A stretch of DNA of 64,000 nucleotides from a bacterium (GTDB lineage Bacteria; UBP14; UBA6098; B30-G16): positions 22,298 through 86,297 of the forward strand of contig JAUWMV010000006.1 of NCBI GenBank assembly GCA_030613005.1. The letters are read 5' to 3'. This document shows positions 1 to 64,000 of the stretch, piece after piece (the stretch's first letter is position 1; each line of letters starts with the position of its first letter). The notes under the pieces were generated by a model. The model did no database searches, was not told the origin of the DNA, and worked only from the letters and a program-made list of their open reading frames with translations. The position numbers and the translations under genes were made by a program.

Positions 1-170
1 GTTAAATAAAATGACGCATTCGATTACAAAGGTTTTACAGGAATTTTAAAGGCATGGAAAATTCCACTGTTATGTTTAAAGGTGATTTGCTTGTTTTTCT
101 ATGTAGCATAATTATTTTTGACAATAGTTTATCTCGACTGGAAGATTAATAAAACGAACAGAGGTAAAAA

Positions 171-1547
171 ATGCTCAAAGAATACGCCACAATTATCGAA
201 GTTGCTGGACCGTTGCTTTTGCTTGACGACATCGAAGGCGCAACTTTTGAGGAGTTAGTTATAATAACACTTCCTGATGGCGCCGAGAGAAGAGGGAAAG
301 TTCTCGAGGTTAATGGCAAAAGAGCGCTCATTCAGCTTTTTGAGGGTGCTTCAGGGGTCGATGTGGAGGAATCCAGGGTTAGGTTTCTTGGTAGGGGTAT
401 TGAATTAGCTCTTTCGTTGGATATGTTGGGCAGAGTTTTCGATGGAACAGGAAGACCAATCGATGGTGGTCCCGACATTATCCCGGAAAAGACATTAGAT
501 ATTAACGGTGCACCGATAAATCCTTATGCGCGTGAGTTCCCCCGAGAATTCATTCAAACTGGCATTTCTGCGATCGACGGTTTAAATACACTTGTTAGAG
601 GTCAGAAACTTCCAATTTTTTCCGGTTCAGGACTTCCGCACAATAGATTTGCTGCACAAATAGCTCGTCAGGCAAAAGTTATTACTGGCGAACAATTTGC
701 CGTAGTTTTCGGTGCAATGGGCATAACATTTGAGGAAGCTCGGTTCTTTCAGGATGAGTTTACTGAAACCGGTGCAATTGAAAGAACAATCCTCTTCCTA
801 AATTTAGCTGACGATCCAGCAATCGAACGTATTGCCGCACCACGTATGGTTCTGACTGCTGCAGAGTTCCTTGCATTCGATAATGATATGCATGTTTTAG
901 TTATTCTGACAGATATGACGAATTATTGCGAGGCATTGCGGGAGGTTTCGGCAGCAAGAAAGGAGATTCCTGGACGGCGTGGATATCCCGGATATTTATA
1001 TACCGACCTTGCGTCAATATATGAAAGAGCGGGTAGAATCAAAGGCAGGAAAGGTTCTATTACACTAATTCCAATTCTTACAATGCCAGAGGATGACAAA
1101 ACTCATCCTATCCCAGACCTTACCGGATATATAACCGAGGGACAAATCGTTCTTTCAAGACAACTTCACAGAAGAGACATAATGCCACCAATCGATGTTC
1201 AGCAATCGCTTTCTCGTCTTCGCCAGAAAGGTATAGGTCCAGAAAGAACCCGTGAGGATCACGATGATTTGTTCGGGCAGATTTATGCTGCTTATGCCAG
1301 AGGTATTCAGGCAAGAGAGCTTTCGATAATATTAGGCGAAGCAGCTCTTACAGAAATGGATAAGAAATATTATGATTTCGCCGAGAGATTTGAGCATGTT
1401 TATATTGGTCAAGGCGAATATACCGATCGGTCTATCGAGGATACGCTCGATCTATCGTGGGAATTGCTTTCTGTATTTCCTAATATGGAATTGAAGCGAA
1501 TACGTAGTGAATTTCTCGAGAAATATATGCCAAAATATAGGAAATAA
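171..1547 (+). CDS. atpB: V-type (A/V) ATP synthase subunit B
   Basis: 458-aa ORF with A/V-type B-subunit motifs ([51 protein letters not shown]). SD-like AGAGG lies 6 nt upstream of ATG 171. Confidence 0.9.
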
Positions 1548-1658
1548 GTAATCCTAATATATTTTCCTATTGGCTAAATTTGAAATCTAACAGAATATAT
1601 TAAGGACGGTTTTTCTATAATCTTTGATATGTTTATAAACTATATGGGAATTATACCT

Positions 1659-1686
1659 TTGACCTTTTTCGAGCAAACCTTAATAT
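1659..1686 (+). promoter_or_regulatory. candidate sigma70-type promoter (TTGACC-16-TAATAT) abutting the ORF at 1696
   Basis: -35 TTGACC at 1659-1664, 16-nt spacer, -10 TAATAT at 1681-1686. The ATG at 1696 is only 9 nt downstream and has no SD. Confidence 0.35.
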
Positions 1687-1695
1687 ACTTTCAAG

Positions 1696-3195
1696 ATGAT
1701 GAAACATTCGATAGTTCAATATAGAATAATTTTTTCGATTGCATTTTTTGTTTGCTTTCAGGAAGTGTTTTCCGTAGAGGGAATAAGTCCACCTCGAAGA
1801 GAACCTGACCTTAAATTGGAACTGGAAGAGGATATAGCGGCAGATCCCATTGTTTTTGAAAGTCTAATAGAGCTTTCTTTTCGCAATTATATTAAGAGAG
1901 ATTCACTTCTGCTCGAGAGGAATATTTGGGCAAAAGCAGGTAACTTCGGTTTAATTGGGGGTGGAAGCGTTTATAATAAAATGTTTTCAATCATAGTTGA
2001 CGGTGGTATCGATAACATAATTAGCGAGTTTAATTTCGCTAATGTTGATGGGATTTACAGAAGTAAGCTTAACGATCTATTCTATTTTAATTCCAAAGCG
2101 AATATTAATTATAGCAAGCGTTTTTATGAAGCCTGGTATCCATCGATTTGGAATGCGGAACTGGAAGCAAATGTGCAATTCCCATGGTCTGATGGAATAG
2201 CGGTTGGTGGTTTTAAACTCAAGGCGTTCGACGAGAAAAATTACCCAATTTGGAAATTGTCGAAAGATACAATAGATATACAACTTTGCGAATATAAGGA
2301 AGTTATAGGAGAGCTTCAGGGAAGAATTCATAAGCTGGTTTACAACGATTGGGGAATGTATAGTGAGTTAACTTCAGATAAAGCATGGAGAATCGATCTT
2401 ACAAAGACTGAGAAAGCAATAGATTTCTCTATAGGGGGATTTAGATTGGTGAAATTTGGTATTGTCAGGTTTGGCGTTGAATACTCCACGAATTGGCGCA
2501 GTTCTTTGATTAGACCGTTTTTTGCTGTTCAATATTCTACTCCTCTTCTTTTACTCGATACTCGTTATGGAATTTCTAATAATCTAAACTATGCTTCTCA
2601 TATAACTAAAATCGAACCTATCGTCTATCCAACCGAGTTACGTTTCGGTTTGAGAGAATCGCTTTCGGTGTCGGTAAATTCCCGAATTAAGGGAATTGTT
2701 ATTACATTTACCGGTACGCTCGGAAGAGAAAATGGACATTCGTATATTTCCTCTGACGATAATTGGGGTTATAAATCTAATATCGATGATATTAATATAT
2801 TGAAAGGACTTGTCACATTTGAAATCCCAAAAAAAATCCGCGGCATAGAATTTAATTTTTTCCTGCAATCTAAGGCAGATTACTCAACGTTTGTGAAAGG
2901 CGGAGATGTGCCCTTAAGCCCCAAAACGAAAACATACATAAAAGTTTCAGCCAAACCATTAAGCTGGTTCGAGATTTGGGGAGGTTATAAATATTTTTCG
3001 GGAGTTAAACTTTCATATAAGGGTGAATGGAAAAGACAGTTTGTCGATTTTTCGGGAGGAATAAAATTAAAATACAGGAACACATATTTATATCTCGAGT
3101 CCGAGAAAATAAATCAAACCGAATCGTTTATTTTTCCTTATCTCCAATATAATGAGCGAGATATACGAGTTGGAGTAAATGTTGAATTATTATAA
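1696..3195 (+). CDS. hypothetical exported protein, possibly an outer-membrane beta-barrel
   Basis: 499-aa ORF with a hydrophobic N-terminal signal-like segment (IIFSIAFFVCFQEVFS). The sequence is aromatic-rich with alternating hydrophobicity. No family recognised, so the product is a guess. Confidence 0.45.
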   Translation: MMKHSIVQYRIIFSIAFFVCFQEVFSVEGISPPRREPDLKLELEEDIAADPIVFESLIELSFRNYIKRDSLLLERNIWAKAGNFGLIGGGSVYNKMFSIIVDGGIDNIISEFNFANVDGIYRSKLNDLFYFNSKANINYSKRFYEAWYPSIWNAELEANVQFPWSDGIAVGGFKLKAFDEKNYPIWKLSKDTIDIQLCEYKEVIGELQGRIHKLVYNDWGMYSELTSDKAWRIDLTKTEKAIDFSIGGFRLVKFGIVRFGVEYSTNWRSSLIRPFFAVQYSTPLLLLDTRYGISNNLNYASHITKIEPIVYPTELRFGLRESLSVSVNSRIKGIVITFTGTLGRENGHSYISSDDNWGYKSNIDDINILKGLVTFEIPKKIRGIEFNFFLQSKADYSTFVKGGDVPLSPKTKTYIKVSAKPLSWFEIWGGYKYFSGVKLSYKGEWKRQFVDFSGGIKLKYRNTYLYLESEKINQTESFIFPYLQYNERDIRVGVNVELL

Positions 3196-3248
3196 CTTAA
3201 TGATTTACATATAATTAAAAAATTCTTCTACTTATTTAAATTAAGTGC

Positions 3249-3277
3249 TTGCCAAAATCTATTCGAACTAATATAAT
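3249..3277 (+). promoter_or_regulatory. near-consensus sigma70-type promoter (TTGCCA-17-TATAAT)
   Basis: -35 TTGCCA at 3249-3254, 17-nt spacer, -10 TATAAT at 3272-3277. The start codon (TTG 3283 / ATG 3286) follows 6-8 nt later with no SD. Confidence 0.45.
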
Positions 3278-3285
3278 TTGCGTTG

Positions 3286-4107
3286 ATGAATGCTTTAATT
3301 CATACACAGTTTAGCAGACTAAGAATATTCTTCCGAAGACCAGTAAGATCAATTGTTCAACTGTTCTTTGTGGCGATTTTTATTGGTCTGATTATTTTTA
3401 TTATAGATCCAACCGAAATACATGAAATTTGTCCGTGGGCGATCGTAGAATCACCAATTTTGGCAACATTAGTTTCGTGCAATCTCTTTTGGATTTCAGG
3501 CATGATTATTGGGTTAGTCGGCATAATAGCAACATTGTTCTATCCTAGACCATTTTGCGGATGGGTTTGTCCTCTTGGCACACTATTCGATTTCCTCGGA
3601 GATTTGGGTCGAAAACTAAGAATTGTCGCAAAACCTGTTCCTCACTGGCTCAATGAGAAGATGAGATATTTCTCCTTCGGAGTATTGATAATAGTTGTTT
3701 TAGGAACAATTGTTAGCAGACGTGTTATCTGTATTTACGGATGTCCGATTTATTGGCTATGCGCAATGTGGAAGTTATCAATTCCTATATTTACTGCGAT
3801 TTTTGTATTATTTGTGCTTTTGTTGTCGATGAGAGTTAAGAGGGTATTTTGCAGATATATTTGCATTTATGGTGCGTTAACTTCGCTTTTTAGTGCGTTT
3901 GCTCGCAAAAGATTGTATCTAAATCTGGAGGTTTGCGATTATTGCACTCTGTGCAGAGTTTGTCCTATGGGAATAGACGTAATCTATGGGCTTGTTGTAG
4001 AAAGCAGGCATTGCATTTCTTGTGGTGAATGTGTGTATTCATGTGTTAAATCAGCTTTCTCATGGGAAAAAGTGACGTTAGAAATCGATAGGAGAAAAAA
4101 TGGCTGA
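3286..4107 (+). CDS. NapH/MauN/NosR-type membrane polyferredoxin (4Fe-4S binding protein)
   Basis: Polytopic membrane ORF with CX3C(P) motifs (FCGWVCPLG, CIYGCPIYW, CRYICIYG) and two C-terminal ferredoxin clusters (CDYCTLCRVCPMG, CISCGECVYSCV). The start could be TTG 3283 or ATG 3286. Confidence 0.75.
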   Translation: MNALIHTQFSRLRIFFRRPVRSIVQLFFVAIFIGLIIFIIDPTEIHEICPWAIVESPILATLVSCNLFWISGMIIGLVGIIATLFYPRPFCGWVCPLGTLFDFLGDLGRKLRIVAKPVPHWLNEKMRYFSFGVLIIVVLGTIVSRRVICIYGCPIYWLCAMWKLSIPIFTAIFVLFVLLLSMRVKRVFCRYICIYGALTSLFSAFARKRLYLNLEVCDYCTLCRVCPMGIDVIYGLVVESRHCISCGECVYSCVKSAFSWEKVTLEIDRRKNG

Positions 4108-5041
4108 TACTGTTTTCATTATTAGTAAAAATCGCTCTGATTCTTTGAATTTTCACGATCTCCTCGTCGAGAAAGGGTTCGAGGTTTTAATAATTGATAA
4201 TTCTATTGAAGCTATTGAACTTATTAGATCGACTAATCCGGATATGATTATTATCGATGCTGAATCTCCAGAAACCAACGCATTCGACCTTTGCAGAGAT
4301 ATTAAATCAGATTATGGTACTTCGTACATTCCGATTATTATACTTACATCGAGTAAAGATATGTCATACGATTTGGAGGGTTTCGACGGTGCTGATGAAT
4401 ATTTTGTTAAAGGTAAAATCGATTATAATGAAATCATTCCAAAAATGAAAACAATACTTAGAAGAGTTAGGGCTAATATTGATGCCAATCCATTGACGGG
4501 ATTACCCGGAAATGCTCTTATAAAGCAGAAAATAATTAAATCGGTAAGGGGAAACGAGTCGTTTTCCGTTGCGTATTGCGATATCGACAATTTTAAACCG
4601 TTCAATGATTTGTATGGTTTTTCGAAGGGTGATCAGGTTATACTCATGGTTGCTAGAGTTCTGAAGAAGTGCATAAGACGATATGGAAGCACTGGAGATT
4701 TCCTTGGACATCTCGGTGGAGACGATTTTGTCATGGTTGGTAATCCTTTTACTATGAGAGATGTTGCCGGGGAAACCGTAAAGATTGTCAGTAGAAATTC
4801 TAAAAGGTTTTACGATGAAAAGCACAAAAAAGTTGGTGGGATAACTGGTATAGATAGAAATGGAATTCGGAGGTTTTTCCCGTTGTTTGGTTTGACTGTA
4901 GCCATTGTGGACATTGAACCACAAAGCGTTACCGCAACACCAGATCAAATTTCGTTTATTGCATCTAAAATTAAAGGGAAGCTTAAAAGGTACGGGGGCA
5001 ACATTTTTGGTGGATATGAGGTTTTATTAGCTGAAACTTGA
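4100..5041 (+). CDS. response regulator: receiver domain + GGDEF-family nucleotide cyclase domain with a GGDDF motif
   Basis: Receiver domain (VLIIDNS, DMIIIDAESPETNAFDL, IPIIILTS) followed by a GGDEF-like domain (NPLTGLPGN, YCDIDNFKPFNDLYGFSKGD, GHLGGDDFVMV). ATG 4100 overlaps the upstream stop by 8 nt. Confidence 0.8.
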   Translation: MADTVFIISKNRSDSLNFHDLLVEKGFEVLIIDNSIEAIELIRSTNPDMIIIDAESPETNAFDLCRDIKSDYGTSYIPIIILTSSKDMSYDLEGFDGADEYFVKGKIDYNEIIPKMKTILRRVRANIDANPLTGLPGNALIKQKIIKSVRGNESFSVAYCDIDNFKPFNDLYGFSKGDQVILMVARVLKKCIRRYGSTGDFLGHLGGDDFVMVGNPFTMRDVAGETVKIVSRNSKRFYDEKHKKVGGITGIDRNGIRRFFPLFGLTVAIVDIEPQSVTATPDQISFIASKIKGKLKRYGGNIFGGYEVLLAET

Positions 5042-5217
5042 TTTACTCTATAAAATAAACCACAGATTTTTTAAAGATTACCAAGAATTATTTGCAATTT
5101 TATAACTTCGATGATAAATTCTTTCGATTCTTATTAAAGATAAACCGACCATATTAATTTTTATAATTCATTCCTAATGATATTCATTTGGGAAAAAGAA
5201 TTTTTATAATTTCGGTT

Positions 5218-6705
5218 ATGCACGATATAAAAGTTAAATTATTTCTATCTATTCTTCTTTTTGGAACCATTGCGTTTTGTGGAGATTTAACTCTAATGCC
5301 AGACCATTTCCTTAATGAACTTGCTGAAGATTTAGAACTAAGGGGAATTATTCCTGCTCAGCCTGGCTATAGACCGTATTCTACAACTGAATTGTTAAAA
5401 GCAGTTTCGGAGAACCCAGATGTATTTTACACTTCTCGAACAAAAAGAATTCTCAACCGAATAATAGTTCCAGATAGGGCATGGTTTATGTGGACACCTG
5501 GTGTTTGGTATGGCAGCGACTGGGAAAAGGATAAAACAACTGGTTATGGTCGAATGAAAATTGGTATTGGTGGTATTCATAAAGATTTTAGCCTTGTTGG
5601 CATATATAGGTTGGATAGCGGTTGGTATTACGACCCGGAATATTTTGGTGGAAGATGGGAACGAGTTTCAGGTAAGTCGGATCAGGTGTATTTACGATGG
5701 AGAAAAGGGGATTATTCCGTTCAATTGGGGCGAGATTACCTTAGTTATGCTCTTGGGATGTGCCTTTCAGGAAAAAAGCCTATCGAGAAAGTTCAAGCTA
5801 CATTTAGGTTTGGTAAATATTTCAGAACTCACTGGTTTATTGGTCAACTGGATGAATACGTGGATTATGCTGATGAGGAAAAAAAAATTTACGAGCGATA
5901 TCTTGCTGGTCATAGAATAGAAATTTCCAGCGGACCTTTTTTGTTCGCATTTAACGAATTAATGCTTTTCGGTGGTGTTGGAAGGAAAATTGAATTCTAT
6001 TATTTGCTTCCTCTTTACACGCTTCACGGAGAACAGTTGAATCACAGATGGGACGACAACACCTTGTGGAGTATCGATTTAAGGTTTTTGATGCCACCTT
6101 TGAGTCTGTGGGGAGAAATTATGGTGGATGATTTTCAAATCGATAGAGAAACCGCAGCAGATCGAGAACCTATGGAATTTGGTTTTGCATTTCAAACAGA
6201 TTACGGTTTAAGCTTTAAAAATTTTTTCTTGACCCCAAATCTACGGTTCGAGCTTGTGACAAATAGAACATATAACCAGCAACATTCGTGGAATAGATTT
6301 CTATATGAAAATAAATCTCTCGGAACAGAAGTTGGAAATGATTTTCATAAATTTTCAGTTGGAACAAAATTTTTTTCAAAAAATTTTGGTGGGAAGGTTA
6401 ATTTTTTTCATTTAGAAAAGGGAGAGGGTAGAATTGATGATGAATGGATTACTCCATGGATAGAAGACCCAAGTTGGACAGAATCATTTCCCTCTGGAAC
6501 AATTGAAATAAAAAATGGAACTGAGATTTTATTTTTTTGGGACAAAAATATTTATTTGCATAAAAACTTTTCCTTCGACTTTGATCTGCGGTTCGACACA
6601 AAAATTAGTTCGGTTCGAAATGCAGGGCATCATAAGGATAAAACCCGCACGGAATGGGAGTTTAAGATAGATATAGGTATTGAATCTATGATTTTAGGAC
6701 TCTAA
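5218..6705 (+). CDS. putative outer-membrane protein, capsule-assembly Wzi-like
   Basis: Signal peptide MHDIKVKLFLSILLFGTIAFC. The N-terminal helical motif LNELAEDLELRGIIPAQPGYRPYSTTELLKAV resembles the Wzi family, and the rest is aromatic and Gly rich. An alternative TTG start exists at 5188. Confidence 0.5.
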   Translation: MHDIKVKLFLSILLFGTIAFCGDLTLMPDHFLNELAEDLELRGIIPAQPGYRPYSTTELLKAVSENPDVFYTSRTKRILNRIIVPDRAWFMWTPGVWYGSDWEKDKTTGYGRMKIGIGGIHKDFSLVGIYRLDSGWYYDPEYFGGRWERVSGKSDQVYLRWRKGDYSVQLGRDYLSYALGMCLSGKKPIEKVQATFRFGKYFRTHWFIGQLDEYVDYADEEKKIYERYLAGHRIEISSGPFLFAFNELMLFGGVGRKIEFYYLLPLYTLHGEQLNHRWDDNTLWSIDLRFLMPPLSLWGEIMVDDFQIDRETAADREPMEFGFAFQTDYGLSFKNFFLTPNLRFELVTNRTYNQQHSWNRFLYENKSLGTEVGNDFHKFSVGTKFFSKNFGGKVNFFHLEKGEGRIDDEWITPWIEDPSWTESFPSGTIEIKNGTEILFFWDKNIYLHKNFSFDFDLRFDTKISSVRNAGHHKDKTRTEWEFKIDIGIESMILGL

Positions 6706-7184
6706 GTTTTCCTTGACATTCAGAAATTAGAGGACTTATTTTTCCAAAATAAGCATAGGAGATTTTTGAATTCTATAAACAAAATTGGCTTGACAAAGCT
6801 AATGCCTTTAAATACCTTTTGCCAAAGATTTAAAGCTTTGAGGTCTTTTATATTTTAGCTTTGTATACGTGTTACGGTGTATTGCCTTAGTGAGTGTTGA
6901 GGGTTAAGGAGTTACTCTATTTTGAGATTTCGTTTTTCGAAAAATTTGTGATTTGTGAATTGAAAATATAATTTTTTGAAATTGGTGAGGAATTTTGTCT
7001 TTAATTTTAATTACAGCTTTTGAAATTTTTGGGTACTATGCTGTTTTACATTTACGGAATCGAGCAGACAACAAAGATGTCAAAGATATAATAATTTCAA
7101 GGAGGTAGAATTGTGACGGGCTGCAAATTTGTAAAAGATTATGAAGTAGAATGTACAAAAACCTTAATGAGAAAGGAGCACGGT

Positions 7185-10100
7185 ATGAGAGGGAGAGGTG
7201 CACTCATTCTGTTGTTAGGACTGCTGGTATTCAGCGGCGCATTTGCGCAGGGTACTGGCAGTGACTGGCAGTATTTCAATGTGTTCAATTTAATTAGGGA
7301 CTCCTATGGAACACAAATCCCTAGTAATTACACCACAAGCTTCGGAACTGTCACGTCCTTTACCCCAGCAAGGGAAAAGGGATGGACAACTTTCGAGTCA
7401 GGTAGTAGGGTAACGGAAACTGGTGTGTATGGTTTGCCAGAAGTTGACAATGTACATTGGTACGATGAACGACTTATCCCATTAAGACATGACCGAGCGG
7501 TTCTTAGGCTCGATCTCCTTGCAGCATCCAGTGATATTTATATTACCGGTATCAAACTTACTATTTGGGGTACAAAGGATTTCGATCCTAACGAGGATTT
7601 AGCTCCTCTAAAACCATCCGATGCAAGAATATTCTATGATACTTGGCCTACTGAAGAGGATAAGTGTACGGGTGTTCAATTTTACGTTGATAGGGATGAT
7701 GGTATTCCAGCTCATGCTGCAAGTTGCGATATTTTTGACATTACCGATGTCGAAGGACTCCCAGAAAGAATTTTAGAATCGAAGAGAACATATTATGTAG
7801 ACTATTCCGCACCGGTCGGCGGAGGAGGTGTTCCAGCAGACTCTTTTGTATATGACCCGGACGATCCAGGCGATCCCACATTGAAATGGATTAAAGTAGA
7901 AGCTAACTTTGCGATTCCCAGAGATACAATCGAAATCAACCAAAAATGGAACAAATGGATTGCTGTATTCCCATTTAATAATGCTATAGCAATTCCTGCA
8001 CAATCCGGTTGGACTGGTAAGAATTTGCCTTTCAAAAGGATGTGGATTGTTATAAAAACCACAGGTTGTCACGGTTGTGGGTTTGAAGAGGAAGAAGAAT
8101 ATGGCGATGAGGGTACTTCCTTTATGGTTGGTGGTCCTATTGAAGGACTTTCGAAGGCGGATACGTTCTATATTGGTGTAGATCACAATACACATATTGA
8201 TTGCTATATTAATAATTTCTATCAGCATAAATCTATACCTCCTGTTGGAAAGGTTGAAGTTAGACCTACACATGGTATACCCAGCCGTCCTACAGCTGGA
8301 AGATGGAAAAAAGCTGAATTTTTGTATGGCGTTGAAGATTTCAAACCTCAGATTTTCAATCTTTATCCAGCTAACTTAGTTGGTTCCAATGGACCTCATT
8401 CCGATGCAATTAAAGTTAATAATGAAGACTGGGAATATGGCTTTCTTACTCGTGATGAGTATGAGTGGGCTTCAGATCCCTCTCGACCGACATCTGATAA
8501 CTACTACATTTATACTGCTGATGCAACTCAACTTATTTCATTTACCGCCCAGGATAAACAAACGTGCATCGAGTCTGCATTCGTTGAAATTCGATATCTT
8601 AATGGTGGGAATTTCCCGGGACGTATCGATTCGATATTCTTTAGGAATCCTATGGCATTACCTTGGGATACTGCGAATGGTGGCATTGGAACAGGTTGGA
8701 TAACATATATTATTGGTGATGGAAACGACGCCGATAATCACCCAACACCTGGCAAGACTTCAGGCTGGGGTATCAATGATGAAGTTGCTGGTATTATGGA
8801 TGATAGCATTTGCGGAAGAGATTCTTTCTATATTGCGGTGGGTAACGATGGCACAAGTGGCTATGGTGAATATCTAGATCCATTCCTCGATGGTGCTGTT
8901 GTGAAAGTTACCGTGAGAGTCTTTAACAGAACCACTCATTGGGATATGGTTCGAAATACAACTAGAACTACAGCTAATGCATGGGCTGAGACGTCATGGA
9001 TATTCATAGTCGACCTTTCCGGACCTAATGCATCCTTAATATGTCCAGAAGCTCTCAATCATGATAATGAGACTCGTGAGTTCCGGAATTATGAGGCATA
9101 TCCTGTAGGTAATTGGAACTTCAACAGATTTGATAATATTGAAAATTTGGTAGTTCCATATCTCTGGCTCGCAGATTCGCTTCCGGTCTTTACAATAGAA
9201 ATTTTTGACGATTATTGGAGAATCCATGACACAGATAATCATGGTCCCAGATATACAGGTGCCGAAGGTGGATCTGGCTTCAATCAAAGAGATTTCACTT
9301 TCCATTTCTGGGTTCAAAGAAAAGGAGCTGGCACGGAATCAGGAATTTTCAGAGGTGAAACTCCATATTCTATCCGTATTTCAGAATCTGATATGTGGAA
9401 ATGGTATGATCCTTGTGTCGGAGATTCGGTTCAGGGAGTTTATTTCGATGAATACGATAATGGTACCGGTGGAATACTATATATAAACTTCGAATATTTA
9501 CATCGCTCACCGTATCGAGCCGACAACAATAACTTTATACTTTATTCTGGAGACAAGGTATATATAGTTGCAACAGAGATATATGATGACCCGGATTATG
9601 GTCAGGGTAATCAGAAATTTAGTGAGCTTTCTTACGGTTCAATAGATCTGTATCCTTCAGGAAGTATGTGTGGTATCGATGGAAATGATCCCAATTACGG
9701 ATCGAAGACATCAAATCGAAATCACGTTCCGCTCTGGCCTGTTACTTGCGAAGGTTACTCGTCTTATAGTCCTGATACTCTTGGTATCGTGAGAATTGAC
9801 CTTAAGGGACCGTATGCACCAGATTATTCTTTCTATCCTCCACACGGTTGGATCACATCCGATACAACTCAGGTTATTACAGTCGATCTTTTCGATAGAA
9901 TTGGTTATATTGATGTAGACGATGAAATTTATTTCAAAGATTCAGTTAAGGCAGATACATATAATCCACTGTATTTCGGTGTCTCCGGTGTCAATGCTGA
10001 TTCAATTATTATGAATATTAAAGTACGCAGTTGCGATGGAAGATGGCATCCATATTATGGAGGTGCTGAAGGTCGCAATTTCGTTATCAATAGAACTGGT

Positions 10101-13100
10101 TTGGTTCCCTACTCATATCCACAAAGTGTACCCAACCTCATTATTGAGAAAATAAGATTCCATAACGAAGGCTGGTCATGGTGGGGAACCCGTGTTGTTT
10201 ACGATCCATATCCTGTTTCGCCAATAACTGGAGAAGCATTCTTTAGAGCCGGTGATGAAGTTTGTGTAACTGTTTATGCTGCAGATAATGCTTACGCAAA
10301 TTGTATGGTTGGTTGCGATGGATTTGGACCGTGTCCAAGAAGTGAGGGTGGTTGTATTATCGATGGTGATTATGTAAGTGGTATGCAAAAGTTCAGTTTC
10401 AGACATTATGTTCCCGGTAACAATTGGGCAGTTGATGTTCTCGATCTCGATGGTCTTCATCTTGCACCGAGGCAAATTGCACGCTGGACATTCTTTGTAG
10501 ACCCTGAACCACCCAAATTCGAAGTTTCTGATTTTACGCAATGCCCATTTGAATGGGATTTCCTTATTCGTGATGTTAACCGTCGCGTTAGCGAGGGATG
10601 GTGCGATGAATTCGTTGCTGATGTTGCAGCGATCGATATTAGAATTATAACAATCGACGACGAAGACTGCACCGACGATGATCTATTCCCATTTAATGTT
10701 GATACAATATTCATAAATGATTTACCCGTTGGTGGATCTGCAATAGTTTACCACTCAGCGAATCTCGGTGGCTTCTATACGGCTTATTATGGACATGGAA
10801 TGGATACATGTAGCACATTCCCATGCTGCACTGAGACGAATAGAGCAGATAAATATCTTTATGTCTCGCTAGAAGAGCATTTGGGATATCCTGAAAGAGA
10901 CGCATTGTTACGTCTGTATTGGGGTGATGGTACAGCTAATAGCTGCCATTTCTTCGAGCCCGGCGATAGCGTTATTGTAGAGATCTACGCGGGTGATGGA
11001 GTTAATGTTCCGTGGTTCCCTGCAACTGAACGTCAAGTTAACTGGAGAGGTCCATATCTTCGTGGAACAGGAGATCCATATTATATCTGGCATCACGAAG
11101 AGGATAACTATACTGGATACAATTTCCTCAACGCCAGCGATAGAAGACAATATCTGCTTAATACATTATGGAGAACCGATGCATATTATTATTCCACATT
11201 ACTTGGTGATATAGTTTATAATTATGCTGCCAACGGTGTTGATGCTCATTTGGCATTCTATTACAACTTTGAAAGTCCGAACTGGGAACTTATTCATACC
11301 GAGCATGTAAAGATTCAACCTGAGTTGGATGTTACTGAAGTTAAGTGGTTCAATGATGAGGCATATGAGACTTGGGCTCACTGTCTACCTACATGTGACT
11401 TTAATTACCCGCCAGATTTATTCGGTACATATTACGATATCGATGAAACCGCAGCACCTACACTTTCAGCAATAGGAATGAGAGATCCTTATTTAGGTAA
11501 GTATGCAAAGGATCTTACATTTATTACATTTGATATTCAGACTTGCACCGATTCAATAGTTTGGGAACATAGAGCAGGTTCGCATCCCGGTACTGATTCT
11601 GTGGTAAATCATGCTCCATATGCAAAAGTCGAAATTTACGATAGTACAGGTTTCATGATCTGGATGTATGAGGATTGGTATGACCACGATTGTATCCACT
11701 GCTGGCTTAAATATACACCAATGAGAGATGGTATTCCTTATGGGTTCGATGGTTGCATCGACGGTGGAAAACTTCACATAGGTCCTATAGACTTCCTGCT
11801 TAGCTTGGATACAGTTTGGGATACTACATACATTGTAATTGCAGGAGGAGAACTGTTCCCTCTTTATTACGTACCCACAGAATATATTGGTTGGCCTGCA
11901 CCCAGAAAGTGGTTCGTTTCACACACATGGAGTGCAGACAGCGATACTGTTTATAGTCATAGAGAACCAGAGTATGGTTATATGAATAAAGATAGTATGG
12001 TCATAACAGTGGGTATTCATACACGTAATTCCAATTTGTTCGGTCAAGATACAATTGCTGAATATCATGAGTATGTGTGGGATTACATTATAGATATTAA
12101 ACCTCCAACAGGACGCTTCGCACCATTGCTTTCTGTTTCTGGTGGAAAAGAAGTTAACTGTGTGGATAGGAATATTCTCAATAGCAGAATTAGAGTAAGA
12201 CTCGAGTCCTTAACCGATGACGGTGTTGGTTGTTCAGGCGGAGGTTGGGCTGAAGGATGGGTAACAGATTGGCCGTTACCAGCAGTTATCCCAGAAACAG
12301 ATATGCTTAACTATAAATGGTATCCTGAATTGAATCAGAATCTATTCCTCGAATACAATTCTGGAACACGCTATCTATTCTCAAATGAGAATCTTTGGAT
12401 ATTCAATTGCGCCGATGAAATTATACCTGCGAAGGATATGGGACTCGTTAGACCTATATGGATCTATCATGGTGTGGCTGATGATTTTGCAGTTGGAACA
12501 GATCTCGAAAGAGACACGCTCTATATTGCAGATTCGCTTTGGGCATCCGCAATAATTCAGGACAGACTGGGTAACTACGCTGAGTTAGCTTCCGGACCAA
12601 TGGGTCTGGATAACGGTCTGCCATGGGTTAAAGGAATTGCTTTCTGTACTGCAATGAGAAATCCAATGACAAAGATTATAAGTACCTTTAGATGCTGGGA
12701 TCCAATGAAGATCAAGGCTCCATGGCATATTGCATCTCAAGACAGTATTATCGGTATTTACAACTTCTCGCCGGCTGGATCACCTACTGCAATGTGCACA
12801 ATTTATGTTAGAGTATGGTTCAATGACAATATGGATATGAGAGTTCCTATGGGATTTGAGGGATATTCTGTGAAGTATCAGCCTGAGGGTTGGACACACT
12901 GGTTCCCTGTCGTTCCACTTGACGGATTCTCACATTACTATCCACTTGCAGAGGAATATGCAGATTACCGAGATGTAGCATCTGGACCACTATATAGAAG
13001 TTCTGCACCTTCTTCACCAGATGATATCGATACAGAAATTCCCGATGCAGCTGGTGTGGAACCTGGCTGGAATTCCGACCGTGAATGGATTGGCTATATG

Positions 13101-16100
13101 ATAATTTCTGGTGATGGCATAATGGACGGTGTTGCTCAGTTGAGTATTCAGAATTTCGATGACAATGCTAGAAATATTATGCTCGATCATGAATATCCGT
13201 TCCGAATAGAAACTCGATATGACATGCCTGTTGTAGGCTGGCCACAAATTGAATTCGGAGATGAAGATACTATTATCGATCCTGAACATGATTCTTGGGA
13301 AGTACCGTATTTCGGGGGACCTGGTGTTCTTACTTCGTTCTTCTCACCTGAAAAATGCGGTGGCTGGCAGGATATTCCTGATAGTGTGGATGTTTATGCG
13401 TATACATTTGATCCATCGATTACTGATAGCGTTGTGTTCGACGTTTACTGGCATTATGTTGAGTGGGCAGATTCGAATGTTCCTGGACCAACAATAGAGA
13501 GTGACTATCACTGGAACATCGATGATGTTCCCACGTCCGAATATGTTTGGTACAGTGCTCCATTGGGTGCTTGGACTGCAAGAATCCCAAGCGACGAATT
13601 CAATCTCCTTCTCAATTCACCTTGGAACGAAGAAGTTTATGCCACAATTGTATTTAAGGTATATTCAAGATTCTATCCAGGTAAATATCTTGCCGATACA
13701 CTTATGAATATTTGGATCGATAACGACATCATAAACGGTGGTATCGATATTATTGTTACCGGTGAAGAAGACGGAGATATACCCGGCGGAACAGATCTTC
13801 TTATATTCCTACCCACAACTGAAACAATCCGTATAGTCCTAACTGGCGATGAGCTTCCAAAGATCGATGCAATAGGATTTGCATGGGTAGATCAAGTTAC
13901 TGGCGCAGTTTATCCGATTACTGATACCGAATTTCCTTATGATGATGAATATTTACCAATCGATACTGATCCAAGCGATGGTTTCTGGTATGATCCTGAC
14001 AAAAACGTTCTAATCTATGATTGGAATTGTGATGGTCAGTTAATTCCAGGTCTATACACTTTACATGTATTTGGAACTAACTATATCACAAATGTATACG
14101 ATAACATAGTAGGTGATGTCTGGACTGAAGAATATGTGCATAACTTCTGTTTAGATAGAATTAACCTTCAGGTACCTCGCGAAGCTTACATTTCAAGAGG
14201 AACCGACCTTGATAATTCTCTTGAAACTACAGAAATGAGATATCTCACTCAACCTTGGGCAGAGGATATCTATCCATGGAAGAACGAGAATAAATATTCT
14301 GATTATCCCGGCTGGATTTACATCGATGAGTCAGTTATCGAGGGATTTGAGCACTTACATAGATTCCAGAGCTTGACATTCAATAATCCAGATTATACAT
14401 CAGGTCCTGATGATCCATTCATCCGAGATTTTACCGAGCAGGGTGGATATATGGGTGATTCTATCTATGTTATATTCGACCTGTATCCAGATGACTTTAT
14501 CTTTACCGACAGCGTAAAGATGGTCATCGAGGATGAATATGGTGGAGACATCAGTGGTTCAAACTTCCGAATTGTTAAGTGGTTCTATATTCCTGAGGAT
14601 GTCCAAGACTTCGTAAGGTTCCATGAGGCATGCTCCGTTGAAGTCGAAACTCTTATTGTAGAAAAAGGTGATACAGTTGATACAACAATTATTATCGATA
14701 CACTATGTTATATGGAACCAGAAACGCTGGAATTCCTTGCTTACAATTGGATTTTGGACGATCAGGATAACCGATACGATGGACCAGTAAGAATTACATT
14801 CACTACTTATGAAGAGAACATCGAGACAGAAACTGTAATTCCAACAGATCACCCGAACTTTGTATTCCTTGACACTTATGATCCTGAATACAGAGTGGAT
14901 CTTGTTAGGGCAAACGGTTATCCAATGTTCACTTGTATTTATGATGAGATGCCCGGTGAAATAATCTGGGTAACTAATGCGGATACGGTTGATATCTTTA
15001 TCCATTGGATGCAAACGATATTTGATCAGTCAGAGACAGCTGAAGATTACGTTTCTTACGATAATTTCACATATGGAAGAATTTGGGACTTCCTCCGTAT
15101 AACGATCGATGGTGCACCTCACTATGGATTCCACGTCGATGATCCCAACGACTTGCTTGAAGCCATGATCTGGTCGACAGATGCAACAGTATACGATAGA
15201 GATAATCCATTCTGGCACCAGCCTGAGGGTGGATACGATTCCTATCCGTTCCCGATGTTCTTCTTTGCGAATAATACATACAAGTATCGTTGGACTGTAG
15301 CAACCGATCATAAAGGAAACGGTCTTGCATACATTCTAGTTAAGGGTCGTGACGTTGCTGGTAACATACTTGATTACGATGAGGCTCGTTATTCTGAATC
15401 GATAGGAAAACTCGTACTAATAGATACCAAAGCACCTGAAGTTGTATCTGGGCTTATCACACTGACTGCCGCATCGATGGTTGCAGAACCAGATGGAATA
15501 AGAGATAATTTACTCGGTCAAGGATTCAGAGATAATGCATACTTCACTTATGTATATGTTAGCATAAAATCTCTCGATGAAAGCGTTACCTATGTTGAAG
15601 GCATACCTACCAATGATGATGGTTCTATAACCTCAACAGCTGTTAGTCTAACTGCGGGTGAATTGGTACTGGTTTGCGCTGAAGACCTTGCAGGTAATGT
15701 AGGCTGCAGTGAAGTTGAAGTTCTCCCTGTTATAGAATGCTGTGATTGGGACTTGTGTGTCGGTTGGAACATGGTTTCTTTATCCGTGATTCCGGATGAT
15801 CCCAGCAGAACATCAGTTTTTGGCGATTATACCGTTTATATTAATCGTGGTAATACATGGACACCTGCACCTGATATTCTGACACCTGGTGACGGTTACC
15901 TTGTACTAGTCGATGATGAGGCAACAATCCTGAGTGTTTGTGGTGATCCTTTACATAGTGTTGTACTCGACAACCTTCTCTCAGCATGGAACCTTATTGG
16001 TGCAATCTGGGGTGATGTCGACATAACAGATGTTAAAGTTACGCCAACAGGTGCGTTAGATATTACTCATACGTATTACTTCGACTGTGAGATGGACGGA

Positions 16101-16880
16101 TATGTCGCCACAACTATTCTCGAACAGTGTCGTGGACATATTGTCTGGGCAAATGTACCGTGCACACTTGAAATACCTGATCCAGATTCTAAGGGTATTA
16201 CTTCTACTAAGAAGCCAGTATTTACTGCTATCTGGAATGCGAATATTCTTGTTAAGTCCGGCGAAATTGAAAAGAATCTTGTTATTGGTGTTGCAGATGG
16301 TGCAACTGAAGGATACGACGAGGGTATAGATAAGGTATCTATTCTTGGATTGCCCGGCACTCCTGAGGTATTTATCGAGAATCATCTAAACACTGATTAT
16401 AGAGATGAGAACGATGAGCTTATATGGAAAGTTCATACAGATATTAACGTGAGCATGATTACTAACCTGAACGATGTTCCTGAAGATTACAACCTATATC
16501 TCGTATACAGTGACGGCTATAGAATCAATCTCCGAGAAACCGGGAACGTAATGCTGAACGATAATAATGCCTATTTCGTCGCAGAAAAGGCCGTTATTCC
16601 AACAGCATTCGAGCTTGGTGGTAACTATCCTAACCCGTTCAACGTTGCTACTGTCATAGCATATGAAATTCCTGAGGATTCAGATGTAAGACTCGAGGTA
16701 TTTGATATCTCCGGTCACAAAGTGAAGACTCTGGTTAATGAGACAAAGACAGCGGGCTACAAGACAGTGACTTGGGATGGAACCGACGATCTCGGAAACG
16801 AAGTACCAAGTGGAGTCTACTTATACAGACTAACTGCTAAAAACTACACAAATACAAAGACAATGATGCTCTCTAAGTAA
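7185..16880 (+). CDS. giant secreted surface protein (3231 aa) with a T9SS/Por-type C-terminal sorting domain
   Basis: The ORF is open from GTG 7113. ATG 7185 is preceded by GAAAGGAG (6-nt spacer) and followed by the signal peptide MRGRGALILLLGLLVFSGAFA/QG. The last 90 aa (nt 16608-16877) read NYPNPFN..LEVFDISGHKV..SGVYLYRL..KTMMLSK. Confidence 0.85.
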   Translation: MRGRGALILLLGLLVFSGAFAQGTGSDWQYFNVFNLIRDSYGTQIPSNYTTSFGTVTSFTPAREKGWTTFESGSRVTETGVYGLPEVDNVHWYDERLIPLRHDRAVLRLDLLAASSDIYITGIKLTIWGTKDFDPNEDLAPLKPSDARIFYDTWPTEEDKCTGVQFYVDRDDGIPAHAASCDIFDITDVEGLPERILESKRTYYVDYSAPVGGGGVPADSFVYDPDDPGDPTLKWIKVEANFAIPRDTIEINQKWNKWIAVFPFNNAIAIPAQSGWTGKNLPFKRMWIVIKTTGCHGCGFEEEEEYGDEGTSFMVGGPIEGLSKADTFYIGVDHNTHIDCYINNFYQHKSIPPVGKVEVRPTHGIPSRPTAGRWKKAEFLYGVEDFKPQIFNLYPANLVGSNGPHSDAIKVNNEDWEYGFLTRDEYEWASDPSRPTSDNYYIYTADATQLISFTAQDKQTCIESAFVEIRYLNGGNFPGRIDSIFFRNPMALPWDTANGGIGTGWITYIIGDGNDADNHPTPGKTSGWGINDEVAGIMDDSICGRDSFYIAVGNDGTSGYGEYLDPFLDGAVVKVTVRVFNRTTHWDMVRNTTRTTANAWAETSWIFIVDLSGPNASLICPEALNHDNETREFRNYEAYPVGNWNFNRFDNIENLVVPYLWLADSLPVFTIEIFDDYWRIHDTDNHGPRYTGAEGGSGFNQRDFTFHFWVQRKGAGTESGIFRGETPYSIRISESDMWKWYDPCVGDSVQGVYFDEYDNGTGGILYINFEYLHRSPYRADNNNFILYSGDKVYIVATEIYDDPDYGQGNQKFSELSYGSIDLYPSGSMCGIDGNDPNYGSKTSNRNHVPLWPVTCEGYSSYSPDTLGIVRIDLKGPYAPDYSFYPPHGWITSDTTQVITVDLFDRIGYIDVDDEIYFKDSVKADTYNPLYFGVSGVNADSIIMNIKVRSCDGRWHPYYGGAEGRNFVINRTGLVPYSYPQSVPNLIIEKIRFHNEGWSWWGTRVVYDPYPVSPITGEAFFRAGDEVCVTVYAADNAYANCMVGCDGFGPCPRSEGGCIIDGDYVSGMQKFSFRHYVPGNNWAVDVLDLDGLHLAPRQIARWTFFVDPEPPKFEVSDFTQCPFEWDFLIRDVNRRVSEGWCDEFVADVAAIDIRIITIDDEDCTDDDLFPFNVDTIFINDLPVGGSAIVYHSANLGGFYTAYYGHGMDTCSTFPCCTETNRADKYLYVSLEEHLGYPERDALLRLYWGDGTANSCHFFEPGDSVIVEIYAGDGVNVPWFPATERQVNWRGPYLRGTGDPYYIWHHEEDNYTGYNFLNASDRRQYLLNTLWRTDAYYYSTLLGDIVYNYAANGVDAHLAFYYNFESPNWELIHTEHVKIQPELDVTEVKWFNDEAYETWAHCLPTCDFNYPPDLFGTYYDIDETAAPTLSAIGMRDPYLGKYAKDLTFITFDIQTCTDSIVWEHRAGSHPGTDSVVNHAPYAKVEIYDSTGFMIWMYEDWYDHDCIHCWLKYTPMRDGIPYGFDGCIDGGKLHIGPIDFLLSLDTVWDTTYIVIAGGELFPLYYVPTEYIGWPAPRKWFVSHTWSADSDTVYSHREPEYGYMNKDSMVITVGIHTRNSNLFGQDTIAEYHEYVWDYIIDIKPPTGRFAPLLSVSGGKEVNCVDRNILNSRIRVRLESLTDDGVGCSGGGWAEGWVTDWPLPAVIPETDMLNYKWYPELNQNLFLEYNSGTRYLFSNENLWIFNCADEIIPAKDMGLVRPIWIYHGVADDFAVGTDLERDTLYIADSLWASAIIQDRLGNYAELASGPMGLDNGLPWVKGIAFCTAMRNPMTKIISTFRCWDPMKIKAPWHIASQDSIIGIYNFSPAGSPTAMCTIYVRVWFNDNMDMRVPMGFEGYSVKYQPEGWTHWFPVVPLDGFSHYYPLAEEYADYRDVASGPLYRSSAPSSPDDIDTEIPDAAGVEPGWNSDREWIGYMIISGDGIMDGVAQLSIQNFDDNARNIMLDHEYPFRIETRYDMPVVGWPQIEFGDEDTIIDPEHDSWEVPYFGGPGVLTSFFSPEKCGGWQDIPDSVDVYAYTFDPSITDSVVFDVYWHYVEWADSNVPGPTIESDYHWNIDDVPTSEYVWYSAPLGAWTARIPSDEFNLLLNSPWNEEVYATIVFKVYSRFYPGKYLADTLMNIWIDNDIINGGIDIIVTGEEDGDIPGGTDLLIFLPTTETIRIVLTGDELPKIDAIGFAWVDQVTGAVYPITDTEFPYDDEYLPIDTDPSDGFWYDPDKNVLIYDWNCDGQLIPGLYTLHVFGTNYITNVYDNIVGDVWTEEYVHNFCLDRINLQVPREAYISRGTDLDNSLETTEMRYLTQPWAEDIYPWKNENKYSDYPGWIYIDESVIEGFEHLHRFQSLTFNNPDYTSGPDDPFIRDFTEQGGYMGDSIYVIFDLYPDDFIFTDSVKMVIEDEYGGDISGSNFRIVKWFYIPEDVQDFVRFHEACSVEVETLIVEKGDTVDTTIIIDTLCYMEPETLEFLAYNWILDDQDNRYDGPVRITFTTYEENIETETVIPTDHPNFVFLDTYDPEYRVDLVRANGYPMFTCIYDEMPGEIIWVTNADTVDIFIHWMQTIFDQSETAEDYVSYDNFTYGRIWDFLRITIDGAPHYGFHVDDPNDLLEAMIWSTDATVYDRDNPFWHQPEGGYDSYPFPMFFFANNTYKYRWTVATDHKGNGLAYILVKGRDVAGNILDYDEARYSESIGKLVLIDTKAPEVVSGLITLTAASMVAEPDGIRDNLLGQGFRDNAYFTYVYVSIKSLDESVTYVEGIPTNDDGSITSTAVSLTAGELVLVCAEDLAGNVGCSEVEVLPVIECCDWDLCVGWNMVSLSVIPDDPSRTSVFGDYTVYINRGNTWTPAPDILTPGDGYLVLVDDEATILSVCGDPLHSVVLDNLLSAWNLIGAIWGDVDITDVKVTPTGALDITHTYYFDCEMDGYVATTILEQCRGHIVWANVPCTLEIPDPDSKGITSTKKPVFTAIWNANILVKSGEIEKNLVIGVADGATEGYDEGIDKVSILGLPGTPEVFIENHLNTDYRDENDELIWKVHTDINVSMITNLNDVPEDYNLYLVYSDGYRINLRETGNVMLNDNNAYFVAEKAVIPTAFELGGNYPNPFNVATVIAYEIPEDSDVRLEVFDISGHKVKTLVNETKTAGYKTVTWDGTDDLGNEVPSGVYLYRLTAKNYTNTKTMMLSK
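16608..16877 (+). other. T9SS/Por (FlgD-Ig-like) C-terminal sorting domain of the 3231-aa protein
   Basis: FELGGNYPNPFNVATVIAYEIPEDSDVRLEVFDISGHKVKTLVNETKTAGYKTVTWDGTDDLGNEVPSGVYLYRLTAKNYTNTKTMMLSK matches the TIGR04183-type pattern as I remember it. Confidence 0.8.
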
Positions 16881-16894
16881 ACTTATAGAGAATC

Positions 16895-16931
16895 GGCTGG
16901 GGTCCTTAAATGGACCCCAGCCTGAATTTTT
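16895..16931 (+). terminator. rho-independent terminator after the giant gene
   Basis: Perfect 11-bp stem ggctggggtcc / ggaccccagcc with a 6-nt loop, followed by tgaattttt, 15 nt after the stop codon. Confidence 0.7.
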
Positions 16932-17098
16932 AAGGGGATGAGAAATAGATAATTAGATATTAAGTTGTTCGTTTTAAGCTTTACGTTTTAAATTTTGTTT
17001 CTGGTGGATGTAGAGGAAGAGAAGAAATTTGATGTTTGTTTTAATTGTAATCAAAAACTCGATTAAGAAAACAAAAAATCCTATGAAAGGAGGATACT

Positions 17099-20000
17099 AT
17101 GAGAAAGGCAATATTTAGTTTGGCAATATTCTTATTGCTAACTGGATCGGCTTTTGCTCAAAGCACTAGTTGGGAATATAATATAACTGTTAACGCTATT
17201 GACCATTCTGCATTTATGAACATCACGATGGGAATGACCGCAGGAGCGACTGATGGATATGATGGAGCAGGATTAGATATTATTGCTCCACCGCCAATGC
17301 CTAGTGGTTTCCGAGCCTACTTTGTTGCACCCAGTACTGATGGGTTTGATCCGTTAATGGATCCGTTTCTTATTAAGGATACCCGAAACAATACACCCGA
17401 TATATATGAATGGGTTGTTCGCACCGAGTATGCTGTAATTCCCGGTGCAGAAATTGAATGGGTTATTGATGATATTCCAGATAGCCTTCACGGTGGTAAC
17501 ATAGAAAGGGCTTTCATTGGAACGAGAGCTATAGGATCTACGGATGAACCTACAGATTGGATTGATATGTTTGTTGATAATAGCATTACTTACCATGTTC
17601 TTGAAGAAGCTGTTATTAGGATTACTACTATTGGAGCAGTCGACCATCTACCACCAGTTGTCTCAAATCTGTTTCCACCAGATGGTGCTGTGGGTGTTAG
17701 GGAAACTGAACTAATAAAATTCACAATAACAGATGATGTTTCAGGTGTAGATTTAGCTAATACTAGTGTAGAACTCGAGATAGACTTAGATAAGGATGGT
17801 CTTGCAGATTCTCTTGCAGATATAACCACTGCTGGTGTTTTCATACCTACAATTGGTGGGTATAACTTTGAATATGTTCCTGGTATTGATTACCCGACCG
17901 AGTCTGAGATTTGTGTGCTTGTTAATTCGCAAGATTTTTGCGATACTATACCTTTTGTTATGCCAGAGGTAAAATGGTGTTTTCAGATAGCAGCGATCCC
18001 CGAAGCAGATACGATACCTCCAGTGTATAATTCATGGAGCATTGGTCCTATGGGAATCGATACTCTTGCTAATCCATTTGAGCATATAACTCTTAGAGTC
18101 GAAGACTTCGGTGTAGGTGTTAATGCTGCGACAATACATGTGTACCTTGACGGAACAACAATGATACCCGATGATATGATTCGGAAAACCGCATTGGGTG
18201 TTGCTCATATGACTTACGATGTCGATATTCCACCATACCCACCGGTAGGATGGGATCCAGCAGGTTCACATACAATTCGAGTTGAAGCGTGTGATTTGGC
18301 TGGAAATTGCTCGATGAGTTTAGAAAGAGAATTTTTGGCTATGGCTGTAGGAAATGTATGGCAGATGCTTGTTACTATTGGGGATGGTTCCGGAAGCACA
18401 AGCGATTTGACGTTTGGACAGCATCCCACAGCAACCGACCTTTTCGATCCAGATAACGATTTCCCTCAGTTCGATATACCCGGTTTCTATGGATACTTCC
18501 CTATTAGCGATCCTTCATACTTCATGTATACCATGCTTTCTAAAGATATAAGAAAATTCGATTACGGCTCTATGACATGGGATGTTGAAGTTGACGATGT
18601 AACCGGTTCCGTTGTAACGGTTTCCTGGGATCGCACTGTCATTCCAGAACTTCCAGATCCATTAAGGCTTAAACTATTCGTTGGTTACGGCATATCACCG
18701 GATGCAATGACCTGGGCGAATCTTAAGAATTATCCCACTGAATTTGTCGATATTCCTGTTGGTGACATTATTAAGCTTCAAGCAATTGTTGCTGACACAA
18801 GTACTATTGATCCTAATCCTCACCTACAAATTATAAAACCTTTATCTGGTGAATATGAAGTGTCAGTATTTACAGACATAGAATTCATATTAACGGATGA
18901 CATTGGCATAGATAGAGATTCTGTTTATGTATTGTTTGATGGTGTCAATGTTACTTCATCGCTCGATTGGACTGTACTTCCCAATGGTTATGGAATAGTA
19001 TACAATCCGGGAGTACTGGATCGCTTTACCGAGTATGAAATATTCCTTCATGCAGAGGACATCGATCCAACGCGGCATTACCTCGATGTAGCATGGAAAT
19101 TCACCACAGGAGATACAGCCTGTGGACCTGTGTTCGATTTACATATAAAAGTTATTGATCCAAGTATCGATAGTTCTGATGTAATTATTGGTGTTAATAG
19201 TGATCATACAATAGCTTATGATGCTTTTGATACTCTTGATAAACCATTGCCACCACCAATAGGATTCTCGCCTTATATATATAATCCAGAAGCACCACCG
19301 TTCGTTAAGTGGATCAGCGATTTCAGGAACAACTGTGTTAGAAACGAGTGGCTAATAAGGTTCCAAGATCAATCTGCGTTAGAACAGATTATTAGGTGGG
19401 ATCCTACTGTGATATTCGAAGATGAATACTGGTGTCTTCAGATTGCTGTAGCACCAATTGCAGGACTACCACCAGACGATGCCGACTATGTGAACATGAA
19501 AGACATTGGCAATATTTCGATAGTTATTGGCGAGCAAGCTTATGTTAGATACGGGACATTTTGCGGTCGTGATAAGTACTATGTTTCGGGAAATGTATAC
19601 AGTGCTCTGGATTCGCATCCAATAGAAGGTGCGAAAATTTGGATGTCTGGATTCACAGATACAACCGATGCTTCCGGTTTTTATAAAGTCGGAAAGATTT
19701 TCCCAGGAGTTTACAATCTTGAAGTTGAAGCTGACGATTATATCGATACTACAATTAGTGTTACAATTATCGATCATGATGTGGTTGTAGATGTATATTT
19801 AGAATTACCGACATTCGCAATTTCAGGAACTACTTATGTAGATGGTGCAGCAACCGGTGGAGTAGATATTACAGTCGTGGGTATAGGTGAGTTTAGTTCG
19901 CATCCATCAGGTTACTTTGAAATCGGTAATTTACTTGCTGGTTCATACGAACTTATCGCGAGTTATGGTGTTGGCTATAATGCTGATACGAATGATGTAA

Positions 20001-21805
20001 CAATTGTCGACGCCGATGAAACAGTGAATTTCTATATTAACCAGATTCTATACACAGTTACATGTGAAGTCTTAAATTCACTAACTGGTGTTCCTATTGT
20101 AGGTGCAGACGTAGATATAAAAAATCCTACTATTGGAACTCTTTCAGATGTTACCGGTTCTGATGGTAAATGCTCGTTCGATCGTCCTATGGAAAGATAC
20201 GATATCGATGTGAGCTATACGGGTTATGATCCCGCAAGCGAAACTATAATTCTAACTGGAGATACTACTGTTACGTTTAGAATAACACCATCCTTAGTTT
20301 TTGTGGTAGTGAACGCAACTCTTGAAGGCAGAACGGACTATTCTGGAATTACAATTCGAATGACCGGTGAAATGGCAACGGTAACGCCAACAAGTGGAAA
20401 AGTGACATTTACAGATGTTGAATGGGGTAATAAGACGGTAAGTGCAGAAAAAGAATACTTCGCGACGAAAGATACAACATTCCCTGTAATGTCATCAAAG
20501 TCTATTGATATTATGCTTCCTTATTATTGGCCAGTCAATAGATTCTATAGTAGCTTTTCACCCAGAACGAGACCATTATCTGGACCTATGTCACTCACGA
20601 TTTGCTGGAAACCGCCTTCAAGTGCCTATCTTGATCCTTATAACTACGAGCTTTATGATGCAAGTGGAGCCCTAATTCATACTACCGATACCGCCACTGC
20701 CGCTACTGATACATGCTTCACAATCACTCATGGTATTCATGACGGTGGTTCATACTCGTATTACGTTATAACAAAATATACAGATTTAGGTACATCCGTT
20801 CCATCGATTATATATACAGTAGATGTACATGTAGAACCAGATAGAAATCGCGTTCTAATTATCGATTATGACGGTGGAGAAGGATTTACAGAGCTGTTTA
20901 CTCAAGTTCTGAACAACATACATGTGGATTCTACAATGTACACAATAACTAGTCAAGACGAGGATATTACATTAAACGACAAATATCACCTTGACGATTA
21001 CAGAGGAACTCTCGATGGAAGCGGCGTATTTGTGGTTTTCGGAACTAGAGCCACAGATAGTAATTTCCCAATTGTAATGAGAGCAGCAGTAGTCGATTAC
21101 ATTGAACATGGTGGATTTATATTCATCCAGGGACCCGACTTTGCGCAGGATTATAGTGGCACAGGGCTTCTAAACCTGTTTAATTTCACTGGCACCGACG
21201 GTAGCAGAATGATTACTGGTAATGTTCAGAAAGTAGAATCTTTTGAAAGATTCTTTGGAACTGGAATTATGCATTGGAGAGGAAATTATCCATACCAAAC
21301 CGCTGCTGACGACTATGTAGATTTCCTTGACCCCGGAACTGGTACTCAAAAAATATATTATGCCAATGAAGATACACTAAGCGTTGTCTGTGTAATGTTT
21401 GGAAGAGGCGTATACTCTTCGGTTTACCTTGCTTCAGTTACAAGCCCCACTTGGGATATTGCAGGATGTCTTATTGGTGCGATACTAAAACTAAATGGTT
21501 TTCCTCCTCCTCTTGATGTAAAGGAAATTCCGGCAAGCGTTCCGACAGCGTTTATGCTGAATATTTGTCCTAATCCATTCAACTCCACTACCGATATATC
21601 ATTCGATATACCTGAAGCAAATAACGTTGAACTCACTATTTACGATATTACGGGAATACGTGTTGCGGAGCTGTACAAAGGCTCTATGACAGCAGGTCAT
21701 CATGTAATAAACTGGAATGCAGATGGGCTGCAATCGGGACTTTACATGGTTACGCTCAGTTACGATGGTTACTCCATATCGAGTCGAGCTTTCTATGTAA
21801 AATAA
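17099..21805 (+). CDS. large secreted surface protein (1568 aa) with Ig-like and carboxypeptidase-regulatory-like repeats and a T9SS C-terminal sorting domain
   Basis: SD AAAGGAGG lies 6 nt upstream. Signal peptide MRKAIFSLAIFLLLTGSAFA/QS. There are three DxxPP-initiated Ig-like segments and four tandem CarboxypepD_reg-like repeats. The last 84 aa read CPNPFNSTT..LTIYDITGIRV..SGLYMVTL..FYVK. Confidence 0.85.
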   Translation: MRKAIFSLAIFLLLTGSAFAQSTSWEYNITVNAIDHSAFMNITMGMTAGATDGYDGAGLDIIAPPPMPSGFRAYFVAPSTDGFDPLMDPFLIKDTRNNTPDIYEWVVRTEYAVIPGAEIEWVIDDIPDSLHGGNIERAFIGTRAIGSTDEPTDWIDMFVDNSITYHVLEEAVIRITTIGAVDHLPPVVSNLFPPDGAVGVRETELIKFTITDDVSGVDLANTSVELEIDLDKDGLADSLADITTAGVFIPTIGGYNFEYVPGIDYPTESEICVLVNSQDFCDTIPFVMPEVKWCFQIAAIPEADTIPPVYNSWSIGPMGIDTLANPFEHITLRVEDFGVGVNAATIHVYLDGTTMIPDDMIRKTALGVAHMTYDVDIPPYPPVGWDPAGSHTIRVEACDLAGNCSMSLEREFLAMAVGNVWQMLVTIGDGSGSTSDLTFGQHPTATDLFDPDNDFPQFDIPGFYGYFPISDPSYFMYTMLSKDIRKFDYGSMTWDVEVDDVTGSVVTVSWDRTVIPELPDPLRLKLFVGYGISPDAMTWANLKNYPTEFVDIPVGDIIKLQAIVADTSTIDPNPHLQIIKPLSGEYEVSVFTDIEFILTDDIGIDRDSVYVLFDGVNVTSSLDWTVLPNGYGIVYNPGVLDRFTEYEIFLHAEDIDPTRHYLDVAWKFTTGDTACGPVFDLHIKVIDPSIDSSDVIIGVNSDHTIAYDAFDTLDKPLPPPIGFSPYIYNPEAPPFVKWISDFRNNCVRNEWLIRFQDQSALEQIIRWDPTVIFEDEYWCLQIAVAPIAGLPPDDADYVNMKDIGNISIVIGEQAYVRYGTFCGRDKYYVSGNVYSALDSHPIEGAKIWMSGFTDTTDASGFYKVGKIFPGVYNLEVEADDYIDTTISVTIIDHDVVVDVYLELPTFAISGTTYVDGAATGGVDITVVGIGEFSSHPSGYFEIGNLLAGSYELIASYGVGYNADTNDVTIVDADETVNFYINQILYTVTCEVLNSLTGVPIVGADVDIKNPTIGTLSDVTGSDGKCSFDRPMERYDIDVSYTGYDPASETIILTGDTTVTFRITPSLVFVVVNATLEGRTDYSGITIRMTGEMATVTPTSGKVTFTDVEWGNKTVSAEKEYFATKDTTFPVMSSKSIDIMLPYYWPVNRFYSSFSPRTRPLSGPMSLTICWKPPSSAYLDPYNYELYDASGALIHTTDTATAATDTCFTITHGIHDGGSYSYYVITKYTDLGTSVPSIIYTVDVHVEPDRNRVLIIDYDGGEGFTELFTQVLNNIHVDSTMYTITSQDEDITLNDKYHLDDYRGTLDGSGVFVVFGTRATDSNFPIVMRAAVVDYIEHGGFIFIQGPDFAQDYSGTGLLNLFNFTGTDGSRMITGNVQKVESFERFFGTGIMHWRGNYPYQTAADDYVDFLDPGTGTQKIYYANEDTLSVVCVMFGRGVYSSVYLASVTSPTWDIAGCLIGAILKLNGFPPPLDVKEIPASVPTAFMLNICPNPFNSTTDISFDIPEANNVELTIYDITGIRVAELYKGSMTAGHHVINWNADGLQSGLYMVTLSYDGYSISSRAFYVK
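21551..21802 (+). other. T9SS/Por C-terminal sorting domain of the 1568-aa protein
   Basis: FMLNICPNPFNSTTDISFDIPEANNVELTIYDITGIRVAELYKGSMTAGHHVINWNADGLQSGLYMVTLSYDGYSISSRAFYVK. Confidence 0.8.
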
Positions 21806-21831
21806 ACCAATTCTGCAACACAGATGTTTTA

Positions 21832-21861
21832 AGCTCCTCTGAGAAAGGGGAGCTTTTTTTT
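21832..21861 (+). terminator. rho-independent terminator
   Basis: Stem agctcctc / ggggagct (8 bp, one G-U pair), 7-nt loop, then a run of 8 T, 27 nt after the stop codon. Confidence 0.75.
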
Positions 21862-21942
21862 GGTGTGTGCTTGATGCTTGTTTTTCCGTTTGATTTATAA
21901 AACTGCTTAGTGTGGGATTTATGGATGTATATATTGGATTCT

Positions 21943-23442
21943 ATGAATAATAGAAATATAAAGATATTGGTATTAATGTTAATTTTAATTGTTGCAGGTT
22001 GCGCGAAGATTCAGAGTCCACCTGGTGGTCCGATAGATAAAACTCCACCGAAAATTATAGAAACAACGCCTTCCGATATGGAAAGATCGGTTGATGTCGA
22101 TGCAATAATTACAATTGAATTTAGCGAAGGAATTGCTAAGTATCCTGAGTGTTTTGTTGTACAGCCAACTCTGGAAGATATGAAGATTAGTATTAAAGGA
22201 AGGAAAGTAGTAATTAAACACAGCCTATTTGAGGAAAAGGCAACATATGTTGTGTCAGTTTTGCCAACTCTAACAGATCTTAGGAAAAATATGATGGGAG
22301 AAACGCGGTCCTTTGCGTTCTCAACCGGTGAATCGATCAATAGCGGTTTAATAGGTGGGTATGTTTATGAATCAAGGTCTTTTACGCATGTAACTGACGC
22401 TATTATAGAGGCTTACGAGGATATTAGTTTTAATGATGTTATTAGGAGCACATGGTCTGGAGATGATGGCTCATTTACCCTAAATTATCTTCCTAAAGGT
22501 GAATATTATCTTCTTGCTAAGGTTTTGAAAGGCGATGGCATACCGAAAAAAATAGGCGTTTCAAGGAATAGAATGCCGACAATGTCAAAAGGGATAATGA
22601 TATCTATAACAGATGTAGATTCGAAACCACCGAAAATCTCTTTAATTGAAATGAGAGATAATGCTACATTGAAAATTTCCTTCGATAGCAAGCCGCAACT
22701 GAACAAAGTGAATGCAAACATTGAAAGCTGTAAACTAACTAATGTGTGGTTGGCACCGAAAGATTCGAGCACAATATTTATGAGATTCGAAAGTCTGCCA
22801 GATACATTTGATATCGATATGGTGTTCTGTGATTTTAATAATAATTGTGATTCGATTTCAAGATCGATTTATAATCTTGCGGATTTAGATACAGTTCCAC
22901 CCGAGTTGAAGAATTCAAAGAAGCGAGTTACAATAAATTCTCGAGAAGTCTATCTTATTTTTGATGAACCTTTTAGCGCTGTTTTTGAAACTCGCAAAAA
23001 TTTTTTTAAGGTAGAGAAAACGCAAAGCAATATTCTTAAACTTATTGTTGATCCAAAAATTCCTGTGAGTGATGTAGAAACTTTAGTTTTAGATTCACTG
23101 TGCGACGAATTTGAGAATTGTAAAATTGAATCCTTAACAGTTACATATCCGAATCGAACATTAGGGCAACTATGGGTCAGGACACCTAAGTTTTGCGAAA
23201 GCGAAATCATGCTCGCTAAATCGATAGATAAAATCGAAACTTATAATCTGTCAGATAGAGAGAACTTATACTGGGCATTTATTCCAGAGGGTCGTTATTT
23301 ACTGTTCAGATTTTGCGACGAAGATAATAATGGTTATCCCTCATCGGGAAACATCGATCCGTTCGAGAGATCGGAGAAATTCGAGATTTACAAGGATACG
23401 ATTTATGTTCGTGGTGGCTGGGAGACGGAGGTAATTTGGTGA
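21943..23442 (+). CDS. Ig-like (SbsA/Big_5-like) domain lipoprotein
   Basis: Lipobox LILIVAG|C follows MNNRNIKILVLM. DxxPP domain starts are present (DKTPPKIIETTPSD, DSKPPKISLIEM, DTVPPELKNS). The ORF is open from GTG 21910. Its stop overlaps the lpxB start. Confidence 0.6.
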   Translation: MNNRNIKILVLMLILIVAGCAKIQSPPGGPIDKTPPKIIETTPSDMERSVDVDAIITIEFSEGIAKYPECFVVQPTLEDMKISIKGRKVVIKHSLFEEKATYVVSVLPTLTDLRKNMMGETRSFAFSTGESINSGLIGGYVYESRSFTHVTDAIIEAYEDISFNDVIRSTWSGDDGSFTLNYLPKGEYYLLAKVLKGDGIPKKIGVSRNRMPTMSKGIMISITDVDSKPPKISLIEMRDNATLKISFDSKPQLNKVNANIESCKLTNVWLAPKDSSTIFMRFESLPDTFDIDMVFCDFNNNCDSISRSIYNLADLDTVPPELKNSKKRVTINSREVYLIFDEPFSAVFETRKNFFKVEKTQSNILKLIVDPKIPVSDVETLVLDSLCDEFENCKIESLTVTYPNRTLGQLWVRTPKFCESEIMLAKSIDKIETYNLSDRENLYWAFIPEGRYLLFRFCDEDNNGYPSSGNIDPFERSEKFEIYKDTIYVRGGWETEVIW

Positions 23443-24551
23443 ATATTCTGATTGTAGCTGGGGAGAAATCGGGTGACCTTCAAGCGGCATATTTGATAGA
23501 AGCACTATCTGGCATTCTGTCCGATGCTGAATTCTGGGGTATAGGTGGTTCTTCGATGCGAAAAGCTGGTGTAGATACATTAATAGACATTTCCGAAATT
23601 GCTGTTATGGGTTTTTTGGATGTAGTGCTCAGCTACAGAAAGATTAATTCCGCTTTCGATAGGATTGTGAGAGAAATAAAGAAGCGTAAACCAATCGGAG
23701 CAATTCTTGTCGATTACCCGGGATTCAATTTAAAACTTGCTCGCAAACTGAAGGAATCCAGCATATCTGTGGGATATTATATTTCACCTCAGGTTTGGGC
23801 TTGGGGTGTTAGGCGAGTGAGAAAGATGAAGCGATATGTGGACAAAATGGTTTGTATTCTGCCGTTCGAGAAGGAATTCTATGCAAAGTTCGGAATGAAC
23901 GTGGATTATGTGGGGCATCCATTTTTCGACCATGTTAAACCAGAGATGAGTGAAAAAAAGTTCAGAGAAATAACAGGTATTAACGGTAAATTTATTGTTA
24001 TGATGCCTGGCTCAAGAGTTAAGGAGGTTAAACGTCATTACACTGTTATGATGGAGGTTTTGAGCATATTGCAATTGAAGTACAAGGATCTTTGTGCAGT
24101 AATTCCGATTACTGAAACGGTTAAAGATTATTATAAAGCAAAAAAAATCCCGGACTACGTTGTTCTAATAGAAGGCATGACTTATTCAGCGATGTCATAT
24201 GCAGAAGCAGGATTGATTGCATCGGGAAGCGCAGTAATGGAAGCATCGATGTCGATCCTACCTTCTGTAGTGATATATCGAGTAGATCCATTATCATGGT
24301 TTTTAGGGAGTTTATTAATTAAAACGCCATATTTTGCCATTTCGAATCTTATCGCAGGTAAGGAAATTTTACCGGAATTCATTCAAAAGATCGATAGATT
24401 TAAAATTGCTAGTCATATAGACAAATTGCTTACGCATGGTGATTCTTATAATGAAACACAGAGAAATCTCCTGAAAGTTAAAGAGCAGTTGGGACCATCG
24501 GGCGCAGAAATTCGAGCTGCTAAAATTTTTGCTAATCTATTCACTTCGTAA
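23436..24551 (+). CDS. lpxB: lipid-A-disaccharide synthase
   Basis: N-terminus NILIVAGEKSGD, and YISPQVWAWG, ILPFE..FY, PGSR..EV are typical LpxB motifs. The start is TTG 23436 or GTG 23439, overlapping the upstream stop. Confidence 0.85.
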   Translation: MVNILIVAGEKSGDLQAAYLIEALSGILSDAEFWGIGGSSMRKAGVDTLIDISEIAVMGFLDVVLSYRKINSAFDRIVREIKKRKPIGAILVDYPGFNLKLARKLKESSISVGYYISPQVWAWGVRRVRKMKRYVDKMVCILPFEKEFYAKFGMNVDYVGHPFFDHVKPEMSEKKFREITGINGKFIVMMPGSRVKEVKRHYTVMMEVLSILQLKYKDLCAVIPITETVKDYYKAKKIPDYVVLIEGMTYSAMSYAEAGLIASGSAVMEASMSILPSVVIYRVDPLSWFLGSLLIKTPYFAISNLIAGKEILPEFIQKIDRFKIASHIDKLLTHGDSYNETQRNLLKVKEQLGPSGAEIRAAKIFANLFTS

Positions 24552-24624
24552 TATATTTTTTGTTTATGTTTGAGATGTACAATTCTGTTTGCTAAAATAC
24601 TATAAAATCCTATTTTTTTTGTTT

Positions 24625-26379
24625 ATGTTAAAAGTTTATAAAACATTAAAGGTATATTTAAAAGGTGAAACCTTATCGTTTTTGATAGGCTTAGCCGCGA
24701 TATTATTTGTAGATTATCTGCAAATCTTGATTCCCAAATTAATAAGAAGTATTATTGACGGTTTGTATTTGAGTTCAGTAACTCCGCACGGATTATTGAA
24801 AATTGCAGGATTAATAATGTTCATATCGCTGGGAATAGTTGTGATGCGGTTTTCATGGCGATACCTTTTCATTAGCATATCGAGACGAGCTGAATTAAGA
24901 ATGAGGAGGGCATTATTTAAGAAACTGCTTACCCTTGAGCCGGAATGGTTTGCAAAAACAAAGATCGGTGAATTAATGGCCATTTCTACAAACGATATGG
25001 ATGCGGTTAGGATGATGATGGGTATGGGAGTTGTAGCGGCTATCGATACAATTGTGCTTCAACTGATGGTTATTACCAGTATGATGATTCTTAATGCAAA
25101 ATTGACTTTATATATATTCCTTCCGCTTTTGACTCTGGGTTTTATTGTTCGCTATTTAGGAAGAATTGTACATAAATTATTCCGTGATGTACAGGAATCG
25201 TTTGCAGAGCTTACTGCTCATGTAAGGGAAATTATCAGTGGAATTAGAGTCGTTAAGACTTATGCAAGAGAGAAGTCTGAGACCAAAAGATATAAACGTA
25301 GCAGCAAAGACTACGCTGAAAAGAATATTAAAATGATTATTATTTGGGGTCTTTTCGACCCTTCTATTGGGTTTGTTGTGGGAGCTGTTTTTGTAGCAAT
25401 TTTGCTTTTTGGAGGTAAAAGTGTAATCACAGGCAGTATGAGTGTAGGTGAGCTTGTTCAATTCAACATGTATATGGGTCTTCTAATTTGGCCTATGCTT
25501 GCAATGGGCTGGGTTATTAACTTGTATTCGCGTGGTAGAGCTTCTCTGGATAGAATTATGGAGATTTTGAATGCAGAACCGAAAATCCGAACCATTCATA
25601 AACCATATAAACCGAAATTCATTACAGGTAAGATTGAATTTAAAGAACTGACATTTCGATATGGAGAGGATCTGCCAATAGTATTGGATGATGTAAGTTT
25701 CAAGATCGATGCCGGAACATTTGTGGCAATAACTGGAAGAACTGGATGCGGAAAGACAACGATTGTTTCTACAATTAATAGAATGGTAGATACTTCCTAT
25801 AACACAGTTTTTATCGATGATATGGATGTAAATAAGTTTGATCTTGAGACATTACGTGGGAATATAGGTCTCGTTCCGCAGGATGGTTTTTTGTTTTCTG
25901 CTACCATAATGGAGAATATAAAATTCGGTCGTCCTGATGCAAAAGATTGGGAGGCAATAGAAGCCGCAAAAATTGCTCAGCTTGACAAGGATATTATGGA
26001 TTTCACTGAAGGATATGATTCATTAGTAGGTGAACGTGGGGTTACTCTTTCTGGTGGACAGAAGCAGCGACTGGCAATTGCAAGAGCTCTATTATTGGAT
26101 TCGCCAATTCTAATTTTCGATGATGCACTTTCGGCGGTTGACACAGAGACGGAAGAATTGATTTTCAACAGGTTGCTTAAGGTCAGAAAAAACAAGACCA
26201 CGATTTTCATTTCGCATAGAATTAGCACTATACAAAACGCTGATTTTATTGTCGTTCTCGATAAAGGAAGTATTGAAGAAATTGGAAATCATCAACAGTT
26301 ACTGGATAACAAGAAATTTTATGCGGAGATTTATGCAATGCAAAAATTTGAGGATAAGTTCGAAGATAATGAATTATGA
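24625..26379 (+). CDS. ABC transporter permease/ATPase fusion, MsbA-like lipid exporter
   Basis: Six-TM exporter domain followed by an NBD (Walker A GRTGCGKTT, signature LSGGQKQR, Walker B ILIFDDALS). It sits directly after lpxB. ATG 24625 is preferred over the upstream TTG 24589. Confidence 0.85.
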   Translation: MLKVYKTLKVYLKGETLSFLIGLAAILFVDYLQILIPKLIRSIIDGLYLSSVTPHGLLKIAGLIMFISLGIVVMRFSWRYLFISISRRAELRMRRALFKKLLTLEPEWFAKTKIGELMAISTNDMDAVRMMMGMGVVAAIDTIVLQLMVITSMMILNAKLTLYIFLPLLTLGFIVRYLGRIVHKLFRDVQESFAELTAHVREIISGIRVVKTYAREKSETKRYKRSSKDYAEKNIKMIIIWGLFDPSIGFVVGAVFVAILLFGGKSVITGSMSVGELVQFNMYMGLLIWPMLAMGWVINLYSRGRASLDRIMEILNAEPKIRTIHKPYKPKFITGKIEFKELTFRYGEDLPIVLDDVSFKIDAGTFVAITGRTGCGKTTIVSTINRMVDTSYNTVFIDDMDVNKFDLETLRGNIGLVPQDGFLFSATIMENIKFGRPDAKDWEAIEAAKIAQLDKDIMDFTEGYDSLVGERGVTLSGGQKQRLAIARALLLDSPILIFDDALSAVDTETEELIFNRLLKVRKNKTTIFISHRISTIQNADFIVVLDKGSIEEIGNHQQLLDNKKFYAEIYAMQKFEDKFEDNEL

Positions 26380-27131
26380 AATTTTCCATTCTAAAGATTC
26401 CCATTTATCTTTTCTCATTTGTTGAGGCTATCTCGATGATATTAATTTGGTTATTTTCAATGCCAGTTTTCCTTTTTTTCTGGCTTTTTGGTTTAGTTTT
26501 TGGAAGATGTGCAAAGGATTATCTATTGAGAATATATGTAAAATATGCGTCAAAGTTTATGATATTTGCAACCTGTTCGTCAGTTAAAATTTATGGTATG
26601 GAAAATATACCCAGAGACCGCTCAAATATCCTGTATATTGCAAATCATCAAAGTTATTTTGATATAATAATTATTTATGGATTTATTGATAGGTATGCAA
26701 GATTTATAGCACGGGAAGATTTATTTCATGTTCCGATGCTGGGACTTTGGATGAAGGCCTTGGGTGCGATATCGATAAGCAGAAGTATATCGAGAGATGA
26801 GATAAAAAAATTTTCCTATATTGCTGAGGAACTGAAAAACGGAGCAGTAATGGTTATGTTTCCTGAGGGAACAAGGTCTTTGAATGGTTCTCTTGGTCAG
26901 TTCTACACATCGTCGTTTCGAAGCGGAAGGAAAGCATGCTCGAAAATGATACCGATGAGAATATGGAATTCTAAACGAATTTTGCCAAGAGGATCTTATT
27001 TAATACGACCTGCAAAAGTAAAAATAGTAATAGGAGAAGTTATCGATCCTAAGGATTATGAAAAAGCCAAGTCATCTGAATTTGCGGAAATGATTAGAGA
27101 AATTATGTTAAATTTAAAAATTAATGAATAA
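26376..27131 (+). CDS. plsC: 1-acyl-sn-glycerol-3-phosphate acyltransferase
   Basis: HX4D motif ANHQSYFDI and FPEGTRS motif, with an N-terminal TM segment. ATGA overlap with the upstream ABC gene. Confidence 0.8.
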   Translation: MKFSILKIPIYLFSFVEAISMILIWLFSMPVFLFFWLFGLVFGRCAKDYLLRIYVKYASKFMIFATCSSVKIYGMENIPRDRSNILYIANHQSYFDIIIIYGFIDRYARFIAREDLFHVPMLGLWMKALGAISISRSISRDEIKKFSYIAEELKNGAVMVMFPEGTRSLNGSLGQFYTSSFRSGRKACSKMIPMRIWNSKRILPRGSYLIRPAKVKIVIGEVIDPKDYEKAKSSEFAEMIREIMLNLKINE

Positions 27132-27132
27132 T

Positions 27133-27495
27133 ATGCGAATTGCATTAGGTTCTGACATAGTCGATATAGTACGTATTAAGAAAATAATGAAAACATTCGA
27201 TAATCATTTTCTTAATCGGTTTTTCAGTGATTATGAAATTAGCTATGCTAAAAGTAAATCAAACACTGCAATTCATCTTGCGGGATTTTGGGCTGCAAAA
27301 GAAGCTGCATACAAAGCTTTTGGTTTTGGATTTGCTGCAAGTTACAACATCACACATCAATCAAATGGCAAGCCTATATTGAATCTTCCAGAAGGATTAA
27401 CAAGACCAAAGTCGTTGGATATGTCGATATCACATATTGAAAATGTGGCATTTGCAGTTGTAGTAGCCATTTTTGATGATAATGATTCAGAATAG
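27133..27495 (+). CDS. acpS: holo-[acyl-carrier-protein] synthase
   Basis: MRIALGSDIVDIVRI and FWAAKEAAYKAFG are classical AcpS motifs. An in-frame ATG also exists at 27124. Confidence 0.85.
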   Translation: MRIALGSDIVDIVRIKKIMKTFDNHFLNRFFSDYEISYAKSKSNTAIHLAGFWAAKEAAYKAFGFGFAASYNITHQSNGKPILNLPEGLTRPKSLDMSISHIENVAFAVVVAIFDDNDSE

Positions 27496-27535
27496 CTAAT
27501 AAATTTAACCTATAGTTTTATTATTGATCAGTAAA

Positions 27536-28096
27536 TTATTGGTTGTAATTAGCTTGTTTTTTTCGGATTATGGAGATGAGATAGTAAATTCCTGTTCCCC
27601 AGGATAGCATTATAACAACAGAACTCACAGTAAGAATTGCTATTTCGAGCCATGGTGGTTTTGAGAGACCGAGTATTGCAGCCCAACCCAATAGAGACCA
27701 TAGCATTATTAATTCAAGCATAGTTTTAAGTTTTGCAAGAAGAATGGGCGTGATGATTATTCCTCGTTTCTGAATAATAACAAGTCTTGCAATTGTAATT
27801 GTGAAGTCTCTTAATATAAGTAAGATTGTAATCCACCAAGGGAGGATCGATATGCAGGACAAGGCTATGAGTCCCATGCCAACAAGGAATTTATCCGCTA
27901 TAGGATCCCATAGTTTACCGAAAGAAGAAATTCTTGTTCGACGAGCGATATAGCCATCAATGAAATCGGAAATAGCTCCAAAGGAAAAGAGGATAAATCC
28001 TAACATTCTAAGTTTATTGTCTCCAACGAGGAAAAGAATAAGGACAATAGGAGCGATGACGATCCGTCCAGTTGTTATAAAATTTGCAGTACTCAT
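27536..28096 (-). CDS. pgsA: CDP-diacylglycerol--glycerol-3-phosphate 3-phosphatidyltransferase (CDP-alcohol phosphatidyltransferase)
   Basis: DG(x)2AR(x)8G(x)3D(x)3D motif: DFIDGYIARRTRISSFGKLWDPIADK. Membrane protein of 186 aa. Confidence 0.8.
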   Translation of the reverse strand: MSTANFITTGRIVIAPIVLILFLVGDNKLRMLGFILFSFGAISDFIDGYIARRTRISSFGKLWDPIADKFLVGMGLIALSCISILPWWITILLILRDFTITIARLVIIQKRGIIITPILLAKLKTMLELIMLWSLLGWAAILGLSKPPWLEIAILTVSSVVIMLSWGTGIYYLISIIRKKQANYNQ

Positions 28097-28257
28097 TTAA
28101 AAGAAAGCTCTTATTAACAGTTAAATAATCAAAATATTATAATCATATAAATTAACTAACATTCATTATATTAATGGAATAACCAATTTTACGAAAGTAA
28201 TGTATTTATCAGTTAAATAGTTATATTATTTCGCTTTTGTCATTAAGGAATTAATAT

Positions 28258-28521
28258 TCATTCTCCGAAGCTATCTTTGAAAAGTTTGACAATAGATTCA
28301 ATAGCTTCATTTTCATCAGGTCCGTCAGTTATGATAAGAAGTTTACTGTCCTGCTCTGCAGCAAGAATTAGAACTCCCATTATGCTCTTTGCATTTACTT
28401 CAACATCTTCCTTGATAAGTTTAATATCCGACTTGAATTGCGATGCAACTTTAACTAATAAAACTGCTGGTCGTGCATGAAGTCCTAATTTATTTACTAC
28501 TGTAACTTCCCTACGTTGCAA
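28258..28521 (-). CDS. ptsH: phosphocarrier protein HPr
   Basis: 87 aa with the His15 site (NKLGLHARPA) and the Ser46 region (NAKSIMGVL). Confidence 0.85.
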   Translation of the reverse strand: MQRREVTVVNKLGLHARPAVLLVKVASQFKSDIKLIKEDVEVNAKSIMGVLILAAEQDSKLLIITDGPDENEAIESIVKLFKDSFGE

Positions 28522-28828
28522 TTTATCCCCTTAATCTCTTATCCAGTTTTAATCACCAAATAAGTTCTATACTTGAGTTATTTCAATAATATTCCAGCAC
28601 AGCTAAATTTACAAATATCTTTTAGATTGATACAAAATGGCCTTTTATTGCAAATTAAAGAGAGTTCAATTCCGCTAATAATAGCAATTATGTATCTTGA
28701 TATGATATTAATTGTGTCATATTTTGCAAGCAAAATATTTCATTTTCTGCACTTTAGATATGCAGGTGTTGAATGCATTGAACTACATTGGTAATACCGT
28801 TATAAAATTCAATTATAGTGTTGGAAAG

Positions 28829-30496
28829 CTATTCAGCCATAGATGTTAGAAAGTCCGCATTTGTCCTTGAAGCCAAAATTTTATTTAATAAAAATTCCAT
28901 TGCATCGACAGTATTCATATCCGAGAGTAATTTTCTCAATAACCAGATTCTCATCAGGATGTCCTTACCCAGCAATAGTTCTTCTTTTCTTGTTCCTGAG
29001 CGATTTATATCTATTGCAGGAAATACTCGCCTATCTGCGAGTCTTCGATCGAGGACAAGTTCCATGTTGCCTGTACCCTTAAACTCCTCAAAAATCACTT
29101 CGTCCATTTTTGAACCTGTTTCGATAAGCGCAGTGGCAATAATTGAGAGAGAACCACCCTCCTCGATATTTCGAGCAGCACCAAAGAATCGTTTGGGTTT
29201 AGAAAGAGCTGAGGCGTCAACTCCACCGGTGAGAATTCTGCCACTGTGAGGAGCAATGTTATTGTATGCTCTAGCAAGCCTTGTTATCGAGTCGAGTAAG
29301 ATTACAACATCTTTTTTGTGTTCTATCTGACGTTTGGCTCTTTGGAGGACAACCTCAGCAACCTGAGCATGTCTTTCCGGACATTCGTCGAAGGTTGAGG
29401 ATATTATTTCAAAATACGGTTTTTTTTCCAATCCACTGCATTCTGCTGAGACGAATCGTTTCATATCCGTAACTTCTTCTGGACGTTCATCGATTAAGAG
29501 AATTAATATCAATACTTCGGGGTGATTGTGAATTAATGATCTAGCGATTTGTTGAAGTATTGTAGTCTTTCCAGCTTTTGGCGGTGAAGTTATAAGTGCT
29601 CGTTGTCCTTTGCCTAAAGGAGTAAATAGATCCATAATTCTTGTTGTGGCTTCCTCGGGATCGTACTCTAAAAGGAATTTTTCCTCTGGATATAACGGGG
29701 TAAGATTGTCGAATAGAATTTTATGTTTGGCGAATTCGGGGTCTTCACTATTGACTCTGTTAACTCGAAGCAGTGCAAAAAACCTTTCATTATCCTTTGG
29801 AGGTCGAATAATTCCACCAACCATGTCGCCGGTTCTAAGGTCGAATCTTTTAATCTGTGAGGGTGATACGTAGATATCGTCGGGACCGGGGAGATAGTTG
29901 TAATCCGGATGCCGAAGAAATCCATATCCATCTGGAAGAACTTCTAAAATGCCTTCACCAAAAACTTCAGCGTTTTGTGTTTTGATTTCGATACCTAAAA
30001 TTTTGAAAACAACGTCCTGTCGTCGCATAGAATGAGGATTTTCAATGTTATGTTTTTCAGCTATATCGAGAAGTTCGTTGATCGGTTTTTGCTTAAATTC
30101 GCTCAGGTACAGTCTATTTTTGTTTTTGCTTTCATCTCTTTCCCAAGGTCGGATATCGTCACTTTTATACCTTTTTACCCTTGGTTTAGTATCTTTGTTA
30201 AATGTGGATGAAGCTTTTTCAACTTCCTTTGTTTCTGTTTTCTCTTCGACAGCGGTTCCGGTTGCTGAGCTTTCTTTTTGCTTGCTAGTCTCTGGTGTTA
30301 TTGTTTCTTTTTCATTATTCTGTTCATCGGATGCCAATGCAACCATAACTTCTGCTTCAGTAGATTTTGTGCTTTTGTGACGACTAGATTTCTTTGGTTT
30401 TTCTTCGACAATATTTTCAGTTTTAACTGCGATCTGTTCAGTTGTGTTGTTTGGCTTCTCGATGTTGTTTTCCTCGGTTTTCTTTTTTTTAGGCAT
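28829..30496 (-). CDS. rho: transcription termination factor Rho with a ~128-aa K/E/T-rich N-terminal extension
   Basis: Rho_N ([21 protein letters not shown]), a cold-shock-like RNA-binding domain, Walker A PPKAGKTT and the full C-terminal ATPase domain. Confidence 0.9.
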
Positions 30497-30505
30497 TCTT
30501 TCACC

Positions 30506-31498
30506 TCATATTGTTAAATAGATTATTGACGTCAGGATTACGGTTCCGATTAGTAAAGAACTTATAAAAATCCTATATAAAATATTCTTTTCAATTATAA
30601 TTTGTCCGCTTTTCCTTGCAGAGCGTAAAGCGAATAAAGTAACAAGGGATGCAATTGGGAATCCTATTGTACCCAGATTAACACCCCAGGCAAGTCCTAT
30701 AAACTCGGATTTTCCCATGAATAGCATTGTTGTTGGCAAAGAGCCGATAATCTGGCTAGCTATAATTGCTGAGAAAAAAGAACTATCGATCGTTGGTATT
30801 CTGAAACCTATCGTGGATTTGAGTAATACAAATATGGTCAGTATCGATAGAACTCCAGCAGGTATAAGCCATTCCCTTGGTTTTATGATATGTATTGGTT
30901 TACCAGCCATTAATGCAAGTACAAGGACGATTATAAAACCTATCCACCAGGATAGAATATACCATAGCACAAGTGTGCATATAGCAATCGATATCGCTCC
31001 TAATATTAAATCGAATCTAATGATTCTTTGTGGTTTAGTAATATCATCAGGTTTAATGATTGGTGATATAGCTGTGATGAAAACTGTAACAAGTGCCATA
31101 ACACACCAAGGAATTAACATAGCGTTGAAAAATGTCCATATGGAAAGCTGATATTTATTGGCAAGAAGCACATTACTTGGACTTCCTAAGGGTAATATTA
31201 TTGAACCGCAATTCGCTGCTAAAATTGTAAGTCCTAACAAGTAGGTTTTGGATTTATTGTCAAGTTTCATCATTAATATCAATGGTATAAGAGCTGCGAT
31301 AATCATGAAATTCGAGAACAGTGCTGTAAGCATAAATACCACTGCGATCCATGCAAATTTGAATCCGTTGCCCTTAACCGATGAAGCTATAAAGCCTAAT
31401 GCTTCAGGTAATCGAGAAATTCTAATTGTACCAGCAGTTAGCATAAGCATCAATAATTTTAATGTTGAAATTAATGCAAAATTAAACCATTCAATCAT
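30506..31498 (-). CDS. polytopic anion-permease-like membrane protein (ArsB/NhaD superfamily-like)
   Basis: 330 aa and about 9-10 TM segments. The motif GSIILPLGSPSNVLLAN resembles the ArsB/NhaD/citrate-transporter family. Assignment is tentative. Confidence 0.45.
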   Translation of the reverse strand: MIEWFNFALISTLKLLMLMLTAGTIRISRLPEALGFIASSVKGNGFKFAWIAVVFMLTALFSNFMIIAALIPLILMMKLDNKSKTYLLGLTILAANCGSIILPLGSPSNVLLANKYQLSIWTFFNAMLIPWCVMALVTVFITAISPIIKPDDITKPQRIIRFDLILGAISIAICTLVLWYILSWWIGFIIVLVLALMAGKPIHIIKPREWLIPAGVLSILTIFVLLKSTIGFRIPTIDSSFFSAIIASQIIGSLPTTMLFMGKSEFIGLAWGVNLGTIGFPIASLVTLFALRSARKSGQIIIEKNILYRIFISSLLIGTVILTSIIYLTI

Positions 31499-31558
31499 GT
31501 TATAAATCGAAGTTGTAAATGGTTAAAAAGACCCAGAAACAGACGGACAATTATATGT

Positions 31559-33181
31559 TCACATCTGGTTGGGTGTGGAAATACCGCATAAACACAATCC
31601 CCACCTAATAGTTTCGGCTACTGCAGCCGAAATCCCAAGCCGGGTTAAACTCAATTCTCTATTTTCTCCTACAACTCTATGTTTTGTATAAAAATTATGG
31701 AATAATTTAGAATATTCAATTAAGAAAAATGGTATAAGGTGCGCTCCTAAAATAATAGATGCGTTCCTAACTACAAGCGGAAATTTAATTGTTTTCCTAA
31801 TTAATAAAATTTCTTCCGGTTCTATGGCAAGCTCAAATTTAATGTCGTTAATTTTTTTTTCTATTTTTAAGCCTTTGTTTTCTGCAAATTTCAGGATACT
31901 TCTTATCCGAGCATGTGCATATTGAACGTAATACACAGGATTTACATCGGATGTTTCACGAGCTAAATTTAAATCAAAATCTAAATGTGCTTCCATTCGT
32001 CTCGCAAGAAAAAAGAATCTCGCAGCATCCACACCAACATCATCAATTAATTCATCCATTGTGATTATTTTGCCAGCACGTTTGGACATTTTCACTTTCT
32101 CGGAACCTTCAAGAATGTTAACTTGCTGTAGTATTAGTATTTTGAGTTTGTCATCGTGCCCCAGAGCTTTCATGGAGGCTTCCAATCGATCTCTATGTCC
32201 GTAATGATCCGGTCCAAGTATTGTATATACTATGTCGAATCCTCTTTCCTCGAACTTATTAGCGTGGTATGCTATATCAACAAGTCCGTAAGCCCATTCA
32301 CCATCAGATTTTATCAATACGAAATCCTTGATATTGCTATTGAATTTCGATGCAGCGAACCATGTTGCTTTGTCTCTTTCATAAGTTGTGCCCAAGGATT
32401 CAAGACGTTGGATTATACTATCAATCTTACCGCTTCTCCGAAACTTTTTCTCAGAGAACCAGACATCGAAATGAGTTCTAAATTTTTCCAATGACTGTTT
32501 CTGTTCCGAAGTTATTTTGTTCAGGATCCATTGTTCAGGTTTAACATCTGTTCCCGATTCTATATATTCTACTGCATAATCTTTGATATATTCACCATGA
32601 TAACCGTTTTCTGGGATTGTAGCTTCTTTACCTTTTATTTGGGCAATCCTTGCTTCAAAGCTATTATCCAGAAGGTGTATTTGATTGCCGGTGTCATTAA
32701 GCAGGAACTCTGTAGTAACGTTATGTCCGACAGATCTGAGTATATTTGCCATTGTGGAACCCACTGCTGCAGCTCGTGCTGAGACTATGTTTAGCGGACC
32801 TGTGGGATTCGCACTAACGAATTCTACTTGTATCTTCTTCGCTTTTTCGGTGTGTAATTTTCTCCAGTCATCTGGATTGCTGAGCAAGTTTTTTATTATC
32901 GAGGAAATTACATCGTTCGAAAGGCTGAAGTTTATATATCCAGCAGTGACATCTGCGCATTTAATACATTCAGGTAAATCTGAGTTTACGATTTCCTCGG
33001 CAATAGAAAGAGGAGCCTTATGAACTTTTTTCGCCAATTGAAAGGCTACATTAGTCGTGAAATCCCCAAATTGGGGGTTTTCCGGTTCGAGAACTTCAGG
33101 CATATCATCGAGACCATATAGTTGAAGGATTCTATTTGAAAGCCAATTGGAAATTTCATTATGTGCTAATATTATATTCAT
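31559..33181 (-). CDS. argS: arginine--tRNA ligase (HIGH motif degenerate: NIVS)
   Basis: Collinear with Bacillus-type ArgS as I remember it (VEFVSANPTGPL..ARAAAVG, NDTGNQI, KMSKRAG, C-terminal ...M). Confidence 0.9.
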   Translation of the reverse strand: MNIILAHNEISNWLSNRILQLYGLDDMPEVLEPENPQFGDFTTNVAFQLAKKVHKAPLSIAEEIVNSDLPECIKCADVTAGYINFSLSNDVISSIIKNLLSNPDDWRKLHTEKAKKIQVEFVSANPTGPLNIVSARAAAVGSTMANILRSVGHNVTTEFLLNDTGNQIHLLDNSFEARIAQIKGKEATIPENGYHGEYIKDYAVEYIESGTDVKPEQWILNKITSEQKQSLEKFRTHFDVWFSEKKFRRSGKIDSIIQRLESLGTTYERDKATWFAASKFNSNIKDFVLIKSDGEWAYGLVDIAYHANKFEERGFDIVYTILGPDHYGHRDRLEASMKALGHDDKLKILILQQVNILEGSEKVKMSKRAGKIITMDELIDDVGVDAARFFFLARRMEAHLDFDLNLARETSDVNPVYYVQYAHARIRSILKFAENKGLKIEKKINDIKFELAIEPEEILLIRKTIKFPLVVRNASIILGAHLIPFFLIEYSKLFHNFYTKHRVVGENRELSLTRLGISAAVAETIRWGLCLCGISTPNQM

Positions 33182-33370
33182 AATATCTATAACTATGCAA
33201 CAAATTGCGAAGAATTAATTAATATTTTTCTGCAAGATTCGGGTTTGATTTGCTTTTTTATTTACGGATTATTTCCCAGACTGCTAAAGATAAACAAACA
33301 GACCCCTAAGAAAATGAATTTTGTAATATTAGATTAGCTGATCCTGTATAAAAATAATCATTTATGTAAA

Positions 33371-33715
33371 TCAATCCTCCATGATATATATTTCAGAATC
33401 TCCCCAATAACCCTCAAGATTGTAATATTCTCGAGTTTCGGGTAAAAATATGTGTACGATTACAGAATATGTATCAATTAAAATCCATTTAAGAGCTTTC
33501 ATGCCTTCAAGATGGAAGGATTTTATTTCGTTGTCTTTTAGATATTCTTGAATTTTATCAGTTAATGCTTTAATATGAATTTGACTGTTAGCAGATGCAA
33601 TAACAAAAAAATCGGCAATAATAGTAAGTTTTCTTACATCAAATATTTTAATATCGATAGCTTGATTCTCGAGGAGAATTCTACCACACTCGAAGGCTAA
33701 TTGTTCAGAATCCAT
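33371..33715 (-). CDS. rsfS: ribosome silencing factor RsfS (iojap-like)
   Basis: 114 aa; IKIFDVRKLTIIADFFVIASANSQIHIKAL is typical of RsfS. Confidence 0.85.
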   Translation of the reverse strand: MDSEQLAFECGRILLENQAIDIKIFDVRKLTIIADFFVIASANSQIHIKALTDKIQEYLKDNEIKSFHLEGMKALKWILIDTYSVIVHIFLPETREYYNLEGYWGDSEIYIMED

Positions 33716-33732
33716 TAAACCTCCTTTTTAAT

Positions 33733-34224
33733 TTAACGTTCAATTAAAAGCTTAGGAAGAGAAAATTTATAATCTTTACCAATAATAAGTGTCGCATCAA
33801 AAATTTGCTCGTTTCTTTGAATTATAATGCGATCATTGTCAAGACCGCATATTTTAGCGATCGTATCGGTTTTTGTACAATTACCCTTTCTATCCAGAAG
33901 CAATGTATATGGATGAATATTAGGGGAATTCTTTTTCACATCTACAACATCGAATCCTTCTTGCATCAATCTATTGACAATTTTAGCTAATATGCGTGAT
34001 TCACCCAAGCCATTTACAACTTGAATTGAGATTGCGCCTCTTAATTCCGACTGGAATTGTTTGTGCTGTATGAGTCTATTGCTTGGTTGGGAACCTTGAG
34101 CAACAAATCCTATAAGCAGAATTATTATGAATGCAACAATAATCGACCAATCGAATAGACGCCAACCCCATGTAACCATTGCTAATTTAGTGCTTTTTTT
34201 GTGAACTTTCTTTTGGTTAATCAT
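33733..34224 (-). CDS. LytR_C (LytR cell-envelope-related C-terminal) domain membrane protein
   Basis: N-terminal TM segment followed by ISIQVVNGLGESRILAKIVNRLMQEGFDVVDV, the LytR_C pattern. Confidence 0.65.
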   Translation of the reverse strand: MINQKKVHKKSTKLAMVTWGWRLFDWSIIVAFIIILLIGFVAQGSQPSNRLIQHKQFQSELRGAISIQVVNGLGESRILAKIVNRLMQEGFDVVDVKKNSPNIHPYTLLLDRKGNCTKTDTIAKICGLDNDRIIIQRNEQIFDATLIIGKDYKFSLPKLLIER

Positions 34225-35218
34225 AAATTATAGGACATGAAGTGTTTATGCTATATAATCAAGATAAATAAAATGTCAACATATAAGTTCTCTTTCGTAA
34301 ACTATGCAATAAATTTGATGCAGTTAGTGATTTTTATAAGATCCTCATTATTAAAATAAGATTGAAACTTTTTACACGCAAATAAAATATGTGCAAATAT
34401 TCAAGCGATATAGAGAAATTACATTTTGAAAACGGAAATCCTTAATTCGTTAAATGCAATCTTTATATTAATATTCAATAGTTAGTAATATAATTGGGTG
34501 TTAGTGCAAATATGAAAATGCAGAAACTGATTTCGGTTTAGAAGGCGTAAAAGCCGCACAAGAGATTATTTCTGGGAACAACCCGATATTTCAATTATGG
34601 GAACTGTCTTAAGAAAGAGGTTAAAATTACTATATCTCTGGGACAAGTTCTCATCGAGGCTTCCAGAATGGCAGACGAGAATTCGAAAATTATGGACTAG
34701 GCTGTTGGCTAATAGAAAAATTTTTGGAAAAAGAGAACAACAAAAGGTTTCAACAGGATATTTAATTTGTCTATAATGAATTTCTAGAGACAAATAGAAC
34801 CAAATCTATGTGTAGGCATTTTTGTAGATCGTATTCCTCCTTTTCATTCTAAGTATTTCGATCCAAGAAGCATATGATATATCTGGAATAGATTAATGTT
34901 TGAGTACCAGATGCATATAGATTGACTATTGACATCGATTAATAATTGGATGAAATCAAGACTAGCATTTTATTTGCAGCGAAATTCTAACATATTAATA
35001 TTTGTGAAGTTATAAGATATTCTGCTGAAAATTTAAAATTCTTGTGGTTAATATCAGTTTTTAAAATTATAATTAGCAAAATTTATTAATATCATAATAA
35101 TAATTTTAATTTGAGACCATTTATTTGCATAAAATATTAGAGTAGGAAGAGTTGGGCTCATTTGATTATTTGATAATAGTAGTTTTTGGTTATTTTTTCG
35201 AGCAACGGAGTTCAATAA

Positions 35219-36301
35219 ATGACAGATTATACATTTAATAAAAAAGGGCAGATGTGTCCTATAAGTAAAAGCATCTGCACAGGAACATGTGTATATAGCT
35301 ATATACTTGAAAATATAGACGTAGGTATAGTAATATTAGATATTAAAGCTAAGGAAGTCGCCTTTCAGAACAGGACAAGTCGGGAAATTTTTTATCCTGA
35401 CAAGAAGCCGAAAGACTATAATGCCATTACTAAGTTATTATTGCCGAATATTAGCGAGTGCCTCGATTCTAAAAAACCCAGTCCACAAAAAACCATTAAG
35501 TTTCACGACAAAATTTTAGGTTACTCTACTTACCATATTCGGGATAAATATCTCTGGTTATTTATTAAGGATATAACGAATAAAGCACGTCTTGAATCTA
35601 TTGCCGAAGCTGTAGTTACCATGAATAATATAGGATATGTTTTTGCTGGGATTAGACATGAGATCAGCAATCCTCTTAATTCTCTTAAAATGACTATGAC
35701 AGTTCTTAGACAAAATATTGACGATTACGATAAGAAAACAATGCGTGAATATTTTGATTTATCTTTGCAGTCGATTTCGAGAATTGAATACCTTTTGGCT
35801 TCATTGAAAAATTTCAATATGTATGAAGACCTTACGATTCGAAAAATAAAGATGCATTATTTTATGAAGAGCCTTATGGCTGTGGTTGCAAACGATTTTC
35901 AAGATAAAGGCATTAATATTATAACTATGTTTCAATCCGAAGCTGAATGTGGTTTAATCGATCCAAGGGCGTTACATCAAGTTATGCTTAATCTCCTGAC
36001 TAATGCAGCGGATGCATTAGAAGGTTCCAAAAAACCAACGATTATTATTGCAATGTTTACTTTGGACGACTTCATAAATATCTTAGTCAAAGACAACGGT
36101 TATGGAATGACCGAAGATCAATTAAATGCTGCGTTTAAACCTTTCTATACGACCAAGCCTAAAGGAACAGGTTTAGGTTTGGTTTTAACAAAGAAAATGT
36201 TAGTAAGTATGAATTCCACCATAGAGGTAAATAGCACAAAAGGTGTGGGAACAGTTGTTACAATGAGCATTCCTGCTGGAAAACCGAATACTCAAAGCTA
36301 A
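35219..36301 (+). CDS. cytoplasmic sensor histidine kinase with a Cys-rich N-terminus
   Basis: H-box GIRHEISNPLNSL, N-box LNLLTNAADAL, G1 DNGYGM, G2 GTGLGL. The N-terminus reads CPISKSICTGTC followed by a PAS-like segment. No TM segments. Confidence 0.8.
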   Translation: MTDYTFNKKGQMCPISKSICTGTCVYSYILENIDVGIVILDIKAKEVAFQNRTSREIFYPDKKPKDYNAITKLLLPNISECLDSKKPSPQKTIKFHDKILGYSTYHIRDKYLWLFIKDITNKARLESIAEAVVTMNNIGYVFAGIRHEISNPLNSLKMTMTVLRQNIDDYDKKTMREYFDLSLQSISRIEYLLASLKNFNMYEDLTIRKIKMHYFMKSLMAVVANDFQDKGINIITMFQSEAECGLIDPRALHQVMLNLLTNAADALEGSKKPTIIIAMFTLDDFINILVKDNGYGMTEDQLNAAFKPFYTTKPKGTGLGLVLTKKMLVSMNSTIEVNSTKGVGTVVTMSIPAGKPNTQS

Positions 36302-36431
36302 AAAGTCTATTGATAATTTTTCCATTAAGATACGGGCAAATTAGCATCTTATAAAACTGTATTATACGATGAAGATTTTTTAAAATCTTATTATTTAATA
36401 TTATAACAAAATTGAATTCTTTAGTTCATCA

Positions 36432-36459
36432 TTGACAAAAGTTTATATTGCTCTATAAT
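36432..36459 (+). promoter_or_regulatory. consensus sigma70-type promoter (TTGACA-16-TATAAT)
   Basis: TTGACA at 36432-36437, 16-nt spacer, TATAAT at 36454-36459, 135 nt upstream of the response-regulator ATG, which has its own SD (GAGGAAA). Confidence 0.5.
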
Positions 36460-36593
36460 ATTAATCGATAGTTTATAAAATTTAGATATTACAACATGTT
36501 TTAAGCGGGAGGAGTTTATAAAGTAATAGCATTGATTTTCTCATTATAATTTATTTCCGAAGAGCAAATTTTGGCTTTTGTTGAGGAAATGAT

Positions 36594-37949
36594 ATGAAAA
36601 ATATTTTAATTGCCGACGATGAGGAACTTTTCCTTAAAAGCATTTCTGCCGGGTTGAAGAATTTGGACATAGACCTCAATGTCATTACTGCAGAAAATGG
36701 TAAAATTGCCATTGATGCGTTAACATGGACTAAAATCGACCTTCTAATTACCGATATTAAAATGCCTGTAATGGATGGTTTCGAGCTTTTAGCGTATGTC
36801 AGCAGAAAACATCCAGATATCCCGATTTTAGTGATGACCGCTTTTGCTGATCCTGCAGTTGAAGAAAAACTCAAGGTTCTTGGATTTGACAATTATCTGG
36901 AGAAACCTTTGGATTTTGAGGATTTATCAGACAGGATTATAGAAATATTGCAGGGCAAGACAGCTGGCTTTATTAACGGAATAGCACTAACGGCATTTGT
37001 TCAAATGTTGGAGATTGAGAAGAAAAGTTGTACACTAAAAATTACGTCTAAGGATAAGGAAGGATATTTATTCCTAAGAAACGGTGTGCTTATTGATGCT
37101 AGAACAGATTCTCTTAAGAATATCGAGGCAGCATATGATATTATTTCCTGGGAGAATGCGGGAATCGAAATTAACAGTGTTTGTAGGAGAAAAGAGAACA
37201 AAATTAACCTACCATTGACTCATATTTTATTAGAGACTATGAGAATGAAGGACGAGGCGAATAGAAAGGAAACCGAAACGATTGGCACTGGGAAAAATTA
37301 TGATTCAGCGAAATTGTTCGGAGTAGGTGAAGATCTTGAGGATATTTCTGCAGAATGGGGATATTCTAGTGAAGTAAGAGCAGATATCGCAAGGTTTGCT
37401 GAGGAATCGAAAAAAGAAACGAGAGAACCAGAAAAGCAAGTAGTATTGGAGAATTTATCACAACAAGCTGAATTGGAGGAAAGCGAAAATAATGTCCACG
37501 ACTTGGTTAAGCTCCAAGAAGATCAAAAAGAAATAAAAGAAATAAAGGAAGTAAAAGAAAAAAAAGATATATATAAACCTGTGGTTGAGAAACTTGATAA
37601 ATTTAAAGACCTCGATGGTTTTTTAGGTGTTGGCGTTTTTTCTCTCGATGGTGATTTACTTGCTAAAAATACAGTAAACCTTCTAGAGATAGAGACTATA
37701 AGTGCGCTTATAACTAGTATGATAATTAATGCAGATAAGGCTTCAGAGGAACTCGACCTGGGTAAAACTACAGAAATTGATATTGTAACCTCAAAAGACG
37801 AAACAATATATGTCAGGCAACATATAAGCGAAAATAATTCCTTTTCTTTGATTCTTGTTTGTGATGAAGATGCACAAAAAGGTATGGTTCATTTACGAAT
37901 TAACCATCTTTTTCCTATAATTATAGAAGAAATCAAGAATTTAGGTTGA
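36594..37949 (+). CDS. response regulator: receiver + PATAN (DUF4388) + acidic linker + Roadblock/LC7 (MglB-like) domain
   Basis: REC (ILIADDEE, DLLITDIKMPVMDG, PILVMTA). PATAN (GFINGIALTAFVQMLEIEKKSCTLKI..GYLFLRNGVLIDA..AAYDIISWENAGIEI). C-terminal DGFLGVGVFSLDGDLLAKN...ILVCDEDAQKGMV is Roadblock-like. Confidence 0.7.
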   Translation: MKNILIADDEELFLKSISAGLKNLDIDLNVITAENGKIAIDALTWTKIDLLITDIKMPVMDGFELLAYVSRKHPDIPILVMTAFADPAVEEKLKVLGFDNYLEKPLDFEDLSDRIIEILQGKTAGFINGIALTAFVQMLEIEKKSCTLKITSKDKEGYLFLRNGVLIDARTDSLKNIEAAYDIISWENAGIEINSVCRRKENKINLPLTHILLETMRMKDEANRKETETIGTGKNYDSAKLFGVGEDLEDISAEWGYSSEVRADIARFAEESKKETREPEKQVVLENLSQQAELEESENNVHDLVKLQEDQKEIKEIKEVKEKKDIYKPVVEKLDKFKDLDGFLGVGVFSLDGDLLAKNTVNLLEIETISALITSMIINADKASEELDLGKTTEIDIVTSKDETIYVRQHISENNSFSLILVCDEDAQKGMVHLRINHLFPIIIEEIKNLG

Positions 37950-38195
37950 AATTAAATCTTTTAATCAATTCAAATGTTTTTTACAAATCCTCTAAAATCC
38001 CGATTGTATATGAATTTATTATCTTGTTGTGCTTATATTCGATATGTAATTTTTAGAGTTAATTAAAATAAAACAATATTTAGCCTAAATTTTTTGGTTG
38101 AAAAGTTTTCAAAAGTTTGTTGTGATTTTGGCAAATTGTATTATGATATTTTCAATTCGACTATGATTTAAAAACCAATGCAGGAGGTCTAAGCA

Positions 38196-39152
38196 ATGGG
38201 GAAGACGTTAGAAAACCTTAAGTGGCAATGTCAATGGGTTTCACAGCTTGGGTGTATGAAGGGTTGTGCAAATTATTTAGGATTGGAAATTTCTGATGCA
38301 TGGCTTTTTGGTGCTACCGGGTATGCCTTCATTTTGAATATTCACGAGGTTGTGTGTCCCAGCGGACCTACGGCATGGGATGATTGCCGAATGATTGAGT
38401 TGGCAGGAAACATTGGTCTTAAAATTACACCGTTTTTTGCGCTTAAAAATGATGAGTATTTTGCTGAAAAGCAAAAGTTGGCGTGGGAAAAAGTCAAAGA
38501 TGCTCTCGATGCAGGGAAACCATGTTACGGATGGGAACTTGAAATTCCTGAATATTACGTGATAACAGGATATGATGATATCGGATATTACTATTCAGGA
38601 CCCGGTGCAGATTCCGGAAAAGGACCTAAGCCGTGGGATAAACTTGGCGATACAAAGATAGGTATTCTGGGAGTTTTCGTAACTGAAGCCAAGAAACCGG
38701 CTGATGAAATAGTTGTTGTTAAAGAAGCGTTCGAATTTGTTAAGAAATTCTCACAAGATCCCGGAGATTGGATTTTCCCGTTGTATAAATCCGGTATTGC
38801 AGGTTATGAACTTTGGATCGATGCCTTAAGAAACGGGAAAGCTGATGTTTTTGGTGTATCGTTTAATGCCGCTGTATGGAGCGAGTGCCGAAAGTATGCT
38901 GTTGGATTTCTTAGGGAAGCCAAGGAGCGTTTGGACAATAAATATTCCACAATGTTCGATGAAGCCATAAAACACTATGAACCAATCTATAAGCTACTCG
39001 AGGATAATTGTAAACTTTTTCCATTTCCACCTAAGGGCGATGAGCTTGAAAATCAAGAAAAAGTTAATAAATCTATTGAATATCTTTCACAAGCTAAGGA
39101 GCATGAAGCTAAAGGTTTAGGAGCACTTCAGAAAATTGCTGAAGCTCTGTGA
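38196..39152 (+). CDS. hypothetical protein, possibly BtrH_N/DUF4872-like (papain-like fold)
   Basis: Strong SD (AGGAGG). The N-terminal segment QLGCMKGCANYLGLEISDAWLFGATGYAFIL resembles BtrH N-terminal family proteins. Assignment is tentative. Confidence 0.35.
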   Translation: MGKTLENLKWQCQWVSQLGCMKGCANYLGLEISDAWLFGATGYAFILNIHEVVCPSGPTAWDDCRMIELAGNIGLKITPFFALKNDEYFAEKQKLAWEKVKDALDAGKPCYGWELEIPEYYVITGYDDIGYYYSGPGADSGKGPKPWDKLGDTKIGILGVFVTEAKKPADEIVVVKEAFEFVKKFSQDPGDWIFPLYKSGIAGYELWIDALRNGKADVFGVSFNAAVWSECRKYAVGFLREAKERLDNKYSTMFDEAIKHYEPIYKLLEDNCKLFPFPPKGDELENQEKVNKSIEYLSQAKEHEAKGLGALQKIAEAL

Positions 39153-39272
39153 GATATTAATTACCCTCATATGTTTGAAATTCGATAATTGTATTGTAAA
39201 CAGATTCTTGTTTTCTACTTATATTTATTCCCATAGATAATGAATCGTAATTGCAGATAACTTTATCAAAAA

Positions 39273-40280
39273 TTAATCAAACCTCATTTGAAATTCCGCT
39301 GTGAAAACGTCTGGGTATTTAATTACTTCACCGATTATTATTTCACGGTTTTGCCTAGTATTTATTATTTCATAGTTTAGCCTAAAATGACTTAACCATT
39401 TGTTCTTGTCGAAACCGAATGTTAATCCAAATGTGTATCTATCAAGGTCTTCTGCGTCATCAGTTTCATTAAAGAAATCATATCGGAAAGCAGGGATTAT
39501 ATAATGAAGAAGCTTACTTTCAATTGGTATATCATAAGAAGCGTATGTATAGAATGCATAACAATCATCATAAGAATCTAAATAGGATCCCTCTGCTGTG
39601 ATATAGATATTCCTCCATGTATATGATAGACTGGGGGAGTAAAACTTCATATCTTCGGCATGTTCGTTTGGTTCATTATCTTTACCAATAGCTATAGCAA
39701 ATGCAAACTTGAATCCCTTGTTGGTAAATAATTCTTCACGTAGAATCAAATTTTTATATTTATTGTTATCAGGACAATTCATTCCAGCGCCATTAATAGC
39801 ACCGGCATAAATTTTGGAATACTCGGATGTATAACTTACATACGCACCAATATCCCGATATGGTGGGGAATTAAATGCCACATAACTTCTATTAATGAAA
39901 TCGATTTTCGAGGAAGATTGTAAATTTTCAGTTGCATATGGAGTAACAAATTGTCCTATAACAAATTTAAGATTTTTAACGGGAGTAAACCATATCTGTG
40001 CGTCGAGAAGTCCTGCAATGTATGGTGCTCCGTAACAATTGTAATTGAAGAAGGTGAAAAAGAATAGGGAGGAGTATTCATTGATATCGGCTTTGCAGCC
40101 TAATGTGGCTAATATAAGCTTGAATTGATTCTGATTATCCTGATCTTCTTCCTTAGCAATTTTATACTCGAATCCGCTTCTAACGTAACCAAACCAGTTC
40201 AATTCCGATCTCTTTTGAGCAAAAACGCAAGTTGCAAAAAGCAAAAGCAACATCACTACGATAAGAGGCTTGGGTCTCAT
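39273..40280 (-). CDS. putative outer-membrane porin (beta-barrel)
   Basis: Signal peptide MRPKPLIVVMLLLLFATCVFA/Q. The rest is rich in alternating aromatic residues and Gly, and ends in AEFQMRFD. It lies downstream of the symporter on the same strand. Confidence 0.5.
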   Translation of the reverse strand: MRPKPLIVVMLLLLFATCVFAQKRSELNWFGYVRSGFEYKIAKEEDQDNQNQFKLILATLGCKADINEYSSLFFFTFFNYNCYGAPYIAGLLDAQIWFTPVKNLKFVIGQFVTPYATENLQSSSKIDFINRSYVAFNSPPYRDIGAYVSYTSEYSKIYAGAINGAGMNCPDNNKYKNLILREELFTNKGFKFAFAIAIGKDNEPNEHAEDMKFYSPSLSYTWRNIYITAEGSYLDSYDDCYAFYTYASYDIPIESKLLHYIIPAFRYDFFNETDDAEDLDRYTFGLTFGFDKNKWLSHFRLNYEIINTRQNREIIIGEVIKYPDVFTAEFQMRFD

Positions 40281-40446
40281 TGTTTCTCCTCCTTTTTATT
40301 TTATCAAATATTAAACGATTAAAAAATTCTTTCAAAATCGATACCAGATATTTCACAAATCACTGATATGCATAGATTAAAGATCACGAATTTATTACCA
40401 TCCAAAAGACTTGATTTTTAATGTATCGATTACTGTAAATTATCAA

Positions 40447-41925
40447 TTATATCTTCTGCGATTCAATTTTTTGCTCAATTTTTGGGTTCTTTGTAAATAA
40501 CATGAAAATCGGTGCAAGAACCAATGAAACAATCATTCCCGTTGTACCTGCCTGTGGAGCGGCTTTTGGACCCCAGATGAAATATAAAATTAGACATGTA
40601 GCAAGCCCTGTCACACCTGAAACAATGGCACCTAATTTCGTAGCCTTTTTTGTGAGTATCCCCCATATGAATGGACCCAGGAAAACTGAAGCAATAGCAC
40701 CCCATGACACCGATAAGATTGTTACAATCACAGCTGGTCGCATCAATGCCAGAATTACAGATAGAATAATGAAAAATCCACTAAAAACTCTCATAATAAA
40801 TGTTAGTTCACGATCTGTTGCTTTTTTATTTAAGAATCCATGGTAAAGGTCCTTTGCTATAGTAGAACTTGAAATTAACACTAATGCAGCAAGAGTTGAC
40901 ATAGATGCAGATAGAATAAGAAGAAGAATTATAATTGTTAATGCTGATGGAATTGTGTATGTAAGTAATTCTGGCATCAAAGCGTCAAAACGGGGAACAA
41001 ATTTGCCGGCAACTTCGATAAACGCATTAGGGTTATCTATGGGATTAAGGAAAATTCTGGTCAATGCGCCAGTAAAATAAGCTGTTCCTGTTACTAATAC
41101 TGCAAATATCGTAGATGCAATCATGCCAATTTTAACTGACTTTTTGTCTCTAATAGCGTAGAATTTCTGTAAAAGCTGCGGCATGCCAAACGGTGCTACA
41201 CTAGTCAGAAATACCAGAGAAAATAAAGGCCATAACCCGGGAGGTCCCACTGCGGATACAAGTTTTGGGTCGATAGCTCTGAGCTGCGCGAAAATATTCG
41301 GGATTCCACCGCCCTTTGTTATCGTGCTCGTTAGAAGTGTACAAACTCCAAAGATCATAATAATTCCAAAGATGAAGTCTATCATTGTCATCGATTTATA
41401 TCCACCCAATATCAAATAGACACTTGTGAAAACGCCCATGAAGATCAAAACCCATATATATGGAATGCCAAAGCTTATCTCGAAAAGGTAGCTCAGTCCC
41501 ATAAAAACAGCAGCTGTATACGGTATGAAAAAAATGAAAATAGCTATTGTAGTAAAATATTTTAGAAACGGGCTATTGTATCTGGCATCGAGATATTCTG
41601 GCATTGTGTGAACATTCAATTTGTGAGAGACTTCTTTTATTCTGCCTCCAAGAAGCCACCAGACGAGTAACACTCCAATCAGGGAATTTCCAATTGCTAT
41701 CCACAAACCTGACATACCAAAGCCCCAGCCGATTTTCCCAGCAAAGCCTATGAAAAGCACTGCGGAAAAATAAGCTGTGCCATATGTAAAAGCGGTTAAC
41801 CAGGGACCCACATTTCTGCCACCGAGAAAGAAATCTGAAAATGATTTTATCTTTTTCATTCCGAGGATGGCAATTATGACAATCATTGCAATGTAAGCCA
41901 AAACAGCGATTAGTCTAACTATCAT
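40447..41925 (-). CDS. sodium:solute symporter family (SSS) transporter
   Basis: 492 aa, about 13 TM segments, N-terminal FFLGGRNVGPW motif typical of the SSS family. Confidence 0.85.
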   Translation of the reverse strand: MIVRLIAVLAYIAMIVIIAILGMKKIKSFSDFFLGGRNVGPWLTAFTYGTAYFSAVLFIGFAGKIGWGFGMSGLWIAIGNSLIGVLLVWWLLGGRIKEVSHKLNVHTMPEYLDARYNSPFLKYFTTIAIFIFFIPYTAAVFMGLSYLFEISFGIPYIWVLIFMGVFTSVYLILGGYKSMTMIDFIFGIIMIFGVCTLLTSTITKGGGIPNIFAQLRAIDPKLVSAVGPPGLWPLFSLVFLTSVAPFGMPQLLQKFYAIRDKKSVKIGMIASTIFAVLVTGTAYFTGALTRIFLNPIDNPNAFIEVAGKFVPRFDALMPELLTYTIPSALTIIILLLILSASMSTLAALVLISSSTIAKDLYHGFLNKKATDRELTFIMRVFSGFFIILSVILALMRPAVIVTILSVSWGAIASVFLGPFIWGILTKKATKLGAIVSGVTGLATCLILYFIWGPKAAPQAGTTGMIVSLVLAPIFMLFTKNPKIEQKIESQKI

Positions 41926-42343
41926 TGTCCCTCACTTTGTTTATTATATTCTTGTTTACTTGCTCTATTCATTTTGAATTGAAGTAATCGACTGCAGAAA
42001 TTTGTCTGGTCAGTTTTCATAGAGGACATAAACTCCTTGAGGTATCAAATCAATTTGAATATATCCAATTAAATCGAACAATTCATTTTGTCGAGGACAA
42101 ATTTAAGTATTGAATATTAATGGATAGTCGACTTATAAGTTAAATTATGTCTTAATTAAATCTGAGTTGGCAATATATCGAAATAGATTACACTTTGTGA
42201 AAAATTGAACCACTGGGTAAATTATCTCTTTTCAAGGTTAAAATGAAGATCGACATCACATCGATGATTCTTTAAAAGTAAAATAATATAATAACCAACA
42301 TAACTATTGCCTTTAGTGAAAGATTCATGTGAGCATTACAAAC

Positions 42344-43696
42344 TTATAGGATAAACTTCATCAAGTCCTCATCCTCAACGATCGACGATAGTTTTTTGAC
42401 AACTGTGGATTTTGTAATCTTGATATTTTTCGGCGAAATATCGGGCGCTTCGAATAAAATGTCCTCTAAAAGCAGGCTTAACGCCGTGTGAAGCCTTCGG
42501 GCACCTATGTTCTCGGTTTTCTGATTGATCTCATAAGCTATTTCTGATATCTCCCTTATTGCAGCATCAGTGAATTCAAGTTTTATACCCTCAGCAGCTA
42601 ATAAAGCCGTGTACTGTTTTATTAAAGAGTTTTCTGGTTCGACAAGTATTCTTTTAAAATCCTCTGCGGAAAGAGATGACAGTTCAGCTCTAATTGGAAA
42701 TCTTCCCTGAAACTCAGGTATAAGGTCTGATGGACTTGAATTTGAAAAGGCACCAGCAGCAATAAACAAAATATGATCGGTGCGAATAATACCATACTTA
42801 GTTGTAACGCTTGTTCCCTCAACAAGCGGTAAAAGGTCTCTTTGTACACCCTCACGTGAGACGTCTGGTCCAGAACTACTGTTAGAACCAACAATTTTAT
42901 CGATTTCGTCGATGAATACAATCCCCGATTCCTGAGTACGTGTTTTTGCAATTTCTATTATTCTATCTTTATTGAGAAGTCGATCGATCTCTTCCTGAAA
43001 GAGAATTTTTTTTGCCTGTTTAACAGTCAATTTTTGTTGCTTTTTCTTCTTCCCAAAAATTTCGCTGAGCATCTCCTGGAAATTTACACCATACTCCTCG
43101 AATCCGCTCTGCGACACAATTTCGAGAGTTTGCATAGATTTTGCTAAAACAGATATCTCGATTTCTTTTTCATCGAGATTTCCCGAATCGAGTTGGGAGC
43201 CTATTTTTTCTCTAGTTCTGATATAACTTTCGGATTCCGGATGATTGTCGCTTTTGGGTATGAGAGCATCTAATATTCTTTGTCGAACATTTCTTGCTGC
43301 GATTTTATCAATTTTAGTAGACATCTCATCTCTAATTATATCCACAGCAACCTGAACCAAATCCCTTATCATGCTCTCCACATCTCGACCAACATAGCCT
43401 ACCTCGGTGAATTTGGAAGCTTCGACTTTGACTAACGGTGCAGAGACTAACTTTGCCAAGCGACGGGAAATCTCGGTCTTCCCGACGCCTGTGGGACCAA
43501 CCATAAGAATGTTATTGGGAATAATTTCGTCACCCAATGGTGCTTCTATTTTCGATCTTCGCCATCTATTTCGTACTGCTATGGCTACTGCACGTTTTGC
43601 CTTATTTTGACCTACGATATATCTATTTAGTTCGATTACAATTTGCTTAGGTTTCAGATGTTCGTAAAAGGATTCTAATTTATCGTTAATTTTCAT
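42344..43696 (-). CDS. hslU: ATP-dependent protease ATPase subunit HslU
   Basis: LKPKQIVIELNRYIVGQNKAKRAVAIAVRNRWRR, Walker A GPTGVGKTEISRRLAK, IVFIDEIDKI, and an I-domain insertion. Confidence 0.9.
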   Translation of the reverse strand: MKINDKLESFYEHLKPKQIVIELNRYIVGQNKAKRAVAIAVRNRWRRSKIEAPLGDEIIPNNILMVGPTGVGKTEISRRLAKLVSAPLVKVEASKFTEVGYVGRDVESMIRDLVQVAVDIIRDEMSTKIDKIAARNVRQRILDALIPKSDNHPESESYIRTREKIGSQLDSGNLDEKEIEISVLAKSMQTLEIVSQSGFEEYGVNFQEMLSEIFGKKKKQQKLTVKQAKKILFQEEIDRLLNKDRIIEIAKTRTQESGIVFIDEIDKIVGSNSSSGPDVSREGVQRDLLPLVEGTSVTTKYGIIRTDHILFIAAGAFSNSSPSDLIPEFQGRFPIRAELSSLSAEDFKRILVEPENSLIKQYTALLAAEGIKLEFTDAAIREISEIAYEINQKTENIGARRLHTALSLLLEDILFEAPDISPKNIKITKSTVVKKLSSIVEDEDLMKFIL

Positions 43697-43795
43697 ATTC
43701 CCTCCTAACTAAAAAATATACTTTTAATTTAAAAGTGTTATAATAAATTTATTACGGTTCGATATTAATTTTTCTTCAACAAAAAGGGGGTACAA

Positions 43796-44179
43796 GTGGA
43801 GATTCAGGAACAGTTGTGGAATAATTACTGTCTCGAGATTAATAAGGGCAAAAGTTGGTTGAAGTTTCTGGGTATCATTGCCATTATTTCGGGAGCAATA
43901 AATGTCTTGACAGTTGTGGGAATTATTTATGCATGGATACCGATATGGATAGGAGCTATAATGCTTCAAGCCAGCAATAGAGGACAGGAGTTTATTAATT
44001 CCAAAGACCCGGAAAAGTTAAATCAATACTTGGAAAGAGTTTCTTTCTTCTATAAGCTTTCTGGCATAATGGTTATTGTAAGTATTGTGTTGAATATTAT
44101 TTTCGCGATTATCTTGGCTATTGTATGGTTTTCGTTCATGAAAACGGGAATGATACAAGACTGGGGAAGTTTTTATTGA
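43796..44179 (+). CDS. small membrane protein, DUF5362-like
   Basis: GTG start with SD AAAGGGGG. WLKFLGIIAIISGAINVLTVVGIIYAWIPIWIGAIMLQA matches the DUF5362 pattern as I remember it. Confidence 0.5.
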   Translation: MEIQEQLWNNYCLEINKGKSWLKFLGIIAIISGAINVLTVVGIIYAWIPIWIGAIMLQASNRGQEFINSKDPEKLNQYLERVSFFYKLSGIMVIVSIVLNIIFAIILAIVWFSFMKTGMIQDWGSFY

Positions 44180-44473
44180 AGATGAAATTACCTATCGATA
44201 ATTGTCAAGATTTAAATAAATCTGTTGGAAAACTAATTCGGTTTAATTGAGTTAACCAGGAGATTTACGGCTGTTCCTATGAAGTAATCTTAGGCTATTT
44301 GTTCAAATCAACTTCTAGAGAAATCTGATAGCTTCAATACTGCTAATCTTTGAATCGAAAGTGCCACAGGAACTGTTTTAGATTGTTATGTATGGTATAT
44401 TTTCGGTATTTCATAGGAACTATTATTGTGTTATTAGCTTGACAGCAGTTATTTCCCATGAAAGAATTCTGAT

Positions 44474-45226
44474 TTATTTGTTATCGATATTCAACACATT
44501 CGTAAATTTTTTCAGAATCCTAAAAAATAAATAGATTACTAAACCGAATATAAAAATAAAGACCCATATCGGGTCGATACCCAATTTCCGTTCGATTATC
44601 AATTTGCCAAGAATTTCCAAGATAACAAATGACACAATGATAGCGAAAAAACCAGAATACTCTCTTTTTAAAACTCTCTTAACTGAAAAAGGACAGATTG
44701 CAGGTTTCCATTTGCGAAAATTCGGAATGAACGCTGGAGTTTTTTCTGCCCATTTATCGAAATCTTCCCCGAATTTTACACGTAAAAATTGCTCTTCTGC
44801 AAACATAATCCGCTCGTAATATAACCAGAAAATCAAAACGAATAAAAGAGTAACCCACCATTCCCGAACATATAACGAGATTCCAAGCCATATGAAAAAA
44901 TTCCCTAAATACAATGGATGTCTTACGATAGAATAAATTCCAGTAGAATTAAGTCTTTCGGCCACTTGCTCTTGAGTGTTTCGACCGGATGTCCCTCTAT
45001 ATATATGACCTATTGTGTATATTCTGATTGCAAATCCGAAAAATGAAACAAGAAGGCAAAAAAGCACCCAGAAATGATTTTGCCCATAACTGCCATACAA
45101 ATAACTGTTTACTATTAACCCAGGAATAATTATCAAAATCATAAGCAGTGGTAAAAAACTTCTCCATCGAAAAAGCCGATTACCCGATCTTTCAAATTCT
45201 TCTCTCAACGCCATATTAAATTCCAA
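44474..45226 (-). CDS. membrane methyltransferase, isoprenylcysteine carboxyl / phospholipid methyltransferase (ICMT/PEMT) family
   Basis: Multi-TM protein with the signature GIYSIVRHPLYLGNFFIWLG. Confidence 0.7.
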   Translation of the reverse strand: MEFNMALREEFERSGNRLFRWRSFLPLLMILIIIPGLIVNSYLYGSYGQNHFWVLFCLLVSFFGFAIRIYTIGHIYRGTSGRNTQEQVAERLNSTGIYSIVRHPLYLGNFFIWLGISLYVREWWVTLLFVLIFWLYYERIMFAEEQFLRVKFGEDFDKWAEKTPAFIPNFRKWKPAICPFSVKRVLKREYSGFFAIIVSFVILEILGKLIIERKLGIDPIWVFIFIFGLVIYLFFRILKKFTNVLNIDNK

Positions 45227-45333
45227 TATATAATAGAGTATAACATATTATTGCGCTTCTTTTCAGGTATTATAAAGCAGTAATTCTTAAGTTATATTAT
45301 TAAAACAAAGCACTATATGTCTTATAAATAATA

Positions 45334-46101
45334 TTATTTTTTCTTTCTACAAACCATAATTTGTTTAGGAGAATCAGATTGGAAAGGTGATTCGACAAAA
45401 TCACCGAATTTATTGATAATATCGAAGGAGTTATACTTCATTAGAGCGTCAAATTCCTGAGGAAAAAATACTCTCATACAAAACTCATGAACAAATTCCC
45501 CTTCGGTATGAACTTTGTAAAACCATTTGATATGACTCAATTGAGTAGCCTTATCATATTTTAGAGTCTCCGTTATTACTACTTCCTCCGAGCTGTATGG
45601 ATCGGGATATCTTGTTGCCTCTCTTACTTCGTTTGGGTTGCGATTGAGAATGTCTAAGCACGGGTTGAAATGATCGACGATAAAAATTCCATCATCTGTT
45701 ATGTGATGTTTTACACATGAAAAACAAGCTTCTATATCCGATGTTTTTGTTAAATGCGCAATTGAGTTGAATGGATAGTATATCAAACTGAATTTCTTAC
45801 CGAGATTGAAATTTCTGCAATCAGCATGAATGAATTCAATATTTAACCCCAACTTTTTCGTTTTCATTCGGGCTTGTTTAAGCATTTCTTCGGAAATATC
45901 CAATCCGGTTACATCCAGTCCTTTTTGGGCGATTGGAATTGTAAGTCGTCCTGTCCCGCATGCAAGTTCAAGTATGGGTCCATTTGAATTTAGTGCATAT
46001 TTTGTGTAGAACTGCAAGTCACAGTCATAATTTATGTGATGAGCATCATAGTGAGCACCATCGCCATATAAAGGATCTTCTTGAAATTTAGTCATTTTCA
46101 T
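45334..46101 (-). CDS. class I SAM-dependent methyltransferase
   Basis: Motif I ILELACGTGRLTIPIA, followed by VTGLDISEEML and ADCRNF. Confidence 0.8.
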   Translation of the reverse strand: MKMTKFQEDPLYGDGAHYDAHHINYDCDLQFYTKYALNSNGPILELACGTGRLTIPIAQKGLDVTGLDISEEMLKQARMKTKKLGLNIEFIHADCRNFNLGKKFSLIYYPFNSIAHLTKTSDIEACFSCVKHHITDDGIFIVDHFNPCLDILNRNPNEVREATRYPDPYSSEEVVITETLKYDKATQLSHIKWFYKVHTEGEFVHEFCMRVFFPQEFDALMKYNSFDIINKFGDFVESPFQSDSPKQIMVCRKKK

Positions 46102-46448
46102 ACCTCGAGTTGTTAATTTAAGAATATACTTGTATTCTACAATTGATATAATATATTAACAGAAACAAATACTACTATACAATAAACTCTAACAATATTC
46201 TTAATATTTATATGCAAGAGAAAAGAAACCAAGGAGAAACACAGCAATAACAAAATAAATAGCATATAAAAAAGATAATTTGATCTCTACATTTTTCAAG
46301 AGCAAGTAAGAAGTAGTGTATTTTGTCTATGTTATTTGCGGTAGTTCTTCAGATGAAAAGCTATGAGATAGCATACAATTATTCAGATTATCTACTTTTT
46401 TTCTTAGAATTTTTTTTAGTGACATTATATTATTCAAAATTTGCAAAC

Positions 46449-46835
46449 ATGAAACTTAACAGAAAGAATGATATGCATAAAATCATGGATGGAACCGAGG
46501 GAGCAATTGTAGCAGTTAAGCTTAGCGGTAAGCTTTCCGATGAAAGTAATGATGAGTTGATGGATATTTTTGAAAAAGCAATCGTCAAAACTGGAAATCT
46601 CCGAGTGTTAATGTATCTTGAAAATTTCAAAGGTTGGAATCCCGGAGCTATGTTAGATGAGTTTAAATTTGCGATTAAGCATCGAGATAAATTTGAAAGG
46701 ATTGCTATCATTGGCGATTCGGAGTGGTTAAATTGGTTTACCAAAGCAGACTACATATTTTCCCCGATTAACGAGAAGTATTTCAACACCAATGACGCGA
46801 AAAAGGCTTGGAAATGGATTAAAGAAGGTCTCTGA
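46449..46835 (+). CDS. STAS / SpoIIAA-like domain protein
   Basis: VAVKLSGKLSDES..LRVLMYLENFKGWNPGAMLDEFKFAIKHRDKFERIAIIGDSEW is the SpoIIAA-like (STAS/SEC14) pattern. The ORF is open from 46323, but that N-terminus looks non-genic. Confidence 0.6.
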   Translation: MKLNRKNDMHKIMDGTEGAIVAVKLSGKLSDESNDELMDIFEKAIVKTGNLRVLMYLENFKGWNPGAMLDEFKFAIKHRDKFERIAIIGDSEWLNWFTKADYIFSPINEKYFNTNDAKKAWKWIKEGL

Positions 46836-46925
46836 CTATGATTAAAAAAGAAATTTTAATCGAAGAGTAAACTTTTCAGGTTAGATAATATCGCAGCACA
46901 TATTAGGTGAGATAATCATATAAAA

Positions 46926-47429
46926 TCAACACGGACTATCCTTCACACCTTTCAACATAGCTTTCAATTGCTGAATTTTACCAATATGTAGGGCTGTATG
47001 GGCTACTGTAATAAACAACCATTGGCTGATTGTTTCGCCATAGGGGGAATTCACAGGAACGAAATTCAACTGTTTCTCGTGAAGAGTATCTATAAAATTA
47101 TGGCTTTCTTTGCGGACTTCTCTAGCCCAACTTAGAACATCTGCAATAGAGTTAATCGATCTTTTGAGTTGCTTAACAGAAACCCATTCTGTCCCGAAAA
47201 TTTCATATTTCTGCGGAATGATTTCAGCTCCAAGACCTTGAATAAATATTCCGATATGCGTTCTTTCCCTGTGAGCTATGTGCCCAACATGCCATAAGAT
47301 GCATAGAGAATTGCTATCTGGAACCCAAAACAAATCCTTATCATCTATATCCTCTATTAATGTCAGTGGTTCGCTATACCAAAATCCCCAACCATAAAAA
47401 AAATGTAGGATGTCTTTCCAGTTCTTCAT
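46926..47429 (-). CDS. DinB-family (four-helix bundle, metal-binding) protein
   Basis: His triad context (WHVGHIAHRE, HTALHIGKI) at DinB_2-like spacing. Confidence 0.7.
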   Translation of the reverse strand: MKNWKDILHFFYGWGFWYSEPLTLIEDIDDKDLFWVPDSNSLCILWHVGHIAHRERTHIGIFIQGLGAEIIPQKYEIFGTEWVSVKQLKRSINSIADVLSWAREVRKESHNFIDTLHEKQLNFVPVNSPYGETISQWLFITVAHTALHIGKIQQLKAMLKGVKDSPC

Positions 47430-47739
47430 TTTATCTCCTATTATAAATTTCTACTTAATTAGAAAAAAATAAAGGGAAATGCAAGTATCTATTCATAAAT
47501 TAAACTGTTTTAAGTTATATTCTCAGACTGTAAAAACAACTTATTCCAAATACATTATTTGAAACTATGTAATTCCTAATAATATTCTAAATTATGCTAA
47601 AAGAAAGTCAAGAGATCGATTGATAAATCAATATAATAGATGATATTAAAAGAGAATGTATATTTAGCATAAACAGCCTTGAGGTTTTATTGTATGAGGA
47701 TAAGATTTTCAACAATTGTTTTTTAAATCGGAGGTTTCG

Positions 47740-48768
47740 ATGAGAATATCTGAGGAAGTGTTACACGCATTAGCAGGTCTATCGGAAACAGACAGAAGCG
47801 TGCTATCTGTGTATTTGCGTACCTACGGCGATTGGGATTTGGTTGATAGATTTATTGAGTATGAAAGCAAGAAGCTTGTGCCGTTTTTAACAGGGAATGA
47901 AAAAGAATATTTAGACTTTTCACTTTCATTATTGAATGATTTTTTGATTCAAAAAAAATCTAAGGGCTATAATCGACCAGGCTTAGCTTTTTTCGCAGAT
48001 ATTGGTGCTGATTTTTGTGAAGGCTTGGAACTTTCTATCCCACCTGAACAACTGCTTGCCGTTAGTAACGAAGCTATAATTGCTCCATTAGCTTTTGAAC
48101 TCGATGAATACGAACCTGTAGGTGTAATTCTTGCCGATGCTTCTAAAGCTAGGATTCTAATTGTAGCTGGGCAGGTTATGGAGGATGTGAGTTCTTTAAA
48201 GGCGAAAATTCATCATTTATCGAAGGTGGGTGGATGGTCGCAGATGAGGTATCAACGGCGGAGAATGAAACAGGTTAAACATTTTGCAAAACAAGTAGCA
48301 AGTGATGCCGTAAAGGTGTTTGAAATAGATAAAGTTAATAGAATATTTATGGCTGGCAACGATAGAATCCTTACTGTCATCGCAAATGAATTGCCCAAAT
48401 CCATTAAGAATCGTGTAATTGGGAAGATTCCATGGGATCTCGATGCAGGTGATGATGAATTTATAAAGCGTGTTTCCCCGATTTATGAGAAGGTTGAACG
48501 TGAAAGCGAAAGGAAATTGCTTAGCATCTTTGTTGGTGAATTGAAAAGGCAGGGATTGGCAAATTTTGGGATTGAAAATGTACGAAAGGCGTTAATGTTT
48601 GGTCAAGTCGATACGTTAATTCTTGACAAGTCGCTCGATCCTGCAATTCAAGAAGAGCTCGTTAATCTTGCAAAGGATATTTCCTCATATGTTGAATTCA
48701 TTGAAACTGGTAGTGAAATAATGTCTAAAATAGATGGTGTTGGCGCGATGTTGAGATATAAAATCTGA
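47740..48768 (+). CDS. bacterial archaeo-eukaryotic release factor 1-like (baeRF1/Vms1-like) protein, GGQ loop = GGWSQ
   Basis: SD GGAGG lies 5 nt upstream of ATG 47740. HHLSKVGGWSQMRYQRRRMKQVKHFAKQVASDAVKVF aligns with eRF1 [36 protein letters not shown] (from memory). The C-terminal part is eRF1 domain 3-like (FGIENVRKALMFGQVDTLIL). Confidence 0.65.
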   Translation: MRISEEVLHALAGLSETDRSVLSVYLRTYGDWDLVDRFIEYESKKLVPFLTGNEKEYLDFSLSLLNDFLIQKKSKGYNRPGLAFFADIGADFCEGLELSIPPEQLLAVSNEAIIAPLAFELDEYEPVGVILADASKARILIVAGQVMEDVSSLKAKIHHLSKVGGWSQMRYQRRRMKQVKHFAKQVASDAVKVFEIDKVNRIFMAGNDRILTVIANELPKSIKNRVIGKIPWDLDAGDDEFIKRVSPIYEKVERESERKLLSIFVGELKRQGLANFGIENVRKALMFGQVDTLILDKSLDPAIQEELVNLAKDISSYVEFIETGSEIMSKIDGVGAMLRYKI

Positions 48769-48890
48769 ATTAATTAGTATATATTTTAGAAGTTTATGAA
48801 TTGGCAGTCAAAATTATTCTTCGGATACATTGCTGTCATCATAGGATCAATTTGCCATATCGTGACAGTATGAGAAGTTATTGTTTTAAA

Positions 48891-49814
48891 CTACAATATA
48901 GATGCATTCAATGAAGGTCTTGCTGGATCGTGAAGTCTGAAATAATTGAGGGTTTTACGTTTGCTTCGGAATGCATAACAGTATTCGCATAGTCGAGGAC
49001 ACGTATCGTATGAACCTATATCGACGCTTTTTGCACATAGGCAATATTCCCGTTGACCTCGATCGGATGTGTGTTTTAATGCTATTTTTAAACCTTTGGA
49101 TAACCAGTCTACATCGATACAAGGTCCATCAGTTATGCCTAATTCGCTTAGTTCGTTATTCAGACAACATGATTGAATTATTAAATTGTTTTTCGCAGCA
49201 AGGCTCACGATTTCTTGGAAAAGGTGCTTTACATCCTCGTTATCTAACGGATTTTCAAGCATATCTGGAATCAGTTTTCTCAATCGACTCATAACCATTC
49301 TATATGGTGATAATCGACTCACGATGATTCTATTTGTCTTCCCAGCCAGGGAATTTACTAACTTCGTAATAACATTAAAATGCCATTGTGAATTATATTT
49401 TTTTGTAATAATTATTGGATCGTAACGCAATGCTATTCTATCCGGACCGACAATTTGCGCTACTTTTTCGAAAGACTCTATTCCGCGATCTAAGCTAACA
49501 CCATTCGGTTCAAGACTGCGAGAATAGCCTGTTATTGTCCATAGGAATGCAAACGGAATATTTCGCTCATTAAGTTCAGGGAAAAAAGGGATCAGCGGTT
49601 CGGCGTCACGTGTCCAGAAAACGATTGCTGCAACATCTTGAGGTAATAGCGAAACTCTTGTTTGGATTTTATAATTGAAAGGATTTCTTACTATAACATA
49701 GCCCTCGCGAATTCGATTTATAAACCATCTCGCATAGAATGAAGGTATGTCAGTTCTTCTCGATGCCGAGATTATTTTTCCCAAGCCTAAACCTGGGATA
49801 GCTTCGGATTTCAT
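48891..49814 (-). CDS. DUF1848 family protein (C-terminal radical-SAM-like Cys cluster)
   Basis: 307 aa. N-terminal IISASRRTDIPSFYARWF, and a C-terminal Cys cluster CLCAKSVDIGSYDTCPRLCEYCYA (CX3CX2C at nt 48978-49001). The start overlaps the upstream stop (TAATG). Confidence 0.65.
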   Translation of the reverse strand: MKSEAIPGLGLGKIISASRRTDIPSFYARWFINRIREGYVIVRNPFNYKIQTRVSLLPQDVAAIVFWTRDAEPLIPFFPELNERNIPFAFLWTITGYSRSLEPNGVSLDRGIESFEKVAQIVGPDRIALRYDPIIITKKYNSQWHFNVITKLVNSLAGKTNRIIVSRLSPYRMVMSRLRKLIPDMLENPLDNEDVKHLFQEIVSLAAKNNLIIQSCCLNNELSELGITDGPCIDVDWLSKGLKIALKHTSDRGQREYCLCAKSVDIGSYDTCPRLCEYCYAFRSKRKTLNYFRLHDPARPSLNASIL

Positions 49815-50788
49815 TATAAATCTTCATTGCCCGATCTCTTTAGGATGGATTTTATATATTTATTCTTAATTAAATTATCGTATTTTGCTCTATAGAACTC
49901 TTCTTTGTCGTGCAAACCTTCGAATTCTGCGCAGAGATACCCATATTTAGCCAATGAAGCACAATTTATGTCACTTTTGCCCTCATAAAACTTGTAGAGT
50001 TTGTCAATTATCTCTAAAGATTCTATACATTTCTCCTGGGTGAGATATATAAAAAGAAGAGTCCATTCTGTACTTCGAGTATTCGGGTATTTCTCCATGA
50101 TGCTCTTGTGAATTCTTTGGGATTCATCGATTTTGCCGTAATCCAGAAGTGCCATTACTAAAGAGTATGACGCAAAATCTTCAAAAATCCTTGCCCGTCT
50201 TGAACTCTTGCGCAATGCATTAATTCCTTTTTCTCGTGCGTCTTTTATTAAACCGAACTTCCTGAGAACTTCACCTTTACTCGATGTCCAATACCACAAA
50301 TTCCCTAACATTGCCGATGCTTCTGGTCCTGCATCGTTATCGTTTGCGATATTCTCTAAAACTTTGATAGCTCTATCGGAGTACTTCTTGCAGTTTAATG
50401 CATATTTAATTTTTCCAGTGTGAGTATAGTACACGCCTTCAATGAAACTTTTATACGTTAGAGCCACTCCGTATGAAAGAACATCCCATTTATTAGAACT
50501 TTTCGTGTCAATTTTATCTAAGTCTTTTATTGGCGTTGCAGTCGATGCGCGTCTTAAGTAGGATGTATCTTCCATGTCCTTGGAGTAAAGAAAGTATGTT
50601 ATTGTTATTCCTAAGCCAGCTAAGAATTCATCATCTAATGTGTTAAATAGTGTTACTGCCGAGTCGAATTCATCCTTATAAATTAGTTGGAGACCGTTGT
50701 CGTACGTGGATATCCAATCCGGAATTCCCTGACCAAGAAGGCAGGACAACAAAAGGATTGAAATAATAAACACGTAGTTAATTCTCAT
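49814..50788 (-). CDS. exported helical-repeat (TPR-like?) protein
   Basis: Start set at MRINYVFIISILLLSCLLGQG (signal peptide), which forms an ATGA overlap with the stop of the upstream oxidoreductase gene. The remainder looks alpha-helical and repeat-like. No family recognised. Confidence 0.5.
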   Translation of the reverse strand: MRINYVFIISILLLSCLLGQGIPDWISTYDNGLQLIYKDEFDSAVTLFNTLDDEFLAGLGITITYFLYSKDMEDTSYLRRASTATPIKDLDKIDTKSSNKWDVLSYGVALTYKSFIEGVYYTHTGKIKYALNCKKYSDRAIKVLENIANDNDAGPEASAMLGNLWYWTSSKGEVLRKFGLIKDAREKGINALRKSSRRARIFEDFASYSLVMALLDYGKIDESQRIHKSIMEKYPNTRSTEWTLLFIYLTQEKCIESLEIIDKLYKFYEGKSDINCASLAKYGYLCAEFEGLHDKEEFYRAKYDNLIKNKYIKSILKRSGNEDL

Positions 50789-51741
50789 CTCGATGCTCCC
50801 ATCTCTGAGATAGCTTTTGCCCAAACCAGAGCGTGGAATGAATTCCAATATTTTGGTCTTTCCTCATTTATTATGCAATTAATAAAAAATTTTAGTTCCT
50901 CGTCGATAGGATCTACATCTTGAATTTGCGGGACAATCCGCTCAAGCTTTGCTTCCCCCACTTGGATTATATCACCTATAGGGTTCTTTTGAGCCAATCT
51001 GTATATTTCAGTTTCCCTAGCCTGGAAATCCACTGATATGTACGAATCTTTCTGGAATATGCGCATCTTCCTTTTGGGATGCACGGAAAGACGACTGGCT
51101 GTCAGATTGGCGACAGTACCACAACGGAATTTCAATCTGGCATTGGCTATGTCAGGTTTTTGAGTCAAAACAGGAGTTAACGAAGTGTGTATTGCTTCAA
51201 TCCTGTGATCGACAATTTGTGCAAGCAGTTCCAAATCGTGTATCATTAAATCCTCGATAACAGAAATGTTTGTTGATCGTGAGCGAAACGGTGTCAACCT
51301 GTGAGCCTCGACAAAAAGCGGTTTTTTTATGTATTCACGCGCTGCAACCCATGCCGGATTGAAGTTCTCTACATGTCCTACAATAAACGTTAAGTCCATT
51401 TCCTCCGCTACATTGAGAAGTATTTCAGCTTCATCGAGTAGATATGTCATAGGCTTTTCGACCATAAGGTGAAGACCATTTGTCAGAACCATGTGCCCCA
51501 TTCGACCGTGTGTTTCCGTTGGAGTTGCTAAAACGATTGCATCTGAGATTTCTAGACATTGTTCAAAGTTTTCTAAATTCTGAGTATTAAGCTCCTCTGC
51601 ATTTTTTTTTGTTAATTCCGGTTTAATATCGAAGACAGCGACCAAATCCACATTGGGAATGCCAATTAGTTTCTTGGCATGGATAGCACCCATATGTCCG
51701 AGACCGACGACTGAAACTCTGACTTTTGAGCTTTGCTTCAT
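50785..51741 (-). CDS. Gfo/Idh/MocA family NAD(P)-dependent oxidoreductase
   Basis: N-terminal Rossmann motif VSVVGLGHMGAIHAKKL, the EKP motif (MVEKPM), and a C-terminal alpha/beta domain. Confidence 0.8.
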   Translation of the reverse strand: MKQSSKVRVSVVGLGHMGAIHAKKLIGIPNVDLVAVFDIKPELTKKNAEELNTQNLENFEQCLEISDAIVLATPTETHGRMGHMVLTNGLHLMVEKPMTYLLDEAEILLNVAEEMDLTFIVGHVENFNPAWVAAREYIKKPLFVEAHRLTPFRSRSTNISVIEDLMIHDLELLAQIVDHRIEAIHTSLTPVLTQKPDIANARLKFRCGTVANLTASRLSVHPKRKMRIFQKDSYISVDFQARETEIYRLAQKNPIGDIIQVGEAKLERIVPQIQDVDPIDEELKFFINCIINEERPKYWNSFHALVWAKAISEMGASR

Positions 51742-51794
51742 TTACATCTCCTAAATTATAATTATTAAAAGTTTTAGTTATAATTTCAACCAAA

Positions 51795-53132
51795 TTATCG
51801 TTTGATGGCTAATGCAGATTTAACAATTCTTGAACCATCACTGTTTTCCACCTTTGCCACCACAACATATGCACCAGATAGAACGATATTACCGTTTTTA
51901 TTGCATCCGTCCCAATTAACCATTCTCGTTTCTTTGAAATCAATAATCATATGACCTAAAATATCATAAATTCGAATCTCCACAGTAGATTTAAGTGGTG
52001 CGATTACACTTATTATACAATTTGAAGCACCTGGGGTAAATGGATTCGGGTCAATATCTATCTTTGCATTTGTCATCTCTGTTAATCCCCAGACAGAATT
52101 ATCAGCACAAGGTGTTGGGCCTATTGTTGCGGCAAGCCAGTTTGAGGGTTCGTTGCCATCTGCATTTATCGAGATTAATTCAATACTCACATCGTATAGC
52201 CAATTCCTATCTACCTCCCAGGTTACAGTATCCAACTCGTCTTTTCGAGAATTTATCAGATACATTGTTTCACCTAAATTATTCAATCCCGTGAAATTTT
52301 CACACACGAGAATCGGGCATTCGCAATCGAAAAAGGCATTAGAAACGATTACATAATCGTCGGGATCTATTATCAAGTCATCCTCGGTTATTATGATTGT
52401 GGTTCTTTGATCTCTGACTTCAAATCCATTTATATTTACAGCTATTGTATCAGCATTATATATTTCGATCCACTCTGGGTTTGGAGATTCCGGTTTAAAC
52501 ATTATTTCTGTAATGACCAATTTTTGGTGCAGCAATGTTGTATCGTTTATGGAATTTGAATTCGCGATACACGGTGTAGATCCTGTGCTATCTGTGGAAA
52601 GATACCAATTGGCACTATCTGTGGATGATTCGGTGATATCTTTCCGCTCGATAGAGATTCCGTTATTAAAACTGGGAAACCAGGAAACATCATAAAATGT
52701 ACTATCGGAAATTATACTATCAGGTGAAAAAATTATCACACCATCGATACCTGTGTCATTTAATTGACGCCAAGTCAAGGGAACTATAACCTCACATGTC
52801 AAGGTTTCAGGGTCTATTTTTGCTACAATTAAATATTCATTAGAATCTAAAAAAATTGAATCATTAGTTATAACGACTTCATTGTTCTGATAGTCTTTGT
52901 ACATAAAACCACAAAGACAGACCACACTATCCGATACGTTAACTAACTCAAACCATTCATCGTTTGCGCTAATCGGTTTGAACATAATCTCATTAACTCG
53001 TAATTGACAGTATATTGGTTGAATAACGGTGCAAAGCACAAACATAATAATTAAAGTTAAATTCAATATAAATTTTGCAATTTGAAATGAATTTCCACTA
53101 AATTCAATAGTTGTTTCCAGTTTATTAATCAT
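51795..53132 (-). CDS. secreted protein with two lamin-tail domains (LTD) and a T9SS C-terminal sorting domain
   Basis: LTD motifs LRVNEIMFKPISANDEWFELVN and VITEIMFKPESPNPEWIEIYNADTIAVNINGFEV. The last 88 aa (nt 51798-52061) read DPNPFTPG..IRIYDILGHMI..SGAYVVVAKV..LAIKR. Confidence 0.75.
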   Translation of the reverse strand: MINKLETTIEFSGNSFQIAKFILNLTLIIMFVLCTVIQPIYCQLRVNEIMFKPISANDEWFELVNVSDSVVCLCGFMYKDYQNNEVVITNDSIFLDSNEYLIVAKIDPETLTCEVIVPLTWRQLNDTGIDGVIIFSPDSIISDSTFYDVSWFPSFNNGISIERKDITESSTDSANWYLSTDSTGSTPCIANSNSINDTTLLHQKLVITEIMFKPESPNPEWIEIYNADTIAVNINGFEVRDQRTTIIITEDDLIIDPDDYVIVSNAFFDCECPILVCENFTGLNNLGETMYLINSRKDELDTVTWEVDRNWLYDVSIELISINADGNEPSNWLAATIGPTPCADNSVWGLTEMTNAKIDIDPNPFTPGASNCIISVIAPLKSTVEIRIYDILGHMIIDFKETRMVNWDGCNKNGNIVLSGAYVVVAKVENSDGSRIVKSALAIKR

Positions 53133-53407
53133 TCTAAAAAAATCTGATTTAAATTAATTTCATAGTCGACTCAAACTACAATTAATAGATAAGACATTTT
53201 TCCTATCAATCAAGATTAAATAGAATTTACTGCTGTGAAATATGCTCCGGATAGTATCGAAATCTTCGAATTTATCAGCTTGCTTGAAATAGTCACAAAT
53301 GCCGAACTGTCCGAAGAACAATATGTTAGGTGGGAATTATCGAATTGTATAAATGCCATTTTTGGTTTTCACTTGCAAAAATAAGTAATTTATTTCATTA
53401 TTAATGC

Positions 53408-54055
53408 ATGACATTGATAAGGTACATTGGAATCGAAGGTATTGAGAAAGCGCCAGCTGGTGAGGCTGCAGAAATTCTTAAGGATGGCGGGACAATAATA
53501 TATCCCAGCGAAACACTATATGGACTGGGTGTAGATGCAACAAATAAGGAAGCATTAAAGAAACTTTATAAAATTAAGGAGCGTAAACCGGATGAGGGAA
53601 TGATTATTCTGCTTCATCGAGAAATGCTGGAGAATTATATTCCCAATTGGAAAAAATTGTTGCCACTTTTGGACAGTTTTTCTCCCGGTCCGTTAACCTA
53701 TGTTGTTAACATAAAACCCAATACTATTCCACCATCGTATGCGAAGGATAATTCCATTGCCTTTAGGATTACCTCCTCATGGTTTGCTCAATATATCATT
53801 GATTTCTCCAATAAGCCAATTATCTCAACGAGTGTGAATCTAACGGGTGAAAAGCCTGTATCCGATCCGGAAAGAATAATTGAAAAATTTATACACAAAG
53901 TGGATGGAATATTCCTTTTCCAAGGTCTGAGCCTAAATGCTCCACCATCAACTATAATCGATGTTCGTTTGTTTCCGGAAAAATATGAAATAATTCGTCA
54001 GGGTCAAATAACCGCTAAGGCTATAGACAAAGCTTTAGAGGTTTACAGCGGATAA
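53408..54055 (+). CDS. tsaC: L-threonylcarbamoyladenylate synthase (YrdC/Sua5/TsaC family)
   Basis: IIYPSETLYGLGVDATNKEALKKLYKIKERKPDEGMIIL and SANLTG-like STSVNLTGEKP. Confidence 0.8.
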   Translation: MTLIRYIGIEGIEKAPAGEAAEILKDGGTIIYPSETLYGLGVDATNKEALKKLYKIKERKPDEGMIILLHREMLENYIPNWKKLLPLLDSFSPGPLTYVVNIKPNTIPPSYAKDNSIAFRITSSWFAQYIIDFSNKPIISTSVNLTGEKPVSDPERIIEKFIHKVDGIFLFQGLSLNAPPSTIIDVRLFPEKYEIIRQGQITAKAIDKALEVYSG

Positions 54056-54293
54056 TCTTTGCCAATATTTTTTGCGTAAACTAATTTTGCAATAATGCGT
54101 CTATCTTATCGCAGAATGAGATACAATCGGTTTATGAAAGGGATATTGTGATACAATGGAACAATAATCGGCTATGCAGGTCTAAGGAATACGGATTAGA
54201 TGGTTATAAAGAATATGCATGAAGCAAGCAAGCATAACTAGATATTGCGAGCAAATACAGATAGTGGATGTTAAGAGGAATTGAGAAGCTATA

Positions 54294-54848
54294 ATGACCG
54301 ATATTGTTATCGAAATCTCTGAACATGAACTTATTAAACGTGCAAAGAATAACGACCGAGAGGCATTTGATATGTTGATGACACAGAACCAGGAGAGCAT
54401 TTATATGTTGGCATACAGGATGTTAAATAACCGAGATGACGCTTTGGATATTGTTCAAGATACATTTCTTCGAGCGTATAAGGCTTTGAAAAGTTTTAAA
54501 GAGAAATCCTCGCTAAGACACTGGCTTGAAACTATCGCAACGCGGCTTTGTATATCTCGATACCGGAAGAAAAGGATTTTTATCGAATTTGAATCGATAG
54601 TTGGCTTGAATCAGGAGTTTGAACAACCCCAACTTGACAGGGAAAAGGATGCAAAAATGCTTTACGATGCTATGAAAACATTGAGTTCCCGCGAAAGAGC
54701 AGCATTTGTTCTAAGAATGGAGAGCGAGTTATCTACGGCTGAAGTAGCAGATAGAATGGGCATAGCTCAGGGAACAGTTAAGGCATTACTTCACCGAGCG
54801 ACGAATAAAATGCGAAAAAAACTTGAAATTTATTATAAAGGAACATGA
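54294..54848 (+). CDS. ECF-type RNA polymerase sigma factor (sigma-70 family)
   Basis: Region 2 (IYMLAYRMLNNRDDALDIVQDTFLRAY) and region 4 (LSSRERAAFVLRMESELSTAEVADRMGIAQGTVKALLHRA). Confidence 0.85.
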   Translation: MTDIVIEISEHELIKRAKNNDREAFDMLMTQNQESIYMLAYRMLNNRDDALDIVQDTFLRAYKALKSFKEKSSLRHWLETIATRLCISRYRKKRIFIEFESIVGLNQEFEQPQLDREKDAKMLYDAMKTLSSRERAAFVLRMESELSTAEVADRMGIAQGTVKALLHRATNKMRKKLEIYYKGT

Positions 54849-54849
54849 A

Positions 54850-55281
54850 ATGGACGATTTTAATCGTAAAATAAGAGAGCTGTGGAATAACACAAAACCG
54901 GTTTTCACGTCGAAGGATAGCAATGTAATTAAAGCCGGATTCCAAGTTAGGCTCAAGAAACAGAGAGCATTTCCAAAACTGGCATTGGGTACTGCTTTAA
55001 TAGCTATAATTTTATTTGCGATCCTGTTTTCCAATGATTTCTTTAGACTTCGAAGAAACATCGATGTTCTAGTTCCTGTTGCTATCGATGTCTCGGAAGA
55101 GGAATTTCTCGAAGAGATCGAAGATGTTACAGGTGAAGAATTGTTGATAGGACTAGCGGAAAATAATCCAGACGAATTTGAGGATATTGTTTTAGCTCAA
55201 CTCGATGATGATGAAATATTGGAGTTGTTATCTCCTGAGGAACAAGAGGAAATTTTGCGGGTATATGGGGATTTAAATTGA
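54850..55281 (+). CDS. putative anti-sigma factor (single-pass membrane protein)
   Basis: It immediately follows the ECF sigma gene (ATG 1 nt after the stop). One TM segment (LALGTALIAIILFAILF) and an acidic C-terminal tail. An alternative TTG start exists at 54823. Confidence 0.5.
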   Translation: MDDFNRKIRELWNNTKPVFTSKDSNVIKAGFQVRLKKQRAFPKLALGTALIAIILFAILFSNDFFRLRRNIDVLVPVAIDVSEEEFLEEIEDVTGEELLIGLAENNPDEFEDIVLAQLDDDEILELLSPEEQEEILRVYGDLN

Positions 55282-55300
55282 CTGTAATGGAGGATAATTC

Positions 55301-55786
55301 ATGAAAAACATCTTAAAAATATTAGTGTTACTTTGTATTACAGGCTCGGTTTTCGGTCAGTTTGAAGAAGCAAAAGGCAAGAAGATGCATGAAAAACTTA
55401 TGACAGTTAAAATTTGGGAGATGTCGGAGAAACTGGATCTAAGTGATGAACAAGCGTTAAAACTGTTCCCAATTATGCGAAAGCAAAAAGCTGCAATTGA
55501 AAGCCTACAATGTGAAATAGAAAACTCGTTTAAAAAAATAAGAGAATTAGTGGATTCCAAAGCCAATGAGAAAAAAATTTCTGCTGCTATCGAGGATTAC
55601 AAAAATACTAAGATTATGATGAATGAAACGGAGATCGAATATATCAATAAAATTAGCGAGGTGTTAACACCACAAAAAGTTGCTAAATACTTGATATTCG
55701 AGAGAGAATTTAGAAGAAAGATGATGGATATTATCAAACAGCGTCACAAAGAAAATCAGAAAAAACAAAGACGCTTAAACCAATGA
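55301..55786 (+). CDS. periplasmic Spy/CpxP-like (LTXXQ-motif) protein
   Basis: Signal peptide followed by helical K/E-rich sequence with LSDEQALKLF and LTPQKVAKYL motifs. Confidence 0.6.
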   Translation: MKNILKILVLLCITGSVFGQFEEAKGKKMHEKLMTVKIWEMSEKLDLSDEQALKLFPIMRKQKAAIESLQCEIENSFKKIRELVDSKANEKKISAAIEDYKNTKIMMNETEIEYINKISEVLTPQKVAKYLIFEREFRRKMMDIIKQRHKENQKKQRRLNQ

Positions 55787-55799
55787 CAAGGAGGATGTA

Positions 55800-56297
55800 A
55801 TGAAGAGGATAACAACCATAATGGGAATACTGCTTTTAGCAACTCTTGCAATGGCAGGTGAAGGATACGGTGGTAAATTCGATAAGGGAAAAGGTGACAT
55901 CGGATTGAATATGCCATCGATAAAGATGCTTGAACGTTACAAAGACAGTTTAGGCATTAACGATAAGCAAATCGATAAACTAAAAGAAATAAGCCTTGAA
56001 GCTAAGAATAATCTTATCGATCTCAAAGCTGCAAAGGACAAGGCAAACCTTACGCTAAAGGATGCTCTCGATGACGTTAATTCTTCTCGAGCTTTATTGG
56101 AAAAAGTATTAGATGATGCTATGGAAAAAACGACTGCGATAAAGAAACATAATATTAAAATGATGTTAGATATGCGGGATGTATTGACTCCAGAGCAACG
56201 AGAAGATATTAATGATAAAATTAAAGGTTTCAAATACAAGATGAGTGGTCATGAAAAGATGATGAAGGGTTATGAAAAGAAGATGAGGGGGCGGTAA
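55800..56297 (+). CDS. periplasmic Spy/CpxP-like (LTXXQ-motif) protein, second copy
   Basis: Signal peptide MKRITTIMGILLLATLAMA, with INDKQIDKLKEI and LTPEQREDIN motifs. SD AAGGAGG upstream. Confidence 0.6.
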   Translation: MKRITTIMGILLLATLAMAGEGYGGKFDKGKGDIGLNMPSIKMLERYKDSLGINDKQIDKLKEISLEAKNNLIDLKAAKDKANLTLKDALDDVNSSRALLEKVLDDAMEKTTAIKKHNIKMMLDMRDVLTPEQREDINDKIKGFKYKMSGHEKMMKGYEKKMRGR

Positions 56298-56349
56298 ACC
56301 AAGAAGGCGAGAGAAGATAGTCCGTTTGAGAACCTCTGTTTATCTACAT

Positions 56350-56383
56350 AGCCCCCAAGCTATCGCAATTGGGGGCTTTTTTT
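56350..56383 (+). terminator. rho-independent terminator between convergent genes
   Basis: Stem agcccccaa / ttgggggct (9 bp), 10-nt loop, then a T-run (tttttt). It abuts the stop codon of the minus-strand gene at 56384. Confidence 0.7.
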
Positions 56384-57235
56384 CTATGGTTTGGACTCTT
56401 CGGTTGACAATTTCTTTATCTTCTCTTCATATTCTGGTATTAATTCCTTGAAGATTTCGGAGTAAGGATCATTTGGTTTGCTTTCGATTGTCGCTTTCAT
56501 AATTTCCAACAAATCTATAACAGATATACCAACAATGAAGAGCTTTCCTCTATCAAGTGAATTTGCAATTAATGGACCAGTGAAAAGAACAGAATATTCA
56601 AACCAAGGCTTTATCTTCTTTAATATAATAGAATCTGCCTGTTCTGGATGAAATTCAGCTAATGGTCTCCATGTATTGTTCATCAACATTGAAATACCAA
56701 CCATATCTTTCCAAAGCGTCGTATCTCGAATGAAGCTCATATCGACTTGCATTATTTTCTCATAGGATTCCTCTAATCTTTTTTGAAGGTCGAGGGGAGT
56801 GGGAGAATACTTATCAACTAAGCCAATGCTATAAAGGCTTTCCTTCGGTACATCTTCAAAATAACACAAATTATATGAATATAATGTATGAGTTTCCTTG
56901 AAAGAATTAATATCCCATTCAGATTGTTGTCGAAGCGGGATCACAATAATTTCATCCGTTAATCCATCTCTTACCAAAATAGTTTGCATTGCCTCTGTGA
57001 AGCCGCCGGGACTATCTTGCAAAACTAAAACGGCTGGTGTATCCGTAACGTTTTTCAGAATTTGCTCTGCGAGCAATATCCTCGTATCGATTTTCTCGAA
57101 ATCTTTTATGTTTGTCGAATCTTTACTTTCCATTCCCAAAACGCAAATCGATGTTGCAAAAAGAAGCAACAGAATTGGCAAGTAAGTGGAAAGTGTTCTC
57201 TTAAGAAATTCATAATTTTGGATAGGATTCAACAT
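56384..57235 (-). CDS. hypothetical membrane-anchored/exported protein
   Basis: 283-aa ORF with an N-terminal TM or signal segment (LPILLLLFATSICVLG). No recognisable family. Confidence 0.5.
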   Translation of the reverse strand: MLNPIQNYEFLKRTLSTYLPILLLLFATSICVLGMESKDSTNIKDFEKIDTRILLAEQILKNVTDTPAVLVLQDSPGGFTEAMQTILVRDGLTDEIIVIPLRQQSEWDINSFKETHTLYSYNLCYFEDVPKESLYSIGLVDKYSPTPLDLQKRLEESYEKIMQVDMSFIRDTTLWKDMVGISMLMNNTWRPLAEFHPEQADSIILKKIKPWFEYSVLFTGPLIANSLDRGKLFIVGISVIDLLEIMKATIESKPNDPYSEIFKELIPEYEEKIKKLSTEESKP

Positions 57236-57369
57236 AAGAAAACCTCCTAAAAGCTAAATAAACACTAACATATACTAAAAATAATATTAATAATTAAAAT
57301 AGCAAATTGTTTTTTGGAATTGAAAAAAATTTATTTAATTTTTTAATAAATAAACTTAATCACACATTA

Positions 57370-59268
57370 TTAATTCTGTGGCAGCGTGGGGAACAAGGAT
57401 GCGTCCATATTTAAATTCAGTAAAACTTTTATTTCATCGCCAGTCATAACCTCCTTTTCTATAAGCGCCTCTGCAAGTTTTTTCAGTCTGTCGAAATTGT
57501 CGTCGATTATTTTTAACGCTCTATCCTGAGCTTTTCCAACAATATTTCTAACCTCACTATCAACAGTCTGTGCAGTTATTTCGCTGATCTTTGCCCGAGA
57601 GACGATATCCTTTCCCAAAAAAACTTCTTGCGATTGTTCAACAACGCTAATAGGACCAATTTTTTCACTCATGCCCCATTCAGCCACCATTTTACGCGCA
57701 AGTTCTGTTACTTTTCGAAGGTCATTACCAGCACCAGTTGAGGGTTCCTTAAAGGCTGAAAGTTCGGCAGCTCGTCCGCCAAGTAGGTATGTTAGAATTG
57801 TTAGGAGATATGATTTTGTATAAACTTGTCTTTCACTTTCTGGAAGGATTTTGGTTACTCCGAGCCCCATTCCACGTGGAATTATTGAAACTTTGTGAAC
57901 CGGATCGGCACCAGGTTGTAACAGACCAACCAGAGCATGTCCTGCCTCATGATACGCCGTTACTCGCTTATCCTCGACTGAAAGTCTTAGACTTGGACGT
58001 TCAAGACCCATCATAATCTTGTCCATAGCCTCCTCGAAATCCTCCATTTGAATTTGCTCTTTATCCTTTCGAGCAGCAAGTAATGCAGCCTCATTAACAA
58101 TATTTGCTAAATCGGAACCCACAAGTCCGGGTGTGCTCTTTGAGATTATTTTGAAATCGACGTTATCATCTATAGGTTTTCCGCGAGCATGGACTTTTAG
58201 TATCTCGAGTCTGCCAATCATATCAGGTCTGTCCACAACGATTTGACGGTCGAATCGTCCAGAGCGAAGAAGCGCTTTGTCTAAGATATCCGGTCTATTT
58301 GTGGCTGCAATAACGATAATTCCTTCATTAGGATCGAAGCCATCCATCTCCACCAAAAGTTGATTAAGAGTGTGCTCACGCTCATCGTGGCCACCGCCTA
58401 ATCCAGCACCACGTAATCGTCCTACGGCATCTATCTCGTCAATAAATACTAGACACGGTGCGTTTTTTTTGGACTCGTCGAAAAGGTCTCTAACCCTCGA
58501 TGCTCCTACACCGACAAACATCTCTACAAAATCTGAGCCGGATATAGAGTAAAACGGTACATTCGCCTCACCAGCAGCAGCTCTCGCAAGTAATGTTTTG
58601 CCTGTTCCGGGTGGGCCCATGAGAATTACACCGTGAGGTATTCTTCCACCAAGTTTGACAAATTTTGAAGGACTCTTTAAAAACTCAATTATTTCCATAA
58701 GTTCTTCTTTAGGTTCTTTGCAACCGGCTACGTCGGCGAAAGTAATATTTTTCTTATCTGGAATGAATCTTCGTGCACGACTTTTTGAGAAGGAGAAAAT
58801 TCCTTGCTGGGAACCACTCATTTGCCTTATAAACAAGAAATACAACAGTGGAATGAGGAGCCATGGTAAAATGCTCAAAGCAATAGACCAAAATCCTGAT
58901 TTGTCCTCCTCAGATGTAATCTCAACGTTGTTTTCGGCGAGATTTTTCGGGAGTTCGGGATCGTCATAGGGGATTATGACCGAATATTCAGGATATTTAA
59001 GAGATTTGCTCGTTTTAGATTTTATATCGACAACATACGGCGTGTTGAATCTACCAGTAATTTTCCGTTTTTTAAAATGTGCAGTGGCTATGTCACCCTT
59101 TTCGGTTTTGTCCAAAAACTCATTGTATGGTAACTCAATAGAGAGTTTATCTCCGGTGTTGAGATAGGAAATTAGAATAAAAAAGCCAACAAAAATCGCT
59201 ATCCAAAATAACAACATGCCCACACCAAATTTTTTTAATGGTTGTGGTTTTTTTTTACTATTTGGCAT
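57370..59268 (-). CDS. ftsH: ATP-dependent zinc metalloprotease FtsH
   Basis: Two N-terminal TM segments, Walker [14 protein letters not shown], Walker B VFIDEIDA, an SRH region, and the zinc motif HEAGHAL. Confidence 0.95.
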
Positions 59269-59455
59269 TTTATTTAGTTAATAACTATGCAAATTAGGAA
59301 AACTTATTATTTAAACTTTCAATTCGATATGTTCTGTGAATTAATCAATATAATATATTATTAAAAGTTGTAAAGAATCAAGAATTTTGGGTTGCTTCAT
59401 AATAAATCTCACGAAAAATTTAATTCGACAGGAATGAAATCTATATGCAAATGAG

Positions 59456-59839
59456 CTAAACAATAGGTATATTTTTTTCAAGCATTTCCTGGCAGTTAAG
59501 ACAGTTCTCGGCATATGGAATAGCTTTTAACCTTTCATTTTCAATAGCTTCACCACATAATAAGCATTTTCCATAAGTTCCTTGTTTAATCCTAAAAAGA
59601 GCAGCATTTATTGCATCGATAAACATTTGCTGATGTTCTGCGATTGTAATAGATCTTTCCTGTTCATCTGTAACGCTGCTCATATCCGCTGGATGAGTTC
59701 TGAAAGCAGAAACCTGACCAAGACGTTCTCTAACGTTTATCGATAGACTTTCCCGTTCGAATTTTTCTAATTTCTCAACGAGGTCTTTTTTTAATTCCAA
59801 TAAAAGTTTCTCAAACTTCTCTAATTCTCTTTTACGCAT
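59456..59839 (-). CDS. DksA/TraR family C4-type zinc-finger protein
   Basis: Coiled-coil N-terminus followed by CLLCGEAIENERLKAIPYAENCLNCQ. Confidence 0.8.
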   Translation of the reverse strand: MRKRELEKFEKLLLELKKDLVEKLEKFERESLSINVRERLGQVSAFRTHPADMSSVTDEQERSITIAEHQQMFIDAINAALFRIKQGTYGKCLLCGEAIENERLKAIPYAENCLNCQEMLEKNIPIV

Positions 59840-60034
59840 ATTTCCTCCACAATTTTCGGAAACAAATTTTATAATTATACTTCGTTAAAGTCAAGTTATT
59901 TATGTATTTTTGCTAGAATTTATCATTTGTGTAACTTCTATTTAACTCAGTCTTGACAGTTCTATATTTTAAGTATTTCTTGATTTATACAAGAAGAGCG
60001 TTTTCGAAAAAAAAAAGCAACATGAGAGGTGCCC

Positions 60035-60577
60035 ATGAACAAGTATGTAACAAATAGTGTAATCGAAGGTCGAGTGTGGGTTATTAGGGATGAAATGAGT
60101 AGTCCGATCGACGACATCGATACCGACATGATCTATCACAATAAACATCTTGCGATTACAGACATAACCGAAATGGGAAATTATGCCTTTGGTAATTTGA
60201 ATGATTGGAAAGATTTTCCAATGAAAGTAAACCCGGGAGATATTTTAGTCGTAGGTGAGAATTTCGGAGCAGGATCCTCGAGGCAGCATGCAGTAGACTG
60301 CTTTATTGCATTGGGAATTGTTGCTATCGTTGGTGAAAGCTTCGGTGCAATATATTATAGAAACGCAGTTAATGCTGCTCTTCCTATTATTATCGTTAAG
60401 GGAATTATGAATTCAAAAATTGCATCTGGCAATATTATTCAAATAAATATTATTTCTGGGAAGCTCTATGATAAAACTGGGAATTTCGAGTTGCCATCTG
60501 CTATACCATTATCCGATGTCCAGTTACAGATAATTGAATGTGGCGGGATTCTCCAATTAGCAACAAAAATCAAATGA
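60035..60577 (+). CDS. aconitase-family small subunit (3-isopropylmalate/homoaconitate dehydratase LeuD-like)
   Basis: GDILVVGENFGAGSSRQHAVDCF and GESFGAIYYRNAVNAALP (swivel-domain pattern). SD GAGAGG precedes ATG 60035. An in-frame GTG also exists at 60029. Confidence 0.75.
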   Translation: MNKYVTNSVIEGRVWVIRDEMSSPIDDIDTDMIYHNKHLAITDITEMGNYAFGNLNDWKDFPMKVNPGDILVVGENFGAGSSRQHAVDCFIALGIVAIVGESFGAIYYRNAVNAALPIIIVKGIMNSKIASGNIIQINIISGKLYDKTGNFELPSAIPLSDVQLQIIECGGILQLATKIK

Positions 60578-60687
60578 TTTAAATTGTATGTTATTGGTTC
60601 GGAGATTTGATAGCGTATAGAATAGAGTTTGCCTAATTTACAGTAGATACGAGTTTAATAGTTTATACAAGAAGTAGTGGAAAATCA

Positions 60688-61545
60688 ATGAAACAACTTA
60701 TTGGAGCCCACATGTCTATTAGTGGTGGTGTAGACAAAGCCATCGATAGAGGAGAAAAGCTGGGATGTACTGCAATTCAAGTTTTTGTGGGAAGTAATTT
60801 AAGGCTTTTCAGCAAGCCACTGGATTCAAAAACTTTGCGTTCTTGGTATGAGAAATTTAAAAATGCAGAGTATTTGCAGGCTATTTTGGCTCATGCTGGA
60901 TATTTTATAAATTTAGCTTCACCGGACGACGAAAAGTGGGACAAATATATTGAAGCTCTTGCAGATGAATTAAACAAATGCGATCAACTTGGCATAGAAA
61001 ATCTAACTCTTCATCCCGGTTCTACTTTAGGCGATTCAGTTGAATGGGGAATAAAGCGAATTGCATCCGCAATTGATATTATTTATGATAAATACAGACC
61101 AAACTCGAATATTGCATTGGAAACCGATGCAGGTCAAGGATATCATATAGGATGGCGTTTCGAGCATCTCAGGGATATAATAGAAGCTTCTGCTCATAAA
61201 GAAAAATTGAGAGTAGTTTTCGATACAGCGCATGCATTTGCTGCGGGATATGATTTTACGAGCAAAACTAAATATGAAAAAATGTGGCATGAATTCGACG
61301 GTATGATTGGTTTGGAGAAACTTGTGGGGCTCCATATCAACGATTCTAAAAAATCATTGGGAGCACGAATAGACAGACATCAACATATAGGCAAAGGATA
61401 TATCGGTGTCGAAGCCTTCAGATATATTATGCAGGATGCAAAGTTTATTTCTATACCCAAAATTCTCGAAACTCCCAAAGAGAACAATTGGGATAGTTTG
61501 AATCTGAAACTTTTGTGGGATCTAGCAAATGGGAAACCAAATTGA
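60688..61545 (+). CDS. nfo: deoxyribonuclease IV (endonuclease IV)
   Basis: IGAHMSISGG, AHAGYFINLASPD, LHPGS, FDTAHAFAAGYD and GLHINDSK..G.RIDRHQHIGKG. Confidence 0.9.
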   Translation: MKQLIGAHMSISGGVDKAIDRGEKLGCTAIQVFVGSNLRLFSKPLDSKTLRSWYEKFKNAEYLQAILAHAGYFINLASPDDEKWDKYIEALADELNKCDQLGIENLTLHPGSTLGDSVEWGIKRIASAIDIIYDKYRPNSNIALETDAGQGYHIGWRFEHLRDIIEASAHKEKLRVVFDTAHAFAAGYDFTSKTKYEKMWHEFDGMIGLEKLVGLHINDSKKSLGARIDRHQHIGKGYIGVEAFRYIMQDAKFISIPKILETPKENNWDSLNLKLLWDLANGKPN

Positions 61546-61561
61546 CGTTCGAGGACAATTT

Positions 61562-62017
61562 ATGAGTAGAGTGATGGGAATAGATTTCGGTTTAAAAAGA
61601 GTGGGTATAGCACTTTCTGATCCTGTAGGGAAAGTGGCGCTTCCTTATACAACACTGGAGGAGGAATCTGAGGAGAAATTATTTAATCAAATCATTTCAA
61701 TTGTTAGGGAAAAGGATGTCAAATTAATAGTTTTAGGATTGCCGATTCATCTTTCTGGTGATGAGTCAGAAATGAGCGAACTTGTTAGGGAAGCTGGTCG
61801 TAAGCTTGAAAGAGAATTGAAAGTTGAAGTTGTTTTTTGGGATGAAAGATTGACGTCGAAGGAGGCAAGGCACATTTTGGTTAATGCCAGAAGGACATTT
61901 AGAAAAAAAGGTGTTTATAAAGGAAAGAAAAGTCATATCGATAAGATCGCAGCTACGTTGATTTTGCAGGGATATCTGGACTTAACACGGAAGGATGATT
62001 TCCACAATGAAATTTGA
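61562..62017 (+). CDS. ruvX: Holliday junction resolvase-like protein RuvX (YqgF)
   Basis: MSRVMGIDFGLKRVGIALSD, VLGLPIHLSGDES and WDERLTSKEA. The ORF is open from 61529. Confidence 0.85.
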   Translation: MSRVMGIDFGLKRVGIALSDPVGKVALPYTTLEEESEEKLFNQIISIVREKDVKLIVLGLPIHLSGDESEMSELVREAGRKLERELKVEVVFWDERLTSKEARHILVNARRTFRKKGVYKGKKSHIDKIAATLILQGYLDLTRKDDFHNEI

Positions 62018-63056
62018 TATTTTGAAGATTTTCAAGTGTAAATCTAAGCAAAAGAAACTGAAGATAATTGGAATTGTACTAATGTTTTTTGGAATATTAG
62101 TGTTGTGGGTGTTATATCAGGCATTTGGAGAAAGCTCACCAATACAATTTGAAAATCCTAAGTACATTGAGATTCCCGTTGGGTCTACAACATATAATGT
62201 AGCGAAAATTCTGGTTAGTGCGGAATTAATATATCGACCTCGGCTTTTCATTATACTTGCAAGGCTTACCGGTTTTGATCGCAAACTTAGAGCAGGTTAT
62301 TTTAAATTCGAATATCGTCCTTCTATGTGGGGAGTTATACGTAAATTAACATCTGGTGGTAGTTTTGATGTTAAATTGACTATTCCAGAGGCTTATACTA
62401 TTTATGAGATTGGTTCTTTAGTGCAATGTGAATTCAAAATAGATTCGCTGCAGTTTGTTACTGCATGTTCTGATACTAAAGTTTTGAGGAAGCTAAATAT
62501 TTCAACCTTATCGATGGAAGGATATTTATTTCCAGAGACATATCTTGTACCAAAGGATATCCAATCTGAGAGTCTAATCGTTCTAATGTACAATGAGTTC
62601 CAGCGACGTTGGCGACCTGAATGGGATATTAGACTCGATGAGATCGAGTTTAGTAAACTTGATATTGTGATATTAGCATCGATTATCGAAGCTGAAGCTC
62701 ATGTGAAAAATGAGCAAAGACAGATATCATCGGTATATCACAATCGTTTGTCTAAAGGAATGTTGCTTCAGGCTGATCCGACTGTAGCGTATGGGATGGG
62801 TAAGATAAATCAACCGCTATTGATTAAGGATTTGAAAACTCCGTCGGTCTATAACACATATATTCACAGTGGGTTACCTGCAGGACCTATATGTAATCCG
62901 GGTGAGGATGCAATTATTGCGGCATTATATCCAGAAACAACTAGTTATTTATATTTTGTTTCTCGACGAGCTGATGGCACGCATAAATTCTCTCGAACAT
63001 TTATAGAACATAATAAAGCCATTCAGGAGATTAAGAGAAATCTAAGAAATAATTGA
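61995..63056 (+). CDS. mltG: endolytic murein transglycosylase MltG (YceG-like)
   Basis: N-terminal TM segment, then LRAGYFKF, EGYLFPETY, ASIIEAEA, LQADPTVAYG and YNTYIHSGLPAGPICNPG. Confidence 0.85.
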   Translation: MISTMKFDILKIFKCKSKQKKLKIIGIVLMFFGILVLWVLYQAFGESSPIQFENPKYIEIPVGSTTYNVAKILVSAELIYRPRLFIILARLTGFDRKLRAGYFKFEYRPSMWGVIRKLTSGGSFDVKLTIPEAYTIYEIGSLVQCEFKIDSLQFVTACSDTKVLRKLNISTLSMEGYLFPETYLVPKDIQSESLIVLMYNEFQRRWRPEWDIRLDEIEFSKLDIVILASIIEAEAHVKNEQRQISSVYHNRLSKGMLLQADPTVAYGMGKINQPLLIKDLKTPSVYNTYIHSGLPAGPICNPGEDAIIAALYPETTSYLYFVSRRADGTHKFSRTFIEHNKAIQEIKRNLRNN

Positions 63057-63103
63057 TTTAACATCATTATCTTGACTAATTTAATGAGTTTTATACATTT
63101 CCC

Positions 63104-63131
63104 TTGACACAGTGGAAGCGTGACTTAAATT
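63104..63131 (+). promoter_or_regulatory. candidate promoter for tRNA-Asp (TTGACA-16-TAAATT)
   Basis: TTGACA at 63104-63109 and TAAATT at 63126-63131, 17 nt before the mature tRNA 5' end. A second candidate (TTGACT-16-TACATT) lies at 63072-63099. Confidence 0.35.
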
Positions 63132-63147
63132 CGACTCTTGTATTAAC

Positions 63148-63222
63148 GGGGTCGTGGTGTAGCTTGGTAAACACGTCGGCCTGTCAAGCCGAAGATCGCC
63201 AGTTCAAATCTGGTCGCCCCCG
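63148..63222 (+). tRNA. tRNA-Asp (anticodon GUC)
   Basis: Manual cloverleaf. Acceptor GGGGTCG/CGCCCCC with one U5-C68 mismatch. D-arm GTGT..CAC. Anticodon stem tcggc/gccga with loop cTGTCaa. T-arm gccag-ttcaaat-ctggt. Discriminator G73, an Asp identity element. CCA is not encoded. Confidence 0.85.
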
Positions 63223-63264
63223 TTATTTGAGAATTTTATGTCCAGTAAATTGATTAAATTTTAG

Positions 63265-63330
63265 TTGTAGGTTGGCAACCACGTCCCGACTGTGTCGGGA
63301 AGATCGCCAGTTCAAATCTGGTCGACCCCG
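63265..63330 (+). pseudogene. 5'-truncated tRNA-like unit 2 (no 5' acceptor strand; altered anticodon arm)
   Basis: ttgtaggttggcaaccac-g-tcccg-actgtgt-cggga-agat-cgccagttcaaatctggt-cgacccc-g. The T-arm and variable region are identical to tRNA-Asp. Confidence 0.75.
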
Positions 63331-63371
63331 TTATTTGAGAATTTTATGTCCAGTAAATTGATTAAATTTAA

Positions 63372-63437
63372 TTGTAACTTGGTAAACACGTCCCGACTGT
63401 GTCGGGAAGATCGCCAGTTCAAATCTGGTCGACCTCG
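63372..63437 (+). pseudogene. 5'-truncated tRNA-like unit 3
   Basis: Same architecture and the same anticodon arm as unit 2. The 3' acceptor strand reads cgacctc. Confidence 0.75.
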
Positions 63438-63479
63438 TTATTTGAGAATTTTATGTCCAGCAAGCCGATTAAATTTTAA

Positions 63480-63505
63480 TTGTAGTTTGGCAAACACGTC
63501 CCGAC
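63480..63505 (+). pseudogene. tRNA-like unit 4, truncated after the 5' side of the anticodon stem
   Basis: ttgtagtttggcaaacacgtcccgac, followed by unrelated sequence (attatcattgggtacc...). Confidence 0.7.
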
Positions 63506-63625
63506 ATTATCATTGGGTACCATGACTATCCTATACAGTTTCTCCGATATTTGATCCTTCTTGCGCAGAATTTTGTCAATGTATGCGGAGTAAATGCGCG
63601 CTATATATGGGTTTGTTCTTTCATA

Positions 63626-63679
63626 TCATTTCAAATACATCACTCTCTTGCTCGCTGCAAGCGTTCCGCTTGACCATTG
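63626..63679 (-). pseudogene. decayed duplicate of the 3' end of a T9SS sorting domain
   Basis: The minus strand reads QWSSGTLAASKRVMYLK*. The DNA matches the end of the gene at 63815 (tcaagcgga ... gcgagcaa.a..gtgatgtatttgaaat) with an internal deletion. No upstream ORF is attached. Confidence 0.55.
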
Positions 63680-63698
63680 CCCCTCCCCGTCACCATCA

Positions 63699-63811
63699 GA
63701 ACCACGGATAACACGGATTAGAAGATTTCACGGATAACCCACATCCCCACCAAATGGTGGTTGGTGATTGGGAATCCCAGTTAATCCGTTAATCTGCATA
63801 ATCTGTGGTTC
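63699..63811. repeat. 113-nt imperfect palindrome with arms built from degenerate 9-mers (CAC-GGATAA-like)
   Basis: Arm A is at 63699-63740 (gaaccacggataacacggattagaagatttcacggataaccc). Arm B is at 63770-63811 (reverse complement gaaccacagattatgcagattaacggattaactgggattccc). They match at 26 of 42 positions. A central mini-palindrome ccacca-aa-tggtgg lies at 63747-63760. Confidence 0.55.
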
Positions 63812-63814
63812 AGA

Positions 63815-64000
63815 CTATTTCAAATACATCACCTTTTTGCTCGCAGTCCGTCCGTCTTCCATCCTCGTTCTGACCAGATATATTCCGCTTGAGATTGATT
63901 CAACTGGTTGCCATATAACGGGTGTTTTATCAAACGCTCTTACGCATTTGCCATTCAAATCGTAGATTTCTACAGTAGCTCCCGAAGATATAATGATGGC
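63815..64000 (-). CDS. 3' end (partial, runs off the window) of a gene encoding a T9SS C-terminal sorting domain
   Basis: Minus-strand frame reads ..GATVEIYDLNGKCVRAFDKTPVIWQPVESISSGIYLVRTRMEDGRTASKKVMYLK*, with the stop at 63815-63817. It is absent from the ORF track because it has no start codon in the window. Confidence 0.7.
   Translation of the reverse strand, partial: AIIISSGATVEIYDLNGKCVRAFDKTPVIWQPVESISSGIYLVRTRMEDGRTASKKVMYLK

Follow-up and report, generated by a model that had tools for sequence, protein, structure and literature searches.

The truncated tRNA-like repeats that follow a tRNA-Asp gene in the window (here, the entire 64-kb stretch of DNA that was analyzed) are, in our best reading, gene-less copies of a widespread cassette in which a small GIY-YIG nuclease gene sits beside a tRNA gene and a partial copy of that tRNA whose arm has been replaced by a conserved GC-rich hairpin. 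We hold this reading with reasonable, but not full, confidence. Searches of the literature for an association of GIY-YIG proteins, tRNA, and hairpins in bacteria returned only the papers on Ssn and SegB, although a description outside the library that could be searched cannot be excluded.

The arrangement itself, as set out in the original prediction, is real. ARAGORN finds a single tRNA in the whole window, tRNA-Asp(GTC) at 63147-63223, and the Rfam tRNA model matches 63148-63222 at 63.4 bits. Tandem Repeats Finder reports an array at 63158-63505 with a period of 108, 3.2 copies, 88% matches, and a score of 540. As assembled, the gene is followed by two full units and one cut unit, each of which restarts in the D arm (TTGTAG...) and lacks the 5' acceptor strand. 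The variable region and T arm (AAGATCGCCAGTTCAAATCTGGTCG) are identical in units 1-3, and a 41-42-nt trailer is repeated. In the two full units the anticodon arm (TCGGC-CTGTCAA-GCCGA) is replaced by TCCCGACTGTGTCGGGA, with 13 of 17 positions differing. The motif made of D arm plus hairpin occurs three times in the window against zero expected. The coordinates are collected in the following table.

Table. Features of the tRNA-Asp repeat array, in window positions
Positions	Strand	Feature	Details
63104..63131	+	Promoter-like site	TTGACA-16-TAAATT, 17 nt upstream of tRNA-Asp; a consensus match only, which could drive read-through into the array; no terminator-like site found in 62900-64000
63148..63222	+	Functional tRNA-Asp(GUC)	Anticodon arm at 63176-63192, anticodon at 63183-63185
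63223..63264	+	Trailer 1	AT-rich spacer repeated with each unit; nearly identical to the trailer of sister strain L002 (one A/G difference near its 3' end)
63265..63330	+	Unit 2	5'-truncated pseudo-tRNA: D arm, hairpin, variable region, T arm, and 3' acceptor strand (CGACCCC); from the trailer through GAAGATCGCCA it matches the L002 unit that precedes the GIY-YIG gene, with 4 mismatches in 87 columns
63284..63300	+	Hairpin of unit 2	TCCCGAC-TGT-GTCGGGA, occupying exactly the 17 nt of the anticodon arm; CCCGAC/GTCGGG class, also seen in loci L002, L022, L032, L042-44, L048, L063, and L077
63331..63371	+	Trailer 2	
63372..63437	+	Unit 3	Same anatomy as unit 2; D arm differs at 4 positions, acceptor 3' strand is CGACCTC; partial Rfam tRNA match
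63391..63407	+	Hairpin of unit 3	Identical to that of unit 2
63438..63479	+	Trailer 3	Variant (CAGCAAGCCGATT) that resembles the single trailer of L003
63480..63505	+	Unit 4	D arm plus only the 5' arm of the hairpin (TCCCGAC), joined at 63505/63506 to unrelated DNA; same junction present in L003

One point of the original description must be corrected. The new arm is not a 5-6-bp stem, but a perfect 7-bp stem with a 3-nt loop; as DNA it folds at -7.1 kcal/mol, and 0 of 200 shuffles fold as well. None of the repeat units qualifies as a functional tRNA gene: ARAGORN calls none of them, and unit 3 scores only 17.4 bits on the tRNA model, below the 29-bit gathering score. Rfam searched at a permissive E-value finds no family for the units, or for the long D-loop inserts, only tRNA hits and noise.

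The most informative comparison is with the same locus in relatives. The sister strain L002, whose MltG is 96% identical, has tRNA-Asp, the trailer, a D arm, TCCCGAC-TTT-GTCGGGA, and GAAGATCGCCA. These are followed by an intact 83-aa ORF (Pfam GIY-YIG, E 2.5e-16), then TGATTAAAT, a D arm, and a second hairpin. The window shares the left flank (trailer, D arm, hairpin, and GAAGATCGCCA) and the right flank (TGATTAAAT, D arm, and hairpin), such that the two alleles differ by the gene between shared flanks, with the ORF replacing the T loop through to the trailer; the right side was judged by eye, as MAFFT did not align it. Another close relative, L003, has only the cut unit 4. The number of full units is thus labile: zero in L003, one plus a gene in L002, and two in the window as assembled, which fits unequal crossover.

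The pattern extends well beyond this locus. We examined 80 metagenomic loci encoding relatives of the L002 ORF; 434 relatives were confirmed in all. Sixty-eight of the 80 abut a same-strand tRNA within 160 nt. tRNA density is 1.48 per kb near the ORF against 0.056 per kb elsewhere in the same loci, a 26-fold local enrichment, with 83 on the same strand and 1 on the opposite strand. In 59 of 84 loci, a GC-rich perfect hairpin is embedded in sequence copied from the adjacent tRNA. The flanks are typically 100% identical to tRNA positions about 14-28 and 46-76, with the arm between them replaced. Partial copies of the 3' type restart at tRNA positions 10-17, as in the window, and sometimes duplicate the trailer or terminator (L016, L019, and L032). 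Gene-less tandem units also occur elsewhere (L063 and L026). Besides L002, hairpins flank the gene on both sides in L014, L023, L025, L027, L029, L031, L032, L039, L042, L076, and L079, where they lie in direct tRNA-derived repeats rather than in inverted orientation.

The hairpin belongs to the cassette. CCCG-N3-16-CGGG density is 1.80 per kb near the ORFs against 0.20 per kb elsewhere. The outer stem is conserved while inner pairs co-vary (A-T, C-G, and G-C), and hairpin classes cluster on the protein tree across different tRNA hosts.

In its full form, the cassette would have three parts: a functional tRNA gene, a small single-domain GIY-YIG nuclease gene of about 80-90 aa, and one or more partial copies of that same tRNA in which one arm, usually the anticodon arm, is replaced by a perfect hairpin of the TCCCG...CGGGA type. 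In the window, the interval between hairpins that holds the gene in L002 holds only T arm, 3' acceptor strand, trailer, and D arm, and in this view units 2 and 3 are therefore “empty” versions of the occupied site. By analogy with Ssn nucleases, the hairpin would be the cognate site that the nuclease binds and nicks when the DNA is single-stranded, and the tRNA-derived sequence on both sides would give homology with the neighboring functional gene. Repair of the breaks by homologous recombination or gene conversion would then expand or contract the array, gain or lose the ORF, and cause adjacent deletions such as the truncation at 63505. The analysis establishes the anatomy, the syntenic occupied allele, the family-wide association with tRNAs and hairpins, and the co-variation of hairpin and protein; recognition of the hairpin by the nuclease, cleavage of ssDNA, and recombination as the engine of copy-number change are inferences.

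Some observations weigh against this reading. A six-frame hmmsearch found no GIY-YIG gene or remnant anywhere in the 64-kb window (best E 3.5), so any nuclease must act in trans from elsewhere in the genome, or the array is a fossil. The hairpin and the ORF are separated by 10-25 nt of tRNA-derived sequence, no simple transposon-like boundary exists, and the model leaves unexplained how the cassette reaches a new tRNA gene.

The closest known system is formed by the Ssn nucleases and their SRM/NTS hairpin repeats (Chenal et al. 2025, PMC11893778), which correspond to the CGTC-tagged REPs/dRS3 repeats (Di Nocera 2013, PMC3733652). Ssn proteins are single-domain GIY-YIG nucleases that bind hairpin repeats sharing the core TTCCCG...CGGGAA, cut ssDNA just upstream, tolerate any loop, and show the gene order hairpin-gene-hairpin. 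The two systems share a small single-domain protein (83-95 aa here against 94 aa), a gene flanked by hairpin repeats, the sequence TCCCG...CGGGA at the hairpin base (NTS: CGTCA-TTCCCGCG-nnn-CGCGGGAA-TCCAG), a conserved outer stem with a loop or inner stem free to vary or grow, and hairpin variants that co-vary with protein variants. The proteins are homologous over their full length: hhalign against a verified Ssn alignment gives 95.5% probability, E 1.5e-8, and 29% identity. However, the profile of this family hits the UPF0213 structure 1ZG2 at E 3e-10, whereas the Ssn profile hits it only at 1e-3, and Ssn-like biochemistry is therefore an extrapolation.

There are further differences. The published SRM consensus, HGTCWYN(0-2)YYVSBRHN(0-5)WNVSBRGN(0-2)RNCYNB, matches none of the 80 loci and not the window array, although it does match the flanks of control Ssn genes in L091-L094, where we verified canonical NTS hairpins; only the core TCCCG...CGGGA is shared, and literal membership in SRM is rejected. 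The hairpins are not dispersed in the genome (only two in 64 kb, both in the array). They are grafted into partial tRNA copies as direct repeats beside a functional tRNA, whereas NTS copies flank ssnA in inverted orientation. The Ssn paper never mentions tRNA, and the four Ssn loci that we examined are not next to tRNAs.

A second analogue is SegB, the free-standing GIY-YIG homing endonuclease of T-even phage tRNA clusters (PMC2330249, PMC13096335). As points of resemblance, it is a GIY-YIG nuclease gene embedded among tRNA genes, the association holds across many tRNA isotypes, the 3' end of the gene shares sequence with the 5' end of a tRNA, and it gives unstable tandem amplification of tRNA-plus-nuclease units by breaks and homologous recombination (PMC13096335). 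Multi-domain homing endonucleases like SegB have a separate DNA-binding domain, for which there is no room here: the proteins are 78-95 aa, and the Pfam GIY-YIG domain spans residues 3-71 of the 83-aa L002 ORF. SegB is found in phages, while the family here gave no hit in the viral, phage, or plasmid collections searched, and no cognate hairpin or arm-substituted partial tRNA is described for SegB. REP/BIME elements with RAYT (IS200/IS605-like) transposases are also similar in that short GC-rich palindromes are clustered in arrays and associated with a dedicated nuclease gene that they flank. Here, however, the associated enzyme is GIY-YIG rather than an HUH Y1 transposase, and the palindromes lie inside tRNA-derived sequence and are not dispersed between genes. 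Searches with PADLOC gave only weak partial hits, and with NCBIfam only a sub-threshold hit to a group I intron endonuclease, and provide no defense-system assignment.

If our reading holds, it explains a class of partial tRNA genes and tRNA-linked repeats that tRNA annotation flags as fragments, without invoking integrases. It also extends the newly described pairing of Ssn-type nuclease and hairpin to a sister family with a different hairpin and a precise genomic niche in tRNA genes, in which each protein clade comes with its own hairpin, giving a ready catalogue of candidate enzyme-site pairs for ssDNA tools. Finally, it provides a cellular counterpart to SegB-driven tRNA amplification in phages, suggesting that nuclease-driven “accordion” dynamics also shape chromosomal tRNA loci. 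The window itself holds only the gene-less relic; the wider pattern carries the interest.

A more far-reaching possibility, which we put forward only tentatively, is that small Ssn-like GIY-YIG nucleases and their cognate hairpins form a distinct, previously unrecognized class of selfish cassettes that live in bacterial tRNA genes. The hairpin would be grafted in place of one arm of a duplicated tRNA segment, and the duplicated sequence would both keep the host gene intact and serve as homology arms. Nicking of the extruded hairpin would then drive homing of the ORF into gene-less units like those in this window, accordion-like array expansion, and adjacent deletions, and tRNA loci would become recombination hot spots without any integrase.

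The original prediction offered three explanations, namely stacked att-site relics, slippage or unequal crossover, and a transcribed array of tRNA-like RNAs or decoys, and as an interpretation it is only partly supported. Its view that the arm was replaced rather than decayed is upheld, because the same TCCCG...CGGGA hairpin sits at the equivalent place in partial copies of many different tRNAs elsewhere. An array that works at the RNA level, as decoys, processing punctuation, or small RNAs, with the hairpin as an RNA stem that abolishes decoding, is unlikely but does not exclude the DNA-level reading. The promoter-like site, the absence of a terminator within the array, the folding of each unit as RNA into the hairpin plus an intact T arm, and the co-variation of inner stem pairs across the family are all compatible with it. 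Against it, the units lack the 5' acceptor strand, so no acceptor stem and no RNase P substrate can form. Across the family the partial copies are sometimes 5'-type and sometimes 3'-type, and the hairpin may sit in the D loop, the anticodon arm, or the T arm, so that only the hairpin is common and no tRNA-like fold is conserved. The stems are almost always perfect Watson-Crick palindromes, and no Rfam family was found.

An assembly artefact, in which a metagenome assembler chained strain variants of a single unit in tandem, is equally unlikely. In its favor, a Logan unitig from a near-identical strain ends exactly at the repeat, trailer 3 resembles the L003 allele while trailers 1-2 resemble the L002 allele, and the C68 mismatch is unique to the window. 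An exact-protein look-up of the window's Nfo gave only a 4.5-kb unitig that ends in the repeat, and that of its MltG found nothing, so neither extended the contig past 64000. However, the junction between the hairpin and the intact T arm (GTCGGGAAGATCGCCAGTTCAAATC) exists in neither L002 nor L003 and shares only 11 nt with either path, so at least one full unit must be real. Units 2 and 3 differ at more than 10 positions, including their left junctions. Even if only one unit is real, the interpretation is unchanged.

Neutral tandem duplication of the tRNA-trailer segment by slippage or unequal crossover, followed by drift, with the hairpin as a chance or quasi-palindrome-correction product that has no link to any nuclease, is less likely still. 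Copy number does differ between close relatives, the D arms of the units are decaying, and no nuclease gene is present in the window. Yet 13 of 17 changes are packed into the arm, while the adjacent 25-nt variable region plus T arm has none, and the result is a perfect palindrome of the same sequence class found in partial copies of Val, Asn, Lys, Gln, and Asp tRNAs in unrelated contigs. The sister strain, moreover, has the nuclease gene inside the array. Unequal crossover probably does explain the change from one to two units, but not the origin of the unit.

Stacked attachment-site relics of integrase-bearing islands or prophages are not supported and very unlikely: although tRNA 3' ends are classic integration sites, a direct repeat of the 3' portion of the gene lies downstream of it, and the region beyond is variable (a 1.7-kb indel between L002 and L003), the units are head-to-tail with no element DNA between them, start in the D arm, include 41 nt of trailer, and carry a foreign hairpin shared with GIY-YIG cassettes in other tRNAs, and no integrase lies in the last 500 bp of the window (as originally noted), in 4.1 kb downstream in L003, or in 2.7 kb downstream in L002, where ORF lists and Pfam show a methyltransferase, a ZU5-domain lipoprotein, and T9SS-tail remnants only. 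The array also has no match in the phage collection by BLASTN, the hairpin-plus-T-arm pattern has none in viral contigs, and the GIY-YIG family has none in viral contigs or plasmids.

Two other possibilities were considered and rejected. The sequence to the right of 63505 looked faintly like the L002 leader plus ATG (ATGACTATCC against ATGACATTCT), but the six-frame search found no GIY-YIG remnant there, and we regard the resemblance as chance. We also checked whether the new arm could be an inversion of the old one, or the anticodon arm of another tRNA (His or Thr), but neither the sequence nor the register fits. Finally, the U5-C68 acceptor mismatch that was originally pointed out in the functional gene is specific to this window, as L001 (a further locus compared), L002, and L003 all have A68 in the functional gene.

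The window contains one tRNA gene, tRNA-Asp(GUC), which was called by ARAGORN and scored 63.4 bits against the Rfam tRNA model. Tandem Repeats Finder reports an array with a period of 108, 3.2 copies, and 88% matches, and reading and aligning the units confirms the anatomy set out in the original prediction, so the observation itself holds. Each unit restarts in the D arm and lacks the 5' acceptor strand, keeps the variable region and T arm unchanged, and repeats a 41-42-nt AT-rich trailer. In units 2 and 3 the anticodon arm, TCGGC-CTGTCAA-GCCGA, is replaced by TCCCGACTGTGTCGGGA. This is a perfect 7-bp palindrome with a 3-nt loop, at -10.9 kcal/mol as RNA and -7.1 kcal/mol as DNA, and 0 of 200 shuffles fold as well as DNA. 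Unit 4 ends right after the 5' arm of the hairpin. The D-arm-plus-hairpin motif occurs only here in the 64 kb.

Coordinates of features in the window and in the retrieved loci (L numbers)
Sequence	Coordinates	Strand	Feature
Window	63148-63222		tRNA-Asp(GUC)
Window	63217		Position 68 of the functional tRNA-Asp
Window	63158-63505		Tandem array
Window	63265		Restart of unit 2 in the D arm
Window	63284-63300		Hairpin of unit 2
Window	63372		Restart of unit 3 in the D arm
Window	63391-63407		Hairpin of unit 3
Window	63480		Restart of unit 4 in the D arm
Window	63505		End of unit 4; junction shared with L003
Window	63815-64000	-	Putative T9SS-type C-terminal sorting tail
Window	63626-63700	-	Decayed second copy of the tail
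Window	20589-20615	+	Match to the SRM degenerate motif
L002 against L003	4575-4600 against 3925-5680		Deletion in L002 relative to L003
L004	2529-2894		23S_rRNA_IVP (PF05635) gene
L008	2900-2985		D-loop insert of two hairpins
L010	1120-1205		D-loop insert of two hairpins
L008	3251-3273		3' end of the ORF within the downstream tRNA
L010	1470-1492		3' end of the ORF within the downstream tRNA
L094	1880-1965		Tandem run of GGAATGACGGGGATGTC-like units

To see the same locus in relatives, one genome per species was scanned with the adjacent MltG protein, which returned two MAG contigs at 96% identity, L002 and L003. L003 has tRNA-Asp, one trailer, and then only the truncated unit (D arm plus TCCCGAC), joined to the same downstream DNA as in the window. 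Relative to L003, the window therefore carries two extra full units. L002 has tRNA-Asp, the trailer, a D arm, the hairpin TCCCGAC-TTT-GTCGGGA, and GAAGATCGCCA, with only 4 mismatches to the window over 87 columns, but instead of the rest of the T arm it then has a 26-nt leader and an intact 83-aa ORF. That ORF is a GIY-YIG nuclease domain (Pfam, E 2.5e-16), and its stop lies in TGATTAAAT, the 3' end of the trailer sequence.

A D arm and a second hairpin (TCTCGAC-TTAAA-GTCGGG) follow in L002, and then a deletion junction relative to L003 that lies 19 nt after this hairpin. About 1.7 kb present in L003, comprising remnants of putative T9SS tails and a 220-aa methyltransferase, is missing. L002 is therefore hairpin-gene-hairpin, whereas in the window the same inter-hairpin interval holds only T arm, acceptor 3' strand, trailer, and D arm. 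All three relatives (L001, L002, and L003) have A68 in the functional tRNA, and the window's own unit 2 also has A68, whereas the functional tRNA-Asp of the window has C68, giving a U5-C68 mismatch. This is either a private substitution or a consensus error in a repeat.

The pattern is general. The first homologues of the L002 ORF already sat in tRNA genes; in one such locus, L004, the 3' end of the ORF overlaps a real tRNA-Met, and upstream lies a copy of the first 28 nt of that tRNA, then TCCCGAT-TCAT-ATCGGGA in place of the anticodon arm, then the start of the T stem, and then the ATG. Another small gene is nested in the same tRNA cluster, a 23S_rRNA_IVP four-helix-bundle gene between one tRNA-Met gene and the GIY-YIG/pseudo-tRNA-Met module. 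A metagenome scan with the protein alignment confirmed 434 loci, of which the best-scoring 80 were fetched. Of these 80, 68 have a same-strand tRNA within 160 nt of the ORF. The density of tRNAs is 1.48 per kb within 400 nt of the ORF against 0.056 per kb elsewhere in the same loci, with 83 on the same strand and 1 on the opposite strand. Hosts include Pro, Asp, Val, Asn, Met, Ala, Ser, His, Lys, Gln, and Gly tRNAs.

Two arrangements recur among these loci. In one, a full tRNA and the ORF are followed by a 3'-type partial copy that starts at tRNA position 10-17, has a hairpin instead of the anticodon arm, and keeps an intact T arm and 3' acceptor strand; sometimes the trailer or terminator is duplicated too (loci L016, L019, and L032). 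This is exactly the anatomy of window units 2-3. In the other, a 5'-type partial copy (acceptor 5' strand, D arm, hairpin, and start of the T stem) is followed by the ORF and then the full tRNA. The tRNA-derived flanks are usually 100% identical to the neighbouring gene. In addition, the last 7-8 codons of many of the nuclease ORFs (ending ...FSGCGAVG and the stop), as in L008, L010, and relatives, are encoded by the 5' acceptor strand and D arm of the downstream functional tRNA, and the stop codon is the TAG in the D loop.

A third form has a roughly 70-nt insert in the D loop of partial tRNA copies (Pro, Asn, and Met), made of two back-to-back hairpins, TCC-CG[stem-loop]CG-A-GGA and TCC-T-CG[stem-loop]CG-GGA. 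The two are joined at the perfect palindrome CGAGGATCCTCG, and the inner stems co-vary between loci. This form was seen in L008 and L010, and also in L020, L025, L027, L033, L037, L065, L069, L073, L079, and L084-L087. Similarly, L045/L070 (tRNA-His) carry a related long insert in the T arm of the downstream partial copy, joined at CGAGCATCCTCG; there is no Rfam match. In all, 59 of 84 loci have a GC-rich perfect hairpin embedded in sequence copied from the adjacent tRNA. Gene-less tandem units like those in the window also occur elsewhere: locus L063 has two 73-nt units before tRNA-Asp, with hairpin CCCGACTCGTCGGG, and locus L026 has two 95-nt units.

The hairpin belongs with the nuclease. 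CCCG-N3-16-CGGG is nine times denser near the ORFs than elsewhere in the loci (1.80 against 0.20 per kb). The outer stem (T)CCCG/CGGG(A) is conserved and the next pairs co-vary, with A-T 39, C-G 7, and G-C 5 at the first inner position and T-A 13, C-G 10, and G-C 3 at the second, whereas loops and inner stems vary freely in length. On a neighbour-joining tree of the proteins, the hairpin classes (CCCGAC, CCCGAG, CCCGGT, TGGCGCC, and the long GAGGATCCTCG form) cluster by protein clade even when the host tRNAs differ. The protein alignment keeps the GIY-YIG catalytic positions: Tyr in VYI and YIG, Arg27, His31/Asn32, and Glu57/62.

The closest known system is the Ssn family (PMC11893778). These are 94-aa single-domain GIY-YIG enzymes (CDD cd10448) that bind a hairpin repeat (NTS, CGTCATTCCCGCGMAVGCGGGAATCYRG) only as ssDNA, cut just upstream of it, tolerate any loop, and typically show the gene order NTS-ssnA-NTS. 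The repeats are the CGTC-tagged REPs, for which no transposase had been found (PMC3733652). We retrieved a control set of Ssn-type proteins and confirmed canonical NTS copies flanking their genes in inverted orientation; downstream of one canonical Ssn-type gene, in L094, a tandem run of GGAATGACGGGGATGTC-like units lies next to the NTS hairpin.

Against that control, the present family is homologous over its full length (hhalign 95.5%, E 1.5e-8, 29% identity), but it is nearer to UPF0213 structures, hitting 1ZG2 at 3e-10 against 1e-3 for the Ssn profile. The published SRM motif matches none of the 80 loci and not the window array, and only the stem base TCCCG...CGGGA is shared. The only match to this degenerate motif in the window (TGTCACTCACGATTTGCTGGAAACCGC) is not a good hairpin and is probably chance. 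The Ssn paper does not mention tRNA, and the Ssn control loci are not next to tRNAs. We therefore treat Ssn, by analogy, as what this system works like, not as the family it belongs to.

A second analogue is phage SegB (PMC13096335), a GIY-YIG homing endonuclease associated with tRNA genes. It drives unstable tandem amplification of tRNA-plus-segB units through breaks and homologous recombination, helped by shared sequence between the 3' end of the gene and a tRNA 5' end. SegB is a phage enzyme, and no hairpin or substituted tRNA copy is described for it. Within the literature that could be searched, we found no description of small cellular GIY-YIG genes nested in tRNA genes with arm-substituted tRNA copies.

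The array is best read as a gene-less relic, or an empty site, of a tRNA-resident GIY-YIG/hairpin cassette, which recalls the Ssn-type pairing of nuclease and hairpin but differs from it in failing the SRM motif and in lying within tRNA-derived sequence. Our analysis establishes the anatomy, the occupied allele in L002 against the empty allele in the window, the family-wide link between ORF, tRNA, and hairpin, and the co-variation of hairpin and protein. The window, which comes from an uncultured FCB-group bacterium whose FtsH is about 55% identical to WOR-3 and Zixibacteria proteins, itself encodes no GIY-YIG protein. What remains inference, with its biochemical steps extrapolated from a sister family, is that the nuclease recognises its hairpin when the DNA is single-stranded and nicks nearby. 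Single-stranded DNA would arise at highly transcribed tRNA loci, at replication forks, or during DNA uptake. It is likewise inferred that the tRNA-derived flanks give homology to the adjacent gene, so that repair by recombination or gene conversion would change unit number, copy the ORF into gene-less units or remove it, and sometimes delete neighbouring DNA.

Although this mechanism does not extend to how a cassette first colonises a new tRNA gene, given that 10-25 nt of host tRNA sequence separates the hairpin from the ORF, it would account for the 0, 1(+ORF), and 2 unit alleles and for the 100% identity of the flanks. It would also account for two rearrangement junctions that lie at or within 19 nt of a hairpin, namely the one shared by the window and L003 and the one in L002.

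The original prediction had offered stacked att-site relics, slippage or unequal crossover, and a transcribed array of tRNA-like RNAs or decoys, and this interpretation is supported only in part. An RNA-level role is not excluded, as there is a promoter-like site and no terminator, but no tRNA-like fold is conserved across the family. Assembly chaining could inflate two units from one; however, the junction of the hairpin with an intact T arm must be real, and our interpretation does not depend on the exact count. Neutral duplication with drift cannot produce the same palindrome class in unrelated tRNAs, although unequal crossover probably did change the unit number. Integrase att relics are not supported, because no integrase is present in the last 500 bp of the window, in 4.1 kb downstream in L003, or in 2.7 kb downstream in L002, the units are contiguous, and the repeat extent is wrong.

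Beyond the array, the minus strand of the window ends with a putative T9SS-type C-terminal sorting tail (...SGIYLVRTRMEDGRTASKKVMYLK before the stop), and about 190 bp further on lies a decayed second copy (...GTLAASKRVMYLK before the stop). Both end on the repeated ATTTCAAATACATCAC, and the same remnants are present in L003.
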